This document shows, piece by piece, positions 1-64,000 of a stretch of 64,000 nt of DNA (positions are counted from its first letter, which is position 1; each line of letters begins with the position of its first letter). The DNA lies in assembly GCF_001194135.2 (NCBI RefSeq), contig NC_069006.1, positions 24,882,134-24,946,133 on the forward strand. The letters run 5' to 3'. The translations under genes and the position numbers were made by a program. This DNA is from Octopus bimaculoides (Eukaryota). The notes under the pieces were generated by a model, which made no database searches, was not told the DNA's origin, and saw nothing but the letters and a program-made list of their open reading frames with translations.

Positions 1-528
1 GTCATCATCATCATCACTACCACAACCATCATCACCACCATCATTGCCATCATCATCATCACCACCATCATCAGCATCATTTTTAATGTCCACTTTTCTG
101 TGCTTGCATGGGTCGGACGGAATTGTTTTATTCTTCTTTTCTTCTATGTGTTTCAGTCATTTGACTGTGGTCATGCTGGAGCACTGTCAAAGAAATTGAC
201 CTCAGGACTTAGTCTTTGTAGGCCTGGTACTTATCTTATCAGTCTCTATTGCTGAACTGCTAGGTCACAGGGACGCAAGCCCACTCCATTGCTTTGACAA
301 CTGATGTTGGTGTGTTTACATCCCCGTAACTTAGTGGTTTGGCAAAAGATACTGACAGAATAAATACTAGGCTTACAAAGAATAAATCCGATTTGTTTTA
401 TTAAAAGGCAGTGCTCCAGCATGGCCGCAGCCAAATGACTGAAACAAATAAAAGAATAAAAGAATATATTTATGTTAGAAATCATTATTTGTTTTTTGTT
501 TTTTTGTTCTTTTTTTTCTCCCCCCCAG

Positions 529-630
529 TCAATTGTTGGTGTTGCTGGGGCCTCGACACGTGCCGCACTCTCACAACATCAGGCTCGCAGAAATAACATG
601 GCTGATGTATCAGTAAAAGATGGCAGCCAG
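529..630 (+). CDS. RUSF1: RUS1-family (C16orf58) internal exon, SIVGVAGASTRAALSQHQARRNNMADVSVKDGSQ; upstream exons lie outside the window
   Basis: Poly-pyrimidine tract + cag acceptor, gtgagt donor, 102 nt, phase 0-0. The peptide matches the conserved RUS/DUF647 core as I recall it (SIVGVAGGATRAAL..HQARR.NMADVSAKDGSQETLVN). Confidence 0.93.
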
Positions 631-1138
631 GTGAGTGCTGGTTTCTTTTCTTTTTTTATTTTTAAATGCACAGAGTCCTCACTGGTGCTGGTGCCACACA
701 CACACACACAAAAAAAAGAGCCCGGTACATTCTGTAAAGTGGCTGGCACTAAGGGAGGGCATCTAGCTATAGAAACCATTCCAAAGCAGACCCTGGAATA
801 CAGCATGGTCCTGGGACTGACCAGATCCTGTCAAACCATCCAACCCATGCCAGCAGGGAAAATGGACGTTAAATTCACTTTTACTTGTTTCAGTCATTTT
901 GACTGTGACCATGCTGGAGCACCGCCTTTTAGTCGAAGAAATCGACCCCAGGACATTTGATTATAGGCCAGCTTAATCTAGTTTGATCTGGAGCTAAACA
1001 TCAACAATAATAAATACCCCTACAAAATCCCTCCCTCCCTCACTCCACTCCTTTCCCTCTCTTCCAGTCTGAGAGAATGGTTGTAAAAGAACAACTTTGG
1101 TCTAAACATTGCTTCTTTCTCTCTTTCTTTCTTTCCAG

Positions 1139-1209
1139 GAAACTCTTGTGAACGTAACAGCTCTCCTCTTCAACCTTGTCTTGACTCCATTTGTTTCAAA
1201 ATACAAACA
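1139..1209 (+). CDS. RUSF1: RUSF1 exon, ETLVNVTALLFNLVLTPFVSKYK
   Basis: tttccag acceptor, gtaagt donor, 71 nt, phase 0-2. Continues DGSQ|ETLVN. Confidence 0.93.
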
Positions 1210-1250
1210 GTAAGTTGATGGAATGCTTCTTTGATACATATTTACAATTA

Positions 1251-1305
<55 letters not shown>

Positions 1306-1337
1306 ATGTATATCTTTATTCTATTACTCTCTTACAT

Positions 1338-1536
1338 GTTTCAGTCATTTGACTGCGGCCATGCTGGAGCACCGCCTTTAGTCGAACAAATCGACCCCAG
1401 GACTTATTCTATGTAAGCCCAGTACTTATTCTATCGATCTCTTTTTGCCGAGCCGATAGGTTATGGAGACGTAAACACACCAACATCGGTTGTCAAGTGA
1501 TGGTAGGGGGACAAACACACAGATACCCACAGACAG

Positions 1537-1573
<37 letters not shown>

Positions 1574-1733
1574 CGGATGGGCTTCTTTCAGTTTATGGCT
1601 ACCAAATCCACTCACAAGGCTTTGGTTGGCTCATGACAAGTAAAAGAGACTTGCCCAAGGTGCCACGCAGTGGGACTGAACCTAAAACTATGTAGTTGGG
1701 AAGCAAACCTTTTACCAAACAGCCATGCCTGCA
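1338..1733 (-). mobile_element. tRNA-derived SINE, family 1 (reverse orientation); many copies or fragments across the window, e.g. 5765-6123, 13270-13620, 23840-24205, 44065-44400, 55680-56000
   Basis: Highly repeated body (ccttgggcaagtgtcttctactatagcc...gaaactgaaagaagccc) with a Pol III box-like head. Confidence 0.8.
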
Positions 1734-1844
1734 TTTATGCATGTGTGTATTTTTATAGAAAGTTGTTTAGAAAACGCAAAAGCACAAGAAATTAAAATAA
1801 ATAACTTCATATAACTATAAATATATATTCTACTTCCATTACAG

Positions 1845-2029
1845 GTTAGTTTTCTATTTGTTCACCTTCTTCACAATGTTACATTTATACGCCAACTATT
1901 CTGCTATCAAATCTGTTACCATGGAAACCATCAATCAGGCTCGTTTGTGCATCCTGGTGCAGGAGTATCTGCGATCATCCACGATTTTAAATGTGAAAGA
2001 AGTCAACATGCAAGAACCAGTTATCTTCG
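1845..2029 (+). CDS. RUSF1: RUSF1 exon, LVFYLFTFFTMLHLYANYSAIKSVTMETINQARL...EPVIF
   Basis: ttacag acceptor, gtgagt donor, 185 nt, phase 2-1. Contains the RUS-family LH.YANY.A...V.METLN..RL motif. Confidence 0.93.
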
Positions 2030-2770
2030 GTGAGTTGTCTAAACCAAGATTAACCCTAATCTAGCAGACCCCTATAATGAAGGGGATTCTGGCTCTGACC
2101 ATATTGTCCTGTCTTTTAAGGGTTTTTTTTTTTCTTTCTCCTTATTTACCCCCACAAACTTATGTTTTCCTTTTTAACCCTTTTGATACCAACCCACCTG
2201 AGGCCAACTTTGGTTCTATGAGATAAACTTCCTGTTTTAAAGTAATCCAGATTAAAACTTTTCATCGAAATTTTATGTTAAGTTTTATTTGAAAAATTAG
2301 ATTAATAATGACTTATCACAATAATGGTAAAAAGGCCCCTTTCAGTCATGAAGGACCATAGGGTTGCACCGAGAAAGGTTCCCAGCAAGACACAAGTCCA
2401 GGTAAGGTTGTTTATGGAAGACCAACAGTCCACCCATGCCTACCAGCCTCCCTTCTCCATGCCACTGATGTTATCCAAGGGAAAGGCAAAGGGGCTGATA
2501 CAACCTGGCACCAGTGGCATCGCAACTCATTTCTACAGCTGAGTGAACTGAGGCAACATGAAATCAAGTGTCTTGCTCAAGAACACAACACACAGCCCAG
2601 TCTGAGAATCGAACTCACTACCTCATGATTGTGAGCCTGACGCTCTAACCACTGAGCCATGCACCTTCACCACAATAATGGTGAAATATCAGTATCTACC
2701 ATTCTCAATCGATTCCCTGGACACTATTCCACAGAAAATGGGCATTTAAACAAAACAGGCATGAAGGGGT

Positions 2771-2967
2771 TGCTGAAAAGTTCCTGGCATCAAGAGTATT
2801 GTGAAAGGCCTGGTTGGAGGTCCCCAACCTTCTGAGTTCTTTTGCAGCGCTTAGAAAAACCGAAGGACCTGAAGAATCTGAGAGGAGGGGGATATGTTGA
2901 ATAAAATCATAATTCACTGATCCTCATCCTGTATTTTCTTTTACCCAAAGCCAGGAACTTTTCAGCA
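2771..2967. mobile_element. Mariner-type MITE
   Basis: Perfect 18-bp inverted repeats TGCTGAAAAGTTCCTGGC at 2771-2788 and 2950-2967; non-coding interior. Confidence 0.7.
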
Positions 2968-3139
2968 CTGTTTCTTTTGATTAGAAAAATGAAAATAAAA
3001 TCAAGTCTACCTCAGTTGACTTTGTCTCTGCTTCCCAGGCAAGATTCACAGCCACAACGCACCCTGCCAAATGTTTCATTTCTAAAACGAGAAACATACA
3101 TTGAAGAATTTTGTATTCATCTTTATTTTACATTTTCAG

Positions 3140-3197
3140 GAACTTATCGGAAGATGTCCATCCATTTAGGTTGTTCCATAAAGAATATTTATCCAGA
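3140..3197 (+). CDS. RUSF1: RUSF1 exon, TYRKMSIHLGCSIKNIYP
   Basis: ttttcag acceptor, gtaagt donor, 58 nt, phase 1-2. Fits the I.LG.S motif. Confidence 0.85.
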
Positions 3198-3241
3198 GTA
3201 AGTCTTGTAGGAAATTCTTTCAACTGTCTCTCCTGGGATTC

Positions 3242-3275
<34 letters not shown>

Positions 3276-3639
3276 CTTTATTAATAAAGCATATTACTCT
3301 ACCTCTGGTATTTGAGTACTATATACACACTAGGTGGCCCAGGTAACAATTCATCTATGCTGATTATATATATATAATCAGTCGCTATGATTGATCGCTA
3401 AATCCACAAGTTTTTATTATTCTCTCTCTCTGTTTATTTCTTCATGTTCCTTTCTGTTGAAGAGCTTAGGCTTGAAACGTAAAAGACTTTCTCACTTTCC
3501 CGAGCATCAAATTAATACACCTGCTTGTTGTTCCTACACCTGTCTTCATCTTTTGTTTTTCTGTAAATTTCAACTATATATATATATATATATTTATATA
3601 CTTCTCACAACATTTATTTTGTGTATTTGAATTTTGCAG

Positions 3640-3713
3640 TGAAAGCATTTTAGCCAGTCTTAAAAAGATTTATAAAGATTCTAAATATCTGGTGTTCACG
3701 GATCTTGTAGATG
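3640..3713 (+). CDS. RUSF1: RUSF1 exon, ESILASLKKIYKDSKYLVFTDLVD
   Basis: ttttgcag acceptor, gtaagt donor, 74 nt, phase 2-1, open frame. Confidence 0.85.
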
Positions 3714-4356
3714 GTAAGTAATTCTCTGGACTAAATGGTATCCTATAATCTAACCCCTTCTGATATGGAACCTACGTAAATTCATCTAGATATATCACAG
3801 CAACAGATAGAGAACTTTTTGCAGTTAATGGGGAGGGGGGGGGCAGTAAAAATCTAAGGAATCCACATGCACCTTAGAAGTAAGTTTTTACAGTCACCAA
3901 ATAGTCTGTATTCAGAAAGTTTGCTGCAAACATTTTTGCCGCAGGAAAATTCTCCTCAGGATTTTGGGCCATGGGAAAGTCGACCGCATTGGAAAGTTTG
4001 TGACAAGACAAAAGATGAGTTGCTTCCCTTATTGTTTAAGCCAATAGGAAGGCGTAAGACAGATTCTTAACTCCTTTAAAATTTTCTTTATTCATTTGAC
4101 AAAATTTGTGTTGCAAAAATTTTTGTAGAAATTTCAAAAGAGTTAAGAAATTGTTTTACCTTTTCTTATTGGTTGAGACTTTTATATACCAAGGGAAGAA
4201 ATTCATCTTTTGTCTTGCAGCAAAATTTCCTATGCATCGAGCTTTCCTACGGCCAAAAATCCTGAGGTCAATTTTCCTGCAGCAAACTTTCCCAGAAGCC
4301 AAATAGTCATTCACTAATGTATGTATGTATAATATTTTTTATTGTTTCATTGCAAG

Positions 4357-4472
4357 ATCATATATACACCCTGCTCTGTAATGGAAGCACTGTTGAACAC
4401 CAATTGGAAGGGTGTTTCCAGGCAGAAGTAATAAACGCAGCCATGGATAACCTGATATCACCACAAATTCTT
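4357..4472 (+). CDS. RUSF1: RUSF1 exon, HIYTLLCNGSTVEHQLEGCFQAEVINAAMDNLISPQIL
   Basis: AAG-type acceptor, gtaagt donor, 116 nt, phase 1-0. The exact 5' boundary is slightly uncertain. Confidence 0.8.
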
Positions 4473-4650
4473 GTAAGTAATCGCACAACTAAAACATTAA
4501 TTAACTAGTATTAATTAATTTATTACATAATAATTATTTGTTTTTCTATTTGGTTTGCAAGATTATGGAAGTCACTTCATGTGTTGAACAAATCCCCCCC
4601 CCCCTTCCATATAAGGAAGTACACCTATGAATCAAATGACTGAAACAAGT

Positions 4651-4688
<38 letters not shown>

Positions 4689-4820
4689 CACATATATACA
4701 CACATACAACCTTTTATATGTTTATCCCTCTCAGCTGCCATTGAAGTTTATTGTTTCCATTCAAATTTCTCTGTATTGACAAAAGTTTCATTTGTTTTTC
4801 TTTGTTTTGTTGTTTCTCAG

Positions 4821-4866
4821 GAACAGAACAAGACCCTCCAGAAGGTAACTCAATCAGCCAGCGCCA
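4821..4866 (+). CDS. RUSF1: RUSF1 small exon, EQNKTLQKVTQSASA
   Basis: tttctcag acceptor, gtaagt donor at 4867, 46 nt, phase 0-1. This is the phase needed to join the last exon. Confidence 0.75.
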
Positions 4867-5535
4867 GTAAGTAACATTACTCCAGTGCTTCTCTCAAAAC
4901 ACTTCACTTCATAAATGTGTTGGGTCAGTTGTGAGGTGTCTCCTGAATGCTACTGGTGGGTGTGCCATGGAATCCAGTGCAACTTGTGGCATGTTGATTA
5001 GGTTGTTAGCAACTAAATCGGCACCCACTGCTAGGCTTGCCTGGTGAGGAGTGTTGCTAGAAATTCAACAGGGTGATAAACAAGGCCTGTCAAAAGCACA
5101 GATGACCCTGCTATAAGTTCAATATAGATGGAAGGGTGGATGGATGGAGAGATAGATAGATAGATAGATAGATAGATATAACAGCTGTAGTACTAAGGAC
5201 ATACAATTAGAATGCTGCAAGAAAGCATTGCAAAACATATAATTCAAATCCAACAGGAGACCCAGGGGTAGGGTCACATCCATAGTCTCAGCTGGTCATG
5301 CTTGGGAATCCAACCGGAAAGTCTAATAATGGTTGTTTCTAACAGGACCCTATGAGGGAAGTGTCTCAGGACTACTCCTATGACTCTTCCAGAAATATTG
5401 AGTGGATGGGACAAAATTCAATTCTTTAATCAGTTGTTCTACAGTTTTTACCATTCTGACAGTTTCATTAATTGCAGTCTTTTATTGTGTTTTAAGAAGA
5501 ATATAAATGATTTGGAATTCTTTCATTTTCCACAG

Positions 5536-5696
5536 GAATTCCTCAGGAAGTGATAAAATATTCCTTTGAATACACAAAAGAGAATTTTGGAAATTTTAAG
5601 AAATTGTTGCAGTCAAAACATTGGATAACAGACCGCCATTTATTAGGAGCTGACGAATGGAGAGTGGATTTAATGATGAATAAAAAGAACGATTGA
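5536..5696 (+). CDS. RUSF1: RUSF1 terminal exon, IPQEVIKYSFEYTKENFGNFKKLLQSKHWITDRHLLGADEWRVDLMMNKKND-stop
   Basis: ttccacag acceptor, phase 1, TGA at 5694-5696. Contains the RUS-family C-terminal F...L...W.T....L..DEWR motif. Confidence 0.92.
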
Positions 5697-5740
5697 GTCA
5701 ATCAGATTATATGTTTCTGTAAGAGAGCAAAACTGACCAG

Positions 5741-5746
5741 AATAAA
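5741..5746 (+). terminator. Candidate polyadenylation signal of RUSF1
   Basis: AATAAA 45 nt after the stop codon, just before a SINE. Confidence 0.5.
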
Positions 5747-6245
5747 TACATTTATATCTATACGCTTTTACTTGTTTCAATCATTTGACTGCAGCCATGC
5801 TGGAGCACCACCTTTACTAGAACAAAACGACCCCAGGACTTATTCTTTGTTAGCTGGTACTTATTCTATTGGTCTCTTTTGTCGAACTGCTAAGTTATAG
5901 GGATGTAAACACACCAACATTGGTTGTCAAGCGATGGTGGGAGGACAAACACAGACACAAATATATACATACACACACACATGTATATAGACAGGCTTCT
6001 TACAGTTTCCGTCTACTAAATCTACTTGCAAGGCTTTGGTCAGTATGAGGCACTTGCCCAAGGTGCTCCGCAGTGGGACTGAACATGGAACCGTGTGGTT
6101 CGGAAGCAAGCTTCTTACCACACTATATTAAAGTTTACAAACTAATTTGCATAAATTACGTATAATATTTGAGTGAAAGTAAGAGGGTAAGAGGCCCGAA
6201 AACCATTAAATACTTACTGCTGAGTGACTTTGTGACCAGCCTGTA

Positions 6246-7053
6246 TATGAGGTGCTATCAGAAGGGTCCCAGATTAGTTATGTTTAATAAAAAAATTACT
6301 TATTTACCTAAGTTTTAAACATCGTCTCCTTCGAAATAGTCCCCTTGCGCAGCAATACTCTGATCCCAGTGTTCCTGTCATTTTTGGAATCCGGCCTGGA
6401 AGTCATTTTCTGGAAGCAAGTCAAAGACCTTCTGTTATTCATTCTGGATCTCAACAATGGTGTTTAAACAGCAATCTTTGAGTTGCATTTTCATCTTGAG
6501 GAAGAGATGGGAGTCTGCAGGTGCTAAATCTCGTAAAAAGAGTGAGTGTGGAAACATTGCCACATTTTTTTGTGAGAAACTCACAAGTGAGGAAAGTTTG
6601 GTGACAGGGTGAATCGTTGTAGTCAAGAATCTAATTCTTCAGGCTCCGCAGATCTGGTCGCTTTTGCTCAATGTTCTCCCTCAAATGCTTCAAAACGTTG
6701 TTGAATAACCTCTGACGATCCTCATGCATAAGCTGATGAATTTTCTCCCCATTTCTGGGGGTGATGTTCATGGCAGGTCTTCTAGGGACATTCTTCCGTT
6801 TTTAAAGCACCCATACCACTTGAAACATTGCGTACGACCCACTGCCGTGTAGCTGTAAGCTTGCCAAAGCATGCTCACTATTGCTGTAGCAGGCTTCCCA
6901 AGTTTAATGCAAAATTCCATGTTGGCTTTTTGTTCCAATTTCCTGTCTGTGACAAAAAATAATAGACTACAGCAGACACACCTGATCACAAAAACACAAA
7001 TTTCATAATTTGCAAGGTAAATACAATGATGTCACTTAACAACCCACCTCACG
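6246..7053 (-). mobile_element. Degenerate, internally deleted Tc1/mariner transposon
   Basis: ORF 6768-6989 gives the mariner N-terminal HTH (EQKANMEFCIKLGKPAT...RTQCFKWY..FKNGR.SLED). ORF 6435-6626 gives a decayed YSPDLAP.D..LF..MK motif. Partial TGAGGTG termini. Confidence 0.8.
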
Positions 7054-8972
7054 CTGTAAAACATTGACAAAATCCCTTACTTTCTGCTTTTCCTTTCGCC
7101 TAGTTTCCCTTCTGATATAATACTCTGCTGCCACCATTTTCTCAGTTCCGTTTCTTTGCTTTTAATAGCACTGTCTACCTCCTTGTTCCACCACCATGTC
7201 ACCCTGGGTATGGCTGGGGTTTTGCAACAGCTACAAATTTCACCTGCAGCCCTCAGTATGTTGTCCGGCAGGAACGTCCAACTGTCCTCAAAGTTTTACG
7301 ATCCCAACTCCTCCTGTCTCTCATAAGAAGCTTCCATTAGGATATTTCTAAATTTTTGTTAGCTTTCTGGGTCTTTCAGCTTCCATAACCTCCTTTTCCA
7401 GACTGGTTTCTTTTTGGGAGTCCTAATTCTGAAGTCACTAACAACTAGTAACCGATGTTGGATTGGCCCTCAAAAGAAATAGGAAATAAAAGAAAAAGAA
7501 AAAGAAGAAGAGGAACACAAAGGAGTATCAACACATTGGTCTGGATCTTTATTTACAAAATCAATAGTCATACCAAACAGGGTATAACGCACACTTCAAA
7601 CACAGGTCTTCATCAACATCAGACAATCTGCCAAGAAAATTCCCCTAAAAAGCTGGCAATGAGGAATTCCCGTTTCATTAAAAAAAAAAAAAAATTAAAA
7701 GAAAAGAAAAAAGTAATAATAATAATAATTATAATAATAATAATAAAATAATAGATAAATAAATGTCAATATTATGAGAATATTTTTTGTATTTTTTTTA
7801 GATATTTCAAAATAGCAGCAAGGAGATCCAACAGGATTTTAAGTCATCGATAGATGGCTTATGAATCCTTTTGTTTTGTTTTTGTTAATTGTTTTTCTTT
7901 CTTTCTTCTCTTTGACAGCAACTTGTCTTCTTCANNNNNNNNNNNNNNNNNNNNNNNNNNNNNNNNNNNNNNNNNNNNNNNNNNNNNNNNNNNNNNNNNN
8001 NNNNNNNNNNNNNNNNNNNNNNNNNNNNNNNNNNNNNNNNNNNNNNNNNNNNNNNNNNNNNNNNNNNNNNNNNNNNNNNNNNNNNNNNNNNNNNNNNNNN
8101 NNNNNNNNNNNNNNNNNNNNNNNNNNNNNNNNNNNNNNNNNNNNNNNNNNNNNNNNNNNNNNNNNNNNNNNNNNNNNNNNNNNNNNNNNNNNNNNNNNNN
8201 NNNNNNNNNNNNNNNNNNNNNNNNNNNNNNNNNNNNNNNNNNNNNNNNNNNNNNNNNNNNNNNNNNNNNNNNNNNNNNNNNNNNNNNNNNNNNNNNNNNN
8301 NNNNNNNNNNNNNNNNNNNNNNNNNNNNNNNNNNNNNNNNNNNNNNNNNNNNNNNNNNNNNNNNNNNNNNNNNNNNNNNNNNNNNNNNNNNNNNNNNNNN
8401 NNNNNNNNNNNNNNNNNNNNNNNNNNNNNNNNNNNNNNNNNNNNNNNNNNNNNNNNNNNNNNNNNNNNNNNNNNNNNNNNNNNNNNNNNNNNNNNNNNNN
8501 NNNNNNNNNNNNNNNNNNNNNNNNNNNNNNNNNNNNNNNNNNNNNNNNNNNNNNNNNNNNNNNNNNNNNNNNNNNNNNNNNNNNNNNNNNNNNNNNNNNN
8601 NNNNNNNNNNNNNNNNNNNNNNNNNNNNNNNNNNNNNNNNNNNNNNNNNNNNNNNNNNNNNNNNNNNNNNNNNNNNNNNNNNNNNNNNNNNNNNNNNNNN
8701 NNNNNNNNNNNNNNNNNNNNNNNNNNNNNNNNNNNNNNNNNNNNNNNNNNNNNNNNNNNNNNNNNNNNNNNNNNNNNNNNNNNNNCTGAAAGCAGTTTGT
8801 TAAGAATTGTGCTTCGTTTATTGAGAGGCAAGATGACGATGATGATGAGGATGAAAAATGAAAACGTCCACCAGCCCTCCCCCTGTTATAGGGATGCTGT
8901 GGAGCAAGGATAGCAAGGTGAAATGAAATCAGATAGGAGTGCAGGAGTAAAGAGGTACAGAAACTAAGATTT

Positions 8973-9354
8973 TTAATCCTTTTGCTACCAACCCACCCGA
9001 GACCGCTCCTGGGTTCTAAGGTACAAACTTCCTGTTTTAAAGTGATCCAAAATTAAAAACTTCCATCAGAATTTCATGTTCATTTATGTTCCAAACACCA
9101 GTTTGATATAATGACTAAGCTATTTCACTAAATTCTTCATTATTTTCAAAATTAATTGAAACAAAGACAATGTAGTTCAACAGAAGTATGGTAACAAAAG
9201 GGTTAAAGTGATCTAAATTAAAATCTTCAATCAAGATTTTATGCTAATTTATGTTCCAAACACCAACTTCACAATGACAAATTATTTTCCTAAATTCATT
9301 ATTTCCAGAATAAACTGAAACCAAAGGCAGTGAATACGGTAAGAAAAGGGTTAA
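8973..9354. mobile_element. TTAA-flanked MITE (piggyBac-like termini), family A, with an internal ~160-bp duplication
   Basis: TTAA(T)CCTTTT...AAAAGGGTTAA ends. Related copies at ~2175, 23355-23538 and 54121-54680. Confidence 0.6.
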
Positions 9355-12300
9355 TTTGAAATCAAAATATTACAATTGGTTTTGATGCTTTCAGAGTCGT
9401 ACTTGTCTAAAGAGTGTGCGTTGAAACTGAAGGGACTACATTTAGGAGGAATCGTTTAACCTTTAGCATGCTTAGGTGCATTATGTTGCCATAGAGTTCT
9501 CTCCCCTGTAGCCGCAGTTGCATTGTGCTGCACCGAAAGGGAAGAAAACTCATACAGTGACATGATGCTCTTCCAGAGTGTTAAAGGTTAATAATAACGT
9601 ACTGGCTTCTAACAAACTTTCAGACACTTGCATTGCAAATCTCAACACCTTGTAGAATAAATTTAAATTTCACAGCTTTCTATAACAATGTAGATTTAAT
9701 ACTAAATTTTACTTTTTTTCTTTCATGTAAAAAAAAAAAATTCAAATTAATGATTTCAAATTATGGCACAAGGCCAGTAATTTCAGAGGAGGGGATAAAT
9801 TGATTACACTGACCCCAGTACTCAACTGGTACTTATTTTATCGACTCCTAACTTGGTGGAATTTGAACTCAGAATGCAAAGATGGACAAAATGCTGCCAA
9901 GTATTTCCTCCTGGTGTACTAATGATTCTGTCAGTTCGTCCTTTTAAATTGATGTTACGAAAGAAACAACAAAAAGTTTATACTAGGAAAGAAAAAAAAT
10001 TTTTAACTTAAGACAGTTTAGTTGTAGGAGAGTATCACATTTATCTTAGAGAGAGGGAGAGAAAGATGGACAGAAAAAAACTTTTGGATTACAACCGAAA
10101 CTAAGACAATGGAATATAGGTAGGGATTTTTACTCCACTCCACACTTATAATATACAGACTTTCATTATTGGGACAAATTNNNNNNNNNNNNNNNNNNNN
10201 NNNNNNNNNNNNNNNNNNNNNNNNNNNNNNNNNNNNNNNNNNNNNNNNNNNNNNNNNNNNNNNNNNNNNNNNNNNNNNNNNNNNNNNNNNNNNNNNNNNN
10301 NNNNNNNNNNNNNNNNNNNNNNNNNNNNNNNNNNNNNNNNNNNNNNNNNNNNNNNNNNNNNNNNNNNNNNNNNNNNNNNNNNNNNNNNNNNNNNNNNNNN
10401 NNNNNNNNNNNNNNNNNNNNNNNNNNNNNNNNNNNNNNNNNNNNNNNNNNNNNNNNNNNNNNNNNNNNNNNNNNNNNNNNNNNNNNNNNNNNNNNNNNNN
10501 NNNNNNNNNNNNNNNNNNNNNNNNNNNNNNNNNNNNNNNNNNNNNNNNNNNNNNNNNNNNNNNNNNNNNNNNNNNNNNNNNNNNNNNNNNNNNNNNNNNN
10601 NNNNNNNNNNNNNNNNNNNNNNNNNNNNNNNNNNNNNNNNNNNNNNNNNNNNNNNNNNNNNNNNNNNNNNNNNNNNNNNNNNNNNNNNNNNNNNNNNNNN
10701 NNNNNNNNNNNNNNNNNNNNNNNNNNNNNNNNNNNNTGACCCCAGTAGTTCACTGGTACTTTATTTTATCGACCTCAGAAGGATGAAAGGCAAAGTTGAC
10801 CTCGGCAGGGTTTGAACTCAGAATATTAAGAGCCGGAGCAAACGCCACAAGATGTTTTTATCCACTGCTCTAACGTCTGCCAATCCCCCAGATTAATATG
10901 TTTTCTCACATTGGCACATAGCCATTCATTTGGGTTGGGCGGGCAAGTGTGGGGAGAGACGATTGGTAGGAGATGTAACTGATTAAAATTGACCCCTAAC
11001 ATTTGATTTTATCGACCTCAGAAAGATTTAAAAAAAAAAAAAAAATCCAAGTCGGTCATGGTGAAGTTTGAACTCAGAGTGCAAAGGGACGTAACCAAAT
11101 AACTACAAATTTTTGCTTGCCAATCTATCAGATGAACCAACTGATGACAACAGTGATGATGATGATGATGACGATGTGGATTTGTTGGACATGACCCCCT
11201 CCCCCCATCATTCCTTTACCAAATGAATAGAAGTAGAGAAAAAGATTATGTGATGTGTTTGTTGTGACTGAAGTGAAACAGAATCATGGACTCAAATTGC
11301 TTGAAGCTTATTTACTCTGCTTGCTCTATGGTGAAGTAGTTTTTAATAGAGAAGTTCTTATGATCCAGAGGGACTGCGTTCCCAGCCCAGGTATGGAGTG
11401 CATCAGTCCTAAAGGTCATAGAGCTAATGCCAATCTCAGGTGGAGGGTTAGCTGCAGGAATAGGAGACAAATGGGCAAATGGAGTGTTGTGTGTTGGCAT
11501 CAGGTGTGAGAGAGAGAAAGAGAGAGATTTTGTGTGTGTGTGATGCAGGGAGTTAACTTTATGAAAAGAATGTGTGAGAGAGAGAGGGGGAGAGGAGGAG
11601 GTGGTGGTGGTGATGATGATATGAGAATGGAAGAATATGGGGTGGGTCGAATTGAAAGCATCCAGTGATGGTTGTGGTAAGAATTGGTAACTGGAAGTAC
11701 CAGTACTGGGAAGATGGGAATCTTGGTGGTGGATGGTGGTGGTCTGTATATACATACATATATATGCATATACACACACACATACATACACATATATAGT
11801 AGTAGATATGTTTTTAACCCCAGGCCAACTCTGCTCAAGTAAATCTATGATCAGCATTACTGTTTCATTTCTTTTCCTCCAGGGCTCACAAAGATTGCAT
11901 TTTCTCACGTGTCCAAAGAAAATGAGGGAAAAAAAGAGGGAGAGGGGGAGAAGGGTAACTGTTGTTGAGGTGGTGGTTGTTAGTCCCAAGTGGGCCCTGA
12001 TCAAAGCAGGCCAAAGATGAAAGGCACTCCAGCCGTGGCTTTTCCTCAGACACAGCAAACCACGAACCAACCCGTCATCTAATGTGTGTGTGTTTCGAAG
12101 ACGATAGCGGTGATGAACTGAGGGAGATTTGACTGCCACTTCCAGCTGGTTGAGGCTGCCTTGTTTATCTCAGCACGTGTTTACACTAGTGGAATAATTA
12201 GCAGTGACAGTAATGACACAAAGATAGCAGCAGCCATACCAGTAATACATTGGGGGTAGAGTGTACAGCAGCAACACTACATTCGGCATATGTTTTTGGT

Positions 12301-12488
12301 GTCTAATAAGCCAGGTAACAAACAAGTTTAACAGTTACAGAGACGGCCATTATAGCAACGCTGAAGCAATGCCTTCTGATGGTGAGCTGTCTGTTGTTGA
12401 TTAAATTTATAATTATCAGATCATTAAATTAATCTTTAGAGATGAAAGATAATCCTAACATTTACACCTATACCATTTTCTGATCAGT

Positions 12489-12703
12489 TTAACCCTTCAC
12501 CTGTCCCCTGTATCACCGGTGATACACAAAACGTACTTCGCCTGGTGTCCATACATCATATCTGATGCACTCAAACATCCCAATATTTTCTCAACCTCCA
12601 GAATAACTTGGGTGTTATGAAAGCAAAGCTTTAATATCACTCAGAATGTATGAAACAAGCACTAACTAAAAGAATGAATGTTTAGGGACAGGCAAAGGGT
12701 TAA
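12489..12703. mobile_element. TTAA-flanked MITE, family C, copy 1
   Basis: TTAACCCTTCACCTGTCCC / GGGACAGGCAAAGGGTTAA TIRs, 17/19 match. Confidence 0.7.
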
Positions 12704-12790
12704 TTCATACTGTGGAGTTTGAGTCACTCTTCTGTTATACCCCTTGACTCATACAATGGAGTTTGAGTCACTCAATATCTGTTACTCTCC

Positions 12791-13034
12791 TTAACCCTTC
12801 GCCTGGCTTTTTCTTTTCACATGTGATACATAGGACACATTTTTCTGGTGTCCATGCATCATATGTGATACATTCCCAGTTTTTTTCCAACCACCGACAA
12901 ACTTGGAACTTATGAAAAGGAAAGCTTTGAATTACTTCAGAATGTATGCAAAAAGGGCTAACTAAAGTTTTGAAAACAAGCATGGACATTTAGGACAAAC
13001 TTATGAAAAGGTTTCAGACAAAGCAGAGGGTTAA
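12791..13034. mobile_element. TTAA-flanked MITE, family C, copy 2 (diverged neighbour of copy 1)
   Basis: TTAACCCTTCGCCTG...GAGGGTTAA ends. The interior aligns with 12489-12703 (ctggtgtccat.catcatat.tgat; tcagaatgtatg). Confidence 0.6.
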
Positions 13035-14663
13035 TAGTCAATCACCATCACATATCTTTCATTCCAAGATGTGTACACAATACCAGGCTGGATTTGATCT
13101 TGGACAACTTTTTTCAAATTAGGAAGTTTTATTTCTAAAATAAGAATAATGAGGATCAAATTTACTAGTTCTGAAATAAAGGGTCCTGGATATGACCCCT
13201 TACTTTAAAACTAAAACATTCCTAATTTGAATCCAGTTCAATAGTTCAGAAGGTTACTTTGCAACGATGTGGCTTCAGGTTCGATTCCATCGTGTGGCAT
13301 CTTTTACTATAGCCTCAGGCTGACCAAGACCTTGCAAGTGAAAGTGGGAGACGGAAACTGTGCGGAAGCCCGTCACGTGTATATATAGATATATATGTTT
13401 ATATGTGCATGTGCGTGTTTGTTTACGTGTCTGTCTTTTTGTTGACACCGCTCGAAAAACGATGCCCTGTGTTCAGGTCTCGTAACTTAGCAGTTCAACA
13501 AAGAGATTTGATAAAATACCAGACTTGAAAAAATTAAGTCCTGGTGTCAATATGATCAACTAAAATGCTTCAAGCTGTGCTCCAGCATGGCTGCAGTCTA
13601 ATGACTTAAACAAGTAAAAGAGTGCTTTGTACACATCCAGGAGTAAGACACCTGGAGACAGAAACTGAACCAACGCAGGCAGGTGTCAGATACCTGATTG
13701 ACAAAGACCAAACCAGCTCAGGCAGGTGTGATGTACACATCCAGGTGTAAGGTACTTGATGACACTTGATCCAACTGCTCAGGTGTAGAAGGTATGAATT
13801 AAAATTTTATCAATGTCTAAAGATGAAGCTGATAATCCAAAATCACATGACCTTATTAACGAGAAAATTAAGACAGTGACTGCAACAAAGGTAGTGATAA
13901 CTTCTAGACCATATTTTTTCTATTGACAAAGCAAAAGTTACCTTTTTTNNNNNNNNNNNNNNNNNNNNNNNNNNNNNNNNNNNNNNNNNNNNNNNNNNNN
14001 NNNNNNNNNNNNNNNNNNNNNNNNNNNNNNNNNNNNNNNNNNNNNNNNNNNNNNNNNNNNNNNNNNNNNNNNNNNNNNNNNNNNNNNNNNNNNNNNNNNN
14101 NNNNNNNNNNNNNNNNNNNNNNNNNNNNNNNNNNNNNNNNNNNNNNNNNNNNNNNNNNNNNNNNNNNNNNNNNNNNNNNNNNNNNNNNNNNNNNNNNNNN
14201 NNNNNNNNNNNNNNNNNNNNNNNNNNNNNNNNNNNNNNNNNNNNNNNNNNNNNNNNNNNNNNNNNNNNNNNNNNNNNNNNNNNNNNNNNNNNNNNNNNNN
14301 NNNNNNNNNNNNNNNNNNNNNNNNNNNNNNNNNNNNNNNNNNNNNNNNNNNNNNNNNNNNNNNNNNNNNNNNNNNNNNNNNNNNNNNNNNNNNNNNNNNN
14401 NNNNNNNNNNNNNNNNNNNNNNNNNNNNNNNNNNNNNNNNNNNNNNNNNNNNNNNNNNNNNNNNNNNNNNNNNNNNNNNNNNNNNNNNNNAGTAGTAGCA
14501 TTAGCAATGGTGATGATGATGATGATGACTATGATGATGATGATGATAACAGTAGTGACTGCAACGGACATAAGAGAGGATGAGAACCAGAGAGCAAGAG
14601 AGATATTCAACACTGGACAACGACAGCTCCTTACCTACCCACCCTGCTGCCTCCCCCACCAGA

Positions 14664-14699
<36 letters not shown>

Positions 14700-14934
14700 A
14701 TAGGTGTTGCATGAAGATCTGCATACTTGCCACACATTTCACAGGAGTAAAATGAAAAACCAAAATGTTTTAGAATCGAAAAGAGAAACATTCCAATTTT
14801 GACAATTGAAACCCCAAAACTGGATGTCTTAGAGACGAGAAAGAGGCGGGGGGGAAGCAAAAGACATTCTCAAACAGACAAAAGAAGAATGAATATATAA
14901 TGATTAGCCTATAATTGTATATGTTGGGGCTTGT

Positions 14935-14982
14935 GTGTGCATGTATATATACATACATGCATATATATATTTATATACATAT

Positions 14983-15021
<39 letters not shown>

Positions 15022-15085
15022 CATATACACATACATACATATCTATATATATACATATATACACATACACACATATATACATACA

Positions 15086-15125
<40 letters not shown>

Positions 15126-15330
15126 CATACATATGTATATACACACATATATACACACACACATATACATATACTTATATATATATACTTATATATACAT
15201 ACATATACATATATATGTACATACATATGCATTCATATACATACACACACATTTGTATTTACTAACGTACACATTTATGTATATGCATATGTATCTTTCA
15301 ACACACACACACACACATGTATTCACCAAC
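14935..15330. repeat. Compound (TA)n/(CA)n microsatellite, 3' of the KSR stop; many similar tracts throughout the window
   Basis: Directly visible in the sequence. Confidence 0.95.
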
Positions 15331-15702
15331 ACACACACAAGATGGCCAAGAAATGGTTTTAAATCATGCACACCCTTCTGCATATTCACACATATGTACA
15401 TAGACCATCATGCCCTCCCACTGATACACACACATCACGAACATTAAATCTACACAAAATTGGAAGAAAACAATATAACTGGACCAACTGCTATTACAAT
15501 TATTTTTATGTCCCAATCACAAAAGTTGTTCCCCAGCAATTTAAACGTCGACACAGCACACTTTGGAAAGTGTTGACAGTCAACGACTGTCACTTGTGTC
15601 AGATTACCTGACAAAGTTCTTCCGCAATCAACTTTAATGCCTCTATCCAACCATGGTGCATAGTTATTCTCTGTTTCAGATATATATCCACACACATATA
15701 CG

Positions 15703-15750
<48 letters not shown>

Positions 15751-16387
15751 TATATACACATACATATATACATACATATGCATACACACAAACATATACG
15801 TATATATACTCTTAAACAAGAATGTTGTTGAAAGTAACTATGCTATCGTTGGACTAAAGCGGCCAAAACTTCAAAGTCACTATCAACAATATCCTTGTTT
15901 AGGAATAAACTTGCACTCTACAGAAGTATAGAGCATTCCTTCAAATTTATGTAAAATTGGTTTTTACGATAACTAAACATCAATATATTCACAAATATGT
16001 ATGTATGTATTGTCTTTAACTGTGGAACTCATCAGGGTATATATATAAACAGCATGTAAGTATGGGGTCAAAAACCCTTTTGGATTCAAGAAAGTCAAAG
16101 GCTGTACATGGGACTTTACCTATCCAAAAAGGGGTTTTAAGCTGATATTTACAGGTTATTTGGTTACAGCTTTATCTGCTTTGAGTTCAACAGTTAAAAA
16201 TGAATTATTTCAAGTTCTCTCAAAGTTTCTAAATTCATATGGCATAAACAATATATACACACACACACATGTGTGTGTATGTATATGCATGTATACATTT
16301 TCTCTCTCTTTATATATATATATATATATTTATATATATGAGACAGAAGGTAACAGATAAGCACATACATGGGTATGTGTATATACA

Positions 16388-16434
<47 letters not shown>

Positions 16435-16466
16435 ATACACACACTTATGTATTATGACTCTTTCTC

Positions 16467-16529
<63 letters not shown>

Positions 16530-16744
16530 CATACATACATGAAGATGGATAGACATATGTGTGTATTCAGACGTACTCACCTAAATGTAGACACACCCGC
16601 CCACCTACCCCCATACACATAAAATGGTGCTGCATGCAAAGTTGGTTGGTTTGTTGGTTGGTTGGTTGGCTGGCTCTCATTCATCACAAGCAGGTGCCCC
16701 ACCCACCCCTAGTTTCCGCACTTGTCCACCCTCACACTGTTTGT

Positions 16745-16903
16745 TCAGGCAACGTACACAGAGTCAACGCTCCTCGAGAGATGAACTGGATGTGAGGGAC
16801 TGCGAATCAATGGTTTCCTTGGTATCCGAGCCAAGGCCCGTGGTATCTGGCTGAACTCAGGCCGGTCCTTAGGATCGAAACCCCAACAATCCATGAGGAT
16901 ATC
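16745..16903 (-). CDS. KSR: KSR terminal coding exon, DILMDCWGFDPKDRPEFSQI...RSPSHPVHLSRSVDSVYVA-stop
   Basis: atttgcag acceptor, TGA at 16745-16747. Subdomain XI CW....RP.F and the C-terminal RSPSHP 14-3-3-type site. Confidence 0.95.
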   Translation of the reverse strand, partial: DILMDCWGFDPKDRPEFSQIPRALARIPRKPLIRSPSHPVHLSRSVDSVYVA

Positions 16904-17223
16904 CTGCAAATAGATTAATGGAAGGGCCTCAAATATTGATGAACAATCAACTGTGCGTGTGTGTGTGTGTGTGTCATTGCATATAAGTTGGTGTTTGTGT
17001 ATACAAGTGCAAATATAAAATAGGCTGAACATGGAAGCAAATAAATAAATAAAAAAAAAATTACAAAAAAACCCCCAAAACAATTGTAGAACTGTAACTT
17101 GATATTAATGCAAAGGCTAAGTAAGGATTGAACATGCAATCTATGGCTTTGAAGTCAGATGTTCTGAAACATTGAAACAAACTTTAGAGATATTTGTCTT
17201 TGAATGTATCATGTTTTAATGTG

Positions 17224-17266
<43 letters not shown>

Positions 17267-17373
17267 TCAGACAAACATACATATTGCAGACAAACACACA
17301 CACACATCACATGACAAATGTCGGTTAATCCTGTTGTTGAAGCCAGTGAATGGTGACTGCAGTCTCAACTCAC

Positions 17374-17503
17374 CTTGACATCCCTGGAAGTAATGATATG
17401 ACACAAAGACTGTTTAATTCCTCGTCCCACCTGCCAAATAATGCTCTCTGGAGGCTGCTGTTTGAAAGGCCATTCCCCACAAAGCAGTTCGTACCAAACC
17501 GTT
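17374..17503 (-). CDS. KSR: KSR kinase exon (IX-X), TVWYELLCGEWPFKQQPPESIIWQVGRGIKQSLCHIITSRDVK
   Basis: cttgcag acceptor, gtgagt donor, 130 nt, phase 2-0. Confidence 0.95.
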
Positions 17504-17946
17504 CTGCAAGAAACAAGAAATTCATGGATTAAAAACACAAGCAAAAACAAAAAAATTTTTCAAAGCAAAGAAATAACAGAAATTCAAGGTTTTTCCTTGT
17601 TTAATATTTCAGAAAGGAACTGAGCTGTTGTTTAACCCCAGGTCAAGTAGACCCATAACCAAACAAGCGTGGGTCAGGTATGGAGCCATGTAAAAGCACC
17701 CAGCATGGTTTCTATGGCTGGATGCATTAGGAAGGGCACATAGCTGTAGAAACCATGCCAAATCAGACTGGAGTCTGGTGTAGCTCCCAAGCTTGCAAGC
17801 TCTGGTCAAACCGTCCAACCCATGCCAGCACGGACAATGAATTGTTACACGATAGTGATGACGGTGATGACAATTTATATGTGCATGTGTGTGCACACAC
17901 GGTTTCAATTTAAGGGCCACCATGTAAGAGTCAGCCAAATACTTAC

Positions 17947-18087
17947 CCAAATGCGTATGTGTCGGATTTCTTAGAGAAAGGCAGTTCCGTGTTAGCTGCC
18001 TGGGTGTTCCCTGCTTGTAATGACCTCATAATCTCTGGAGATAAGTAGCACAGCCAGCCGAGAGGAATTGCAAGGCAATCGCCTTTC
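17947..18087 (-). CDS. KSR: KSR kinase exon (VIII-IX), KGDCLAIPLGWLCYLSPEIMRSL...ELPFSKKSDTYAF
   Basis: gtttcag acceptor, gtaagt donor, 141 nt, phase 2-2. IP.GWLCYL.PEI is the KSR MEK-binding signature. Confidence 0.96.
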
Positions 18088-18864
18088 CTGAAACAACACA
18101 GGGAGAAAAATTACACAACTGCAGATACACAATCTTCTGGCCATTATAATAATAAAAACAACAACAATAATAATCTTTACCACTCAAGGCACAAGGCCTG
18201 AAATTTTGGGGGAGGGGGCCAGTCATTAGATCGACTCCAGTACGCAACTGGTACTTAATTTATTGATCCTGAGAGGATTAAAGGCAAAGCTGACCTAGGT
18301 GGAATTTGAACTCAGAACATAGTGGCAGACGAAATACCGCTAAGCATTTCTCCCGACATGAAAACAATTCTACCAGCTTGCCGCCTTCACCGTTCTCGTA
18401 ATAATAATAACTTCTTGCTTTGATGTAATGCCAGAAATCTAGGGCCAGTGGGCCAATGGGTCAGTCGACTAGGTCTACCCCAGTGCTTGATAGCTGGTTT
18501 ATTTTACTGACCAAGGAAGGTTGGAAGGCAAAGTTGCCACTCGTGGGATTTGAACATGGAATGTAAAGAACTGTAAATAAAACACAAGGAATTTTTTCTG
18601 ATGTTTTCATGATTCCGCCACTGAGTTTTGGAGTTGGTGGAAATATTGTTAGAATGATCTTAGATGTACAGATCAGTAGGTGTTTAATGAGAGGGAGAGA
18701 GAGAGAGAGGATGGAGGAAGAGACAAATAGGAAAAGAGTGGGACAAAGACAGGAAGAGAGAGGACAAAAGATAGATAGAAAGGTGAGAGAGAAGAACAGA
18801 GAGGGAGATAGACAGAGGGAAGAGAGAAAGAGAGAGAGACAAGAGAGAGAAGCAGGGAACTTAC

Positions 18865-19001
18865 CTATTTCCATGACACCATTTAGTAAGATTGAATAAA
18901 CCAAAATCGGTGATAACAACTTTGCCTGTCTCTTCCCAAAATATATTTTTAGTCTTCAAATCTTTGTGTATTATTCCCCTTGCATGTAAGTACCCCATGC
19001 C
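18865..19001 (-). CDS. KSR: KSR kinase exon (VIb-VII), [45 protein letters not shown]
   Basis: tttgcag acceptor, gtaagt donor, 137 nt, phase 0-2. HKDLK.KN and ITDFGLF are typical of KSR (HKD in place of HRD). Confidence 0.96.
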
Positions 19002-19271
19002 CTGCAAACAAAACAAGTGTGAAAATAAATAACTAAAAATAACAAACTTCATATCGTACACACATTCATGAAATCAATTCACATCATTGGGTTGAGATGG
19101 TGTAATTTAGATGGCATTCTGTTGGTTCTTGTTGATCCGAGCGACTGAACAGTTTGAACATGCAACAGATAAGAATATTTAGGCTGGATCTGGCCAGTTT
19201 AAATGCTAAAGAGTTAAACACACACACACACACACACATACCAACAGGTAGAGAGACGGAATAACACTGAC

Positions 19272-19368
19272 CTGTGCTATTTGAGTAGCGATATATACAG
19301 TTTTGCTGAATTGGAACTTTTGACGAAATTCGTAAATGCTTGAAAAGAGTGATTTCCCTTTACAGAAG
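19272..19368 (-). CDS. KSR: KSR kinase exon (V-VIa), FCKGKSLFSSIYEFRQKFQFSKTVYIATQIAQ
   Basis: atttcag acceptor, gtcagt donor, 97 nt, phase 2-0. Confidence 0.93.
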
Positions 19369-19781
19369 CTGAAATAAACAACAATAATAATAGCAATCAA
19401 AGGGATGTGAATTCGAGTCTCATGGCTGGTTGCTGACAAAATTTTCCCCGCTTTATATGGATATTTTATCCTTTCTCTGCTGTTCTATCAGCGTTTCTGA
19501 ATAAATTATTTCCTTATCTGTATCTTACAATACAGTGATAGTGTGCACACCAGCACACACTCACGTATAGTGTGTGACTGTATAGGATTTTGTGTGTGTG
19601 CGTGTATAATTTTAAGTGATGTATATCAATCAAGGATGAAAATACTGGTAAGAAATGGTGGGAGGGGAAAACTCCACAAAAAGTTATGAACAAAGTCCCT
19701 AGAAATTTTTGTTTTGCACTGAGTTATTGACACTCCCTGGTCACTCTCCCCAACCAAAATACAACGAACTAGTGACTGGCT

Positions 19782-19821
<40 letters not shown>

Positions 19822-19888
19822 AGGGAATAGAGAGGAGAAGATAGCAAAGAAGAATGGCCAGAGATAAATATATTAACAATTGAGGTAC

Positions 19889-19977
19889 CTGGTCACGATG
19901 GCTAAATCTGGGGGCTTCATACAAGCACCCATGAAGAGAACCAAATTTTCATGTCGTGTCTTCTTTAGCATTGCCAC
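19889..19977 (-). CDS. KSR: KSR kinase exon (III-V), [29 protein letters not shown]
   Basis: gtttcag acceptor, gtacct donor, 89 nt, phase 0-2. Contains the RAF-family side-to-side dimer motif [10 protein letters not shown]. Confidence 0.95.
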
Positions 19978-20190
19978 CTGAAACACAAGAACACATTATG
20001 GAAACTATAAGGAAGCCATGTCATGTATGTGTGTGTGAGAGAGAGAGCATATGCATGTGTGTGTGAGAGAGAGAGAGTGTGTGTATATGTGTGTACAAGA
20101 GAGTGTATGTGTGTGTACGAAGAGTGTGTGTGTGTGTGTATGTATGTAGTTTGTTTGCATAGAAGTGAGATGCAGTGAAGTGCTTCTTAC

Positions 20191-20281
20191 CTCCAATTTG
20201 AAAGCAGACAGTTGTGCTTGGAAGTCTGACGTTGGGTCTATGTTTAGTTTCTTTATAGCTACGTCCCCATGCCAATGGCCT
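20191..20281 (-). CDS. KSR: KSR kinase exon (II-III), GHWHGDVAIKKLNIDPTSDFQAQLSAFKLE
   Basis: attgcag acceptor, gtaaga donor, 91 nt, phase 2-0. Contains WHGDVAIK. Confidence 0.95.
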
Positions 20282-20385
20282 CTGCAATCAGAGAGAGAGG
20301 CTTTAGTTGGTGGCCTTACACAAACAGTCTATAGTCCTTAGCTAAACACAAACACTGCATGTAGTCACACGTGAATACTAACATC

Positions 20386-20561
20386 CATACTAAACACACA
20401 GCATCAGTTGATAGTTAGATACAGTGCATAGGCTCCAGCTACAGACATTGGTATTGTACATAAGTGTTTATACTGAAGTAACGTAATATAGAGTGTGTCT
20501 GTCTGTACCTGGAGCCTAAGCACTGTATCTGACTATCGACTGATGCTGTGTGTTTAGTATG
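20386..20561. other. Long intronic inverted repeat (62-bp arms, 58/62 paired, 52-nt loop)
   Basis: 20386-20447 is the reverse complement of 20500-20561 with 4 mismatches. Confidence 0.92.
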
Positions 20562-20642
20562 CATGTTGTGGTGAGAGAGAGAGAGAGAGAGACTGAGCTG
20601 TGGTATATAAAAGCTGAAGCAGAAACCAAGGTTGATACTTAC

Positions 20643-20734
20643 TTATGTACAATACCAAACCGCCCTATGCCTATTCTGTCTCCAATAGTAATATCTTCAA
20701 AAGGAATATTCCACTCTTTCAGTTGAACAGACAG
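20643..20734 (-). CDS. KSR: KSR kinase exon (subdomain I), LSVQLKEWNIPFEDITIGDRIGIGRFGIVH
   Basis: tttgtag acceptor, gtaagt donor, 92 nt, phase 0-2. Contains EW.IP and the GxGRFG glycine loop. Confidence 0.95.
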
Positions 20735-21563
20735 CTACAAACAACAAGAAAAACACTATGTTGAAAATACACAAAATAATAAAGAAAAAAACAAAAACAC
20801 ATGTCTATCGAAATTTATGAGGTAAGTAATTAATATAATTATAACTTTTTAGAATAATTGACTTCATCGTCAGAGATGAAAATATATTTAATATTTACTT
20901 CATTCACACTAGGTTCATCTGGTTTCCATTTATCTTCACGTGCTGTTGTATTCCAAGGTGTGTACATGGCCCCAAATTGGATTTGAACTAAGGACTTTCA
21001 TCTATAAACTAAAGCCAACAATGGGCCTTCAAATCTCCCCTCTTCATTACGGCACTCTGTCAACTTTGTTAAGGTTATTTCTAGTCTTAGACTCTGTCAA
21101 CTGTTTATATTGACTATTTCCAAACACAGACCCTCACCAATTTCTTCAGGATCAACCTGTTTCCCATAATAAACTAACCACTTGTGACAAATTGTTTTTA
21201 ATGGAAGCAATGAAAGGCCCCATACGGTTGTGTAGCAACAAGACCCTCAGGTAGAACAAGCACCCGGATATATCATAGCTTATCAAGTCTTGTCTGACAA
21301 CGATGATGATCATTTAACATCTGTTTTCCATGTTGGCATGGGTTGGACAGCTTGACAGGAGATGGCGAGGCCGGGGACCACATCAGGTCCCACTGTTTCA
21401 GTTACAGCTGGATGCCCTTACTCATGCCAACCACTTTACAGAGTATACTTGGTACTTTTTACGTGGGACCAGTGCCAGTTCCTTTTTACTTGGTACCAGC
21501 ACCAACTCAAGGGATAATCCTGGAAACCCTGCAAAGTTGCTATAAAACCTTAGATTTACTTAC

Positions 21564-21656
21564 ACTGTGTTGCCGGGTCCAGCTGTGTTCTGATGAATCC
21601 TCGGGGGCCAACTCAGAGGAATCAACTCTGTCCAGCAGAGTCTTATCCTCTATACT
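21564..21656 (-). CDS. KSR: KSR exon, SIEDKTLLDRVDSSELAPEDSSEHSWTRQHS
   Basis: gtttgcag acceptor, gtaagt donor, 93 nt, phase 0-0. Has the DRVDS...W.RQ.S pre-kinase motifs. Confidence 0.88.
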
Positions 21657-21704
21657 CTGCAAACAAGAACATTACAATGTTAACAAACCAAATACCAGTC
21701 ATAT

Positions 21705-22300
21705 CAGAGGTTCTCAACCATTTTTTTTTTTGGCCCGTGGACCCTTTATGATTCTTATTTTACATAAGGACGGACGAAATGGTGTTATGCATATTTTGTC
21801 TGGCATGCTAATGATTCTGCCAGCTGACCACAATATATTATGATTAAATATTAAGATGTGTATAAAATAAAAATTATTAAAATGTCTTGTGTATGGTACA
21901 AGTATAACCAATTCATCTATATATATATAAAACTGAGAATGCATGCACATGTGTGTGTGCATGCATCCCTAAAACTCAAGAACTATCCCAACCAATTTCA
22001 TTCAAATTTTACATATACACTACATAAGGTCTATGGTGTATCATGGGCCAAAAAAATGTTCAACTTCTTGCCTAATGCAACCCTGGAGCAATCTCTTAGA
22101 TTGCTTCAGTATTATGTGTTAAAAGTGAAACAATAACATCTCTATTGTAACGTGAGATAATAGTTTCAGTTTTAATAGTTTCACTATATATATAATATAT
22201 ACATAGTGAAACCATTACTCTGCTAGTTACACATAATTTTTGACCACTAAATTTTATAAGGACTTCCAAGGGTCATGTGGACCTTGGTTGAGAACCATTG
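21705..22300. mobile_element. hAT-type MITE carrying a nested insertion
   Basis: CAGAGGTTCTCAACC / GGTTGAGAACCATTG TIRs (13/15 match). Degenerate 8-bp flanks agtcatat / agttacac. Confidence 0.6.
21916..22226 (+). mobile_element. Non-autonomous Helitron-like element nested in the hAT MITE
   Basis: A|TCTATATATATATAAAA ... CTAG|T termini, no TSD, internal (GT)n. The 3' hairpin is weak. Confidence 0.45.
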
Positions 22301-22347
22301 AGTTACACAAATGAATTATAAGACTGTTTAATACCAGTCATACTTAC

Positions 22348-22396
22348 AGGTACAAGGGTTCTATCGCTGTCATCAGATGTTGTGGTGTTGACATCA
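22348..22396 (-). CDS. KSR: KSR linker exon, DVNTTTSDDSDRTLVP
   Basis: atttcag acceptor, gtaagt donor, 49 nt, phase 2-0. Confidence 0.8.
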
Positions 22397-22881
22397 CTGA
22401 AATATATAAACAAGACGAATGTAATAGCATATCATCTTTCATTTTCCAAACAACAAAATGCATTTCCCAATAAATTTTGAGCTTATTGTAGCTGGTGGCT
22501 CACAGGGAGAATGTGAAATTCAAATAGCTAGATGTGAAGTGCTGGGGAAATACCACCCACTTTGGGAACCGTTGGGTTAGAGCATTGGGCTTACAACCAC
22601 GAGGTAGTGAGTTTGATTTCTGGACTGGACTGTGTGTTGTGTTCTTGAGCAAGACACTTTATTTCACATTGCTCCAGTTCACTCAGCTGTAGAAATGAGT
22701 GCCAAGCTGTATCAGCCTTTGCTTTTTCCTTGGATAACATCGGTGGTGTGGAGCAGAGAGGCTGGTATCTTCCTAAAACTAGCTTAATGATAACAAAGTT
22801 ATTTTACTAAATTCTAACCTAACCCTAATCCACACGAAACTCAGAAAAATATTCTAAGATATAAGAAAACTTCCAACTTAC

Positions 22882-22942
22882 ATATCTTGTGAGTAATCAA
22901 GATTTTTGCTTAGATGAGGATCAATAACGCCGTCAACAACAT
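22882..22942 (-). CDS. KSR: KSR linker exon, DVVDGVIDPHLSKNLDYSQD
   Basis: cattttag acceptor, gtaagt donor, 61 nt, phase 1-2. Confidence 0.75.
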
Positions 22943-23354
22943 CTAAAATGATAGAAAATTGAAGATCAATGACAATTCCAAGTATCAACAGAATGGTCTT
23001 GCTGTTTGGGGGGGGGGGGAAGAAAACAAACAATATTGTTAATAACAACAAAACAAAAACAAAAATTACAAAAGACATTTCATAGAAACTGAGGTTTTAG
23101 TTTGGAAATTTCTTCAGCATTTACATTTCCAGTGTTGATTCTTTTATAGATACCAACCTGCTGGAGAATGAGTCACAAACACCAGTTTAATTAGGCAATT
23201 AATTTTGTTAAACCTCTCCAATCACAGATAATTTTTTTCCAAAATTAATTGAAACATGTAAGCAGTGTTTTAGAAAAAGGATAAAGCTTAACCATTTAGC
23301 ATTTAGATTACTCTTAAAAAATGAAATGCTTCTTTATTCCAATTTTCCTTTCCG

Positions 23355-23538
23355 TTAACCCTTTTGATACCAACCCAGCTGAAACCACCCAATCTTCCAC
23401 CAAACCTTAGTCACAATTTATGCTCTTAACACTAGCTTAATGATAACGAAGTTATTTTACTAAATTCTTTGTTATATTCAAAATTAATTGAAAGAAACAC
23501 AGAGCATCTCAAAAGAAATACAGTAACGAAAGGGTTAA
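23355..23538. mobile_element. TTAA-flanked MITE, family A
   Basis: TTAACCCTTTTGATAC ... GTAACGAAAGGGTTAA imperfect TIRs. Confidence 0.7.
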
Positions 23539-26500
23539 ACATGCATTGCAAAAATCAGTGAAAGTTCTTGGTAATCTCTACCCAACTGGAGTTTGATTCA
23601 GCTCTGATCCAGTTCGAAACTCCACAACATGGCTGTTGAGGTTAGAGATTATACAATCTCTGTAATAGTAGAACAGCTGGGGAAGGGGTACACGATTCAC
23701 TTTGGCAGAGGCACTTTTGGGTCTGCTGTATCAGCTGTATTGGATCAGGGGATTGTAGTGGGATACTCAAGGGCTGACCCAAGGAGCTCACACTCTAGCT
23801 ATGCCAATGCTACATAAACACCTAATTAGTTGTTATTTCTTACTTATTTCAATCATTTGACTGCGGCCATGCTGGGGCACTGCTTGAGGAATTTTAGTCA
23901 AAAAAACTGACCCCTGTACTTATTTCACTTATTAAGCCTGATACTTATTTTATCAGTTTCTTTTGCTGAACCTCTAAGTTACAGGGACCTAAATGCACCA
24001 ACACCCATTGTGAAGAGGAGGTGCAGAACAAACGCAGGCACACATGGAAGGCTTCTTTCAGTTTCCAGCTATGACATCCACTCATAAGGTTTTGGCCAGC
24101 CCAAACCTATAGTAGAAGACACTTGCCCAAGGTGCTATGTGGTGGAACTGAACCTGGAACCATGTAGTTGGGAAGCAAACTTCTTATCACACAGCCACGG
24201 CTGTGCCTAGTAATATTTACTGTAGAAAACTTAATTTATTTGGTATGCATGGTGTGTATTTAAGTCATTGACCCCTGGGGGAATCAAAAGTGAAATTGAA
24301 CTTGGCGGGAGCTGAACAAAGAACACAAATTAAAACACTGCAAGACATTTTACTTATACACCACTGATTTTTGTGACCAAAATTACCTTTTAAAACAACA
24401 ATAATAATAACAGGTATTGTACCCAAAATGAAGCACACAACAATGTTGCTAAAAATATAAAATATCAGAGCAAAAAAAAAAAAAAAAAACCCAACCAAAA
24501 TTCCCCAAACGGCATGCAGCACACCAATAAGAAGTTTATATTAAAAAAAAAAGAAAATGTAAATCCCATTTGAAATAACATGAAAAACTGGAAAATTTGA
24601 AAATAAAAACAAAACCCTTTAGCAGTTATAGCACCAAAAGTGTGGTGAAATGTGTTGTGTTTTGATGTCAACCAGTGGCTTTTAACTGGGACCGATATAA
24701 GTGTTTTTTTGGGTGGGGTGAGTCCACACAAGCAAAATAGTAAATTGGGGACACACAGTAGTAGGGTCCATGAAAAATTTTTGTTCTAGATGTATTTATT
24801 GCAAGAAACAACCAAGTTTCTTTCTTCTTTGATGTTTTACAGAGTTCAAAGAAGTTTCTGGTTACTGGAACCTGTTCTCTCAGAGAGTTTTATTGCAAGC
24901 CTACACAAGTAAATGGAGAAAAACAAAATAGGAATTTTGAAAGAAGTATTTATAAAACTACTTGGTTGGCAAAGAAAGTAATTTTGGTTTTTTTAGTGTG
25001 AAAAAAAAAAGTCCATAAATAAAAAGTGGTTGAGAACCACTGATGTTGATGGTTGAATGAAGATACTAATGGGGTCAAAAAAAAAAAAGGAAGAAGAAGA
25101 AAAAAAGAGGCTAATGAGTTTGTGTGTGGATGCAAGTGTTAAATGGTGAGGTTTCTCTGCTGTTGCTACTAAAGGTAACAGAAAACTTAGGTAACCAGGT
25201 GTAACTGGTGGATTTTAGGAAATGGGTTGGACACTAACCACAACCTGGAAAATTAAATAAAAGCTAAACCCAGAGACTTTTTCCAGTTTTGATCTGCTTC
25301 ATAGTAGTCCTAAAAGTTAAAAGTCATTGCCACCACTGGGAACTAATGTGGTGTGTAATAAATGTCCCTCCAGAAATGCCAATCCTCATTGACCCCTTCT
25401 GTGTGAGCTGGAAGTGACCTACCCTTCTAGATATTGCTACAATGTGGCAATGGTAGGGGACACAAAATATTTTGTGTATAGCAGCAATTGGTTGCAGTGG
25501 AATGGAAGGANNNNNNNNNNGGGGGGGGGTGTCCAGTGGACTGAAAAAGTTTGAGAGAAAGACACTTGGTTGTTATACAAAGCTTCAGTTCTAAATTAGT
25601 AACGAGTTATGGATTAAATAATTAATAGCTAAGGTGGTAAGGGTGCAGGCATGGTTGGTGACAGGAAAGGCATCCAGCCATAGAACATCAGTGTCAACAA
25701 ATTCTGTCTGACCCATGCAAGCATGGAAATGTGGACGTTAAAATGATGACGATGTCAAATATAGATAGACATTAGATATAAGAAGCACGAGTTCATATCA
25801 GAAGAGGAAAACTGGTCCCTTCAGTGGGCAGATTTGTCTTCTGTTTCAAATTGGTGCTTATGAAGGTCCTAATAATATCAGAATTCTAAAGAAATGTACA
25901 ATGTAACAAAATCAATTAAACATCATCATCATCATTTAACGTCTGTTTTCCATGCTGGCATGGGTCGGACAGTTTGACAGGAGCTGGTAAGGCTGGGGAC
26001 TGCATTTTATCTGTGTTACTAATAGCTCCAAAAAAGTCAATAAAATTGGTTACAGGTTAAATATATGAATGGTTAAAGACGAGCATATCAACTGGCATTA
26101 TTTTGACCATTCAAAGGCAGGAATATGGCAGAACCATTAGACAGACCGTTGGACAAAAATCCCACGTGGTATTTAATCTGGCTGTTTACGTTCTGAGTTC
26201 AAATCCTGCCAAGGTCAACTTTACCTTTCAGGGTTGATAAAAAGTACCAGTCAAGTAGTGGAGCTGATGGTATTAACTAAGCTTGTATTCTCACTTAAAA
26301 AAAAAAAAAAAAACTGACTTCGTACCTAAAATTAAGAACAATTAGTTCAACTACGAAAGGGGAGTGAAACCAGTTTTTATTCAGACACAACAGAGTTATG
26401 TTCCTTCGCTCAATGGCTGTAGTTAGCCTGTAGCTTCTCAAACTAGTCATTCAAGCAATATTTCTGTTTCCGCATAAAAAAACAAAAGGATGCTATTTAA

Positions 26501-26832
26501 TGACTTACAAGTGAATGCCCTCATTTGAAAACAATTGCTACTTCAAATCTGAAGAACGATTATTTGGCACGGGATTACAGGTCACAGATTGAAACCCTTG
26601 AATGAGAAGTTGTTTAAAGGACAAAACACTACAGCTGAAGAGCAGTGGAGTGGTGCACAGATACTACAGTAGAAAAAAACACACCCCCAACTTAGCACAG
26701 AATGGGACTGAACCTGATGTCACATGGTTGCAAAGCAAACTACAGAACCACACAGCCACGCCTGCACCTTGCAATGTATTTGAGAAATTTAAGCATTAAA
26801 CTCTCTCTCTCTCTCTCTCTTTATATATATAT

Positions 26833-26988
26833 CAGAAAAATTGAATGTAGGAGATCCATATTTTTATCCATGTGAGAAAGAGATGTGAGTCATGTCTGAC
26901 ATCTAACTATAACTACAAATATCCGACAGGACTCACATCTCTTTCTCACATGGATAAAAATATGAATCTCCTACATTCAATTTTTCTG
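26833..26988. other. Long intronic inverted repeat (59-bp arms, 58/59 paired, 38-nt spacer)
   Basis: 26833-26891 is the reverse complement of 26930-26988 with 1 mismatch. Confidence 0.92.
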
Positions 26989-27605
26989 CCATATTCTTTC
27001 TCGAGTTCATTGTATTATGGTTTATACTTCCTGCACTGAAGAGTACATTGATATATTAAATTAATTTAATCACGAATTAATATTATCATCATCATTATAT
27101 ATATATTAAAGATTGCTGCTAAAGCAATGCAGAAGGATGTATTAGTATAGGCAATACAGAGTGGAGAGAGTGAGAGAGAAGAGGAAGGAGAGAGTGAGAG
27201 AGAAGAGGAAGGGGAGAGCATAAGAGAGACAGAGAAGGTGAAGAAGATTTAAAGAAATTAGAGAGAGAAAAGTAAAAAGAAAGCTGGAAGGAGGTTTACC
27301 CATTACCAATTGTGTATTCACCCAATTGCAAGTATGCGTTCACCCCAGTATGAAGTGTGTGTTCATCCAATGACTGATAGCGAGTATGTTTCCCTGATAC
27401 CAAGTGTGCGTTTGCCCCAATATGAAATACGTTCACCCAACATCAAGTGTTTTTTTTTTTTGACCACATTTGCAAAAGAGCAAGAGGAAAGAAAAAAATT
27501 GAAAAAAAAAAAAAAAAATTGAAAAAACTGCCAAGTTAAATTTGAACCGGCCGTCATGCCAACCAAATTGCACCCTTAGCATGTGTTGTAGAGTCAACTG
27601 ATTAC

Positions 27606-28282
27606 CTGAGTTGGTGTATTGCCAATGTGGTACCTGTTCATTGACACCAGAATATTCCGATGACGACGACGATGACAACGATGGCAGAAGTTTGGACATG
27701 GCTACCAGAGGCGACTGTATGGGGCCTTTAGCCTGCGGGAGATGCAACAATGCAGCAGGGGGCACAGTCGGAATGCCCGTCACTCTTTTCTTTAACTGAC
27801 CCGAGTGAGACTGGTCGGAGAGCAACAACTTGTCGGCACAATTACGCAAACCTTGGCTGGCATGGAAGTCTTTGTAGTCCTTGTGTTTGCATGGTTTGTC
27901 AGAGGATGTGGAAAAGCATGGAAAACATAAAGTCGAAATAGATCTACAATGCACACATTCAGCGGAACCTAGGTTCAAACAGGGGTACGTATAGAGGCCA
28001 AGCTTTCGTTCATGTTCATACACATGCTGACAAGCACATCTCGATGGTAACGGGATGCTTTCAAGAGGAACACGTTTAAAATGAACATTGTGAAAATTAG
28101 ATTTCTTTGTGCTGCAAACTGGTGACGAGGATGGTGAGGCCCGACCAAAGTGATGGAAGGAGCCATGTCTTGAGGGTTTGTTGACAGCACTCAGATTTGG
28201 CAGGGCCTTACTACTTAGATGGTTAGCAGGGTGGTTAGCATTCATGTTTAACGGATAAGCAGACTGACTACAAAAAACATCA
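27606..28282 (-). CDS. KSR: Large open coding stretch (~225 aa, Cys/His-rich) in frame with KSR CA4; 3' part of a large or alternative exon
   Basis: No stop codon over 677 nt. Higher GC and CpG than the flanking introns. CAG|gtaatc donor in phase 1 matches the phase-1 acceptor at 22942. 28643-27606 totals 1038 nt, a multiple of 3. The 5' end is hidden in the gap. Confidence 0.6.
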
Positions 28283-28522
28283 NNNNNNNNNNNNNNNNNN
28301 NNNNNNNNNNNNNNNNNNNNNNNNNNNNNNNNNNNNNNNNNNNNNNNNNNNNNNNNNNNNNNNNNNNNNNNNNNNNNNNNNNNNNNNNNNNNNNNNNNNN
28401 NNNNNNNNNNNNNNNNNNNNNNNNNNNNNNNNNNNNNNNNNNNNNNNNNNNNNNNNNNNNNNNNNNNNNNNNNNNNNNNNNNNNNNNNNNNNNNNNNNNN
28501 NNNNNNNNNNNNNNNNNNNNNN
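28283..28522. other. Assembly gap inside the KSR coding region. Other gaps: 7935-8786, 10181-10736, 13949-14490, 25511-25520, 35583-35860, 39469-39484, 44255-44264, 46554-46563, 48233-48656, 53391-53418
   Basis: Runs of N. Confidence 0.99.
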
Positions 28523-28643
28523 GCAGGAGAAGATGGGGTGGATGAGTTACAAGACGATGTGTTGGAGCCTGAATCCTGGCGTTGGAGTGTAGGAACAGAC
28601 TTCACCAGCTTTATAATGCTTCGCCGAGAGTTTTTGGGAGAAC
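28523..28643 (-). CDS. KSR: KSR Ser/Thr-rich CA4 exon, 5' part, GSPKNSRR...QDSGSNTSSCNSSTPSSP; runs into an N gap
   Basis: tttttctag acceptor, phase 1. DS.SN.SSC.SSTPSSP is the KSR CA4 signature. Confidence 0.88.
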
Positions 28644-31094
28644 CTAGAAAAATAGACATACAGAGGAGTGAGGAAACATTACTTGACATTAGGGGTCAGG
28701 AAACATAAGAATGACATTAACCCAGATTAAAAAATCAAAAACAACAACAAATTGGTTTTAGGCTTCTTTCTTTCCTTTTTTTTTTTTTTAGTTTTCTGCC
28801 ATGATATTACACAACAAACAGACAACAATGAACAGTGATTTCTGATACAGAACAACATACCATAGAGAAAACCACAAAACAAATATAACAACAACAACAA
28901 CAGCAAATTATGATTGCAAAATGAAAACCATTGAAGACAATTGGGGGGTGGAGGGAGAAGGGCAAAGGTGAAATATTTAAACAAACAAATTATTTTAACT
29001 ATGTTGTCTGGAACTATTTTTGGCTAGCTTTTAATATTAAATTTCAAATCACATCTACCGAGAGGAGAAACTAGTGACAAAGTCTTATGTAGGTCAGCAG
29101 TTCTTAACCAAGGTAAATTAGGGAGCTACGGTGGTATTTTAGGGCCCTATGAAAATGTTTCGCTAATCAGCAAGATTTCTTTCTTTAACACTTAACATAG
29201 TCCAACATGTTTCTGGCCATTGAAACATGTTCTCTCAGAACCTACACCAGTGAACCTACACAAGTACACACACGTGTGACAAACAAAATAAGTGTTTTGA
29301 AACATAGAATGGCTATGGAGATCCACAAGAATAAAATAGGATGCAGGTACTCGATGTTACAAGAAAATAGTAGCTAAATCACAATTAAATAACGCCATTA
29401 TCTTATAAAAAGAAGAGCAAATTGATAATGCAGTCCATGATACGCTACGACTAAAAATTAAAAAAAAAAAGATATAGATGGTCATGGCTGGAATGCCTTT
29501 GATCATAAGGAGGTGTACCAGATCATGGCTGGCCTGGAGCTAAAAACAAACAACAAAACTAACCAAGAAACTATAGACATGAACAATTTCAATGTTTAAT
29601 GAGACCTGGCTAATTAGTCAGAAATTAATGATGAATTAATTAGTAGATTGAATTGATTAGATGCTAAAACGTGACAGCTAGAACCCCCCCCCCCACACAC
29701 ACCTCTGCTGCTTCTCCACAAATTTGCAGAGTATACATCTGCACGTGACCCTGCTGAACATACCTCCATGCAGTCATGATGGAACAGAAAAGTCAGCAAA
29801 CAGCACCTTTTCTCTACACAATTTTTGAAGTCTCAATCTTGAAATATTGTAACACCAGGTAAAAGGACTAAGCAGCAACCTGTGTTTTTAAATAACTTAC
29901 ATTAAGGAAAAGAACTGAAAGATATTTGTAAGAGACATGTGAGAGGATGGGACATGCCGGACATGAGGTCACCACAGAACACATGCAACAGTAGAACATT
30001 TGATGCAACTCAAAGACCAGGTTTGAACTAGGAAGACTCGAAATGGATGGAATGGTAACAAATTTAGAAAATACACTACAGAAATAAGACAGCAACATTA
30101 TAAGTAAGCTTGGATGAGAAACAGCGAGGGACAGGAACATTCAACAAGTCTCCAACGGACATATAAAAGATATATATATGTACAGGACAACATAAACAAA
30201 ACAGTATGAGGAGACTGGTGAAAGATGAGAAGAGAGAGTGAAAATGAAAACAGTACATAACATACATTGAACTAGATGACAAAAAGGCAAAGATCATTGC
30301 ACCCAAATATGATTGCTAAATGCTGTTTGATAGACGAGGACAAATAGAAACACAAAGACATTGATATGTCATGAACAGAACCAGAACATAAGTAACAACA
30401 ACAAAGAAATACAAACAAAAAACAAGCAAAATAACTTTAAGAAATATCAAATTGTTGCTTAACAAATAATCAAGAGCAATATTTTGTATTGTTTTAGCTT
30501 CTTGTAAAATATAAACATTGCTCAACCATTTTAAGAGCAGAATTTCTTTTCATTTGACCCTTTAACGTTCAGATTACTCAATCAAATGTCATGATCATTT
30601 ATTCACATTGTTTTGAATCAACCAGGCATTATCTTGTAGCTTTCAGATTTCAATAATGTGATTGTTTGGACATAAAACCACTCGAATATTCAGGCCAGAG
30701 ATGGACTATTTTCAATGGTAATGGGTTCTTTTAGTGAGAAAGGAAGAGCAGTGCCTTTGACTGTTTGTATGCCTTCTGACACTGGTGGGATGGAGGGAGA
30801 GATGACTGCCAATTGGAGGTCAAACCCAAATGCTTGGAACAGAGGCACCAAAGCACACAAGGTTCAGGCAGTGGTGTTAAACCGAAGAAGAGATGAAGTC
30901 TACAAACCAATTCCTTACAGTGCTTCACTGTAATATAATAGCTACAATGAGACATTATACCAACATTGGTTAGAACCGAAGACATTTTTTGTAGGTTTAG
31001 AGCCTGTCAAACCATCCTTTTTATGGCAACTCATTGGATGTGTTAAGTAATAAACTATTCAATATGTTTTTTTGTGTTATGTTTCAGTACGCAA

Positions 31095-31690
31095 TCGGGG
31101 TTCTAATCAAACCAGCCCCTATTTATTGTGAGATATGCAGTCCCGAAAGTTTAGGAATTTAAAGTATGTAAGTCAGTTGGCCCTCATTTATTGAGAGAGA
31201 TAAAATCTCTAAGATTTAGAAATTAAAAGCATGGTTAGTTGATCCCTGTTTAAAGGGAGGCATAAAGCAAGATTATATTTAGTTTAGTCTAAGACATGTG
31301 GTTGGTTAGTCCCTATTTAAGAGGAGACATTTTATGCAAGATTAAATTTAGAAATATAAAATGTAGTTAGTTGGCCCCTACATATTGATAGGCATCCCTA
31401 AAATATAGGAATCAAAGCATGATTAGCTGACCCCTATTTAAAGGGAGATACATTATGCAACATTGTATTTTGTTTAGCTTAAAATGTAGTTAGTCCTTAT
31501 TTACTGGGAGACATCCCTAAAATTTAGGAATAAAATGCAGGCAATTAATCAGCCCCTGTATATATCAGGAGACATCAGGAAGATTTAGAAATTTAAAACT
31601 TTGTTAGTTGGTGCCAACTTTTTGAGAAATATCCCTAAAATTTAGGAATTAAAAATACAATTGGTCAGTTATTTGTTTGAAGACATTAAA
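31095..31690. repeat. Degenerate minisatellite, about 10 units of ~55-80 bp
   Basis: Recurring ttagttggcccctattta..gggagacatccctaaaatttaggaa motif. Confidence 0.75.
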
Positions 31691-32216
31691 GAGTTTGTTG
31701 AGAGACTGGAAAGCTGTACCAAGATGGTCAGGTGATTGGTCAGAGAATTTTTTTCTCGAACATAGATGTTGTTTACCTGTTTGGTGATGAATTGTTCAGT
31801 CTGTGTATGTAGTTGCTTCTCTATAAATACAAAAATTTACAAAATACAACCACCATACAAAATGCCTCGAGCTATTAGAATGACCGCTAAGTGAGGGGAG
31901 GGAGTAAAGATGTCCCTAGTATTCGCATAAGTGCAGCAGTACATACATACAGAAGCGTGCCTGCACACCCACGTACATGTGCCTACATATATATACTCAT
32001 CCACCCTCACTTGAAACACACACAAAAAAAATAATATATATATACCTGCATACACGCTCACACACTCGCACAAATGATGGCGTGGGTTCCCACTCCGGCA
32101 TCCGAAACTCGGAGTTTTATCATGGCTACCAAATAATTGTCACATATTATTTACAGATAAATTCCTCTATTTCCATAATATCAAGGTCTCTTTCTTTCTT
32201 TTGTTGTTTTTTTTAT

Positions 32217-32258
<42 letters not shown>

Positions 32259-32640
32259 TTTTACTTGTACCAATTATTAGACTGTCGCTATGCTGAGGCA
32301 CCGCCTTGAAGAACTTTTGCGAAGCGAATTGATCCCAGAACTCATTGTCAGGCTCCTTTTGCTGAACTGCAAAGTTATGGGGGTTGTAAACAAACCAACA
32401 CCGGTTGCCAAGCAGTGGTGGTGAACACACGCGCGCGCGCTTTCGCATGCACACACATGACGGGTGTCTTTCAGTTTCCTTCTATCGAATTCACTCCTAT
32501 GGCTTTTGGCCGGCCTGGAACTCGTGTGATTGGGAAGCAAACTTCTTACTTCACAACCACACATAATGCATGTGTATATATGTGTATATATATATATAAA
32601 ACGGTGTATAAAGGTAACATAAGTGGCATATCTAACTCAC

Positions 32641-32705
32641 CATACTTTAAAGGAAGGCTGCAGGTATTGGGAGCTCTATTGGCACAATCGCGATGGCATT
32701 TATAC
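32641..32705 (-). CDS. KSR: KSR C1 domain exon, YKCHRDCANRAPNTCSLPLKY
   Basis: atttccag acceptor, gtgagt donor, 65 nt, phase 2-1. HxxC...C completes the C1 domain. Confidence 0.92.
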
Positions 32706-32988
32706 CTGGAAATAATAAACAAATAACTTGAACTGACAAACAAAACGTTTTAAAAAGTTACTTTTTCTTCTTTCCTTTATAAATTAGCTATGGCCCCATG
32801 AGGAACAGAGCTGATGGCCTTTTGCTGGTTGGAATATTTTAGCTGCAAGTTTCATCTTGTGACACAGCCTCAAAGAGAAAAACCATTTTATAAATAGTTT
32901 GTAACACAGCATTACATCGTGACAAGTTACTAAATGATTGTAACACAGTGCAATATAGTACATGTTACAAAGACCTTGTAACACAATA

Positions 32989-33195
32989 CAGTAATCCCTT
33001 GATTATCACGTGTGTTACATTCCCCTACCCCCATAGGTGAAAATCTGTGAAGTAGAAACAGTACTGTACTGTATATTGTTTTTGTTATTATTTTTGTAAT
33101 TTGTATATATTTATTTTATAATAAATGCAAAACAACACCACGGAGGAATCGACGTAAGCTTAAATAATAAACTGCGATATGGCAAGGGGTTACTG
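32989..33195. mobile_element. Pogo/Tigger-type MITE with TA target-site duplication
   Basis: TA|CAGTAATCCCTTG ... CAAGGGGTTACTG|TA. Confidence 0.7.
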
Positions 33196-33229
33196 TATAG
33201 AGACAAGGTATAGAGTTTGTAACAATACA

Positions 33230-33520
33230 GGAATATTTGGATCATGATCATAAGGTCAAGAGTTCAAATACTGGTGGCGTGTTGTGTCCTTGAGCAAGAC
33301 ACTTTATTTCTTGTTGCTCCAGTCCACTCAGCTGGCAAAAATGAATTGTACCTGTAATTCAAAGAGGCCAGCCTTGTTACATTCTGCGCTTTGCCGAATC
33401 TCCCCGAGAATTACATTAAGCGTAGATTTATCTGTGGAATACTCAATCACTTGGACATCAATTTCAGGAGCAGGCTGTTCCGTTGATTGGATCAACTGGG
33501 ACTGGAACACTCAGCCAGTT
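33230..33520 (+). mobile_element. SINE, family 3 (ccttgagcaagacactttattt...ccagtccactcagctg core); copies at ~22580, 50380, 51275, 59660, 63800
   Basis: Dispersed repeat with a conserved central core. Confidence 0.65.
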
Positions 33521-33744
33521 ACATATCGACAGAGTTTGTGACAGTATGATACAACGATAACTAATCCACGGCATGTGACACGGTTTGCGATAGGCTCCTT
33601 TAGCAATACTTTGTGACAGTTCAATATGAGGTAGGTGTGGTGGCTTCCAGAAGTTTGTGACACAACCCAGTAGAGAGACAACTCAACTTGTTTGTGGCAC
33701 AGAACTAATCAAAGAGAAGGATAGAAAAAACATGCAACACTTAC

Positions 33745-33825
33745 CTACAATCTTTACATATTTTTCCAAATAAAACATGCTTCCTACAATAGTCACAGAT
33801 CTCAAACATAGGTTTAATGATAAAT
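33745..33825 (-). CDS. KSR: KSR C1 domain exon, FIIKPMFEICDYCRKHVLFGKICKDC
   Basis: ctatttcag acceptor, gtaagt donor, 81 nt, phase 2-2. Carries the CxxC...CxxC zinc ligands. Confidence 0.92.
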
Positions 33826-34366
33826 CTGAAATAGATTAAAGGAAAGTATGGGATTAATGTGGAAGACAGTAAGTTTTGTCATTCAGAAACACACAAAGAC
33901 TGTCAACTTCACTTTAAACCTCTTTTTCTAAAATGGTGTGTCATAATTGTCATTACTTGAAACTGTAACCTGTTCACAAGTGTAAAATATTGCTACATCT
34001 GAAACTTCTGTGATGTAGGCACAGGAGTGACTATGTGGTAAGTAGCTTGCTTATCAACCACATGGTTCCAGGTTCAGTCCCACTGCATGGCACCTGTGGC
34101 AAGTGGCTTCTACTATAGCCTCGGGCCGACCAAAGCCTTGTGAGTGGATTTGGTAGATGGAAACTGAAAGAAACAGATTCTCATCTTTTTACAAGTGAAT
34201 GAACACAAGGTCTAACTGCAGTTTGGCAACAAGGACCACAAGAAGGGGTTTGAAGTGTTTTATGTATTGAAATTTTTATTGTTAAGTATTCAGTTGTCAC
34301 TGTTAATTTGAAAATGGGAAAACGAATGGTAATAGATATCATATTATAGATTTGGGATAAGTACCA

Positions 34367-34400
<34 letters not shown>

Positions 34401-35159
34401 CATGTGAGATAAAAGTGAGAGAAAGAGAGAGAGAGAGAGAGGAATGCACGTGTGTACTTTGGCCATATGTTACACAGCAAACATGAAACGGTTATTTCAA
34501 TGGCCCAGCAAATCAAAATGACCTTAGAGATATGGACATAGGTGAGCATGATGCACTAAACTTTATTACAGGCAAGATAGCTTTTCAATTTTCTTTTTCT
34601 TTTTTTTTTCAATAAGACAGCAAAAGAAAATTAAAAAAAAAACACAGGCAACAACAACGTTTGTTGATATTTTTTTTATATAAACCTATTTTAAGCTCAA
34701 AATTAAACACACAACAGCTGATGATTTAAATCATCATCATCTAGTGTCAGTTTTCTATATTACGTAAGTTGCACAGTTTGACAGGACCCAATGAGTCAGA
34801 GAACTTCACTGTGCTGCAATGTTTGGAATATTTTCTACAGCTGGATGCCCTTCCTAGTGCCAACCACTTTACAGAGTGGCACTGGGCACATACTTCATGG
34901 CACCAGCACCTGTGGGGTCACCAGAAAATTTGCAGGACTAAAGATTCACCTTCACCGACTGAAAAATTATATAGGGCAGGTGCCCTATATAATCTTGGAA
35001 CGAAATGGTTTTGATTTACTGTCGGGTGACTTTTGGCCAACCCTGTATAAAGCTTTCCTGTTATAAGCCCTGAGTTACTCCTAAGGTTGAATAAAAAAAA
35101 GTGGGAATGTGTATCGAATACGATGCATGGACACCGGGGGAAATTAGTCTTCTGTATCC

Positions 35160-47947: not shown

Positions 47948-50900
47948 TAGCTTATTGCATGAAGGAGATACACACACAGACACACACACGTGTGAGTTAA
48001 TGTATGTTATCTGACATTGATCAAGTGAAATAAGAAGCTTTGATTACAGAGAGAAGTATTTTTCTGTTTTCACTTTCTGCACCTTTACCCCCCCCCCCCC
48101 ATCCACCACCATCTCCCTGGACAGCAAACAAAACAGAAATCAACTATCTGCTAATCACTGTGGTTGTTTAGCCCAAGGTAAGTCCTGGTTGAGCAGACAT
48201 ATGATCATAGACGTTCCAGCAATAACCATCCTNNNNNNNNNNNNNNNNNNNNNNNNNNNNNNNNNNNNNNNNNNNNNNNNNNNNNNNNNNNNNNNNNNNN
48301 NNNNNNNNNNNNNNNNNNNNNNNNNNNNNNNNNNNNNNNNNNNNNNNNNNNNNNNNNNNNNNNNNNNNNNNNNNNNNNNNNNNNNNNNNNNNNNNNNNNN
48401 NNNNNNNNNNNNNNNNNNNNNNNNNNNNNNNNNNNNNNNNNNNNNNNNNNNNNNNNNNNNNNNNNNNNNNNNNNNNNNNNNNNNNNNNNNNNNNNNNNNN
48501 NNNNNNNNNNNNNNNNNNNNNNNNNNNNNNNNNNNNNNNNNNNNNNNNNNNNNNNNNNNNNNNNNNNNNNNNNNNNNNNNNNNNNNNNNNNNNNNNNNNN
48601 NNNNNNNNNNNNNNNNNNNNNNNNNNNNNNNNNNNNNNNNNNNNNNNNNNNNNNNNAGTTGCAGGTATTGTATAGATGGCAGGTGGTGGGGAGGGAGAGG
48701 GAGTGGAATCAGGGAGTTGAGATGACTAGAGGTTTTGAGGGAGAAGACAGGTGATGGTGAGCGGTTAAAAGAGAGAAGTTATTTACATCCGGATTAATCC
48801 TGAGATCAAACAGACCTCTAATCAAAGATGCTCCAGCTGTGACCATCCAGTCTTTATTTCAGGCACAATCTATCAAGGACTTCATTTTTTTCTTTTGTCT
48901 TTTTCTTTAGAGCAGTGGGATGTAATCCCAACGAAGAATCGATCGTTCTTTATCGCAAAACAAGTGACTATGTAGAGGCCCAAATATTCCACCTGTTTTA
49001 TGATCAAACTGACCACATCTGTCTTCTCACACCTACCCTGCAATGTCATTCTAAAAATAAACAATCAAATCATTGAAATCTCAAAGTTATGAGATAATGC
49101 ATGACTAATTCAAAACAATATGAATAAACAAGCATTACATTTGATCAAGTAATCAGGATAGGAAAGGGCTAAAACCATGCCCCCCACTGCTACAGGTGAT
49201 TAACCACATGGAAGACCATAAAGCCAAAATATCAGGCCTGCAGTTTGTGCTCCTAATATTTGCTCAGTTACTATTGTGGCCTAGGTCAGCTCCAGGGACC
49301 GTTACGCCACTTCGTCTCTACCGATTCCAATATATTACTGGCCACACTCTCTTGAACTTATCAAATCTACTTTTAAAGTGCTGCCGACCCCTTCGTGTTC
49401 CACACAGAATCAAACTGGAAAACGGTCGTAAAATTCTGAGTGGAGAAAATTCAAACGTGATCAAAACATTAGTCACAGAAGTTCTCACTAAGTTTATTTC
49501 TCATAGAATACAACAGCTTGTAGAACTCAAGAAGAGCCGAAATCAATATATGCTAAACGCTGATATGTCAGACAGGGCTCTTGCTAGCTTGTCATGTTAG
49601 CTTCTGCGTAGTTTTAAAAAAAAAAGAGAGAGAGAGAGAGGAAAACAGACCACACCTACATATATGAACACGGAGCTATCTGGGACACAATGTACTGTCT
49701 TGTATAGGTGGTTGTGGCTGTGGTGGTGGTTGTTAGCTACCACCAATACCACCAGTTAGGTGGTGGCTGTTTAGAGCCGTCAAGCTGACATCATCGATAT
49801 TTGGTGATGTACAAGAATCTGGGAAAATATCAGAATAAAAAGGAGAGGACGGGAAGAGGGACAGGAGGTGGACAGCTCAAAAATTTATTCATGACACACA
49901 AGAGAATATGAGAAGAATTCTAATGAGGAAGAAGCATTTCAATTTGAAAAGCAAGAGTTTCAAAAGATCTGAGGTAGCCAGGGTTAGTGTGTGTGTACGT
50001 ACACATATATCATTATCATAATTTAGTATCCATTTTTCCATGCTAGCATGGGTTGGAAAGTTTGACAGAAGGTGTCCAGCTCAAGGCCTCTCCAGGCTCT
50101 GTGTCTGTTTTGGTTTCTACAGTTGGATACCTTTCCCAATGCCAACCTCATTAGATGGTACTAGGTACTTTCTACGTGGCACCGACATGGGAACTTTTAC
50201 AAGGCACCGCAATGGGCTTTTATGTGGTATTGACATGGAGGGCTTCTAGCATGGAAGCTGTTTTTTGTGGCACTGGCACTGTGGCTTCTATATCCTTTTA
50301 TACTATACTTGAGTTGGATCTACAGTTTGTATTGAATCCAGTACCTTTGTGTACATCTACATTTCTTTACGTGTACTCGTCCATTCCTGGACCAAGCTGT
50401 GTGTTGTGTTCTTGAGCAAAGCACTTCATTTCACATTGCTCCAGTCCACTCAGTTTGTAAAAAAGAGTAATCCTGCAAACAGACTGGCATCCCATCCAGG
50501 GAGGAATATATATGCCAGAGAAACCGAGAAAATGGTCCTATGGTCTTTACAGAGTAATGAGGACTAACCATGCATAAAAATAATGAAGAATGCATTAAAG
50601 AAACTTTATCCATTATTGAAGTTGGTGCTTGGAATTTCAATTAACATGAAAATTTGAGGGGAGATTTTAATATAGAACAATTTCAAACAGAAAGAACCAA
50701 GAATGGTCTCAGAGTGAGACCATAACTGGCCATATGTTAGATCTGACCAGTTAGACCAAAAAACTGGTAGAATACTTGGGCCAGTAATAGTGATTCAACC
50801 CTTTAGCATTAAAATTACTGTCAGATGTAATGCTTATTTATCCACATGGTTTTGAATTAATTATGGATTATCTTGTAGATTTGAGACTTCCATAATGTGA

Positions 50901-53900
50901 TTGTATTTGATATTTATATAGTTTCTTACAGCTGATGGTCCTTGAGGACATAAGTGTGTGCATGTGTTTGTATCCTTTAGTTGTTATTTTAGCCACGCGA
51001 ACAAACCATCTGGTTGCTCAAAGGTTCAAAGTGCAAAGACTAGTGGACTGAAGTACTTCACTTGAAAACAAGGGTTGGCACCAGGAAGTGTATCCAGCTG
51101 TAGAATACAGCCTTGACAATCCTCAAACCTGGCCGAAATCGAAAAAGTCCATGTAAGAAAATACCAATGACACAAATGGTAAAATAAATAAATAAATAAA
51201 GACTAAATTAGAATCGGTACAAGGTTCTACATTTGGACAGAAATCAATAGTGGGAGACTGAAAAGATGTGTAGCTTAGTGGTTAGAGTATTTGGCACATG
51301 ATTGTAAGATCCATGAGTTTAATTCCCAACAGCATGTTGTATCCTTGAGCAAGACACTTTATTTCTTGTTGTTCCAGTCCACTCAGCTAGCTAAAGTGAG
51401 TTGTACTTGTAGTTCAAAGGGCCAGCCTTGTCATGTTCCATCTCACGCTGAATCTCCCTGATAACTACATTAAGGGTACGCATGCCTATGGAGTACTCAA
51501 CCACTTGCATGCTAATTTCATGACAAGGCTGTTCTGTTAATGGGATCAACTGGAACAATTGTTGCCATAACCGATGGAGTGCCAATTACAAGTCATCTAG
51601 ATACATTATTTACATTTGATGGATATTTGTCCTCATCTTGTTTGTTGTTAACACAACATTTCGGCTGATATACCCTCCAGCCTTCATCAGGTGTCTTGGG
51701 GGAAATTTTGAAATACCCGACAAATGTAAATAATGTACATAATTCCTCGTCTCTCAAATATGAAACTGCAAGCCATCTAGGGTTTGAAACATTAGCTCAA
51801 TTGGTGAAGGTTGTACTGGGTGATGGTGCCATGTGAAAAGCACCCAGTACACTCTGTAAAGAGGTTGGCATTAGGAAGGACATCCAGTTGTAGAAACCAT
51901 GCTGAAACACACAATGGAATCTGGTGTGGTCCCTGGCTTTATCAGCTCCTGTCAAACCATCCAACCCATGCCAGCATGGAAAACACACACTAAATAATAA
52001 TGGTGATGATGAAGATTCTTCTGGTGTCAGAAATGGCATGTCAGCTCCTTCATACACTTGTCCTCGTTAACATTACAAATGAAGAAAAAGGGGTTAAGAA
52101 AATAAGCCATTTGACAATTAAGATTATTTTTTTTTTTTTTGTTTATGTCACTTTGTTTTAAGCCAAGGAAAGACAGATTCAGCCCCCACCCCCCACAGAA
52201 CCCTTCAGTTTTGATAGAAAAATGACAGTAATGTTTCCGACATAATTGACTTGAGTTACTTTGAGGAGAAGCAGCCCCACCGGCTCTCCTCCTCCACACA
52301 CACACACACACACCATATGTTCGCTCACAGGGATGATATATATGTCAAAGATACCAAAATTGCTCTGATACCATTTTTAGATATTCAAAAGCTTGAAGGA
52401 ATTATCTCACCTTAAAAGATATTATCATTATTAGTAACAGTTTTTCTTACTTTTTCCCCCCTTTTTTTTCTTTCATTTCTGCCATTTAAAAAACAACAAC
52501 TTATGTCTGATTTATTTAATTAAAGACAAACAGCGGAACAAACGGGGGGAAAAAAACGCAGGTTCATTCCTAAGATCCCTCTTCTCTCTAAACTATTAAC
52601 CTGTGTGTCAAAACCGTTTCCTGACCTTTATCACTGTCTCCCACACCACTGTTCATACTGTCCACCACACCCACTAACCATTATTATTACTATCATTATC
52701 ATTTATTCCTTACTTGTTCCAGTCATTACACTGTGGCCATGCTGGGGCACTGCCTTGAAGAATTTTTTAGTCAAACTAACCCCAATGCTTATTTTTTCTA
52801 AGCCTGATACTTATTTTATAAGCCATACATGCACACACACACAAATATATACACATACATGTACACTCACATGTGTACACACACACACACACGTACACTC
52901 ATATATACACATGCACACACATGCATACACACATACACACTCACTTGTACACACATACATATACGCATGTACGCATATACACACACATGCATACACACAA
53001 CAGAAAATAGTTCACTGATTGATAACATTGCCCTCAACATGATGGAAACATGGGAAAGGTCCATACACTTTACTATTTATTACATGGTGGGGAGGGAAGC
53101 AAAATAAAATAAAAACTCCTCTTCTATGTAAAGAGGAAATCATTACGATTGTAGCAGCTTATGCAAGTTGGTGGCCATCAGAGATATATATCAGCGAAAT
53201 AACTACTGCAAGGCTAGCAAAAATGATCGATCAGTCCATGTAAGAAAGAATGCAGAGAAAACAAACAGCAACATTATTATGTAAGAATACAAGTGAATTA
53301 AAGAGTGTTGCAAACTAATACACTTGGAGGTTGCAGTGAGTTAATTGCTAATCATAGCAGCATGGATGTATGAAGATTTGGTGTGGGGGGNNNNNNNNNN
53401 NNNNNNNNNNNNNNNNNNGGGGGGGGTCCCACACTGTATTTTATTTACTCTTTCACATGCTTCAGTTCATTTGACTGTGACCATGCTGGAGCACCGCCTT
53501 TAGTCGAACAAAATTGACCACAGGACTTATTCTTTGGAAGCCTATCGGTCTCTTTTGCCAAACTGCTAAATTTTGGGGATGTAAACACACCAACATCAGT
53601 TGTCAAGTAACGGTGGTGGGGACAAACAGACAAAAAAAGACACACATACATAAATATATATAATCAGCCCACTCAAAGGTACCTTGGATTGTAGGGTGAC
53701 ATGCTGTGCCTGAAGAAACCTATTGAGTTAGGTACATCAAAAGCAAAATCAAATGGAAATTGTAGCTGTGATCCCCATGCCGGTGGCACATAAAAAAGCA
53801 CCCACTACACTCTCGGGGTGGTTGGCGTTAGGAAGGGCATCCAGCTGTAGAAACATTGCTAGATCAGACTGGAGCCTGGTGCAACCTCCTGGCTTCCCTG

Positions 53901-54120
53901 ACCCCAGTCGAACCGTCCAACCCATGCTAGCATGGAAAGCAGACATTAAACAATGATGATGATGATGATACATGACGGGCTTCTTTCAGCTTGCATCTAC
54001 CAAATTCACGTTGGCTGGCCCAAGACTATAGAGGCTATAGTAAAAGACACTTGACCAAGGTGCCATGCAGTGGGACTGAACCCAGAACCATGTGGTTGGG
54101 AAGCAAGCCACACCTGTGCC

Positions 54121-54680
54121 TTCATTATTTTCAAAACTAACCGAAACAATGGTAATATATTTCAGCCGAAATATAACAAAAGAATTAAAGTGAGCTCAAT
54201 TAAAATCTCGCATCAGAATTTCATGTTAATTTATGTTCCAATTTGATAATGGCAAATTTATTTTGTTAAAACTCTTCATTAGTGTCAAAGTTAATTGAAA
54301 CAAAAGACAGTATATTTCAACTGAAATATGGCAACTGAAAAGGTCAAAGTGATCTAACTTAAAATCTTTCAAAATTCCAAGTAAATTTATGTTCCAGACA
54401 GCAGATTAATTAATGTCAAATTATTTTGCTAAATTCTTCATTATTTTCAAAATTAATTTAAACAAAGGCAGTGTTATTTCAACAGAAGTATGGCAACAAA
54501 ATGGTTAAAGTGATCTAAATTAAAACCCTCCAATTAAAATTTCATGTTAATTTGCATTCCAAACACCAGATTAATAAATAATGAAATTAATCTTACTGAA
54601 TGCTTCATTATTTCTCCCAAATTAATTGAAACAAAAGCTGCATATTTTCAACAAAAATATGGTAACAAAAGCGTGAAACA
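54121..54680. repeat. ~160-bp tandem array (about 3.4 copies) derived from MITE family A
   Basis: aaagtga anchors at 54187, 54346 and 54507. The unit matches the duplicated segment of 8973-9354. Confidence 0.75.
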
Positions 54681-55635
54681 TATGATCTTTGGAGAAGCAA
54701 TGAATAGAGGAACAAATGTCAAGAAGATCCAAAAGTTCAGTTAGTGTCTTCTACTATGGCCCTGGGCCAACTAAAGCTTTGCAAGTGGATTTGGTAGAGA
54801 GAAACTGAAAGAAGCCCATCATCTATATATGAATACACACATACAAATGATTTTTTGGACAATAACTGACGAGACCAGAGCATGTCCATGTCTTGTCCAT
54901 GAATTTTCTGTTCGTTCCTTAGTAATGCTTCTGTTTCGGAAATTGTGTCCTCCCCCCAACCTCACCATATGACAACCAGTGTTGTTTCGTTTACATCCCC
55001 ATAACTTAGTTTCTGCAAAAGAGACTGATATAACAAGTAGCAGGCTTTATTGGGGTTGATTTGTTCAACTGAAATGCTTTAAGTTGGTGCTCCAGCATGG
55101 CTGCAGTCTGATGATTGACAAAAATAAAAGGTAAAAAGTGCAAATAGTCTTGATAATTAGAGCAACAACAACAAAATTTTCTTTTGTCCATTAACAAGTC
55201 GCCCACCAGACTTGTTTTCATCGGAGCTGGAAACAGGCAGCTACTATGGTAAACTTAGTAGGCAGGTACTGTGTAAGTACCAAGGGATGTACTTTTAAAT
55301 AAGTCCTCATTAGTTTAAGGGGACACCAAGAGCAACAACGGGCTTTTATTTCAAAGCCATACAGCAGCATCAGCTCTCTCGCATGTGATCTGTTTAGCTA
55401 ACCTTTTGTAGGTCAGTTGTAACTAGGTCAGTTTACAACCTGACACAGCCTACATGGGGCTTGGGGTCATTTTAGTACAGAATCTATACTCAGGTGTAAA
55501 GGGAGCAGAAACATCAGAGCCCATCAGTTCAGCCATTATGGCCCCCACTACCCTAGTGCACAGTCTTCAACACATGTAATTAAATCTGTGAAAAAGGTTA
55601 TTGTTTGGTCTCTTTTATTTGTGTCTTATAATTTA

Positions 55636-55671
<36 letters not shown>

Positions 55672-57033
55672 GACAGGATTCCTTCAGTTTCCATTTACCA
55701 GATCCACTCACAAGGCTTTGGTTGGCCCGAGACTATAGTAAAAGACACTTGCCCAAGGTGCCACGAAGTGGGACTGAACCTGGAACTATGTTTGTCCCCC
55801 ATCGCTGCTTGACAACTGGTACTGGCGTATTTACATCCCCGTAACTTAGCAGTTCAGCAAAAGAGACCGACAGACTAAGTACCAGGCTTAATAAAAAAAA
55901 GAGTAAAAACAGTTAAGTACTGGGTGGATTTGTTTAGCTAAACTTCTTTGAGGTGGTGCCCCAGCATGGCAGCAGTCTAATGACTGAAAAAAGATAAAAG
56001 ATTAAACTGCTGTTTTGGGACATAAGAAAAAGATCTTACGTAAAATAATGATGGCAGAGTCAAAAAAGTAAAAAAACACAAAACAGAAACAGTTGACGGT
56101 AATTGACGTCATGTTCTTATCAATGTTGTCAATATCAGAGCAAAACCAATTACTACCGGTTTTCTCCAGATACAAATATAATTTTGATCTATATTACACA
56201 GTATTACATAGGTGCAGAAGGTATTGATGTATGGTTAAAAAGCTTGCTTCCTAACTAAGTGGTTTCAAGTGTCACCTGCCCACAGCACCACTGCAAGGTA
56301 CCCTGGGCAAGTGTCTTCTATTCTAAGCTTGATCAATGTCTTGTGAGACACCATCTTCACAGTCATTGCTACAATGCATACCAGGTCCATGCCATCAGTA
56401 ATTACTCAGGGTAGGCAGTTGGCGACCTTTATGTGTGGCCCCTGTCTTCTGCCAAGTCCAATGAAACCACCCAACTCATGATGCCAGCATGAAAAACAGA
56501 CATTGAATGTTGATGATGATGATGATGATACCTGTGTACAGAGAGAAGTCAATATGAAAGCAATCAGCCATGTAGCACATCATCTTTTCATTACCAACAC
56601 CAGGTCAGTGTGAAGGTGTCTACCTCAGGTAAATCCCACAATTATCGAACTTGTCCCTACTTGTCCACCACATCTTATTGACAATACCTCACATAAACAT
56701 AACAGATGAGAGACAGAAAGATTGCTTTTCTTTCTCCCTTATAAATAAATATACAAACATATACATACATACACACACACACATATATATATATACATAC
56801 ACACATATATGCACATACATATGCACATATATATGCACATGCACATGCATGTATATGAAAATACACATATGCACATGTATGCATACGCATATTGTTTCCA
56901 TAACAGAAAGAAGTTTTAAAAAAATAATAAAAGCAAGCAAAATGTAAACAAAAGGTGAAAGATATCGAATCATGTTGCTGCTTGCTCAGCAATGACAGCT
57001 TTAACAACAACAGCAGCAGCCTGTTGTTTGCGG

Positions 57034-57082
<49 letters not shown>

Positions 57083-57713
57083 TCAAATAGGTCAACAATG
57101 CAAGGTTGATGCATGCTGTTATTTTGATCATTCCAAGCTACCTTTTATCATTTACTTGTTTCAGTCATCAAACTGTGGCCAAGCTGGGGCACCACTTTGA
57201 GGAATTTTGTTTTTTTAATCAAATCAGTTGAGCCCAGTAGTCTTGTTTTTTTAAAAAGCCTGGTACTTATACTGTTGGTCTCTTTTGCTGAACCACTAAG
57301 TTACAGGGACATAAACACACCATTACCCGTTGTCAAGAGGTAGTGGGCTGACAAACACAGACAAAGACCACCCCTGCTATATATATAAATATATATAAGG
57401 CGTGGGTGTGTGGTAAGAAGCTTGCTACCCAACCACATTGCTCTGGGTTCAGTCCTACTGTGTGACACCTTGGAATGTGTCTTCCACTATAGACGGAAAG
57501 TGAAAAAAGCCCATTGTATATATGTGTGTGTCTGTGTTTGTCCCTCCCGCACCATCGCTTGACAACCGATGTTGGTGTGTTTATATCCCTGTAACTTAGC
57601 AGTTCAGCAAAAGAGACTGATAGAATAAGTACTAGGCTTATAAGTACTGTGGCTGATTTCTTCAACTAAAGGCGGTGCTCCAACATGGCTGCAGTCAAAT
57701 GACTGAAACAAGA

Positions 57714-57744
<31 letters not shown>

Positions 57745-58552
57745 CACACAGAGAGGCTTCTTTCAGTTTCCATCACAAGGCTAAAGTAGAAGATCCTTGC
57801 CCAAGGTTCCACACAGTGGGACTGAACCCAAAACCATGCAGTTGGGGAAGCAAGCTTTTTACCACACATCCACACCCACATCTACCTTTACTCTAATTCT
57901 CTAACATCTTTGAAGTTGCAACTGTTTTTATCTCACCATATTATCTCATTTATTAAAAAAAAAAAAAGAAAAACACAAGTGGCCAATAAGTGCTGATTTT
58001 CAGGATGACAGTTTTAATTAATCTGGAGCCACTGATTGGAGTGGGGGAGTGGTGGTGGTGATGGTGGGGATGTCGGCACGTCATGCTGCACTTCACTACG
58101 AATAGTGAGGCTAACGAGATACTGTTTTAAAAACAAACTTCAGATTATCTCGAGAGAAATAAAAGTTTTTTTTTTTTTGCGAAGATGCCATCCAACATAA
58201 GAAACAATAATTAAGTCAGCACTAATATTAATGTACCAAACATTTAATGAGCTAATTTGAAATAATTATGCAGAGAAAACGAGGAAAAAAAACAACTTTA
58301 GCAATTCATCATTGTTTTAATGTCTACTTTTCTATCCTTGCATGGGTCAGATGGAATTTGTTGAGGCAGATTTTCCTTGGACAGATGCCCAACAATCAAG
58401 GTAATATTTCCTCAAGTCTGGACTTGCTTCTGTGGAGAAGTTGGTTAGAAAAGACAGCACCCGAGCGAAAGTGGTTGGGAAGCAAGCTTCTTGCCACTCA
58501 GCCACTCTGGCCACTGCCTTAAAAGAAAAGAAAAAAAAAACACAAATAGCTC

Positions 58553-58912
58553 CCGGAGTGGCTGAGTGGTAAGAAGCTTGCTTCCCAAGCATCTTGGTTT
58601 GGGTTTCAGTCCCACTGTGTGGCACCTTGGGCAAGTGTCTTCTACTTTAGATTTGGGTCAACCAAAGCCTTGCAAGTGGATTTAGTAGACTGAAACTGAA
58701 AGAAGCCCATCATATATGTGTGTGTGTCCACCATTGCTTGACAACTGATGTCGGTGTGTTTACATCCCCATAATTAAAGTGGTTTGGCACAAGAGACCGA
58801 TAGAATAAGTACCAGGCTTACAAAGAATAAGTTCTGGGGTCAATTTGTTAAACTAGAAGGTGGTGCTCCAGCATGGCCACAGTCAAATGACTGAAACAAG
58901 TAAAAGAATAAA
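58553..58912 (+). mobile_element. Near full-length SINE, family 1 (forward)
   Basis: A-box-like TGGCTGAGTGG at 58559-58569, B-box-like TTCAGTCCC, then the family body and an A-rich tail. Confidence 0.8.
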
Positions 58913-59395
58913 TATCATTCAACCTTGAATTCTATGAAGAGGTACTTCACCTCCTCCATGAATGCACCATGTTAGCTACAAGCCGTAGTCACATGACCCC
59001 TGCATTTATAACCAGTATGAACTGAAGACTTCAATACAATCCATTTCATTTTCATGTTTTTTATTCTATACATGGGTGATTTTATGATTGTTATTCAGAG
59101 TTTAAAAATGATAAGAAGGCCAGCAGATGAATAAAATATAAAAACCATATAAAGCAAAGTGATCAGCAGAGTGTGCGTGATGGTGGTGGAAACGGTAGTG
59201 ATAATAATAATAATAATAATAATAAAGTAGTGTGTGTTATTTTATCAAGTCTGTCTCCTTCACAGTTTTAATAAGTTGGTAGCAGTTTAGAGGTGATTGG
59301 TAGTAAAAAAAGACATGTTAACAAGCTGACATATGAGAGGTCAAGCAGGAACTAAAAGCCAGAACAAACAAAAATATAAAACTTTATATGGATTT

Positions 59396-59461
<66 letters not shown>

Positions 59462-60157
59462 AATGCTATAAATAAATCCATATAAAGTTATATATATATG
59501 TTAACCAGCTGACATATCTCTATAGACCTTCTCTTTAATTAGCACTAGGTTGGTTGTTATTGTTTAACCCCAGGCTGGTTCTGATCGAGTAGATTTATAG
59601 CATGCCGATAGTTGGCCAACTAACTAGGGGTGACTAAAGATTTGTTGTAGTGAAGGCAGTGTGGTTTAATGGTTAAGATATTTGGCTCACAATTGCATGG
59701 TTGTGCATTCAGTTCCCGGTGGCATGTTGTGGCCTTGAGCAAGAGACTTTATTTCACATTGCCCCAGTTCCACTCAGCTGGCAAAAATGAGTTGTACATG
59801 TAATTCAAAAAGGTCAGTCTTTACTCTAACTCTCTAAAACCTCTCACAAAGCTTTAGTCAAATCGGGGCTGTAGAAGACACTTGCCCAAAGTGCCAAGCA
59901 GTGAGACTGAACCCAAAACCATGTAGTTGGGAAGCAAGCTTCTTATCACACAGCCACTTCTGCGCCTATATATTATATAAACACACACACACACAACGGG
60001 CTTCTTTCAGTATCCATCAACCAAATCCACTCACAAAGCATTGGTCAATGTGGAGGCGATAGTAGGAGACACTTGCCCAAGGTCCCAAGCAGTGGGATTG
60101 AACCCAGAACCATGTGGTTGGAAAGCAAGCTTCTTACCACACAGTTACGCCTGTGCC

Positions 60158-60188
<31 letters not shown>

Positions 60189-61359
60189 GTGTGTGTGTGT
60201 ATATAAACACACACACACACACATTCTTCATACATAAAAATAAAATCGACCATTTCTTGGTATTGACTAAAATTCACGTTCCTGTTATTCAAGCAAACAA
60301 TTCTGAACAGTCATAAAATACTAGGGTAACAGACTGAGCACTCTTAACACGCTTGGATCACATGTAGGAGACACGAGAAGAGGGAAGGATCTTAGAAATA
60401 CAGCTACAGGCCACATGGGGGCTGCCAATGTCTCCATCCACTCAATTTCACCCCACACGGCCCAAACTGCAAGGCCTGGCCTGGCTCTCCTTTGGTTAGA
60501 ACACCAAGTGCTCCAGTTGATTTGATCAGTCAAACAGCCTGCTAATGAAATGAATGTGCAAGTGGCCGAGTGCTCCACAGACATGCAGATGAGTCCTGGG
60601 GTTGATTTGTTCGACTAAAAAATGCAGTGCTCCAGCATGGCAGCAGTCAAATGACTGAAACAAGTAAAAAATAAAAGAATACACACACATATCTAGATAG
60701 GGAGATAGAGAATTATATATAAATTTGCAAGACACCCTCAGCCCCAAACACACACACACACACCTCTCCCCCACTTCTGTATTGATTGCTTTAAAGAAAG
60801 CTTTGTCTGTAAGTCAGAGGAGGAGGAAGAAGGGGAGGTAGGAGGAGAGGGGAGGCAATAAAGTGAAGATTGGAGGGGAGAGAAATGGTTATTCGGTGCA
60901 AAGTGGGAGCCGCAACAGCTGGCCAAAGATGTTTATCCTTGGAGCCAGTTTATTATTTTATTTTTTTTCAAGAACACCACCAGTTCAAAGCTTGGAATCC
61001 CATTAGACATTATTTTGCATAGATAAACACAAGATGTTGAATATTTTCTGTTACATTACTTTTGACACGTGGGTAGGTGGGGGTGGGGGAGTGCAATGAG
61101 GTGGGGAAAAAGAAAAAGAGAGAAAAAAGACATGGCCAATGAATTGATCATGGAGCTATGATGCTTGCTTAATGGTTAAAAAAAAAGCAGAAAAAAGTTA
61201 TGATGTTCTCGCAGAAAAACACACATACACACAAAACTGCTTCGTTATAATAATGATGATGATTTAATGACTGCTGAGTTAAAACTGACCTGTCCAAACT
61301 ACACGCCAGCTTGGTAAAGTGAACACAATGATGATGACGATGTTTGTATTGAAATGTAA

Positions 61360-61630
61360 TCCTGGTCGAGGCCAGCCCCACCGTCCCGACTGGCTCCCGT
61401 GTCAGTAGCATGTAAAAAGCACCATTCGAACATGGCCGATGCCAGTGCCGCTGGAACATAAAAAGCACCCACTACACTCTCAGAGTGGTTGGCATTAGGA
61501 AGGGCATTCAGCTGTAGAAACCTTGCCAGCTCAAATTGGAGTCTGGTGTAGCCTCCTGGCTTTCCAGTCCCCAGTCAAACCGTCCAACCCATGCCAGCAT
61601 GGAAAACAGACATTAAATGATGATGATGAT
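61360..61630 (+). mobile_element. Retroposon 3' fragment with (GAT)n tail; many copies, e.g. 17640-17870, 21300-21500, 36700-36900, 53750-53970
   Basis: Repeated ggttggcgttaggaagggcatccagctgtagaaac...ccaacccatgccagcatggaaa.cagacgttaaa(cgatgat)n. Confidence 0.65.
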
Positions 61631-61642
61631 ATATATCATCAT

Positions 61643-61679
<37 letters not shown>

Positions 61680-64000
61680 TTTTATGTTCTATTGAAATGT
61701 CTTTATCTAATGCCAAGAGAATATTCATATTTCTAAATATGGTAATCCTGCCCAACTGTTGTCCAAGCTCACCTGGTTTAAATGAATAGTAAGTAGACCA
61801 GCTGTTCTGGAATCCCTGGGTCTTAGCAGTCAACAAGGGGATTGGGGTTAGAGGGTTTTTATGAATGAAGTAATGAGGTTAGTGGAGGTTGTGGTGAGAT
61901 GGTGGGAAGTGTAGAAAAGAGAAAGAAGGACAGAGAGATGACAAGAGAAACTTTAAGAAACTCCACTGCCCCGAGTTGTAGCCAGTTTTACTGTTAAAGA
62001 CATTTCAGAATCATATTTTTATGGCCAGGTGTGTAAGAGGGTCTGCAGCATATGCCTGGCATTTATTTATTCCATCAATGTCGTAAACATATAACTGGCA
62101 CTCTGTCAGCTATGGTGACAAGTGTTCCAGTCGATCTGATCAATGGAACAGTCAGCTAAAGAGATTAACATGTTTCGACTCCACAGCCCTGGTTTATACA
62201 CAGCCAGAGCCCAAATTAAACACAGGTCCCCACCCCCTACAGCACCACCCGTGACAAACCAATCACTATAATGAACAGTTGTTGATACAGAGGAGACCTC
62301 AAAGGTCATAGAACAGTCTCAGAGGTTGCAAAGAATTCTCAGTACAGACTAATGGCTAGTTAGAACAGTGCAACTCATGCACTGGTGCCAGGAAAAAGGT
62401 CCAGTGAGCTATTATTATCTCTACCGACAACACAGAGATTCTCCTGTTGAGGAAGAGCATGTGATGACGTGCATATATAAGTGTGATGCTGTTATGCTGT
62501 TCCTGGTGGATGACACCACTACATCATACAAGTGACAATCCTCCAACCTATGGGTTCGTTCAGGTAGTCGTAGCTGGTGAGGGTTTTACGAGGTTGGAGT
62601 GCAAATCCCACCTCAAGAGCATGTGACGATACATGCATATCAGTGCAATATTGCAAGGCAGTCATGCCCTCCTTTTGCTCTTAATCAAATTTCTCTCCAC
62701 ATTTCAACTAGGATGTTTTCTCTCATCTCTACCACTTAAGTGCAGCCTGTACCATCTCGTGGTGTTTCGAAGCACACCCCACACCCTCCTCTTTCTCCGT
62801 TTCCTATGTACACTCATTTCAGTATCCAATTGCCACTTCTGTAAGCTTGCTATTTAAACACCACTTTCCCATGACTACAGCAATAAACTCCACTTCTGAT
62901 GAGCTGACTGAAACAGGGTCACTGAAACGCCTAGAAATAGGAGTCAAATCTTGTTTTAATCACACTCTGCAGTCTTTAAAAAAAATAAAAAGAGGAAGGA
63001 CCAACTGGATCCTGTAGCTGCACAAACACTTGGAACATTTCAGACCATGGTTTACGAGTAATAGAATCAAATTTTGAAGACAATAACATGTGTTTTTGGC
63101 AAGGTTATGGAAAAGGGACAGTGCCCATGCTTTCATAGACCTTGCAACTAGGAATCAAAACAAAAAACTTCGACTCCAACTCCTCTACTATTGGCACCTC
63201 TGACTCAGACTCCTCTATGTAATAAAGTGATTGTCGTCTATTTTACCGATTCCGACTCTGACTCCATTTCTGTTGAAATAAACCAATTCTGTCTCAATTT
63301 TGAAAATAATGATAAATTTATAAAATAAATTTTGCCATTTTTAAACTGGTCTTTGGTACATAAATTGACCCTTTAACAGTGAAAGTAAATCACATGGTTA
63401 TTCCAATAACCAGGTTAAGTATCTACCAAAAGACGGAATTGTTGTTTTCCGCAATAAACTTGACACATCTCATCAGAAAATAGTTTCAAACATGACATTC
63501 CTCAATGAAAGATGGTTTGATAGTTATTCTTTGTAAGCCTAGTACTTATTCTATCTGTCTCTTTTGCCGAACCACTAAGTGACGGGAACGTAAACACATC
63601 AGCATCAATTGCCAAGCAATGGTGGGAGGACAAACACAAACAACGAACACATACATACAGTTTCTGTCTACCAAATCCACTCCAGGAGATATTGAGGATG
63701 GCCCATGACATGCAGATGTAAGTGCAATCAAGCCTTGCCCCACAAATGTCTGGTGTCTCACACAATGTAAAATGTATGTGAAAGTGTATGGTCTAGTGGG
63801 GGAAAGGGTTGCACTTATGATTGCTAGACTGTGGTTTCAATTCCCAGACAGAGCGGTGTATTGTGTTCTTGAGCAAAACACTTCATTTCATGTTGGTCCA
63901 GTCCACTTAGCTGCAAATGGGTCACCCTGTGACACACTAGTCTTCTGATCAAGAAAATGCCGGCCTGCTGTGAGAAGCCAGATCTGGTCAGCCTGAACAT

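Follow-up and report, generated by a model that had tools for sequence, protein, structure and literature searches.

An intron of the kinase suppressor of Ras (KSR) gene of Octopus bimaculoides contains a perfect 18-nt reverse complement of the end of the preceding exon together with its splice donor. We consider it probable, at roughly 60 %, that this 18-mer arose recently and in one lineage, as an inverted copy of exon end plus donor made by a template switch, and represents a neutral by-product. The initial annotation of this DNA had proposed the same element as a candidate structure for ADAR editing or splice control. The window is the whole stretch of DNA that was analysed, i.e. 64,000 nt, and positions are counted from its first letter (Table 1). 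Throughout, E denotes the copy at the exon end and E' the copy within the intron.

The gene is KSR, as seen from both its motif and its domain architecture. The window exons map onto O. sinensis XP_029651429.1, a protein with the Pfam domains SAM_KSR1_N, SAM_KSR1, C1 and Pkinase, and are 100 % identical to A0A0L8HAC8 in the kinase region. Matching proteins are KSR2-like and belong to O. bimaculoides, O. sinensis, O. vulgaris and Argonauta, the orthologues in O. sinensis, O. vulgaris and Argonauta hians being annotated as ‘kinase suppressor of Ras 2-like’; the gene ranges over ~167 kb in O. sinensis and ~155 kb in O. vulgaris. To define exon and intron borders, protein P0064 of O. bimaculoides (A0A0L8HAC8) was mapped onto the window as an exact spliced match; its first 213 residues correspond to window positions 28245-27607 with 100 % identity. 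A 90-aa query across three exons gave short non-cephalopod ORF fragments only; a longer query found the Octopus proteins. Exact look-ups of the window ORFs over the intron, and of P0064, returned no record, and a 735-aa chimera of stop-free translations of the intron and its flanks had no match in the protein collection.

Table 1. Features of the KSR intron region and of further inverted repeats in the window (a slash marks the exon-intron border)
Feature	Position	Strand	Details
Exon A	20643..20734	-	KSR2-like kinase-domain exon; encodes LSVQLKEWNIPFEDITIGDRIGIGRFGIVHK (Gly-rich loop GIGRFG + IVHK); ends in phase 2 (AA/)
Intron	20282..20642	-	361 nt, GTAAGT...TTGCAG; spliced mapping
Exon B	20191..20281	-	(K)GHWHGDVAIKKLNIDPTSDFQAQLSAFKLE, starts (K)GHWHGDVAIKK; spliced mapping
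E	20641..20658	-	last 16 nt of exon A + GT of 5' splice site (UUGGUAUUGUACAUAA/GU); source copy of the inverted repeat
E'	20448..20465	-	ACUUAUGUACAAUACCAA in RNA; exact complement of E; abuts arm B
Arm A	20500..20567	-	5' hairpin arm in pre-mRNA; inverted repeat I1, 68 nt, 93 %
Arm B	20380..20447	-	3' hairpin arm in pre-mRNA; 5 mismatches to arm A
Hairpin loop	20448..20499	-	52 nt; 3'-most 18 nt in RNA = E'
Spacer between E and 5' arm	20568..20640	-	73 nt, with (CU)n tract = (GA)11 on + strand
Local donor hairpin	20630..20661	-	exon end + intron +1 to +13 (GGUUUGGUAUUGUAC-AUAA-GUAAGUAUCAACC); MFE, -9.6 kcal/mol
Paired exon adenosines	20653; 20648; 20646; 20644; 20643	-	I>V; synonymous; H>R; K>E; K>R, respectively
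Second hairpin in KSR gene	26827-26994		other intron; 76-nt arms, 92 %; (CT)n/(TA)n tract on one side
Isolated inverted repeat	2771-2788/2950-2967		perfect, sharp-edged; 18 nt, 161 nt apart; non-coding, random flanks
Isolated inverted repeat	46632-46648/46672-46688		perfect, sharp-edged; 17 nt, 23 nt apart; non-coding, random flanks

The anatomy described in the initial annotation was borne out when 20100-21000 was read on both strands. The sequence TTGGTATTGTACATAAGT is found at 20448-20465 on the plus strand and at 20641-20658 on the minus strand, 175 nt apart, and the claimed exact reverse complementarity holds at 18 of 18 positions. Translation and spliced mapping likewise agree with the claim that its target is the end of the KSR Gly-loop exon, i.e. 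the last 16 nt and the GT of the donor, the 3' end of exon A reading ...CAT AA/GTAAGT. As had also been noted, the intronic copy begins at the very first base of the 52-nt hairpin loop, 0 nt from the arm. The match ends abruptly on both sides, flank identity around the pair being at the random level (2/25 and 4/25); no gapped extension of the 18 nt was found, and no microhomology is visible at the junctions. The 64,000-nt window holds no third copy of the 18-mer, even when up to 3 mismatches are allowed.

The intronic hairpin next to E' had been given as 62 bp long, which is close, the measured arms being 68 nt with 63/68 positions paired (93 %). Two of the five mismatches have T on arm B versus C on arm A (plus strand), and one lies at a CpG. 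The hairpin folds with -110.4 kcal/mol and the region with z = -7.1, and it certainly can form in the pre-mRNA, where it represents a generic ADAR substrate. For the 34 loop nucleotides beyond E', no source was found elsewhere in the window. A microRNA precursor was considered and rejected, since there is no Rfam match near threshold: the best one, mir-4536, reaches 24 bits versus a gathering score of 76 and lies on the antisense strand; the 68-bp stem and 52-nt loop also far exceed canonical precursor size.

Inverted arms of this length in a repeat-rich genome bring to mind a foldback or MITE-type transposon, of which the 18-mer would be a part or an insertion scar. The 68-nt terminal arms, the (GA)n tract on one flank and the (CT)n/(TA)n tract beside the second hairpin of the gene are in keeping with such an element; however, there is no target-site duplication at the arm ends, and neither a second copy nor a fragment of the hairpin was found in the 64 kb. 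Moreover, a transposon would not contain an 18-nt match to the end of a neighbouring conserved exon, and could account for the hairpin but not for E', which makes this origin very improbable. Still less credible is an artefact of assembly or sequencing, i.e. a chimeric inverted join. The window is indeed a gap-rich draft with 11 runs of N, but the nearest gap is ~4.8 kb away (25511), the arms differ at 5 positions within an internally coherent structure, and an inverted insertion of 18 nt is atypical of assembler error.

How surprising the 18-mer is depends on the background against which it is set. The initial annotation held an exact match of this kind to be very unlikely by chance, which is correct against random sequence but does not stand against the local inverted-repeat density of the genome itself. 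In Markov-1 simulations of the window, exact inverted repeats of at least 14 nt with both copies inside 600 nt numbered ~0.4 and reached 17 nt at most, whereas the window itself holds 16 (low complexity removed); therefore, this genome makes local inverted repeats in quantity. Two of the repeats in the window are isolated, perfect and sharp-edged like the KSR 18-mer and lie in non-coding sequence (Table 1), and there are at least 4 further long local inverted repeats or hairpins. In random 100-nt segments, a reverse-complement match of at least 18 nt within 1.5 kb, low complexity set aside, occurs at a frequency of 3.75 %.

Exon A stands alone among the 19 mapped KSR exons of the window in having such a match. 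The others reach 8-11 nt, and intron sequence complementary to exons is no general feature of the gene. Local repeats other than transposons amount to ~2 % per 100-nt segment as a rough estimate. At that rate, one match among 19 exons is unsurprising, provided that exons serve as sources in the same way as other DNA.

The age of the element can be judged by comparison with other cephalopods. The intron position is common to O. bimaculoides, Argonauta and two distant orthologous loci from ENA assemblies (L001 and L002). At the Argonauta hians locus (L003), exons A to E encode the same protein sequence as in O. bimaculoides (100 % identity), and no nucleotide differs over the final 26 nt of exon A and the GTAAGT that follows; the nucleotides of the exon end are also identical in a Logan transcript of a third cephalopod (L004), the consensus of which encodes unedited GIVHKG. 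The orthologous intron of A. hians is 510 nt long, cannot be aligned with that of the octopus, and is made up of CA-rich sequence and pieces of tRNA-like SINEs. A hairpin is missing from it, and complementarity to the exon end peaks at a 10-nt match of 90 %; in L001 and L002, complementarity to the exon end does not go beyond shuffle expectation. On the question of conservation raised in the initial annotation, the 18-mer is absent from the A. hians intron despite the identical exon end, and from those of L001 and L002; for Argonauta this is the outcome that the annotation itself had named as speaking against its proposal.

Because the exon end is identical in O. bimaculoides, A. hians and the L004 transcript, the exon copy is the ancestral one and the intronic copy derived. 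The comparison of these loci suggests that the intronic 18-mer is a derived, lineage-restricted element. Scans of metagenomes with a 25-mer of the exon end plus donor and with a 23-mer of the hairpin arm were both without match.

Conservation of the exon end was tried as evidence for an RNA structure and rejected. The six codons for R-F-G-I-V-H are identical in three cephalopods, i.e. at six consecutive synonymous sites. Across the same three species, 40 % of the comparable KSR codons are identical overall, and longer identical runs occur in exon D, so that the exon end is not exceptional within its gene. Since Argonauta has the same conservation without E', it cannot be credited to E'.

The form of the octopus repeat, i.e. 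a perfect reverse-complement copy of 18 nt with abrupt edges and random flanks so close to its source, is that of a template switch. Template switching makes perfect stems (PMC8794818; PMC7954356) and new miRNA hairpins (PMC10710096) in single events. Like these mutations, the octopus 18-mer is perfect and sharp-edged, lies less than 200 nt from its source and instantly creates a potential RNA stem; it also appears young and lineage-restricted, and has similar isolated repeats for company in the window. In contrast to the published cases, the octopus event is read from the form of the repeat rather than reconstructed on a phylogeny, and what was copied is the end of a coding exon together with its splice donor. 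The outgroup Argonauta is without the element, but its whole intron is unalignable. The lack of visible microhomology at the junctions speaks against a template switch.

Considering the form of the repeat, a replication or repair template switch (templated insertion), or an MMBIR-type event, has probably written the 18-mer into the intron in one step. Its landing site would have been the stem-loop junction of the intronic palindrome, which was perhaps a site of breakage or stalling. Alternatively, the arm and the 18-mer could have been laid down together in a single event as a two-piece patchwork. That the copy sits exactly at the stem-loop junction of a 68-bp palindrome, whether older than the copy or made along with it, suggests either such a patchwork or repair at the palindrome. 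A single inverted duplication of arm plus exon end was also considered; it is excluded by the arrangement of the pieces, as E' lies on the loop side of its arm, whereas a single inverted copy would place it on the outer side. Regardless of the exact route, the element would probably be without selected function.

The perfection of the copy says nothing either way. The hairpin arms differ at 5/68 positions, and therefore ~0.6 changes would be expected in 18 nt, so that about half of such neutral copies would still be perfect; this calculation assumes that E' is as old as the hairpin and that only E' drifts, the exon being constrained. Against the neutral reading, the target of the copy is a striking one, i.e. 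the end of the ATP-binding-loop exon and its donor, in a neural signalling scaffold of a heavily recoding animal.

Whatever its origin, the 18-mer has properties at the RNA level. It lies in the same pre-mRNA as the exon segment to which it is complementary, as does an editing-site complementary sequence (ECS), and the E:E' duplex has an energy of -24.3 kcal/mol with 18/18 pairing over exon positions -16 to -1 plus GU. The duplex covers the donor from -16 to +2 only, leaving +3 to +6 (AAGU) unpaired, and it competes with the local donor hairpin (Table 1). In nascent RNA that extends up to E', before arm B has been made, the fold with E:E' reaches -54.4 kcal/mol versus -55.1 kcal/mol for the MFE; because forcing it costs only 0.7 kcal/mol, the E:E' helix can form transiently during transcription. 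For the exon end, no exonic partner beyond shuffled expectation was found in the mRNA.

The long stem will then form once its 3' arm emerges directly after E'. The initial annotation was right that exon pairing and hairpin together have the topology of a pseudoknot: on geometric grounds, both helices at once would make a pseudoknot of the H type, one stem having 18 bp and the other 68 bp, in which linkers of 34 and 73 nt would have to wrap 1.6 and ~6 helical turns, respectively. E' and the 3' arm form one continuous strand, and the two helices could thus stack into a nicked helix of ~86 bp. A generic pseudoknot penalty is ~10 kcal/mol plus ~0.1 per looped base. With penalties of this kind, the local donor hairpin at -9.6 kcal/mol would bring more than E:E' does on balance.

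The hairpin, together with a transient E:E' helix, could lead to some incidental editing of exon adenosines at a low level, or to the donor being slightly masked, and no regulatory device is needed for either. A mutational origin could go together with an unselected effect, the double-stranded RNA leading to non-adaptive exon editing, to hyper-editing of the hairpin and maybe to a little donor masking. In favour are the high stability of the hairpin (-110 kcal/mol; z = -7), its presence in the sense pre-mRNA, and an E:E' pairing that is within thermodynamic reach while the RNA is transcribed. The very heavy editing of dsRNA in coleoid neural tissue also speaks for such an effect. The pseudoknot nevertheless imposes the same topological limits here as on any selected structure, a duplex of 18 bp is barely long enough for ADAR, and the intron may be gone before the helix matters. 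On balance, we regard incidental editing or masking of this kind as a realistic but rather unlikely outcome.

The reading closest to the initial annotation goes further and takes E' as a combined ECS and donor-site complementary sequence (DCS) under selection, with the 68-bp hairpin recruiting ADAR like an editing inducer element (EIE); KSR would then be recoded after its GxGxxG loop (I>V, H>R or K>R/E), and/or use of the donor would be tuned. We judge this improbable. The perfect 18-bp duplex is possible and near-isoenergetic with the MFE in nascent RNA, and E' abuts arm B, so that stacking of the two helices could offer a long substrate. In contrast, the element is missing from Argonauta, where the exon is identical, and from the two distant orthologous loci, which fails to show the conservation of an ECS among relatives sharing the exon. 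The hairpin itself, i.e. a long stable stem of 68-nt arms adjoining the would-be editing duplex, has the structure of an EIE, but evolutionary conservation is lacking here too, the Argonauta intron having no hairpin. Known ECS duplexes are imperfect and conserved, whereas the 18-mer is perfect and sharp-edged like the two non-coding repeats. Coexistence of both helices would further demand, from the geometry, a pseudoknot with linkers wrapping several turns, at a predicted net gain below that of the local donor hairpin.

Regarding the possible edits, the I>V, H>R and K>R sites listed in the initial annotation are present in the paired exon segment, but the list omitted the adenosines at 20644 (K>E) and 20648 (synonymous). 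The sequence around position 20643 is AAG, and a G on the 3' side is favourable. Other KSR orthologues have Arg at the K position, reading VHRG or VYRG (P0009, P0002 and L002), and K>R would therefore be tolerated; both points are in favour of a selected site. On the other side, the transcript L004 encodes the unedited GIVHKG, and KSR editing was not found in the literature and supplements examined: none of the literature examined combines octopus, RNA editing and KSR, and ‘KSR’ is absent from the examined supplements of Shoshan 2021 and Alon 2015.

Comparison with established editing substrates shows both likenesses and differences. As in the R/G and Q/R structures of GluA2 (GRIA2) with their intronic ECS, the octopus duplex of exon and intron has a 5' splice site nearby, the R/G site of GluA2 being 2 nt from the donor. 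The mammalian structures, however, are nested and free of pseudoknots, imperfect with internal loops, and deeply conserved; the octopus duplex is perfect and lineage-specific, and can coexist with the long stem only as a pseudoknot.

The precedent of Drosophila paralytic, which had been cited in the initial annotation, is real: its structure combines an ECS with a donor-site complementary sequence and with a tertiary pseudoknot that involves a hairpin loop (PMC4299485). Similarly, the octopus intronic sequence can pair with an exon end and donor, with a hairpin loop taking part in the pseudoknot. In paralytic, though, there are several distinct elements with imperfect pairing, which are conserved among Drosophila and whose role knock-in mutations have proven (PMC4299485 and work cited there), in contrast to a single perfect 18-mer that would fill both roles, covers the donor from -16 to +2 only and is not found in Argonauta. 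In mammals, a long stable stem beside a short editing duplex raises editing (PMC5654063, PMC3479170), and the octopus arrangement, in which a short duplex adjoins a long stem, resembles the two-part substrate proposed for efficient editing (PMC5654063). Together with paralytic, these long stems are the precedents for a selected substrate, but all of these known structures are imperfect, conserved and backed by experiment.

Like coleoid recoding sites (PMC8382921 and earlier surveys), the KSR exon end belongs to a neural-expressed coleoid gene and has conserved synonymous sites at its flank. Unlike them, it has no KSR site in the literature examined to point to, and its synonymous conservation is unexceptional and shared by Argonauta, which lacks E'. 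It is tempting to speculate that one template-switch event in the Octopus lineage created a working ECS/DCS beside an ADAR-recruiting hairpin, by which neural KSR would be recoded or its splicing tuned; we hold this to be a doubtful prospect, of the same low order as selection on the 18-mer.

If the neutral reading is right, the 18-mer is nothing unusual, since the mutational process behind it is common and the genome is rich in repeats and palindromes. Its main value is then as a caution, as an exact intronic complement of an exon is not by itself evidence for an editing structure. Should the exon adenosines be edited through the 18-mer, a template-switch mutation would be linked to the birth of ADAR substrates, and a new coleoid recoding site would have been caught in the act of arising. 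Such editing would provide an RNA-level variant within the nucleotide-binding loop of a MAPK scaffold, and template switching could then be part of the reason why coleoids have come to possess recoding sites by the tens of thousands.

The last six full codons of exon A (20645-20662), a KSR2-like kinase-domain exon, show no synonymous differences between O. bimaculoides, Argonauta hians and a Logan transcript of a third cephalopod. Across the same three sequences, codon identity is 106/267 overall, and exon D (19272-19368) harbours runs of four and eight synonymously identical codons (FRQK-FQFSKTVY). The end of exon A can also pair with intron bases 1-13, which encloses the 5' splice site in a 13-bp hairpin (20630-20661, minus strand; -9.6 kcal/mol); the intron half of this hairpin is conserved in Argonauta only as far as GTAAGT.

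When the octopus intron carrying the 18-nt inverted copy of the exon A end and donor was compared with its A. hians orthologue, no alignment was possible anywhere along the intron. The A. hians intron contains a tandem pair of tRNA-like SINE fragments (ggtagagtgctggactgaagatctaaaggt...ggttcaatccc; positions 29600-29760 of the A. hians KSR locus L003), followed by around 300 nt of CA-rich low-complexity sequence.

A second long hairpin was located in another intron of KSR (see table), with (CT)11 tt (TA)6 on one flank, and gtggt(GA)11 flanks the hairpin that presents the 18-nt copy (20380-20567). Comparison of these two hairpins showed no sequence similarity between them.

Regarding the gene model, the 213 N-terminal residues of the O. 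bimaculoides KSR protein (UniProt A0A0L8HAC8) correspond to a single ORF read through 27607-28245 (minus strand) and are absent from the KSR proteins of O. sinensis, O. vulgaris and Argonauta, the upstream exons of which map elsewhere, i.e. to 28561-42327 of the window. This N-terminal stretch probably reflects an erroneous gene model in the draft annotation. In the protein searches, a 560-aa query recovered the Octopus KSR proteins, while a 90-aa query contained exactly in them missed them, with every match shorter than 160 aa; negative results from short queries in these searches are therefore unreliable. Downstream of the KSR 3' end, transposon-protein-like ORF fragments were observed at 6771-7295 (minus strand); one resembles the N-terminal helix-turn-helix of mariner-type proteins (MEFCIKLGKPATAIV...CFKWYGCFKNG), another resembles part of a reverse transcriptase.

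The window contains further long local inverted repeats. The ones located between 55 and 60 kb resemble copies of a dispersed repeat paired in inverted orientation, and fragments of that repeat recur throughout the window.

Inverted repeats detected in the window
Feature	Coordinates	Arms	Spacing or loop
Long hairpin, other KSR intron	26827-26902 / 26919-26994	76 nt, 92 % complementary	16 nt
Long local inverted repeat	3935-4286	105 nt, 78 %	
Long local inverted repeat	57256-57639	90 nt, 83 %	
Long local inverted repeat	57776-58655	101 nt, 84 %	
Perfect inverted repeat, isolated, sharp-edged, non-coding	2771-2788 / 2950-2967	18 nt	161 nt
Perfect inverted repeat, isolated, sharp-edged, non-coding	46632-46648 / 46672-46688	17 nt	23 nt

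The two perfect inverted repeats have flanks whose identity is at the random level, and the 18-nt copy in the KSR intron is the same in form. The occurrence of two such non-coding repeats of this shape suggests that short template-switch events are frequent in the O. bimaculoides genome.
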